A stretch of DNA of 64,000 bases from Trichoplax sp. H2. Taxonomy: Eukaryota. Below, in pieces: positions 1 to 64,000 of this stretch. How positions within the stretch are numbered: the stretch's first letter is position 1; each line of letters starts with the position of its first letter. The notes under the pieces were generated by a model. That model searched no databases. It saw only the letters and a program-made list of their open reading frames with translations, and was not told where the DNA came from. The DNA is taken from NCBI GenBank assembly GCA_003344405.1, contig NOWV01000133.1, positions 62,001 through 126,000 on the forward strand, written 5' to 3'. The position numbers and the translations under genes are program-made.

Positions 1-1293
<1,293 letters not shown>

Positions 1294-1344
1294 TACTTGA
1301 TACATCATGATGAGTATTGTAGCTTTCCAAATATATGACTTATT

Positions 1345-1545
1345 TGGTTGATTATAACAGTAGACTTTACTTAATATCATAGCATATTGTAAACCCGACT
1401 GCTTTATTCGGGTTAGAATTTAAGATAGCTTGTAGTAAAATTTTTGTTCGAAATGAGATATTGTGAAATTGTTGTTCAAAGGTTGCAATAAAATATATAT
1501 ATGTAGCTAATTTTGATCCTTGATCAAGTAGAGTGAATTGAATGT
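1345..1545. repeat. Dispersed repeat, copy 1 (copy 2 at ~58685-58890)
   Basis: Shares ATATTGTAAACCCGACTGCTTTATTCGGGTTAGAATTTAA and diverged flanks with 58685-58890; contains hairpin AACCCGA...TCGGGTT. Ends approximate. Confidence 0.7.
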
Positions 1546-2483
1546 CTCTTCGTGACATGCTCTAGGGTATCCAGACTTGAGAGAGAGAGACTAATAAAGA
1601 ACTAATTTATAACTCATGTCAGTAGTATTCTTGAGAGATAAGCCTAATTTATTTTGTAGGGAGAAAATGGTAGCAGTTTATGAGTTGCTTTCTTAGTTAG
1701 TTCTATACAGATTGGAGAGCAAACTGGATTTTGTGGAAGCTTTGTCGGGAGTGGGAACGAAACGACATGATATTTTGATGGTGTCAAATATAGTAGAGTA
1801 CAGTCATACTCTATCTATAATACCGTACTAAGCTTTATGGTAGTAGGATAGAGTATCAAGGAAAAAGGTTAGTTAATGGCAGACAGTCTAGTCTATTTTA
1901 TTGTTCAACAATTTATCTGAAAGAAAAATTAACACTCGTGTACTAGGTGATCCCCTCTCAAAATACTTTTGAAAGCTTTGAATGGATGTACTTAATAATT
2001 TAGTCGATCCTAAGCTCGTTGTCATGTAGTTTGCTTTCTACAGTATACTGTACCAATGGTACAGTACACTTAAAGTTATCTTCAACCCTCTCCCGTCTGG
2101 AAGGATGGACTTTGCTAGAGTACTGGGTGGCCAGCTATAGTACTGTACAGTACAGTACAGTACAAGAACTTTTACCGTACTGTACCCTGTACAGTACTGT
2201 ATGGAAGGTGACGAAGAGACGATGTAGAAAATGATCGAATTGCGCATGAGTGTCGAACTAAGCTTTTATTGCAAAGTTATAAGCTTTGAAAGTCACGATA
2301 AGATTTTCTTTTAATGCATGGCCGATCTATTCTATTTTCTTTCATGTCAACCGAAAACTTGATAAAATACTTGTCAAAATAGGACTGCAGACTGAAGCTT
2401 GATAACGTAGCGGTAGTGTCTTTTAATGAAATAAAGAAATGCGAACGAAAATGCAACGAATCCAGACGTGATCAGTGTGCAAA

Positions 2484-4135
2484 TGATGAAGCATGGTCAA
2501 GTAGTCCTTGTTCAATGTACGATTTTGTGCCTCCTGCTTATGAAATAACTTGGATATTACGTATACATATGCACTGCATGCCTTTCAGAGCTTGGTTAAT
2601 ACAGTGTCATAATAAATGTGTGGAAAATGATTGTCTAATTTTGTATGATTAGTATGTGAAATATCAAATAACTTCCCAGCACCCTGTACACGCTATCTGT
2701 CACCCCCCTATTCTATCTCGTCAAGCCGTAGCAACTAATAATATCTCTTCTTGGGTCGGGTCTCTCGTCAAGACGTGACAGACTATTTTGCACACAAAGT
2801 CAGACCATGCTGCATCAATACTATACTGTACTGTACAGTTACTGGAGGATGAAAATTTGAAAGTCATTGACAATATTGCGTCATACCCGTCGATCTGTAT
2901 CAGCAATTGTCAGACGTACGGTACGGACAGCATGGTGGTGCAGTCCCGTCGTGGATGAAGCCGAGACCGATCAAATAGCTGATGCTGCACATTTGGGGAG
3001 TTTATTGATGAAGCATGGTCAAGTAGTTCAATGTACGATTTTGTGCCTCCTGCTTATGAATTAACTTGGATATTACGTATGCTTATGCACGATTTTGTGC
3101 CTCCTGCTTATGAAACAACTTGGATATTACGTATGCATATGCACGATTTTGTGCCTCCTGCTTATGAAATAACTTGGATATTACGTATACATATGCATTG
3201 CATGCCTTTCAGAGCTTTGTTAATACAGTGTCATAATAAATGTAAGGAAAATGGACGTCTAATTTTGTATAATTAGTACGTGAAATATCAAATAACTTTC
3301 CAGCACCCTGCACACGGTATCTGTCACCCCACCTATTCTATCTCGTCAAGCCGTAGCAGCTAATAGTATCTCTTCTTGGGTCGGGTCTCTCGTCAAGACG
3401 TGACAGACTATTTTGCACACAAAGTCAGACCATGCTGCATCAATACNNNNNNNNNNNNNNNNNNNNTTGAAAGTCATTGACAATATTGCGTCATACCCGT
3501 CGATCTGTATCAGCAATTGTCAGACGTACGGTACGGACAGCATGGTGGTGCAGTCCCGTCGTGGATGAAGCCGAGACCGATCAAATAGCTGATGCTGCAC
3601 ATTTGGGGAGTTTATTGATGAAGCATGGTCAGGTAGTCCTTGTTCAATGTACGGTTTTGTGCCTCCTGCTTATGAAATAACTTGGATATTACGTATACAT
3701 ATGCATTACATGCCTTTCAGAGCTTTGTTAATACAGTGTCATAATAAATGTATGGAAAATGGACGTCTAATTTTGTATAATTAGTATGTGAAATATCAAA
3801 TAACTTTCCAGCACCCTGCACACGGTATCTGTCACCCCACCTATTCTATCTCGTCAAGCCGTAGCAGCTAATAGTATCTCTTCTTGGGTCGGGTCTCTCG
3901 TCAAGACGTGACAGACTATTTTGCACACAAAGTCAGACCATGCTGCATCAATACAGTACTGTACTGTACAGTGTACAGTACTGTAGGATGAAAATTTGAA
4001 AGTCATTGACAATATTGCGTCATACCCGTAGATCTGTATCAGCAATTGTCAGACGTACAGTACGGACAGCATGGTGGTGCAGTACCGTCGTGGATGCAGG
4101 GGAGCCAGATCAAATAGCTGATGCTGCACATTTTG
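2484..4135. repeat. Tandem repeat, ~520-bp unit x ~3, with nested 54-bp triplication
   Basis: GATGAAGCATGGTCA recurs at ~2484, ~3007, ~3617 with near-identical downstream sequence; 54-nt unit (GATTTTGTGCCTCCTGCTTATGAA...) x3 at ~3031-3200. Confidence 0.92.
3447..3466. other. Assembly gap (20 N)
   Basis: Run of N inside the tandem repeat, so repeat copy number is uncertain. Confidence 0.99.
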
Positions 4136-4844
4136 GATTTTATTTATAGGCTAACAATAAATTAGTTTACCGTTTTTAATCGCCTTTCAATTGAGTGCTT
4201 CATTAATTGATTAGCTCCAAAGCTGGCGTGGAATACGTATTAACTTCCAATATCTTCCATTGGTTCAAATAGCTTGTATTCATGTAAGTACTAACATGAG
4301 GAAAAGTGACTTGTCTCCATTTTTGCCATGATCACTGCGGATTGACTGTTCACATCAATCAATCAATAGCATCATTTCTTCATACTTGGAGTAGAATGGC
4401 CTGATGGACGGCCTCAACTTCATTACTATAGAATGCAAAGATTTTCAATTGGCATAACTGACTGTTCGATTCTTTTTTGGAGTAGTCTCTGTTATAATTA
4501 TTTACTTGTAGTTGGTAGAAGTTAAAGTAAGTCATTGATTCCCATCTTGAACAGCAGCATTGTTCAATACTTTCACATTCAAGATCTCCAATTCGCTGCA
4601 ATCCTTAACATTAAACCTTCTTTTCCCTTAGTGAAGGAATGATTTCGACATACTGTAATTATGTTGAGTCCATAGACGTATAGACGTTCATTATCGTAAT
4701 GTCTGGCTTATGTATATTGTAATTATTCCCTTAAAATGATAGAAGCAAGTCGAAAATGATTATGACTAATACTAATACAGTGTATAATAATTATACAATT
4801 AATAAGACTATTGATTCATCACCATGCAGCTACCATAATCCAAT

Positions 4845-13691
<8,847 letters not shown>

Positions 13692-14102
13692 CTTATGATT
13701 ACGTATTATGTATTATCGTATATTATTACTGTATCTTATTACTTGCTTGTTGATTAGAAGGGATAACGATATCTTGAAGCCAAATTACAGAAATTTCTGT
13801 ACAAAATCGATTGTTAGTTACAAAATTACCCATTTATTGAAGCCTTATAACTACAAAATGATCAGTAATATACTTTATCGACTGAATTATTGATATTCAT
13901 TGGCACGTGTTTTTAATTATTTCGGTTATTGGAAGTTGTCGTGCATATTGTTAGTCCTAGTTTATACAGAAGGTCCAGATAATAATGACGTATCGTATTT
14001 TTAATTCAACCCAACTACCGCAACATTGGTATTATGTATCAAGAGCGACAATTGTATGAAGATTAAAGAACCTTTATTAATTGCTTCAAATTAATATGTG
14101 TG

Positions 14103-14741
14103 TGTGACGGAGTACAGACTCCGTAAATTAATTGTAGCGTTAGTTTTAGTAATTAGTAATTAAGATTTTATTAATTGTTAATAACCTTTATCTATTAGGC
14201 ATTCGATAATTGTAACGTTGTTAGTAGTCTAGTTATACTTGTTGTAGACTCTGTGCAGAATAGTGTATTTACAGGTGAGGTGACAACTAATATTCACACA
14301 TAGTAATTTCTGTTACTTTGTGCCGAGCCTTTGATTGTTAATTGGCTCTTAATTAGTTCGTAACTCATTAGTGTTGTTTACGCCGTCTGCCATACTGAAC
14401 CATATAGACAGTCGGCTATACGAAAGCTATATATTTTTAGGGTTATTTATCTAAGCTGTGCACCGAGTGCAACCGAGCTAGGGTATATAAAGCCCGGTGC
14501 TCTCATTAGCTATTGAGTTGACGATTGACCGTGTAGTGTACGCTTGTAGATGCGTATGTGCCCATACGCACTTGTAGATAGAGTAGTCTTGGATGTCAAG
14601 ACTACCTTTATTTAATAAACTATTTTAAAAGCCTAAGTCTAGTCTACACTTAGCTCGTTGGGGGCATATTTGGCTGTTGTAGCCTTAGTATTCGTACAGA
14701 TTCAAAGACCCAGGTTTCCTTGTTGTGGGCTGAACCCGACA
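14103..14741 (+). mobile_element. Solo LTR (639 bp) with 5-bp target site duplication
   Basis: TGTGACGG...CCCGACA termini (TG..CA); GTGTG on both sides (14098-14102, 14742-14746); TATATAAA at 14484, AATAAA at 14614; second copy at 52471-52842. Confidence 0.9.
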
Positions 14742-15017
14742 GTGTGTAACTTCCTATCTGCAGTTACCTTGATATTTAAAAGTTATGTTGTTCTTTAACT
14801 TCTATACAACTAGAAGCAATATGGTGAAGTTTGTAGCCTTTAAAAGAAAAGCTTATGATAAATGGCTATAAAACATGTATTTATCGGTTCGAAATACACA
14901 TCAATTGTCTACACAAAAAATTAACTAATTTTAAATATATAAACTTCGCTTTAAGTAAATTCAGTACATTACGCTCTATACAGATCGTAAATACAATAGA
15001 CATAGCTTAACAGTTTA

Positions 15018-23766
<8,749 letters not shown>

Positions 23767-24769
23767 CTATAATGCGAAACAGGATTAATTTATACAAATA
23801 TTATATAGCGCTACATTCTAAATACACATATGCTGTACATAAATTAATGATGTACAAGTACATAAATAATCTATCCAATACACGCATGCTGTAAGGGTAT
23901 AAATTGCTCAAGCAAATTATTTGTTGTTGTTCATTCTTTAAATACGTACAGTATGTTTAGCAATTCTAAAATTGACATTTTTATCTAGTCGATTATTGCT
24001 TTTCTAGTGATACATGTACTTTAAGCTGTATTTTTTTTCTAGGAATTTACAACAGGGGTTCACTAGCTGATTATAATTATAGGTTCTAAATATACAGTAC
24101 CGTTCCGATATCGCACTGGAATTAGCTCACCATAACATGGCATTTATGTTAATATCGCATTATTCGGTGATGAGTCGAACCCCGCTTCGCCACAAAAAAA
24201 GCTATCATTCACCACGTTCTCACAGAACGCCATTTAATTTATCAACGTTTATTTCATACAAAGCTGACATCTGATGATTAGTAAGGTATTCACTTCTGTG
24301 ATGCATTACTTGGATAACTCATTTAGAGACCAGTGTCATATGATCCAATTTAAAATCGTCTCCAAGCTTGAAATGAAGTGCAGCCCATTACTATCACGTA
24401 AAGATCATCCTATCATGTGGTCTATCAATAACGTGTTCATTGTTATAGAACAGGCAGGCTTTCATCATCAAGTATTTATCAAAATGCATCACTGACAAGG
24501 ACTATGCAAAGCTCTATTTATTTCCTGTGGTGTATCCTACTGGTAAGTCACTTCGAATACTAAATCTTAATACCAATGTTTAGAACCCCACCTCAATTTT
24601 AGGAATGGCGTACTACATTATAAAGTATCATTAGGTAAGCTAACTATAATTATATTGTCAATCATGAATTGCTGTTATACGAGTACAATGCTTACTGTGC
24701 CCTGTGTAATAAGGAACTAACTTTTTATATTTCATGAAAAATGATTGAATACTTAGCTCGAATGGGAGG

Positions 24770-25660
24770 CATTTTACGGGCCATCGATATTATAAATTAA
24801 TCCAAAAAGTGTATATAGATTCCATTGCTAGAATTCAGCGTCGTAAGGTCATAATTTCATTGCAATACAGTTGATGTCTAATCCATAGTGCATCAATGAT
24901 TTGTACAGTATAACAAGTCGTCATTTCAGCTGACCTTGTTTCTGCTATGCATACTGGGTGTCAACTCGATTGAATGATAGAGAGTAAACGTTGATTCGAT
25001 TACGTATGGGGAGTTTATTAATTATTATGTCATTCTCCATGCTGCACTAATAAAGTGAGTTGTAACTAAGGACGATAAAGGAGAAAATTCCTAAAAGTCC
25101 TAACGGTTGTACACTAATGTGCAGTAATACAATGACATAATCAGATAGGCGAACCCATCAAGTTAGGGAAGACTACAGCAAAGCATCGTCGTTTGACTAG
25201 AGAATCTCATTGCATATTATAATGATTTCAGTAAATTACAGAAGTTATGTGATATATTTGACGTATATTAAAAAGCAATGTTTGCATGAAGATGAAGCAG
25301 ATGTGAAGTTATTGCAGTTAATCCTGCCATTCAAAGTAGATGAGGCCAGTAATAATGACTATAGACAAGAACAACTGATGGTGATCATTGCGACTATCAC
25401 TTACCAAAATGAACAATATTTTGAAAACGCGTAAGCTTGATTATACGGATGATGGGCATCGTTTATTTGTGTCTTGTCCAGATCACTAGACATTTTCTAG
25501 CAGGTATCTACAATCTTAAGCTTGACAGTGAAGAAAAAGATATTCTATGAACCCATTAAAACGGCATCCATCGGACTGAAAATTTCTCTCTGCAGTAGCT
25601 GCTACCATGGGCCAGAAATGGATGAAGGAAGACATTCAGGTCAGCCTAGTGCTAACAAAG
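24770..25660 (+). mobile_element. Possible highly decayed Ty3/Gypsy pol remnant
   Basis: Broken translations in pol order: INDLYSITSRHFS...AYW (RT-like, ~24892), LIAYYNDFSKLQKLCD (RNase H-like, ~25205), KDIL*TH...GPEMDE (integrase zinc-finger-like, ~25535). Many stops; resemblance judged by eye only. Confidence 0.3.
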
Positions 25661-25883
25661 GTTATACTGAGATACTAATCGTGTTGCATTGATTGAAGCC
25701 AATCGCGCAGATGCCAATCGTACAGGTATCAGGTATGATACAGCCTGACTACGAACTATAGCGCGGACATACGGACACTGGACAAGGCTACTGCAGACAG
25801 GTAGGAATGGAATTCAGCAAAGTTTGCACGCATCTTCCAGCAGTAGTAGTCAAAGTTTCCGTTCGTCCAGTGTCCAGTGCAGC

Positions 25884-28280
25884 GCAAACAGTACCATAGT
25901 ACCTGAGATCAGAGTGGAACTTTACTTCGCTGATTGCACCCAGCGTGGACAATAATTATAAATTAATTAATTATTTTCTTAGAAGCAAGTGGAGACACCG
26001 ATGAGCTGATGATTGCAGACTTGTTGCGGATTACTGAAGTAGATAGCAATTCAGAATGACAGATCGGCAGGATGTCCCTTAATTTACAAATTGCAAAAAT
26101 ACTCCAAGCAAACAGTACTATAGTACCAGAGATCAGAGTAGAACTAGCTTTACGTCATGGATTGCACCCAGGATAGACAATAATGATAAGCAAGTGGAGA
26201 CAATGCTGCGCTGATGATTGCAGACATATTGCAGATTACTGGAGTAGATAAATTTAGAATGACAGATTGGCAGGATGTCCCTTAATTTACAAATTGCAAA
26301 AATGCTCCAAGCAAACAGTACCATAGTACCAGAGATTAGAGTAGAACTAGTTTTACGTCATTGATTGCACCCAGGATAGACAATAATGATAAGCAAGTGG
26401 AGACACTGCTGCGCTGATGATTGCAGACATGTTGCAGATTACTAGAGTAGATAAATTCAGAATGACAGATAGGTAGGATGTCCTTAATTTACAAATTGCA
26501 AAAGTACTCCAAGCAAACAGTACCATAGTACCAGAGAATAGAGTAGAACTAGTTTTACGCCATTGATTGCACCTAGCATAGACAATAATTATAAGTAACT
26601 GGAGACCTGCTGCGCTGGTGATTGCAGACATGTTGCAGATTACTGGAGTAGAAAAATTCAGAATGACAGATAGGCAGGATGTCCTTAATTTACAAATTGC
26701 AAAAGTACTCCAAGTCCAAGCAAACAGTACCATGGTACCAGAGATCAGAGTGGAACTAGTTTTACGTCATTGATTGCACCCAGCTTAGACAATAATTATA
26801 AGCAACTGGAGACACTGCTGCGCTGATGATTGTACGCATGTTGCAAATTACTTATCGACAATAATTATAAGCAGCTGGAGACACTGCTGCGCTGATGATC
26901 AAGATTGCAGACATATTGCAGATTACTGGAGCAGATAAATTCAGAATGACAGACAAGCAGGATGTCCGTAAATTTACAAATTGCAAAATACAGTACTCCA
27001 AGCAAACAGTAGTTACAGTACAGTACTGTAGTAGTAGATCAGAGTAGAACTTTGTGTCATTGATTGCACCCAGCATAGACAATAATTGTTATCAACTGGA
27101 GACACCGCTGCGCTGATGATTGCAGACATGTTGCAGATTACTGGAGTAGATAAATTCAGAATGACAGATAAGCAGGATGTCCATTAACCTTAATTTACAA
27201 ATTGCAACATACCCCAAGCGGTCCAAGCAAACAGTAGCTACAGTACCATAGTACCACATCAGAGTAGAACTTCGCGTCATTGATTGCACCCAGCATAGAC
27301 AATAATTATAAGCAGTTGGAAACACCGCTGCGCTGATGATTGCAGACATGTTGCAGATTACTAGAGTGCATAACGATTCAGAGAGGCAGATTGGCAGGAT
27401 GTCCCTTTTTTTAATTTATAAATTGCAAAATACTCCAAGCAAACAGTAGCCACAGTACCATAATACCAGATCAGAATGGAACTTTACGCCATTGATTACA
27501 CCCAGCATAGACAATAATTATAAGCAACTGGAGACACTGCTGTGCTGATGATTGCAGACATGTTGTAGATTACTGGAGTAGATAATTTCAGAACGACAAA
27601 TTGGCAGGATGTCCCTTAATTTATAAATTACGAAACACTCCAAGCAAACAGTAGTTACAGTACCATAGTACCAGATCAGAGTAGAACTTTACGTCATTGA
27701 TTGCACCCAGCATAAACAATAATTATAAGCAACTGGAGACACCGCTGCGCTGATGATTGCAAACATGTTGCAGATTACTGGAGTAGATAAATTCAGAATG
27801 ACATTTTGGCAGGATGTCCCTTAATTTACAAATTACAAAATACTTCAAACAAACAGTAGTTACAATACCATAGTACCAGATCAGAGTGGAACTTTACGTC
27901 ATTGATTGCACCCAGCATCGACAATAATTATAAGCAACTAGAGACACTGATGCGCTGATGATTGCAGACATGTTGTGGATTACTGGTGTAGATAAATTCA
28001 GAATGACAGATTCACAGGATGCCCCTTAATTTACAAATTGCAAAATACGCCAAGTAAACAGTACAACAGTATCATAGTACAGTATCAGAGATCAGAGTGG
28101 AACTTTACGTCACTGATTGCACCCAGCATAGACTATACTGTAATTAAAAGCAACTGGAGATACCGCTGTGCTAATGATTGCAGACATGTTGCAGATTACT
28201 GGAAAGCATAACAATTCAGAGTGACAGATAGGAAGGATGTCCCTTAATGTATAAATTACAAAATACTCCAAGCAAAACAG
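25884..28280 (+). repeat. Satellite-like tandem array, ~205-bp unit x ~11-12, apparently LRR-derived
   Basis: GATCAGAGT-like anchors at ~25907, 26131, 26333, 26535, 26742, 27036, 27257, 27468, 27673, 27878, 28089; one extra partial unit near 26850. Confidence 0.95.
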
Positions 28281-28372
28281 CTTTTCCATTTGTTAAGGAA
28301 AAAACTGTTTTCGTACTCGTCTCAAGGGTGGTTCCAATTGATAAGGAATCAAATCAATCGTCATTAGCTGTG

Positions 28373-37077
<8,705 letters not shown>

Positions 37078-40000
37078 TATCTTATTGTTAATAATATTAT
37101 GTTGGCGATTTCAATTATGGCGTAACTGTAATACCAGTCACGTCACAGCTTCATAGTGATGAATATGGTACAATGTACTCGTATTCAAATTAAAGCGATA
37201 GCTTATGGAGCCTATTATGGTCTATGAAATATTCATAATTTTTACCATTTTGTTTCTGCATCTATCATATGTAGACACATTACGTAGTCTTAGTGGCTTA
37301 TAGTAATATTCTCAAGTACTGATTGATGATTTTACAAGATTACAACATCATATTATAATTATTAAATGCAATACTATCGGAGATATTTAACTCATTATAA
37401 TTGCTCAAGTCAGTATACGTATCAGAGGCAAGTGTACAGTACTGCCTCGTAATCATTGTATTCTAATGAAGAACAATTTTTAAAAATCTGTTTAATTTTA
37501 TCAATACTATATACTGTTCTGTTTTTACGTATTGAGTTATACTCTGCGAGTAAAATTTGTAACTGGCTTTATTATTACAAATGCCGGGTATTTATAGATA
37601 TTCTAGCTCACACCTTTTTGCCTGTTTGCGTCGTGGTATTAAACACTGATACCTAATTACTAACTGTTAGAGCTATCGTTTACTTTACAGCATATGGTTA
37701 TCTATAGTAAATGATCAGTCTGCCTTTTACAATATAATCACGAACGGTCTTACAAGGTGTAGTAGTTTCAGCTAATTACAGTAGTAATTGAAGTACGGTA
37801 GCATTACGAAGTAGAATAGTCTACTATGCTGATCCTGTGTAGCGTTAGAGATTTGCTTAATTTTAATAACTCAGATTTTGAGTTGGACGATTGTGAACCT
37901 AAGAGGTTTCAAAACCCAAGCACTACACAAGGCTACAATACAGTCATCGTATTACAAATACTTATATAGATGATATTCTAATCATTTAGTTAACGCTCTA
38001 TCTAATAGCTAATGTAACATATATCGTTTATCTATAACAAACCTTAGCAAATAATATTAAAAGTTTAATCCATATCTTTTTCATATGTATTGTGCTATAA
38101 TTACGTTACTCCAAAATTTTTACAGTACAAATGCGATAAAAATAATATAACGTAAAGTTTTTAGAATACCATATAGTGAAAGAATTGAAAGAATGCAAAT
38201 ATTAGAATTCTTTAAAACTTTTAGTGAATGTAGATTGCAGTAAACGATATTTATCGCATAGAAATTAAATTAGTACTTGAGCTACTGTAGGAACACTATC
38301 ATCGCTGATCAGAAATGACGACGTACTGCTATAACTAATATAGGCGTTACATTTATTCAACAGTAGTTTAACGGCATTGTCTACATCGCTTTTAAGTGCT
38401 TAATTTACTCGCAAAAGTTTAAAATAGCCTAAAGAATCTATGAGGATAACGTAAAGGCATACAAACACAACAGTAATTGAGAATAGGCAACTTAATAATT
38501 CGGCACGTGGGAAGGTTATCTGTCTTGATGCCTTCGAAAGATCTTTGAAGATTAGTCTTCAAAATAATCAAGCAATTATAGATAGAAATTTAGAAAATAG
38601 GGCGATACAGAGTATATTCAATCTTTAGTAGTTTTACATCTTGCAGATTTTCAACTGATAGAAACTACAAAGCTGTGTACAGGAATTTAATTTAATAACG
38701 TTAATTAACAATTCTTGAAATTACCAGTAATATAAGTCAATATTAAATTCTATATCATTTTCACTGAATTATGAAGCTTGATTATCTATGTAATTGTGAA
38801 CGATATAAAACATTTTTTAGTGGATTCCAAATATTGAAATGCTACCATTCAAGTAATTGCTGTCAATTAATAAAAGTAATGCAATCATTAATCAAAAAGC
38901 TTCGTGATAGTATCAAGAAGGAACAGATAGATATCTAAGGACTCACAGCTTAGGTACGAGAAATGTTATTCCAATGTATATAGATAAGAAATAAGGGGAA
39001 AAGTGCAACTTGATTTTTTATCATATTCGACGAAATGAATATATATTCTAAACATGGAAGCAATATACGTGTAGGTATACTAAAGAAATCTTTAGCTTTT
39101 GGGGTAGGACTATGGTAATTACCGTAGCTATTAGTATTATATCATTCTTGCAATTATCACTACAGTTGTACCGTCATTAAAAACAGCTAAATAATATTGA
39201 GAGCAATATACTATCTTGATATAACAACAAGAATGATTGTCACAGAAAACTCTTTAAGATATTTTTGTAATAATTAAATAAGGAACATAAGGTTCATAAA
39301 GGAAGTATAAATCAATTATAAATCAACAATGAGTAACAAAAAATTTTAGCTGGTACAATTTGTATAGCAGTCATGGAGATACAATACTGACGATAGAATA
39401 AGATGTTTAGGAATGATTGCTTATGCCATGTTTAATAAATTTTTGATAGAGCAAAATATCAAATTGCGATTGGAATCATTATATATCATGTCAACGAAGG
39501 GATTAGATTCCACGATCAATCCGAACACAATATGCAACGCTGCAACTATCGATCTGTAGCTGAGATTGCAATATAATACTTTGTAGTTTATTGATATTTT
39601 ATCCAATTTCTTGAACGTAACATCAGGAGTAGAAATGATACTGGAACTTGAAATCAATTCAGTATTACTACTCTTTCATTCTGACGATATCAAATTTGAT
39701 ATCAATTCTATAAGCTAGAAATGCAATGAAACTACTGTATATTATAGATGATGCCATGTAAGCATTAAAATATTTTTCTTTACCATTTTAAAACACGCTA
39801 CGATAAATAAATGGTAAAAATATGGACTGCTAAATTGATGAAATAGATGAAATAGCAAATAAACTACAAAAATGATCGAGAACGAATACAAGATACTAGT
39901 TAGCATAGTACAGTTGATAAAGATAGTAGCAGAAGAGTGAATGTATTATTTCTCATGGGTTAATAACAGTCATTAAAGTTCACTATTAATTTATGCTTGG

Positions 40001-40220
40001 ACAAAAATACAAAAGAAACACAAATACTTATAAGATGTAGAACAGTAAATTTAAAATATTGATGATACAATTATTAATATCTGGGGATTTCTTGATTTAT
40101 GACTAACACTAAATTACTAAAAGCTTGAATCCTGTGGTTTGCTAAAAGAGACTTGAACTTTCAAGAAAATGACAAACTGAATGGATCCTAGTGACCAAAG
40201 CAGCACTCAATCGCATTGAT

Positions 40221-41242
40221 TTATTGGAATAAAGATGGCGATAGTTTTTCTTTGGATGCAGGGGGTTCACCCGAACAACATAAGTATTTCCCGTTATTCT
40301 CGAAATCAGTTAAGTTCTTCATGACTTTTTTCAACTCTGGAGCCTTGTAAATTTTTTTGACAGGTCCAGTCGTCAATCGAACAGCATTGGTAGAAGCCTG
40401 TAACATTTGATCAAATGTACGAAATTTCTCTTTTTTCATAACAAGCTTTTCACCAGTGTGATGTTTATCACCATTTCGATATAAAATTACGCTAATAGGC
40501 TTGTCCATTTGAGTGCCAAATTTCTCTTTTCCAAGTGCACTGGCCACAACTGGTTTATCTGATTTGGAAACGTTACTTTTATTCACAGCAAAATCGCGCG
40601 ATTGGCTGCTTGTACTGCCGGTATAATCCACCATATTTTCCCTTCCAGCCTTTCCAAGGCCCTTCCCGGAATCATCGAAGCGATTTTTATGGCTTCCCTA
40701 TTGTATCAACGACAATAATAGTGGTTAGTACCAATTTAATACAAGGACTCATTTCAAGCTAAAGTTAGAACATTATAGCAATGTATAACATCAAATTATT
40801 TACAACTATTTGGGCCTGATCATTGGTTTGCTAGCAAAATCGGTAGTAGTGGGGCGGATCACAAAATTATTGCATCTACGTACGCTAATCTCAGTTTATT
40901 AATGTAAGTACGGTAATCTGAAAGATGCGATACTATAATTTTTAAATCTGTCCGTTGAATTTTTAGAGATAAAAAGAGGTAAAATCGTATTGATAAGTGC
41001 TCCATCGCTCAAGACGGCTAGTATCGTTGATTCCTCCATCCTGTTTACTGTAGAAAACATGCCAGGCCTTAAAAGAAAGCTTGCGGTAGGAAAAGTAATA
41101 ACACAGTAAAATAAAATGATGTTCATCTTGAGCTAATTGCAGGAAAAACCCCTTCATAGGATAAAATTTTTAATGCTCTTACAGTATATTTAGACGAGTC
41201 CGTTAAGCGACTAGTCACATCTTGAGATTTCTTACTCGCCAT
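40221..41242 (-). CDS. Apicortin (partial p25alpha/TPPP domain plus doublecortin domain), 178 aa, 2 exons
   Basis: Exons 41242-41183 and 40697-40221 (GT-AG, phase 0) give [39 protein letters not shown] (TPPP motif GxGxGxxGR), then DCX-like LYRNGDKHHTG...TFDQML...GPVKKIY...FENNGKYLCCSGE. Confidence 0.93.
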
Positions 41243-41473
41243 TTTTGTTGTTGTATGTGTATTTTTCTTCTGTTGTTTTGCAAGTAGATCTGATCGGTTT
41301 CGCTGTATGTCGGCTGCAATGTTGTCTTATACTTATAGTAGCAAGCTAGGCTTTTATAACCATATCACTGGCTGAAATTATTCAACCAATAAGCGAATAT
41401 AGGTAATAGGATTTATTAAAATCAGAATTTCATTTAACGCTAATTAATTATGCATCTGCATACAGGCGCTGAA

Positions 41474-41487
41474 GTTACCATGGCAAC
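41474..41487. promoter_or_regulatory. RFX-binding X-box upstream of apicortin
   Basis: GTTACCATGGCAAC matches the GTTNCCATGGNAAC consensus, ~230 bp upstream of the ATG at 41242. Confidence 0.7.
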
Positions 41488-42399
41488 GTTGCAAGAGGAA
41501 GTTCTATCTGCTACATGAATGGTTATGTCTAAATGTTTTCCCTTTATGTTGGTCTTGGTAACATTATTTGTTAGCTAACAGTGTAATTGATCAATTAATG
41601 ATGATGACTGATACAATTTTATGGTCTTGTGTATTATTATAATTGAATCATTCAAAAATAACTTGAAATGATAATGGAGATTTAAAGTGAAGCATTGCAT
41701 TACAATGATTATTTTCTACAATTGTAAATCTACTCTATAGTTGATGATACAAGTAGCACCTTAATAGTCTCTTTCCTGTTTACAATAGTAATACATCTTG
41801 AAGAAGTACCGCTCCAATAGCAAACAAGCTTTAACTATTGTTGTTGTTGTTATAACATCCAATGACGAGCGATGTCAAAGGTTGCCATTATTTCCATCTG
41901 GTTTTATGCATATGTATTGAACTATTATTATTCTAGTAGATCGTAATGACATGTTGTTCCATCATCTACTTAAACAACAATACATATGATGTAAAGTTAT
42001 GTTGAGCTCAGCTTTGAAGTAGAACTTTGTTCAGCTGGATAATATCAATTTTAATTACATTATTAAAATAATTTATTCACGGGCTAGCCGTTAAGTATCA
42101 TATCTATCTGTCTTATAATGCAACTCTTTTCAAAAATTCACTGCATTTAGTATATCACAATTTATTAAAATATCCCATATAGCGATTTTCTTGCCATATA
42201 CTAACGGGCATGTTCTGAGTATCCCTTAAATTAAGATCATAATGTGTAGTTAAGCTGTTAAATAAGTTATTGTTGTCAATGTGTTATGTAGAAGCGAATT
42301 AGAGATAACTTAAAAATTATACCAAAATCTAGTACTGTTGACAATAACAGGTTTATATAAGTAATGGTTGTAATAATTCAAGTATGTTAATTTCAGCTT

Positions 42400-42775
42400 C
42401 GCTTACTTCTCCTAAAAATATTCCTGATAAAATATTGATTATAAATAACAGAGTTTGCATTATGTGTATGTTCTCATCAGAGATTATGAAATTGATGAAA
42501 ATTAATGAAATTATCATCCAACATGAATAATGAATAATATATTTAGGTTTGAAAAACATATTTTTTTCCGAACCTACAATTAGGATCGGAAATTCTGTAT
42601 TATTCAAGTCCTTAATATACTTATTTTTGATTTCTAAGTATTCCTCGTAGGTTTTGACTATTGCCGCAATTTCTGGTTCTAATCCTTGAATAAATTGACG
42701 TATCCGTTTCAGTAAGCCGGTTAACTGTGAAGTCGTCAGCTTGAACTTAGCCATAGCATCTTAGATCCTTTTACC
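42400..42775 (-). pseudogene. Truncated pseudogene of the minus-strand dynamin-like GTPase
   Basis: GKRI*DAMAKFK...QGLEPEIAAIV...EFPILIVG aligns with gene A exon 2 (KRRIQAAITKFE...QELQPEIVDIV...KYPILVAG); TAA at 42763-42761; the next exon starts GEVS (~42411) and then homology stops inside the P-loop. Confidence 0.8.
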
Positions 42776-45700
42776 AGAATTATTAAAAGAAATTCATGTT
42801 AAAATGCCCGACAGTAGTTATAGCCCACGTTATATTTCAAGCTGTATACAAATTCGTACAAAACGAAATGATACTTTAATACTAAACAATGATGTTAGCA
42901 GATTAAAATGCAAAGATGTTGGTCATACGTCGATTACGTTTCATTTTATATGTAGAACAGTTTCTACAACAAGACTAGCCCATTTTGGACTGCAACCATA
43001 ATAGACTAATATACTGGCACTGAGTATCAAATGATCTTACAGCACGTGTCAACTTTTTTGTATATTTGCGAAAAGGGCTGGAAAGTTTAGCACAAGTAGA
43101 AAAGGTAGAAGCCTGCAGCGTGCCTAAGATATAAAATATCTTGACCATGATTAATCTTATTACCAGATAAACATACGTCATTGCTCGTGCTACATGAAAG
43201 AGTAGGAGCATCTAGCTATTTGGAGATATTTACTAAAACCTAAAGAATGAGCGTAATATAACATTTCATGGCTAACATAATTACATTACTTTAACGTTCA
43301 ATAATGATTAATCTTAACCCTAATGAGATACTAGAAGTATGTAGATACTAAGCATACAAGATGGCAAACCTGATAGCTAATTCACTGTCAATAACTGTAC
43401 GAATGTCGGATTCTTCAAGCATCAGAAAAATTAGAATTCTATTAAAGCAGTGTTCAAAAGCCAGCTAAGGTATGTTTTGGCGTCCTTGACAAGTCTTTAT
43501 CATTAGCTGTTTCAATAAGCAACTAGTATTACCTACATATGACGTCAAGATGTAAAAATATAATTTGATCAAGTTGTATATTACACTAATAAAAGCCTTT
43601 AACCATTATTATGTACGATACTGTAGTGTATGGCGACTAGACTAACAATTGATTAATGTGATGTTTCAAGAAAAGCCTATATTAATATCAAATTTGCTAC
43701 AGTACGTTGTTTTTCCATTGTATATTTGCGTGTATAATGACCGATTAAAACTGAATAATTAAATATTTTTTACTATTCTACCTAACAATGAAAGTTTACT
43801 AATGTCTCGAGTGAAAGTAGAATTTAGTTAGATGGTCCACTGTTACAAATTGCCTTCTTTGTGAACGATTAACTCCTCTAGTAACTAATAACCTAACGCA
43901 CTCGGGGTGCGTGTAAGTAATCAATTACTCGAAAAATATTCAGTTAAAAAGTTTATTATATTGCTCGACGAGCCTTATGACTACTGAATTTCGGAACAAC
44001 TAGTCGTTGGGAGCTCGCTCCTTTTATCCTCTCTGGGAGCGGCTGCTGGTACATTCTAACAAACTGAGCTCTAATCATTTTCTACGTTTAGTATAAGATT
44101 ACATCTCACAATCAATATCAGGACTCAGTATAGGCAAAATTGGTAAACAACATTATAGTGGCAAAGCACTATAACATCCACTCATCCAGTTCAGATAAAT
44201 AAAATTTCTTCTATGATTCTACTTATTTGGACGCATATAGTATTAACTATGATCGATCAATAGACAGGCGATAACTTTATTCAATTGTAGTGATATATAT
44301 CATTCAATAATATTGCCATCAATAATTCTATCTGACTTAATAGTAATTGTATGCTACTATGGTGCAATAATAATCTATGTACTGTATTTGCAGAACTCTT
44401 CGCTAGGTTAAGAAGAACGTTAGTATTGTCATCCCTCATAGAAGACATCGTAAGTGTTTAAATAAAGTAGTTCGATCTAATAACTGAGGATTCTATCTGT
44501 GTGTTTCATTGATCTGTGACCGTAGATAGTCGGAGTACCTTACAACTCCTGTCAGGCATTAACTTATCAGACACAAGATTGTAACAACCCTATATATTTT
44601 ACTTTCACTGTATTTTCTAACACAAAACTACTATAATAAGCTGAGATCTTTACATTTGACATGCACTGGTGCTCTAATGTTTCAAAAGATTGAGAGATGG
44701 TTACAATAGCAAGAAATTACATTAAATTAATAGAAAAAATAAAGGAATAAATAAAAATACAGTTTTTATTGCAGTTGGTACTTGTAGAAACTTTATGTTA
44801 GAGTGTTTCTTAGATACAATCAAATTAGAGCCTATATAGAATTATGTACAATAGATTACTAAATATAAATCATGTATATATGAAATTATTATCCATTATA
44901 GTACAAGTTAAATTGTACTATTAATTAAATATGTAATAGACTAAATAGTACGGCACAATGAGTTGATTAATTTTTCAGATGTTTTGATGATAATTTATAT
45001 GGAAATTATTACTATGTGTCATAGCAATTTTTGCATGGACAGTTACGGCACATTTTATATATATATGTTACGGCTATATATCAAAAATTCAGTTCGCATT
45101 CTACATGTTGGTATAAAGTACTCCATTTATGCGCTAGCTTAAGTCACATTTTTTATATCTCAAACAAATGTAAACATGCTGGTTTATTGAGATATATACT
45201 ATATGTTCTTCTATTTTTATAGATATTCGAGAAATATATAATACATATTGTTCTATTTACTAGTAGAGCCCACGCTCCTTAAAATTCGCTTACTGAATTC
45301 ACTTGTACATTTTTCTTTAGAATATTAAATTGTTATCATTGAGATTAAGACCTAGATTTGTGTATCAAAAGTAATAAGTTTTTGTTCTGCTTCTACTTCT
45401 TAAACTTAGCTTCTGTATCTGCACGATTGGTATTGCAAGATGTCCTCTACCCTTAATGATGTACCGCTATAAAACATTATCGTCTTGTCTCTAGCGATAA
45501 TAAAGTCCAGCTAAGTGCCTAAGCTCTTATGAATTCGTCTGTGTAACAGCGAAGTCTACTACGAAAATTATAGTAGTTACTATAGAATATGTTGTATGTA
45601 GTGGCTATACTATATTCTAGAAATGTAATACATTTGTCTCGTTCTACTTAATAACCTTAATTGAAGCACTATGACTTTAGCAACATGAATTATTGTTACG

Positions 45701-46201
45701 TTAGTCGTTAAATCGTTTACTAGTTGAACATTAACGCATTTTACAGGTAATCACTTTCGAATTACGATATACCTTACTTTATTTAAAGAAATTAATCATA
45801 CATTAATAGAGTTTATTTAATTTAATGCGGAAATAGCAGGACTTCACAAGTAACGAAAATAAAATGAAAATTGTCTTCTTCGCTAGCGGTTGAAATATGG
45901 TGCACTTATAAGGGAAATGAAAGACTTTAATTGAACTTTTTAGATGAAACTTTTTGTATTACAATATTAACTAGAACACCTATATCGTTGTATTGCAATA
46001 TTGATATGTGTATATCTAATTTTAGAATACCACCGTATTGACTGGAGTAACGTATTGTAAAAAAATAATAGCAATCTTTCCATAGATTACGATATTTTCA
46101 AGGATGCTTTGCTTCGGTACTTTATATCAACAGCTTATTGAACCAGAAACGGTGGTAAAATGAATCCTATGCAGCTGTGGATAAATCAAAATAAATAAGT
46201 A

Positions 46202-49200
46202 TTATATTCCGCAGTCGTAACTATTGAGAACATCATTAATGTTTTTCCTGAGTTTATTAATAATGCTAATTTTATCTAAGGCGATATCCCTTGCCATAGA
46301 ATAATCTTTTTGATTAACTTGATTAATGAGAGTTTCATTTGCCTCTACTTGCCGAATCATCTGCCTTCGCATATTCTCGATAGATTCTTTAACTGGATTG
46401 GTATAATTTAGTGCAACTTGTCTCGCTTTATTTTTTTGGGCCAATTCCGAAAGAATTTTAGGTGAAATTTTTTCTAATACATGCAGAATCCTTTTTGTTT
46501 GTCTATTGATTTTACTTGCAGACCAGATTGCAGTAACCACAGCAGCCGCAACAATGATAGTAATAATAATTCCTATACCAGCTGTTGCTCCACCAATTAC
46601 TCCTCCGACAACAGCAGCACCAACTCCATCTGCAATAGTAAGGCCGACAGTAGCACCTACAGCACTACCACTAAGTGTTCCAGTAACAACTCCCAGACCG
46701 GCAAGTAGACTTCGACGTAATCCTTTTCCTTTAGACGGAATACCATCCGCGTATGAGCTGTTTTCTATAAGTGACGAAACGTTTTCTAGGTCCTGTATAT
46801 TATTTAAAATGGAAACATCCACTGCTAACTTATTTTCCAAATCATCTAATTCCTTTAAAGCCTGTTCATAGCGCGAATCTAGAGATTTTCGTACTTTTAC
46901 ATAAAATTGTTTGAGTAAATTGTTATGATCTTCCCAAACAGTTAATAAGCGAATAAATCGATCGTCAATTAGTTTACTAATAACATCTTCGATATTAGTA
47001 ACTTTTTCACGAATTGGTATGTCATCTAATGTCCAATGCGTCATCGAAAATTTAAATTTATTACTATTAAAAAAATGAAGCAAAGAAGTTGTAATTTGTT
47101 CAGTGTTATCATCGATAATTTTTTCAATGCCTATATGAAAATCTTGATTTTCTACGACAGTCTTTGCAGATGAGGTGTTATTTATTAGACTGTCCAAGTA
47201 AGAGATACGGTTTTTCTGATCCAAGCGAGAGCAATTCGCTAACAAGCGGTATCTATGGGCTACAACCTTCAATAAAGTGTCCAACCAACTATACATAATA
47301 TAAACAAGACAGTTACAATTAATATTTAAACTAATGTATCTATTTTGCATATACATTGGCATGCAGTACCTTATAAAATACGCTACTGCATTAATATGAA
47401 CTATTAATTCGGTAAAATAGCTAAAAATATCTATTACTACTTTAAGAAATATCCTAATTGCGATACATACCAGCTATAATTTACTATTGTCTTCTTCAAG
47501 CTATCTTCCAGTAGCTGAGAAAGAAGGGAATATACTGCTTTCAAATCGTCCGATATATATCCAGCTTTGAGATGATTTGCTGTGATTTGACTCGATAATA
47601 ATATGAGCTGAGAATCGTGAAAACCTGGCCAAAGTCGTTTTAAATTTTTCTTAATACTTTCTTCAACCTTGGGTCGATTTGTATCGGAGATAAGATCCCA
47701 TTTATTACAGATAAAAATGGCTGATTCTGGGGAGAATCTCTTAAAATTTCCATTTCCTGTATTTTGAGCCACTCTTAAGAGTCTTACAAGCTGTAAAGTA
47801 GTGAACTATTATTAGCTATTATCTTAGATGGAAAATTTAAATAATCACTTGGTATCAGCTGTAATTTATTAAAGCTTACTCGGTCTTCTAGTATACCCCC
47901 AGCATTTGAGGGATTGATGACGTAAACAAGCGAGCAGGCTTTAGGCAAATAATTTACGAGCTGCTGTGTTGCTAAAGATGTTTCACCTATCCCTGGGCTA
48001 TCTACTAAGAAGATTCCATCCTAATCGAGAGCATGAAGAATTCTATGGTGATGATTTTTGCATATGCTAGCTGAAATTGTCTTTGCATTTTGAACAAATT
48101 TTACTAACGGCAATAGCACATTACTAAATCGTTTCAATAAAACAATCTTCTCAAGTAGACACCAGAAAATTATGATAGACAGCCAAGGCCTTGTCTATTT
48201 TAATATAGTCAAATACATTCTACAATGCCAACTATTTCTCTATTTTAATCTATATTAATCAAAAATGTCTTAACCAGCTCGTTGGACAAACCTTCAGAAA
48301 GTCAAAACTCCAATGAACTTCAATCTTTCCACTTGTCAGTTCTACATCAGGAAGATCACAATTTACGGTAATATCATTTACTGAGGTAGAGAGCACAGGC
48401 GTTTCTTCGGTATCTGTATAGTCTTCATCTTGCTGAAGTGAACTGTGACCTTCTTCGGCTGCATTGGTGGAGATCTTTTTCTTGGATATCAGGTCTTGGG
48501 CACTTTTAATCTTTTTAACCAGGTCAGAAACTTTATCGATATGTATTGGCTGCAACGGTTCTAACTTTTTATCCCGTTTATTCCAAATAAACGGTTTCAA
48601 GCAAGAGTCTATGGAATAATGTAATTGACATATACACTTTGTGGTATGCAAATGGCCGACTGGCAGTACCGATTTTCCTAAGATTAAGTTAATTAAACTA
48701 CTTTTTCCAGCGCTTACTTCTCCTAAGATCATATACAAACAGATAAAAATATTGACTGTATTATTATCATGCGTAGCTTGCCGTATATTTCTAATTAGAA
48801 TTATTTAAGATACGAGGATAAAATTAGATCGTTCATTACAAATAACGTTGAAAGGATAAAAGTTTATTTTTTATCCTGAACCTGCAACAAGAATTGGATA
48901 TTTCATATTGTAAAAATTCGCAATCTGGTTATTAATATTCTCTAAATAGTGTTCGTCAATGACATTGACTATATCGACAATTTCCGGTTGTAATTCTTGA
49001 AATATAAGCTCCTTTGCTTGTAACGATAAGTTGATTACTTGTAATTTGCTTTCCTCAAATTTAGTGATAGCAGCTTGGATCCTTCGTTTGCACTGGTTAT
49101 TTCAAGATTTGTTAGGTATTGATCAGGGTACGAAAATACAATATTTTTATTTGATTTAGTAAAGTACCGGTAGCAGTAAGCAATAAATTGATACCAGAGT

Positions 49201-49602
49201 TAAGACATGTAGTTTTTATTACAAGTACTTGATAATTTAGAACAGAAAGCAGGTTATATCTTAAATTTGCGTTGGTCTAATGTTATCGTGGATTAATCAA
49301 CTTAAATAGAATACGATATAGTCTGCCGAATCGTAGGCTGTTTTAGTCACGACAATAATTTTATCCAATTATGTTGCAAAGATATAGAGATGTAATAATC
49401 TAATTTAGAAAGTAATAGCACTTACGTAGGAACTTTTATAGTTTTCAATTGTTGCATCTCTTCGAAATAAGTCTAATCGGTCTTTAAAATCCTGCAAAGT
49501 TTTTGTTCCGGTTGAATCGATGTTATATTTTTTACAGATATTTCTTGCAACTCTAGCGCTTTTTATTTCATCAATTTCACTCTTTGTTATGGCAGAAGCC
49601 AT
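46202..49602 (-). CDS. Gene A: dynamin-like (BDLP/mitofusin-type) GTPase with Gly-rich hydrophobic hairpin, ~788 aa, 6 exons
   Basis: Exons 49602-49426, 49092-48882, 48722-48292, 48020-47880, 47790-47471, 47288-46202 splice in frame; G1 GEVSAGKS, G2 LPVGHLHTT, G3 LVDSPGIGE, G4 CNKWD; helical C-terminal region with a ~60-aa G/A/V/I-rich segment. Confidence 0.88.
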
Positions 49603-50620
49603 TTTTAAACGATAGCTCTCACGATTATCAGTGCCGTAATCGAAAAGCTTTATGTAATGGCAAACTTGAATTCTGTAATTCCTATTCTTTGGATCTGAAA
49701 TGTGAAGGAGAATGAAATTCACTTTTAATTTTCTACCCCGTGAAACAGTTTTAGTAACACTTTTAGTATCATATGCTACTAAGAAATATCCATTAGTAAT
49801 CTACTCTTTGATCTTTGATTATGGATGGATTAACAATTACTAACTATGCTTATTATGATGTAATCTTTCAATTAAGACTATATAATTCCTGTTGAAGACC
49901 TGAAAAGAACTTGTACAGCTTTATCTACAGTACGTCACTTTATCGTACCTTGCTATATCAATATTATAGGGGAGTAATGAAGTATCGACAGTTCTATTCA
50001 TACATTGCATATTCTTAAGTCCATTCTACTGTATGTATATACGAGTACTGTAGATACCTTTTTGCTACATAAGGGGGGGGGGGGCTCTTCAACCTACAGT
50101 ATAGCGATCAGCGGCACCAGCAAAAATTAGTTCTCTACTACAAACGTAATATCAATTATTATAAGATTTATAAAATTTTTTCATGATAAGATCGGAATCT
50201 AAGGATTTGGTAGCATGTTTACTTTTTCTATTTTTTCCTGTATTGTAAAAGAATTTACTTTCTTATTCAGACACACATTAATTCGCATGAAAGCTAAGTA
50301 ATAATTCTAAAATCACAATTCATATCTGAAAGATTAATTGAATTACGTTAGAGCTTTACACTAATAAACCATACCGATACAACGAGATTCTCACAGTAGC
50401 TGAATGCTGATGATGCTCTATGATCAACCTGATGATCAAGCCTATTTTGACGTTTCAAGGGTTGTAAACTGACTTGGTTACGTAAAAAATTGCTTCATTA
50501 AGAATTGATATAGTCTATTTTATTGGCTTTGTTTGTTAATAAAAGCATACATTATGAAATATATTACAATAGAGCATTCTAAAAATTAACTATCGTACTT
50601 TTGTGTCAAATATAAGGTGT

Positions 50621-50680
50621 TCCTTTCAATAATAGCCTTAGGCGACGAAAGCATTGAGTTAAAAACATCTAATGCAAATG
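50621..50680 (+). promoter_or_regulatory. Non-coding element shared upstream of genes B and D
   Basis: TCCTTTCAATAATAGCCTTAGGCGACGAAAG...TAATGCAA is matched at 60693-60746; the copies lie ~0.7 and ~1.0 kb upstream of the two paralogous ATGs. Confidence 0.45.
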
Positions 50681-51371
50681 AAATAAATTCCACACCTATT
50701 TAGTGATGCTATTGCGAATGAATCCTATCTTATTGCTCTACCATATTTGTGAAGCCGGACAAATTTAACAGTCGATTTGTACTAAAATTTCAAAGAAATA
50801 AAATAACTTAATACTGCAGTAAAAATTAACAAAAACATGAAGAGCCGATTGTTCAAGGTTGTAAGAATCCGTTTATGTGAAATTTGAGCCAAATTTAATG
50901 TGAATGCCTTAAAAATTGTAAAGATTGAATTGAAAGCTGCACTATAGCTGAACAACTTGCAACCAGTATACAACAGAGAGCTCGCAGCACCCCTGCAATA
51001 TTGGTCGAACGTTAACACACGTACAATATGCAAAATATGGCGGAAGGGACAATAGATGACTTAGCCTAATCAGCACGGTACTATAATAATCTTATGCACA
51101 AAAGTCATCTATGTCATTATAAAGTATTACTTTCGTACTTTCCGAATTGCTTACAGCAGAAGTAAGCTAAGAACGATTGGTTGATTTGTAAGCCTATTAA
51201 CTAGAAGGTGACAGTTGTATTGTCTGATAGACGCTTATTGAATACAAATCGTTAATAAGAAGCGATACAAGCAGCATAAGTATAGGACATAGACGTCGTC
51301 GAGAGTTTTATCCGTTGAAAACGCCAGAGCCAAAATAGTTACACAAAATTTGATCAACAGCAGCAACATTT

Positions 51372-54300
51372 ATGGCCAACATCGATAGCGAAAAAGGTAT
51401 ACTCATAATTACTCAATTATTTCTGGCAATCTTTCGTGAGATTAATTATAACAATTTGTAAGCTTAGGCAAGTAAATGACATTATAATACAATGTAATGA
51501 TTCAACGTCAATAACATCGAAATAACTTGCTGTATAGGAATACTGTACACGTACTCGTACGTATGTAGGGTCTTGAAATGCCGTGTTGTTTTGTAGAGTT
51601 ATTTCATAAAAAATGAAAGAATGCTAATTAATCTTATCATATCTTAGTCAAATCACTTTTAGATCAATTGGAAGCAGCCAAGTACGTCGACGAAATTTTC
51701 GATATCGCCGATGAATTCGACTGGGACATCGATGATAGTAAAATCGAACCATTGAGGAGACAAGCTATACAGAACACACTCAAACTGCTGCCTAATGAAA
51801 ATCAAAATACATATCAAGATGTAAGTGCCGCAATTGTTTCAACTGATATTTATCAGCAGTTTACTTTAACAATTATGGACGCAGTAGATTCATCAGTGCA
51901 CGCAGCGCAATCTTCAATTAACATGTAGAATTAACAAGTGTAGAATATCACATTTGTATAATACTATAAATAATCAATCACGATTATTATTATGCAATCT
52001 GTGGTAATAGCAAGTTTGTAACGTACTAAATTTGATAATATCGAATTAACGCAAACATACAACAGCAATCTAAATGTACTAATGCTATATATAGTAATAC
52101 ATCACATTAAATGTACAATCTAATAAATACAGCGTGGCGTAGTATATAGTAGTATCAACTGCATATTGAAGAAAAGTATAAAAGATCTATATTTAAGAAT
52201 GTATTAGTTATAGGATAATCTGAAAACACTCCAGTTTTCAACTGAAATTGGTCTATAATTTCTTTTAACAATTATTAACTTTTCGATCGAATAATAAAAA
52301 ATCCCAAATAATAATTACAAAGTAGTCAAAGTAGCGTATAAATGACTTATACTGCTAAAACGAATTTAACGAGATCGATTGGTTAGTATTAAAATAATTA
52401 TCTTTAGTACCTTATATAAGATTACTACCATGTATAGTATGGACGATGTCTGATAGCTCATTTATAATATTGTGACGGAGTACAGACTCCGTAAATTAAT
52501 TATAGCGTTAGTTTCAGTAATTAAGATTTTATTAGTTGTTAATAACCTTTATTTATTAGGTACTCGTTAATTTTAATTTTATTAGTAGTCTAGTCTTACT
52601 TTTTGTAGACTCTATGCAGAATAGTGTACTTTCATTAGCTAGTTAGCTGACGATTGACCGTGTAGTATACGCGTGTAGTTAGAGTAGTCTTGGATGTCAA
52701 GACCACCTTGGTTTAATAAACTAATTTAAAAGCCTAAGTCTAGTTTACTCTTAGCCCGTTGGGGGCACATTTGGCTATTGTAGCCTTAATATTTATACTG
52801 ATTCAAAGACCCAGATTTCCTTGTCGTGAGCTGAACACGACAAATATTGACACAAACTGAAGCATAACCAAGAGTTATATCCGCAACTTAATTGTTATAG
52901 GAAATTGAAAAATTAAGTCGTATCAGTGTTGATGACAATACGGCAAGAAGCAAAATAAAAATTCTTCATGAAAGTGTTGAACGCCTGGTAAAGATAAGTA
53001 ATGAATCGTCTCTAATACATCAACGGGAAGAATATGAAAAAAATCTTAAGCGAAGTGATAATCATTCCACGCTAGAAGATTTTAAATATCCAGTTCTAGT
53101 TACGGGTAATGTTAATGATAATTATATAGTTATTTTTACATACTGGTAGTTTATATCATTAAATACCTATCTAGATCGAAATTAGATGCGGGATATTGCT
53201 GTTGTCAAATTTTATTGATTATGATAGAGAAATTCCATTTTCTTAGTTCAACTGTGGCAATGATAATGATAATTGATGAATATAGTAATTAACTATAATT
53301 CAATTTTAGGTGAAACTAGTGCTGGAAAATCCTCTTTGCTGAATTATCTACTTGGTATAGAGTTATTGTCAACTCATACACTAAGTTGTACTAATAAAAT
53401 ATGTGAAATCAGATATGGTGAGATGCCAAAAATTGACATAATCAATGCTGACAGTGGTGATAAAATCAGTACTAATAGTTGGCCGCTAGATAGTAAAGAT
53501 TCTGCCATAAAAGAAATTCGGTCATTAACCACGGATGAAGGTCTTTTTGGGCACCTTAATAAGGCTAGTGGAATGAAAGAAGGTGAAGATCCATCCAATC
53601 AGCCATTGATATTGGATGAAGATGTTTCCCAATACTCTAGTGAGAATCATGAAGTAAGACCAGGTGAAGACCCATTGACCCAGACGTCGATGCTAGATTG
53701 TCTTTCCCGACACCCTAAGCAAGAAAATAACATAACAGCGCATAAAGACTCTCAAGATCAGTTATCAACACCAGAAAACTGCTTCCAAAACACTAACACA
53801 GATAACGAAAAGAAAGTAAGAAGAGACTCATCAAATCAGTCGGTAACATCGGAGGAAAACCTTTATCGATCCCTGCACGAGGACTTTGAAGCGGTGGCAA
53901 GAAAATTACCATTCAATCAGTCAGTAATCTCTGATGAAGACCTTTACCAACGATCTAATATGGGTAATGAGATGATGTTAAGTGAATCCTCATCTAGTTT
54001 GACGTTTATATCGGAAGATCCTTTGCAACATTCTGACGAGGATGACGAAATGATAGAAAGTAAAAGCAAGCCTAATATACTAATTAGAATACATTGGCCG
54101 TCTAAATTCCTTAAGGTAAGGACGCGATGGTGTCAAAAATCCTAATTACGTGTATCAAATCATATTTTGTAAACAACTGTTTTATTGAATACATAGAAGC
54201 TTATCTAAGAAAGCAATATCATTCATTTTATTTTTCTCAAATATTTACTTAATATGTTCAGTGTACAATTAAATTACTTGTACTTAATAGTAATATAACA

Positions 54301-57300
54301 TCATTGTGCAAACGATTTAATACTATATTTTCTTTACGGTACTGTTGTTTTACTAGCACCTCAAGTAATTCATTGTATCGCGCTCTAACAGTTTTAAAAT
54401 AGAGTTACTTACTTGAGTGATTATGTTTAAGGGTGGCATGCAAATTGTTGACAGCCCAGGGATTGGCGAGAAAGAGAATATACCAAAGGTCTTGAAAAAG
54501 TACATTTACAAGGCAGTTGCCTACGTTATTGTTATCGATTCTGGTAATGCTGGAGGGATACAGGAGGGAAGGGTAAAGTATATTTGAATAGAACTATATA
54601 GAGAAAGGTAATTTACATGATGTTTTATCCAATGTTTGATTACGACTTCATTTGATGCTACATGACCTAGCTTCAAAACTTACTACAAGAAATATCCGGT
54701 GTACTGGGAAAGGATGGCTATTCGAGTTTTGAGTCTTCAATGGCTGTATTTGTTTGTAACAAATGGGACACCGTACCGTTTTCGGAAAGAGAAGAAGTGA
54801 AAAATGATAGTTTAAGAAAACTGAAACGCTGCTGGCCTACTATGGTGGAATCTCAAGTAATATTCTTATCAACTAAAATATTGTTGGAGGCTAGAGCTTA
54901 CAATCCCGATGCTTTAATATTACCGGAAGCTCATCGATTATTTGATAAGCTTATTGAGTTGATTCCTATTAGTCGTAAACGGAAACTTTTCAGATTTTAC
55001 AGGTTAGTATGTCATAGTCAAATAAGTATTAGCTAAAGAAATAATTCATACGGTATCTTTGCGATATTTTACTTTTATCTTCAGGTGTATGATAAAGTTC
55101 GTTGAAGAAGTTCAGGAAACATGTTGGTGCTATCTTCTGAAAGCAAATTCAGAAGATTATCGAAAACAAATCTGTGAAGACCAAGCAAAGGAATATCAGC
55201 TACTACAAAAAACACATGACTTATTTAAAACACTAGAAGCAGATAAAAATAAATTAATTGATGATGCAATAACGAAATATCTAAACTTACTTAAGTGTCT
55301 GAATTTTAAATCTATTGCTAAATGGTCTGAAAAGGACCTCGCAGATAAAGAATTTGAAGAAGATAATCTAAGGATACTACAAGAACATGCCGCTAAAAAA
55401 ATTAGAAATCGATTAAATACCCATCTGCAATCTATTGGTGAAACGATACATAATGATCTTTGGAGCAAGAACGATTCACTAATAGAAGAATTCAATGTTA
55501 AACTAGATGAAATCTTTCATTTAGTAGTACCTAACTCAATTGAATCTACTAATTCCTTTAAGCACAGATACAGGAGCAGTTTTGACTTGGATGAAAGAGT
55601 AGGATACTCAAACTTTTCAGAATTACATGGATTTTATGATTTATGGGCTGACATCGATGCAAAGAAAAGAACTGTTGTAATCCTTACTAGTCCAGTATGG
55701 GTGGCTCCAGTAGTCATAGCTAGTTCAATTAATCAACTTGCGAAATCATTCAGACGTAAACATAAACAAGAAGAGATTCAGACATATAAAAAAAAATTGG
55801 CAGAAGAAATGAGAATGAAGACACTGGAATATCTTGAGGATATTAGCTCGGAAGAGTTTGCCAGAAAATTTATCTTTGAAAAAATCAATTCATTTACCAA
55901 TACCGTAATAGAAAATGTTAAAATATCTATATCCAGATCATTAAATTCTAGAATTAAGGCCGCCAAAATTGTTTTAGAGGATAAATGCACGCCTAGAGAA
56001 ATCAATAAAATATATCGACCGATTGAAAAAGTAGCAGAAAAACTGCATTCCCAGTTACGTGATTTCTATTCGAAGGAGCTAGCTGTATCATCAGTCAAAT
56101 TCAATAATCTACGTGGATATGATGAAAAATCTACTGCGATATCCTTAGGATTAAAGGTCAATTTATATCGGGCAAGTATCTATATAAGCGGTAAAGAAAT
56201 TAAGGTCATTATCCAAGTTCCGGTAAAGAAGTCTATGCGTGAAATGCATGACTTTACTAATAATTGCAACACCATTATGGCTAGGTAGGGCGCAGTTTTC
56301 ATCAATAGTAAAAAGAGATAGAGTGATAAAAAATTTTTTTTACACGCATATTAAAGCTAAAGAATCACTTTATTTCTTGCAATATTAAGAAAAGCAACTA
56401 CTATAATACATTCTTAATAATTAATTTATTTCATTTTTGATATATTTAATCTCTGTAATCAATTCTATGACTAGATCTCTAGAATCGACAAGTATCGCAA
56501 AATTTCTAGGTATTTGCCATTCTCCGAACGTAACAGCTATTGGAATTTTCGAAAATTCTCTTTTTACACTCGAAGACTTAATTCTATATGACCAAACCCT
56601 TATTGCCGAAGCTGATATGAATATTATTCGCCAAAATGATCCAGATGTAATACGATTAATGAAGATTTTTTCCATGGTTTATCAAATCATAGAAGGGATC
56701 AAATTCTTACATGAAAACGAACTGATTCATGCTCATTTGACGCTTGGGAATATTTTGGTAAATTGAACGGCTATTCAGCATAATTTCAAATTTAGATTAC
56801 AGTACTTCAGATATCGAAAATCTAGCTTGAAAAGCTGCTTTTAAGATAAGAAACGTCAATCTGGCAACTCAATAATTTATCGAATTAAAATTTTCTAAAG
56901 TTCGACCTAGTAATAATCCTTCATGATATTATTACTGATAAATTTCAGCAAGTCCTAAATATCAGCAATTTTTTATTTATTTTGATAATAGGTTTACTTC
57001 CAAGCAGATCGACTCAAATTAAAGCTATGTCATCTCATGAAAAATTGTGTAATTGATCCAAAGATTGATTTTGAAAAGTCCATACTCCATTATTTGGCAC
57101 CTGAAGTTTTGAAAGGTAAATACATTTATTATCGAATGCATTTGTTTGAGATCAATACCAATAGCTACAACCTTCCTTATTCTATCTCAGTTTGTGATTG
57201 TTGCATATATAGTTAGTAATAGATTAAATACGATATGTTAACCATAAAGGCATAAATAAAAGGAAACACTATATATGTACGTATATGATGATTGTATGAT

Positions 57301-57862
57301 AGTACTTGTAATACAGTAGGTGATAAATAACATTGTAAAAGGTGGACTGATAAGTTACTAATTGTAGTGCGAAGTATAAACTGTAATCGTATCGAGGTAT
57401 AACCTCGTGTTGCTATAAATACCGATCATCTATCTAATAATAAAATGTGGTTATCAATCTTACTCACGGAGTGAACTTATTATTGAAGAACATAACAGTG
57501 ATATAAACAGAACAATTATAGAGGTCTATTTTTGTATCACGTTATTAACTTGTTCTTCCACATTCAACGATATGTTAGATCGTAAATGTTTACAAGCTTC
57601 AGATATTTACAGCTTCGCAGTATTATTCTGGGAAATTTGGCATTGGAAATCGATACCAGAATTGTTTAGCTGGAATATCAATACTGATCCTGGTGAAAAA
57701 GTAAAGGATTTATTTGAAACAAACACACTTATTCCTAAGCTTCATAAAGATTTGTACAGTATTTGCTTTGATTCCTTTGCTGTTAATCCTAAAGAAAGAC
57801 CGGATATTTTTTCTTGGTATGATACGTTTCAAATGCTAGAGAGTACAGTTAACTGCAGATAA
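51372..57862 (+). CDS. Gene B: dynamin-like GTPase fused to a C-terminal pseudokinase (DSTYK-like architecture), ~1190 aa, 10 exons
   Basis: Exons 51372-51396, 51648-51820, 52901-53105, 53310-54115, 54432-54572, 54671-55002, 55085-56284, 56475-56757, 56992-57115, 57579-57862 splice in frame; GETSAGKS, VDSPGIGE, CNKWD; hydrophobic VVILTSPVWVAPVVI; kinase-fold motifs GIKFLHENELIHAHLTLGNIL, YLAPE, SDIYSFAVLFWEI, PKERP. Confidence 0.88.
52471..52842 (+). mobile_element. Solo LTR (372 bp, internally deleted) in intron 2 of gene B
   Basis: TGTGACGGAG...ACACGACA termini; AATAT TSD at 52466-52470 and 52843-52847; homologous to 14103-14741. Confidence 0.9.
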
Positions 57863-58229
57863 ATGATATTATAAAAATACTATCAGCTTTGCATTGTCAA
57901 TACAAGGAATACTTGAGTCTTACATAGACGATTGTGTATTGTAAGAAATGTATTTAGTCCCAATTGCGATTTAAATCTTTGACTGCAGCAACCACTACAG
58001 GTTCTAGAGCTTTGTAATGAAGATTAATTTTTAGAATTTTCCTTCAAGTTCTGATATTGTAATTATTCTAGCTTAGTTTTTGTATCGCGATAAGTATTCT
58101 TGCTTTAAAAATATAACTTATTTGGTAGTGTAATAAATGCATCCCATCGTAATTATCTTAGTCAAATGGTATTTTCTAAAAGGCTTTATTACAAAATTTT
58201 AGGAATAGTAGAGCAATAATTAATTACTG

Positions 58230-58660
58230 CAAGAATCTAGTCTAAAATCTAAAGTATTCCGAGCTCAAAGTGAAGTAAAGTCTCTTTTCTGTCGTGAGGT
58301 CATCTCTACAGTACTTATGAAACATTTCGTAAAATCCATTTATGACAACTTGATTAATCTACAATCAGACATGAGTAGTCAACCAAAATACTTTTCAAAT
58401 AGTGCATCATTATCTTCTACAATCTAAATCATTCTACTTAAGATGTCACTACACTTCTAGTAACGTCTAGCCCCTTTCTCTGAAGGGCATCTTAACAACT
58501 ACAGTGTTTCTAGCCACATAAATCTTGTACCATAACTAGTCGACTGGCTAGTCTTAGTCATCGACAATTTCTAATATAGTAGTTAGCAATCATCTAATAT
58601 TAGCTTCATGATAATATCTATTCAGAATAACCTAACTATATCAAATATAGCTATCCGTAT
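58230..58660. repeat. Old dispersed repeat, copy 1 (copy 2 at ~63330-63760)
   Basis: Colinear shared blocks GAGCTCAAA, TACAATCAGAC, CTTGTACCATAA.TAGT.GACTGGCTA, AATTTCTAATAT, CTAATATTAG, TAACTATATCAAA.ATAGCTATC. Confidence 0.75.
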
Positions 58661-58684
58661 AATTAAATATGGGTGAATCACTAC

Positions 58685-58890
58685 AGGTTGATAATAGTAG
58701 AAGATTTTACTTAAAATTTTAGTATATTGTAAACCCGACTGCTTTATTCGGGTTAGAATTTAAAAGAATTTGTAGAATAATTTTTGCTAAGAATCAGATA
58801 ATGTGATTTTTTAATTCAAGCAAATGAATTTAATTCATAAAATATATGTGTGCTAAGTTTTGATCATTAATTACAGTAGAAGTTAATGTT
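58685..58890. repeat. Dispersed repeat, copy 2 of 1345-1545
   Basis: Same TGTAAACCCGACTGCTTTATTCGGGTTAGAATTTAA core at 58728. Confidence 0.7.
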
Positions 58891-60043
58891 ACTTTGTAAT
58901 TTCATACAGTATGAACCCAAACGTTTGATCTGGGTTCTAATTTAAGATTGTTATTTTGTTTTAGTGTTGTAGTGAAGCACCGATAAACTTAAGACTAAGA
59001 TTATAGAATAGTACGGAAATAGATAAATTGTACGTTAGGTTGTAAGATTGCCTAAGTGTCTAATTGTGGAAGATGTTTTCAGTACGTGTTGTAGTAATTA
59101 TATTGAGATGCTTATGTTATATTAAGATTCTGAAAATTATGAAGTAATAGCGCGATAGTAAATTTAGATATGAACTTCTAACTTAATTGGTAAGATATGA
59201 TTGTACTTGAAGGAAAATCATTGAGTAACTAATTAAACATAAATCGTGAATATTGCTGTAATAATTTAGGTAGTCCTTGGTAGTTGTGAGACGAACCTAA
59301 CCTTATGTAATAAAATGAAGTTTACAAGAAACTATAGTTCTTGTTATATTTTTGAGAAGACACTTTATCACAAGTGTATATTGTAGAAATGTATAGTTTC
59401 AAACTAAACTATACTTAGTATTAATTTAGTAGTTTTCGGAAATCTAGGGTATAACTTATCTTATCATGTGTGTTTGATCGCTAGTTTAATTTGGAGTACT
59501 TTAGAATGATAGTTGGATGTTTATATCATTTCGCTAATTAAAATGCTACATTTTATAAGTTCGTTATTACTACTCAGCTACATTGTTGAGTTTATTGAAT
59601 TATGAAATCAAGGTTGAAAGCGTATTCAGTTTGAAGGAATTTAAATTGCCGAATAGGGTTTATAATTGTTAGTTGTCTCTCCTCTTCGACAGGAGTCTAA
59701 TTGTTCTTTAAAGTCTTATATAGTTTCTAATCCCCCGGTACGGACATTATACTTTATACAGATCCTTTATGCCGTTTTAAAGCTTGCTATTTCACTGATT
59801 TCATTTTTATTTATAATATACGAGTATGCCATTCCTAGTTTCTAGCCGTAGTTCGGAAAATATATAGTAAGAAAATTTTTCTATGGCAAAATTTAAATCA
59901 AATCCTTGATACTAAAAAGTGACAAAAAACAGAAATTAAATTTTTAGGTTTATTCTATACGTCTTTAATGATATGTAATAATGAATAGAACTTAATAACT
60001 TCATATCACATTTGAAGTCTAAATGGTAAAATTAATTAACTAT

Positions 60044-60165
60044 TGTGATAAAATCCGATCGCTATACTTCTAAAGCTGTAAAAAATTAAAATTTTATTAG
60101 ATCTAATACAAGGACTAGCTGTACACAGCTCTATTCTAGCCGGATACAATCACTGAAAGACTTCT
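60044..60165 (-). mobile_element. Diverged reverse-orientation copy of the 142-bp TIR element
   Basis: TGTGATAAAATCCGATC...TTTATTAGAT..AATACAA.GACTAGCT...AAAGACTTCT aligns with the reverse complement of ~28995-29112; the second terminus has decayed. Confidence 0.7.
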
Positions 60166-61741
60166 AGAAATATATGATTTACAATTCTATTTCTACCTCT
60201 AACCTTATTAGTAGCTCAACATCTTACTGTATATAGTCATCTGTGCTATAGCACGGAGTCTATCCTTACCGTCTACAATTGTGGGCTACTAAATATATCG
60301 AAAGGTAAATATAGAAAAGACACTACCGTACATCATACTAAACATGGCTAATATTCTACAATCACAATACTAAGTTACTTTACAACTATATACTTAAACT
60401 TATAAAATTTACGTTTATAAATATTATTATACAGTAAGTTATTCTGCTACTACAAGATACTTACAGTACCTAGATGCTAAAGCTGCTTTATAACCAACCT
60501 GATATTCAATGCTATATCTGGTGTTACGAGGATCGCAAAGTGAATCTTTAGCATTAGAAATTGCTTAATATTCGTATCTCAATTTATTAGGTTTATCTGT
60601 TAACGAAGGCATATTCTGTAGTATTTTAAGTTTTAATATAAGATACTATCTTAAAGATTAATTAGTGAGATTGCGGGCAGTGTATAAAGAGATCCTTTCA
60701 AAATAGCCTTAGGTGACGAAAGTATTAACAAAACTTTTAATGCAATAGAATTAGACGTCACATTCATGGTACCCATATTCATTATAAGAATAGTAATTCT
60801 ATAAACAATTTGTCCAATTATATGATAAAAGAGTCAAGTAATAATTTTATTTATTCAATAAGATAACGGGCTATTTACTCTGTAATAGTAACATTATAGA
60901 AAACAAAATATCGGATTGTACAGTTATTGTATTGTTTTTTGAGTTCATTTATTCTTATCTCGTGTAAAGAAGCTTAATACTTCAACTTATAATTATTAAT
61001 AATTTAAAGCGGTCGCACGTACCATGCCTTTACTGAATAGTACTATTAATATAAATTTTAAATCATCGTGATATGCTGCCGCCATACTAAATAGTATTAC
61101 ACATTTTCATACTACACAATATAAACGAAATTTATTGCTGTAAAATCTACCCAGTTAGGAAATAATGCTAGATATAAAGCCCACAATAGCCGAAAAAATT
61201 CGAGCAAAGGAAGCTAATAGTATTAGAAAATATAATCATACTATGCGAATATTGTATACCAGATTACTATACAAGGATAATCGATTTACATAGCGATTTA
61301 TTGACAAAGTAGATATATAATTTTTAATGTATAAAGTTATATGGTCTAGTTCATGAAGTAGCAATATATTTTATCATCCACAACTAAATCATAATAATAC
61401 ATGACAGTGTCATTCTTTTATTTTAAGCTATACATGAATACTCCAAGCTGAGACCGCTTTGAATTGTTGACCTATTGTTTATTTCATCTAATGATTAAAA
61501 AAACGGTAAACAGACTTGTGTAGCTGCTCCGGCTACTAGTGATTTAAGTTCTATATAGATCATTAGGAAACGGCACAATCAGCATTAATTTAAACGTATA
61601 GATATAAATCTGCCTCGGCGGTAAGGTATCAGTACACATCGGTAACGTGGAGCGCGCTCAATTTTTTTCCTACAGAGGCATAGAAGCTAAAATAATCTAA
61701 CCGAAGCCGATTCAATACCGTGCAACAGACTCACTACTAAT

Positions 61742-62172
61742 ATGGATATTTCAGGTATAATATCTTCAAATGGTCTTCATTATATTCATGAAACTTTTAA
61801 TAAGTTAATATATGATCAGCACTAGATTTTAGGCCAGAATACTCTTGAATAGTGTAATTAGTAATGGCACTAATGTAAATAATATCGTAGGTATGGTTTC
61901 ACATCCATAATATTGTGTTTGATGAAATTAAAAATGTTAGTTCACCAGTAATTTTGTTCTAAATAATGAAATAACTAACGTATTCGAATTTAACTTTAGT
62001 TGAGTCACTTTTAGAGGAGTTGGATGCCGCTAAAGAGTTATCTGTACTATTCGACATTGCCGATTCACTAGGATTGGATATTAATGCAACGGATATCTCA
62101 GAATTCAAGAATAAGCTTACTCAATGCGTACGTCAGTTGCAGCCTAACGAAAAACAAGTTACATATCATGAT
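61742..62172 (+). CDS. Gene D: 5' exons of a paralogue of gene B (presumably continues beyond the window)
   Basis: Exons 61742-61754 (MDIS, phase 1) and 62000-62172 (173 nt, same length and phases as gene B exon 2): VESLLEELDAAKELSVLFDIAD...LQPNEKQVTYHD vs VKSLLDQLEAAKYVDEIFDIAD...LLPNENQNTYQD. Confidence 0.82.
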
Positions 62173-63329
62173 GTAAGTACTTGCTTCAATTATTTTTTCG
62201 AAAAGTTTATTAACGCTAATTGATCCTTTACTGACACAAAAAATCAATTATAGATACTATATCATCTTTATACCATTTCTATTTCATTTTTATGTGTTGT
62301 CACTAACCAACTTTTTGATGAGGTTTACGTCAAGATAAATCTCTCAATTTCTAAAGTCTCTAAGATTCAGTATCCCTTAAATACTCACAAGAACTTAGAT
62401 GCCTTTGCTTCTAGGTTATAAAACTAGCCAACTGATTTTATTCAATTATTTACTGAGCTTATATATCTCTCGGAAGTAGCTAACATTGATGAATCGTTTT
62501 GCAACAATAATTGTCAATAATAATTATCGATACTGACATCTACTGATTGATTCTATATAATTGGACCTCAGTATGTCCATTCACAGAGTCATTTCAGTAC
62601 ACCTGCTATCTACTATTAGTCAGAATTCTGTTACAAGAGCTTGTACTGTATTCGATTACTATAAAAGAATTTTATTACAGTACAATAAAAAAATTTGGTG
62701 TAAAATGTTATAACTCCAGTGATTCCTACTTTAAGCTATTAATTGTAATCTCCTAATATAAATGTTAAAGTCGTAAAGTTTGCTTATTTGATTCTCCACA
62801 GTAGTTTGTACCGTAACAGTATTAATGATATCAAATAATATTGAGATGTTTAAAGATCTCACATAAAATATCGCATAAAGTGATTTCACTCTGTAATGGA
62901 AAGAGATTTAGCTTATTTTAATTCATTACTAGTTAACACGAAACATTGTCATCTTTAACATTTAGTTATAACATAATATTATTGTCTTTAACATTAATGG
63001 ATATTATATTTATGATAGCCAATCAATAGAAAAGTAACATTCCAACTTGCCTATCTATTACAGCCTCTGGCACAAAATACAAGTAACTAGTTTTTAATAA
63101 TACTACCATTCAAAACTAGTCTTAACTAGCTGAGCAATCTCTTCAAAAAGAGTGCTAAACTTTGTCAAAATCTATCGATTATATTATATACGATACTTTA
63201 TGAAATAAGAATTGATCTAACTTTGATAAAAGTATCGCATAAAATAATCGTCTTAGATTATATAGTTTTTATAAAATAAGGCTTCTATGGCAAAATTTAA
63301 GATTAGTGAAGTAATAATTAGTTTAGAAC

Positions 63330-63760
63330 AATAATCCAATCTAAATTGTCCTGAGCTCAAACAAAGGGAAGTCTAATCTAGGTTCATCTGTGTCGTTGTT
63401 AAATGGATTTCCTTTAGTCAAATTACGGCAACAAAGTTGTTTACAATCAGACGTGAATCATTGAACAGGATGCTTTTCCATAAATAGATCATCACTATGT
63501 TTTGCAATATAAATGAATCTGCTTTAAAATATCGCTACTCTTCTGTTAATGTTCAATATCACAAGATTCTGAGCATCTTCACAATTACAGCACTCAAGTC
63601 ACATCAACCTTGTACCATAATTAGTTGACTGGCTAATATTAGCAATCAATAATTTCTAATATGGTATTTAGCATTCACCTAATATTAGTGGCGGGTAATG
63701 AGCTAGTCACGGTAATAACTATTCTTAGAAACATAACTATATCAAAAATAGCTATCAATG
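63330..63760. repeat. Old dispersed repeat, copy 2 of 58230-58660
   Basis: Colinear diverged match to 58230-58660; ends approximate. Confidence 0.75.
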
Positions 63761-64000
63761 CAATTGAATATAAATTCGTACTCAATCGGGTACACCTGCA
63801 TTATCAAACCGATATACAGCGTTCATGAGTAGAATCTATGGATATTCATTCTAGGATTGCTAGCATTGCCATGAAATTGATATCCTAGTTCTCAATCAAG
63901 CATCGAACTTATCATGTAGCAATAATTACTAATTTGTCGATTGTTGCTAATTATTTGAAGGAATCTGAAGAAGTGGTTTTCAATGCTTCTACATCTAATG

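Follow-up and report, generated by a model that had tools for sequence, protein, structure and literature searches.

The C-terminal end of a dynamin-like GTPase from Trichoplax is a complete kinase fold in which five canonical catalytic features have been replaced. We propose, with a probability of roughly 0.55, that it is a retained pseudokinase tail of an expressed mitofusin/BDLP-type GTPase and that its surface serves for non-catalytic docking or dimerisation, in step with the GTPase cycle. In the window (the whole stretch of DNA analysed, 64,000 nucleotides from Trichoplax sp. H2), the kinase-like tail lies at 56088-57862 on the forward strand and corresponds to residues 896-1190 of Trichoplax adhaerens TRIADDRAFT_54945 (P0001, 1190 aa), a protein that is already in the databases, annotated but uncharacterised (Table 1).

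The translation of the joined exons is that of P0001 residues 9-1190 except at residue 259 (Q259/H259). The last four exon pieces (...-56284 / 56475-56757 / 56992-57115 / 57579-57862) are in frame with no internal stop, all three introns between them are GT..AG, and the stop codon at 57860-57862 is followed by a 3' UTR that RNA contigs (X4 record 19, X8 record 22) extend to about 58180 or beyond. All eight introns of 51646-57862 are removed at GT..AG in the RNA-type contigs of X4 and X8, which come from two studies and exactly bridge the three joints of the kinase-like exons (56284/56475, 56757/56992 and 57115/57579). A previous sequence-only reading, which described these exons as open and spliceable, is thereby borne out, and the absence of transcription that it had named as grounds for doubt is contradicted by the spliced RNA-type contigs. 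Run X1 spans the kinase-exon introns unspliced and is DNA-like. Among runs, six of eight coding differences were synonymous, as was the sole one in a kinase exon, which is a tiny sample of one site. The spliced contigs of X4 and X8 start at exon 51646..51820, where their loose 5' end reads ...ATGGCCAACATCGATAGCGAAAA; joints 51820/52901 and 53104/53309 are GT..AG in both. The initial coding exon (MANIDSEK...) is placed somewhere upstream of 51400, and a lower-depth contig (56730-57020) keeps intron 56757/56992.

Table 1. Exons, domains and motifs of the GTPase-pseudokinase gene, numbered along the window.
Feature	Position	Strand	Basis
Exon, residues 9-66, small N-terminal helical domain	51646..51820	+	tblastn, 100% to P0001 9-66
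Exon, residues 67-134, long N-terminal neck (HB1-like) bundle helices	52901..53104	+	joints in X4, X8
Exon, first half of dynamin-type G domain with G1, G2 and acidic insert	53309..54110	+	Pfam Dynamin_N 9.1e-12 (exon)
Exon carrying G3 DSPG (54450-54461)	54427..54571	+	spliced contigs, motif
Exon, G4 NKWD (54758-54769) and end of G domain	54670..54999	+	spliced contigs, motif
Stalk (neck/trunk) helices	55082..56087	+	AF2 helices 535-893; Foldseek and VIA matches
Kinase-like domain, start of N-lobe, sharing an exon with the stalk	56088..56284	+	alignment; VIA model range 895/896-1189
Degenerate Gly loop AISLGLKVNLY	56136-56168	+	read in sequence
VIIQ (Gln938 at beta3 Lys)	56205-56216	+	alignment
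Asn954 at alphaC Glu	56262-56264	+	alignment
Kinase-like exon 2: beta4-beta5, hinge, alphaD-alphaE, catalytic loop	56475..56757	+	Pfam PK_Tyr_Ser-Thr 5.8e-05 (exon alone)
Catalytic loop HAHLTLGN	56728-56751	+	phmmer alignment to PDGFRA
Kinase-like exon 3: beta7-beta8, DFG position, short activation segment, APE	56992..57115	+	alignment, spliced contigs
(KL)CHLM, Cys1068-His1069-Leu-Met replacing x-Asp-Phe-Gly	57028-57039	+	MAFFT alignment
APE	57097-57105	+	read in sequence
Kinase-like exon 4: alphaF to alphaI, stop	57579..57862	+	Pfam PK_Tyr_Ser-Thr 2.7e-05 (exon alone)
SDIYSF (alphaF, Asp1105)	57599-57616	+	read in sequence
ERP (alphaI, Arg1170)	57794-57802	+	read in sequence

Every motif string quoted in the sequence-only reading was present on the forward strand where that reading had placed it, in a frame that includes the stop. 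Residues were assigned to catalytic columns (Q938, N954, H1048 and C1068-H1069) using a MAFFT alignment of 74 kinase regions from the family, in which 38 are active-looking and 36 degenerate. The GxGxxG pattern of the Gly loop is broken, with the middle Gly alone kept (S914-L-G916-L-K918-V919). At the beta3 position, Lys in 38/38 active-looking relatives, the three Trichoplax paralogs all have Gln; at the alphaC position, Glu in 38/38, they have Asn, Asn and Asp. His1048 (HAH) replaces the HRD Asp and C1068-H1069-L-M falls on x-D-[VLFM]-G, both Asp columns again being Asp in every one of the 38. Aligned by phmmer to PDGFRA, IHAHLTLGN stands opposite VHRDLAARN, and the pairwise alignment moves DFG one residue earlier, onto LCH, with no Asp in either register. 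By sequence and alignment, the catalytic loop contains no Asp, nor does the segment 1063-1076. Of the relocated catalytic residues that the sequence-only reading had allowed for, no moved Asp is visible, and the sole basic candidate is K918, which sits at the Gly-loop tip.

The claim that all catalytic motifs are lost thus holds for five canonical features but goes too far, as the HRD His (His1046), the loop Asn (Asn1053) and APE are kept; the position of the loop Lys is taken by Thr1050. A kinase fold that lacks one or more of the beta3 Lys, the HRD Asp and the DFG Asp counts as a pseudokinase, and here all three are missing. The scaffold motifs APE, SDIYSF and ERP could each be read at their positions; in a 72-row family alignment (A1) the column of D1105 does not vary and that of R1170 is conserved to 90% or more. 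With five canonical features replaced (the Gly loop, the beta3 Lys, the alphaC Glu and the Asp of both HRD and DFG), canonical phosphotransfer is not expected, whereas the residues that stabilise the fold (the HRD His, the loop Asn, APE, the alphaF Asp and the alphaH-I Arg) are retained, which argues for a pseudokinase maintained by selection rather than a decaying relic. The conserved His and Cys residues at the dead active site, together with Lys918, may leave room for non-canonical chemistry.

The kinase frame is above chance, as the whole protein scores 71.2 bits against Pfam PK_Tyr_Ser-Thr (cut-off 23.1; 1.1e-19; residues 928-1173); it also scores 48.2 bits against Pkinase (cut-off 31.7). 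AlphaFold2 (AF2) modelled residues 900-1190 with pLDDT mostly 83-96 and a whole-chain pTM of 0.75, from an input alignment that included active-looking kinases. In VIA comparisons of this model, in which 1000/1000 chains compared gave Z of at least 8, residues 896-1189 superposed on JAK2 JH1 (4aqc_A) with Z 25.3 and an rmsd of 3.0 Å over 261 residues, and JAK, FGFR, RAF and DLK kinases matched at Z 23.5-25.3. Solved pseudokinases also matched (JAK2 JH2, 22.4; IRAK3, 21.4; PTK7, 22.6; TYK2 JH2-JH1, 23.5). RIPK kinases had been put forward as structural references, and RIPK1/2/3 do share the fold (Z 21.2-21.7), but they rank below JAK, FGFR, RAF and DLK.

The earlier description of an intact G1-G4 GTPase fused to the kinase-like domain was confirmed by locating the motifs and by a whole-protein Pfam match to Dynamin_N (62.5 bits; cut-off 27). 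G1 (GETSAGKS, residues 135-142, 53309-53332), G2 (T162, 53390-53392), G3 (residues 410-413) and G4 (residues 480-483) fall on columns of A1 that either do not vary or are conserved to 90% or more; N480 belongs to the former kind, and D410, P412, G413, W482 and D483 reach at least the 90% level. An acidic, disordered insert of 160 residues (226-385; 53582-54061; pLDDT < 50) splits the G domain and is absent from the paralogs P0189 and P0002. Around the G domain, AF2 places three short helices in residues 9-66 (pLDDT about 90+) and helices 64-99 and 105-117 in exon 52901..53104. The modelled fold of residues 58-899 is of the mitofusin/Fzo1/BDLP/IniA type: Foldseek matched BDLP (2j69_A) with an E value of 8e-14 over 874 columns, and VIA matched BDLP (2j68_A; model 58-899, Z 20.8, 548 residues), IniA (6j72_A; 82-889, Z 21.9), MFN2 (6jfk_A; Z 23.3) and Fzo1 (9kfd_A; Z 23.4), the last two with model 70-896. 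The rmsd values of 7-20 Å across these matches are as expected with hinged bundles. A hydrophobic, Pro-containing 18-mer, VVILTSPVWVAPVVIASS (residues 758-775; 55674-55727), is conserved in the paralogs and constitutes a putative membrane paddle or hairpin; it is modelled at pLDDT < 50, and AF2 confidence is low for residues 710-770.

In the AF2 model the last neck helix (residues 864-893; 55992-56081) runs straight into the kinase-like domain. Truncated mitofusin/Fzo1 structures, which comprise the G domain and first helical bundle, align to 70-896, which places this helix in the bundle next to the G domain. The neck bundle of mitofusin and BDLP moves with nucleotide state. The protein would thus be ordered as an N-terminal helical domain, a G domain, neck and trunk bundles, a hydrophobic paddle-like segment and a kinase fold, with the kinase-shaped domain predicted to be suspended from the neck-closing helix of the bundle beside the G domain. 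Motion of that bundle with nucleotide state would tie the position or accessibility of the kinase-shaped domain to the GTPase cycle and membrane assembly. Because the domain sits on the neck-closing helix and the bundle moves with nucleotide, we infer from topology alone that it may be coupled to the GTPase and may act as a switch or docking module, most likely as a non-catalytic docking or dimerisation surface that would replace the phosphorylating output that active-looking relatives probably have.

The protein belongs to a family with 68 database representatives at E<=1e-30 among the phmmer matches listed, with phmmer stretches spanning query residues 388-1120 and 72 members aligned in A1. 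Relatives of ~1000 aa occur in a sponge, corals, placozoans, molluscs, a brachiopod, a nemertean, hemichordates and amphioxus, and members such as Branchiostoma XP_066272439.1, Saccoglossus XP_002732513.1 and Haliotis XP_071083349.1 share the same architecture end to end (Dynamin_N, stalk and kinase). Degenerate kinase ends occur in at least six phyla; amphioxus and molluscs have several distinct paralogs, and amphioxus carries both active-looking and degenerate ends. Mean pairwise identity in the kinase part is 25.9% in the degenerate clade versus 34.1% in active-looking relatives, and 18.3% in the degenerate-clade stalk. The Trichoplax kinase part is equally distant from both sets (19.3% identity to degenerate and 20.1% to active-looking relatives). 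In a tree of non-kinase columns, Trichoplax fell within the degenerate set under LG+C20 (SH-aLRT 99) and, without support, under LG+G4; in a kinase-only tree it stood beside a long-branch bivalve sequence, closer to active-looking rows. One bivalve relative has a similar His/Cys set (HGH...CH). Like Trichoplax, the degenerate subgroup has lost the catalytic-loop Lys and the DFG Asp, but its bilaterian members mostly retain a basic beta3 residue (R/K in 31/33) and the alphaC Glu (25/33) and read H-x-E/D...LPR, whereas Trichoplax has Q, N and H-A-H...C-H with the loop Asn kept. Of all the family members compared, those of Trichoplax are the most degraded.

The same substitutions are carried by two Trichoplax paralogs, P0189 (VIIQ, HAH, LCH) and P0002 (AIIQ, LCH, its gene model being without the HRD stretch), and K918, H1046, H1048, C1068 and H1069 are identical in the paralogs that cover them. 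All three kinase-bearing Trichoplax paralogs among the matches listed are degenerate. Genes A, B and C lie together in the window, and loci 54951 and 54954 lie on the same 9.66-Mb contig. Identity between P0001 and P0189 is highest in the GTPase (63%), followed by the kinase-like part (55%), the stalk (47-48%) and the N-terminus (35%). Neutral evolution, the other circumstance that would have spoken against function, is as far as checked not indicated by these sequences, in which the kinase-like part is more conserved between paralogs than the stalk.

The missing catalytic residues, and a kinase part that is less well conserved among degenerate relatives than among active-looking ones, might suggest functionless exons drifting neutrally. 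This is very improbable given a frame open over four exons with exact RNA splicing, 55% identity between paralogs (above the stalk), invariant fold-stabilising residues, a confidently modelled full kinase fold and the persistence of degenerate ends in at least six phyla. An enzyme that binds nucleotide and transfers through relocated residues, as in WNK, CASK and SelO, is improbable too: the identity of K918, H1048, C1068 and H1069 between paralogs makes Lys918 and His1046/His1048/Cys1068/His1069 candidates, and N1053 and the HRD His are retained, but five canonical positions are gone together, including both Asp and the Lys-Glu pair, the two Asp-free segments offer no substitute, and K918 aligns to the aromatic residue of the Gly loop, a column presumably different from that of the WNK lysine. 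More speculatively, and as a long shot, the dead active site might have been rebuilt as a sensor, with the H1046/H1048/C1068/H1069 cluster holding Zn2+ or another ligand and setting the position of the domain on the neck, so that a metal, redox or small-molecule signal would gate membrane remodelling; the whole animal family would then form an overlooked class of membrane machines that join GTPase and kinase, and might be the ancestor or an ally of DSTYK.

Other readings assign the domain a partner. Within a hetero-oligomer, the dead kinase end could partner a live one carried by a paralogous dynamin-like protein, like KSR/RAF, HER3/EGFR and STRAD/LKB1. BDLP-type proteins often function as pairs encoded side by side, the Trichoplax genes and loci named above are clustered, and both kinds of end exist in the family and within amphioxus; we nevertheless consider such pairing unlikely, as no active-looking kinase-bearing paralog from Trichoplax appears among the matches listed (the window does not reach the kinase end of gene C). 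Alternatively, the domain could be bait for pathogen effectors directed at host kinases, triggering a membrane-active GTPase in the manner of plant ZED1/PBL2-ZAR1, integrated decoys and interferon-type dynamin GTPases. The dynamin superfamily has been used repeatedly in immunity, and the tandem cluster in Trichoplax, the multiple distinct paralogs of amphioxus and molluscs and a kinase part that diverges more quickly in the degenerate clade would suit such a decoy or sensor, which the sequence-only reading had also suggested. We give it little credence, as the paralogs share their pseudo-active-site residues instead of diverging there and Pfam finds no death, TIR or NACHT domain in the whole protein.

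If the family does link a GTPase cycle that remodels membranes with phosphorylation, or, in its dead branch, with regulated docking, it would be an animal-wide player in organelle and membrane dynamics, and its active and dead members would offer a natural comparison for the role of a kinase fold after catalysis is lost. As the most degraded members compared, the Trichoplax copies would be a clean case for the non-catalytic docking or dimerisation role that we favour. In the portions of the literature covered by our search, dynamin-evolution papers included, we found no description of a dynamin-like GTPase of the mitofusin/BDLP type that carries a kinase or pseudokinase at its end, and this widespread animal family appears undescribed there.

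The body fold is held in common with BDLP (Nostoc punctiforme, 2J68/2J69), IniA (6J72), SynDLP (9EM9) and mitofusin/Fzo1 (6JFK, 9KFD), with VIA Z of 20.8-23.4 over 336-548 aligned residues and 12-18% sequence identity, and the hydrophobic segment is predicted to lie where the paddle or membrane anchor sits. Unlike the Trichoplax protein, none of these has a C-terminal kinase fold, and the 160-residue acidic insert splitting the G domain is a further difference. ROCO/LRRK proteins, a functional analogy, also combine a GTPase and a kinase-fold domain in one chain, which would suggest cross-talk of nucleotide state and kinase output, but they use a Ras-like Roc, COR and a kinase, whereas here a dynamin/mitofusin-class GTPase precedes a dead kinase end; membership was rejected, as the GTPase matches Dynamin_N and Pfam finds no Roc or COR. 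Three relatives (P0039, P0199, P0137) are named DSTYK-like or RIPK5, by automatic annotation alone. DSTYK is about 900-1000 aa long, and the likeness, by names and description only, lies in a C-terminal kinase domain and similar length; the relatives so named have active-looking motifs, unlike the Trichoplax protein. An MLKL-like executioner was likewise rejected, the N-terminal 900 residues being a dynamin-like GTPase and stalk with no four-helix killer bundle, which leaves MLKL as no more than an analogy. Pseudokinases as such are a known kind, and in JAK JH2, MLKL, RNase L, IRAK3 and KSR, as in Trichoplax, a complete dead kinase fold is joined to an effector part. The loss in Trichoplax is more complete than in many pseudokinases, comprising the Lys, the Glu and both Asp, with His at both Asp positions, and, unlike in those gating pseudokinases, the partner is a dynamin-like GTPase.

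Judged from aligned sequence, the C-terminal end of gene B, which encodes the 1,190-residue Trichoplax protein P0001, is a pseudokinase by the usual definition, with the catalytic Lys and Asp positions replaced (Q938, H1048 and H1069) on a kinase fold. We aligned 74 kinase regions of the family, comprising 73 of the 89 database proteins of P0001–P0151 matching residues 890–1190, together with the Trichoplax paralog P0189; seven multi-kinase proteins, the near-duplicate P0003 and proteins outside 780–1,200 residues were left out. Of these regions, three are from Trichoplax and 33 are degenerate; the other 38 are active-looking, with K / HRDLKxxN / D[VLFM]G complete. Each of the 38 active-looking relatives has K, E, D and D in the columns for the β3 Lys, αC Glu, HRD Asp and DFG Asp. 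In the pairwise phmmer alignment the DFG site of P0001 lies one residue away from its place in the family alignment, and neither register has an Asp there. The sequence-only reading had held that all catalytic motifs were lost; this stands for Q938, N954, H1048 and the missing DFG Asp, but the HRD His and the Asn of the catalytic loop are kept. Across the 72-row family alignment (A1), the fold-holding residues H1046, P1092, D1105, E1115 and R1170 vary little or not at all.

The kinase fold itself was recovered by profile and by structure. On whole P0001, Pfam PK_Tyr_Ser-Thr scored 71.2 bits (cut-off 23.1; residues 928–1173) and Pkinase 48.2 bits; NCBIfam gave kinase matches far below threshold only (MAD6, 30.5 bits against a cut-off of 460), and the ESM Atlas returned generic kinase clusters and no structure of the protein. 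Against PDB sequences, phmmer placed IHAHLTLGN on VHRDLAARN of PDGFRA. An AlphaFold2 model built from A1 has a mean pLDDT of 77 and a pTM of 0.75, with blocks of residues 900–1190 mostly at 83–96. When the best 1,000 Foldseek chains were rescored with the structure comparison VIA, residues 896–1189 matched JAK2 JH1 (Z 25.3, rmsd 3.0 Å, 261 residues), with KIT, FGFR3, EGFR and RET scoring within one Z unit of it. A second scan of 48,161 representative chains, independent of Foldseek, gave EGFR, FES, CSK, FGFR1, CRAF, HCK, DLK, BRAF and TAK1 at Z 24.3–23.5 and the solved pseudokinases JAK2 JH2, PTK7 and IRAK3 at Z 22.4–21.4. RIPK kinases were rejected as the closest fold, RIPK1/2/3 (Z 21.2–21.7) falling under JAK, FGFR, RAF and DLK; MLKL was also set aside, being absent from the 50 matches listed, although such absence does not exclude it.

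Gene B had been read as an open, spliceable frame, and this proved correct: every motif string quoted for the kinase end was found in place in the window, and the four kinase exons join at GT..AG, in frame and stop-free. The joined exons reproduce P0001 with Q259 for H259 as the sole mismatch; the first coding exon lies upstream, its ATG appearing on RNA contigs as a loose end before position 51646. Four public sequencing runs were aligned to window positions 51400–58200. Two of them, X4 and X8, from different studies, each yielded one contig of about 3.8 kb from which eight introns had been removed at GT..AG. Gene B is thus expressed as RNA and its splicing follows the model exactly, although these contigs are uninformative on expression level; the kinase exons, whose lack of transcription would have spoken against a functional domain, are present and spliced in both. 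A lower-depth contig of each run retains the intron at 56758–56991. X1 covers 53305–57234 as a single unspliced piece and behaves like DNA, and X16, recorded as RNA under another organism label, gives partial exon cover and one joint.

Eight coding differences from the window are listed among the runs, six of them synonymous. Two alter a residue, R657K (stalk) and Q259H (disordered insert), and the kinase exons hold a single difference, the synonymous 56673 C>T at Ser1027. This pattern fits purifying selection acting on the gene, with no power for the kinase-like domain alone. A comparison of exon and intron divergence in X16 was not counted as a sign of constraint, since its intronic contigs fall within repeats (summed X1 contig depth 700–1400 against about 108 elsewhere) and possibly derive from other copies.

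Features of the window and of the P0001 kinase-like domain (catalytic positions from the 74-region alignment)
Feature	Window position (strand)	P0001 residues	Observation
Gene B	51.6–57.9 kb (+)	9–1190	One gene
Largest gene B exon (open frame)	55026–56284 (+)		99% identical to 'uncharacterized protein TRIADDRAFT_54945 [Trichoplax adhaerens]' (P0001, 1190 aa)
Kinase-like interval	56100–57862 (+)	900–1190	
Kinase exons	…–56284, 56475–56757, 56992–57115, 57579–57862 (+)		Introns 56284/56475, 56757/56992 and 57115/57579 removed in X4 and X8
Gly-rich loop		S914-L-G916-L-K918-V	
β3 Lys position		Q938	
αC Glu position		N954	
HRD position		H1046-A-H1048	
Catalytic-loop Lys position		T1050	
Catalytic-loop Asn		N1053	Kept
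x-Asp-Phe-Gly position		C1068-H1069-L-M	
APE			Kept
G-domain insert	53582–54061 (+)	226–385	Transcribed
Probable dispersed repeats	52308–52761, 57075–57528, 57983–58200		Introns and 3' flank; X16 contigs with many substitutions and indels
Gene A	46202–49800 (-)		Kinase-less GTPase paralog; Dynamin_N 1.2e-13; G1 GEVSAGKS, G3 DSPG, G4 NKWD
Gene C	61999–62172 (+)		Paralog start; N-terminal helical domain 43% identical to P0001 residues 9–66; remainder, with any kinase end, beyond the window edge
Open frame	42353–42760 (-)		Possibly a fragment of a further paralog, from its likeness to the pre-G1 coiled-coil stretch of gene A (…FPILIVGSEKN against …YPILVAGSG)
DCX-domain exon	40221–40697		Adjoins the open frame at 42353–42760
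Three tandem ABC transporter genes	~6500–13700 (+), 15000–22600 (-), 29200–37100 (+)		ABC_membrane and ABC_tran exons; orientation alternates, and the translations resemble ABCC/MRP-type paralogs
Assembly gap	3446–3466		Run of ~20 N within a repetitive stretch

The body to which this domain is joined carries an intact set of G1–G4 motifs, as had been proposed: GETSAGKS, T162, DSPG and NKWD all stand on family columns that are invariant or at least 90% conserved, and Pfam Dynamin_N scored 62.5 bits (cut-off 27). With the whole model, Foldseek gave its best matches to Nostoc BDLP (2j69_A, E 8e-14 over 874 columns; also 2j68) and mycobacterial IniA (6j72). In the wide VIA scan, BDLP matched model residues 58–899 (Z 20.8, 548 residues), IniA 82–889 (Z 21.9), SynDLP 78–894 (Z 21.0) and truncated MFN2 and Fzo1 70–896 (Z 23.3–23.4). 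The model thus assigns the body to the mitofusin/BDLP class of dynamin-like GTPases, with predicted neck and trunk bundles. The alignment of the mitofusin constructs, which consist of the G domain and first bundle, extends to residue 896; helix 864–893, the last before the kinase-like domain, is thus predicted to be part of the bundle packing beside the G domain. A hydrophobic, Pro-containing 18-mer (residues 758–775), a putative membrane paddle or hairpin, would occupy the site of the BDLP paddle and is conserved in the paralogs, with low model confidence. The G domain is interrupted by 160 acidic, Ser-rich residues that both paralogs lack and that the model shows as disordered. This insert contains an NQ-S/P-V/L-x-S/L-D/E-E-D/N-L/V-Y/S-like motif three times, and the sole amino-acid change relative to the database protein falls in it.

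At E≤0.001 a full-library phmmer search with P0001 returned 1,771 representatives, 68 of them passing E≤1e-30; many are about 1,000 residues long, and their alignments run from around G3 across the stalk to the C-lobe of the kinase. The 30 relatives named come from Branchiostoma (several paralogs), Saccoglossus, Ptychodera, gastropods, bivalves, cuttlefish, the nemertean Tubulanus, Lingula, the octocoral Dendronephthya and the sponge Oscarella; none of the 30 is from a vertebrate, arthropod or nematode, which is not evidence of absence. The P0137 cluster consists of JGI/IMG records. A search seeded with the kinase region of a coral 'DSTYK-like' protein found the same Pfam pair in the corals Oculina and Stylophora, and no vertebrate DSTYK, a kinase reportedly first described as 'Dusty', among the best 120 of 966 matches. 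Relatives are labelled 'uncharacterized', 'hypothetical' or with automatic best-hit names (MAP3K9, MAP3K12, Fer, FGFR4-like, 'DSTYK-like', 'RIPK5').

Bilaterian degenerate members mostly read H-x-E/D-L-S-x-D-T and ...LPR. Their β3 position is mostly basic (R in 18, K in 13 and Q in 2 of 33) and 25 of the 33 keep the αC Glu, whereas the Trichoplax proteins have neither a basic β3 residue nor this Glu. His also occupies the DFG-Asp position in Branchiostoma P0012 and P0014 and in P0076 of the bivalve Sinanodonta woodiana. The kinase region of P0076 repeats the whole Trichoplax H-G-H...C-H pattern despite its separate place in the non-kinase tree, which would reflect either convergent evolution of a His/Cys pocket or an artefact of long branches.

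It is safe to place the catalytic loss before the Trichoplax paralog duplications, and it may be common to the bilaterian degenerate clade. In a tree of the non-kinase part (P0001 residues 1–895; 72 rows, 708 columns; IQ-TREE quick, LG+C20 PMSF), the three Trichoplax proteins fell in a 34-row set with 30 degenerate rows and one active-looking, long-branch coral (SH-aLRT 99); under LG+G4 its support was below 95. A tree holding the 33 degenerate-plus-Trichoplax rows together, a group named post hoc after the first tree, was not rejected under LG+G4 (p-AU 0.72, lnL 10.9 above the free tree). In the kinase-only tree, Trichoplax did not join the degenerate clade and was attached to P0076; that protein is unsafe as nearest relative, with a branch of 2.62, a different place in the non-kinase tree and a kinase-tree join flagged as long-branch. 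Identity of the Trichoplax kinase part is the same to degenerate (19.3%) as to active-looking relatives (20.1%).

Two further Trichoplax paralogs carry kinase-like ends, TRIADDRAFT_54954 (P0189) and 54951 (P0003, with P0002 its Trichoplax sp. H2 counterpart). P0189 shares SLGLKV, VIIQVPV, LIHAHLT, KLKLCH and YLAPEVL with P0001; P0002 has AIIQ and KLCH, and its gene model lacks the HRD stretch. Between P0001 and P0189, identity is 63% in the GTPase, 55% in the kinase-like domain, 47–48% in the stalk and 35% at the N-terminus. Mean pairwise identity of the kinase part is 25.9% in the 33-row degenerate group against 34.1% in 35 active-looking rows, with equal values for the GTPase (37.2 against 35.9%) and stalk (18.3 against 19.0%). 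Constraint on catalysis has therefore relaxed, but the kinase part is still better conserved than the stalk, the pattern expected of a fold retained for a non-catalytic role. Gene C and loci 54951 and 54954 form a paralog cluster on one contig. Gene A has, after its G domain, a Gly/Ala-rich hydrophobic stretch resembling a transmembrane hairpin, and tblastn with the three kinase-bearing paralogs detected no exon in the window that would give it a kinase-like end.

Our overall reading, a retained pseudokinase of a dynamin-like GTPase with a docking or switch role, we place at a probability of about 0.55. That gene B encodes a retained pseudokinase of such a GTPase is very probable; the docking or switch mechanism itself is tentative, at slightly under even odds. 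In the BDLP/mitofusin class, helical bundles swing with nucleotide state, and the kinase-like domain would be anchored where the neck bundle ends, next to the G domain. As the active-looking relatives suggest, the ancestral design may have coupled GTP-dependent membrane assembly to phosphorylation; most economically, the dead branch would have turned the kinase fold into a regulated docking or dimerisation surface. One rival is a hetero-pair of the dead gene B end with an active paralog. A rival in which the domain works as a non-canonical enzyme would draw on K918 and the His/Cys cluster. An immune decoy is a further rival. That the kinase exons are a neutral relic is disfavoured, being countered by their splicing, their conservation and the fold.

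The gene B model is already in databases, without a function. In the portions of the open full-text literature retrieved, we found no description of P0001 or of any animal protein joining a dynamin-like GTPase to a kinase or pseudokinase; of two accounts of dynamin evolution, the retrieved text of PMC11789081 mentions no kinase, BDLP or Trichoplax, and that of PMC10280142 excludes mitofusins and BDLPs from its analysis. Within that literature, gene B thus appears to combine a pseudokinase and a mitofusin/BDLP-class GTPase in a way not yet described. For a kinase fold that would serve as a regulated docking or dimerisation surface, the models are JAK JH2, MLKL, RNase L and KSR.
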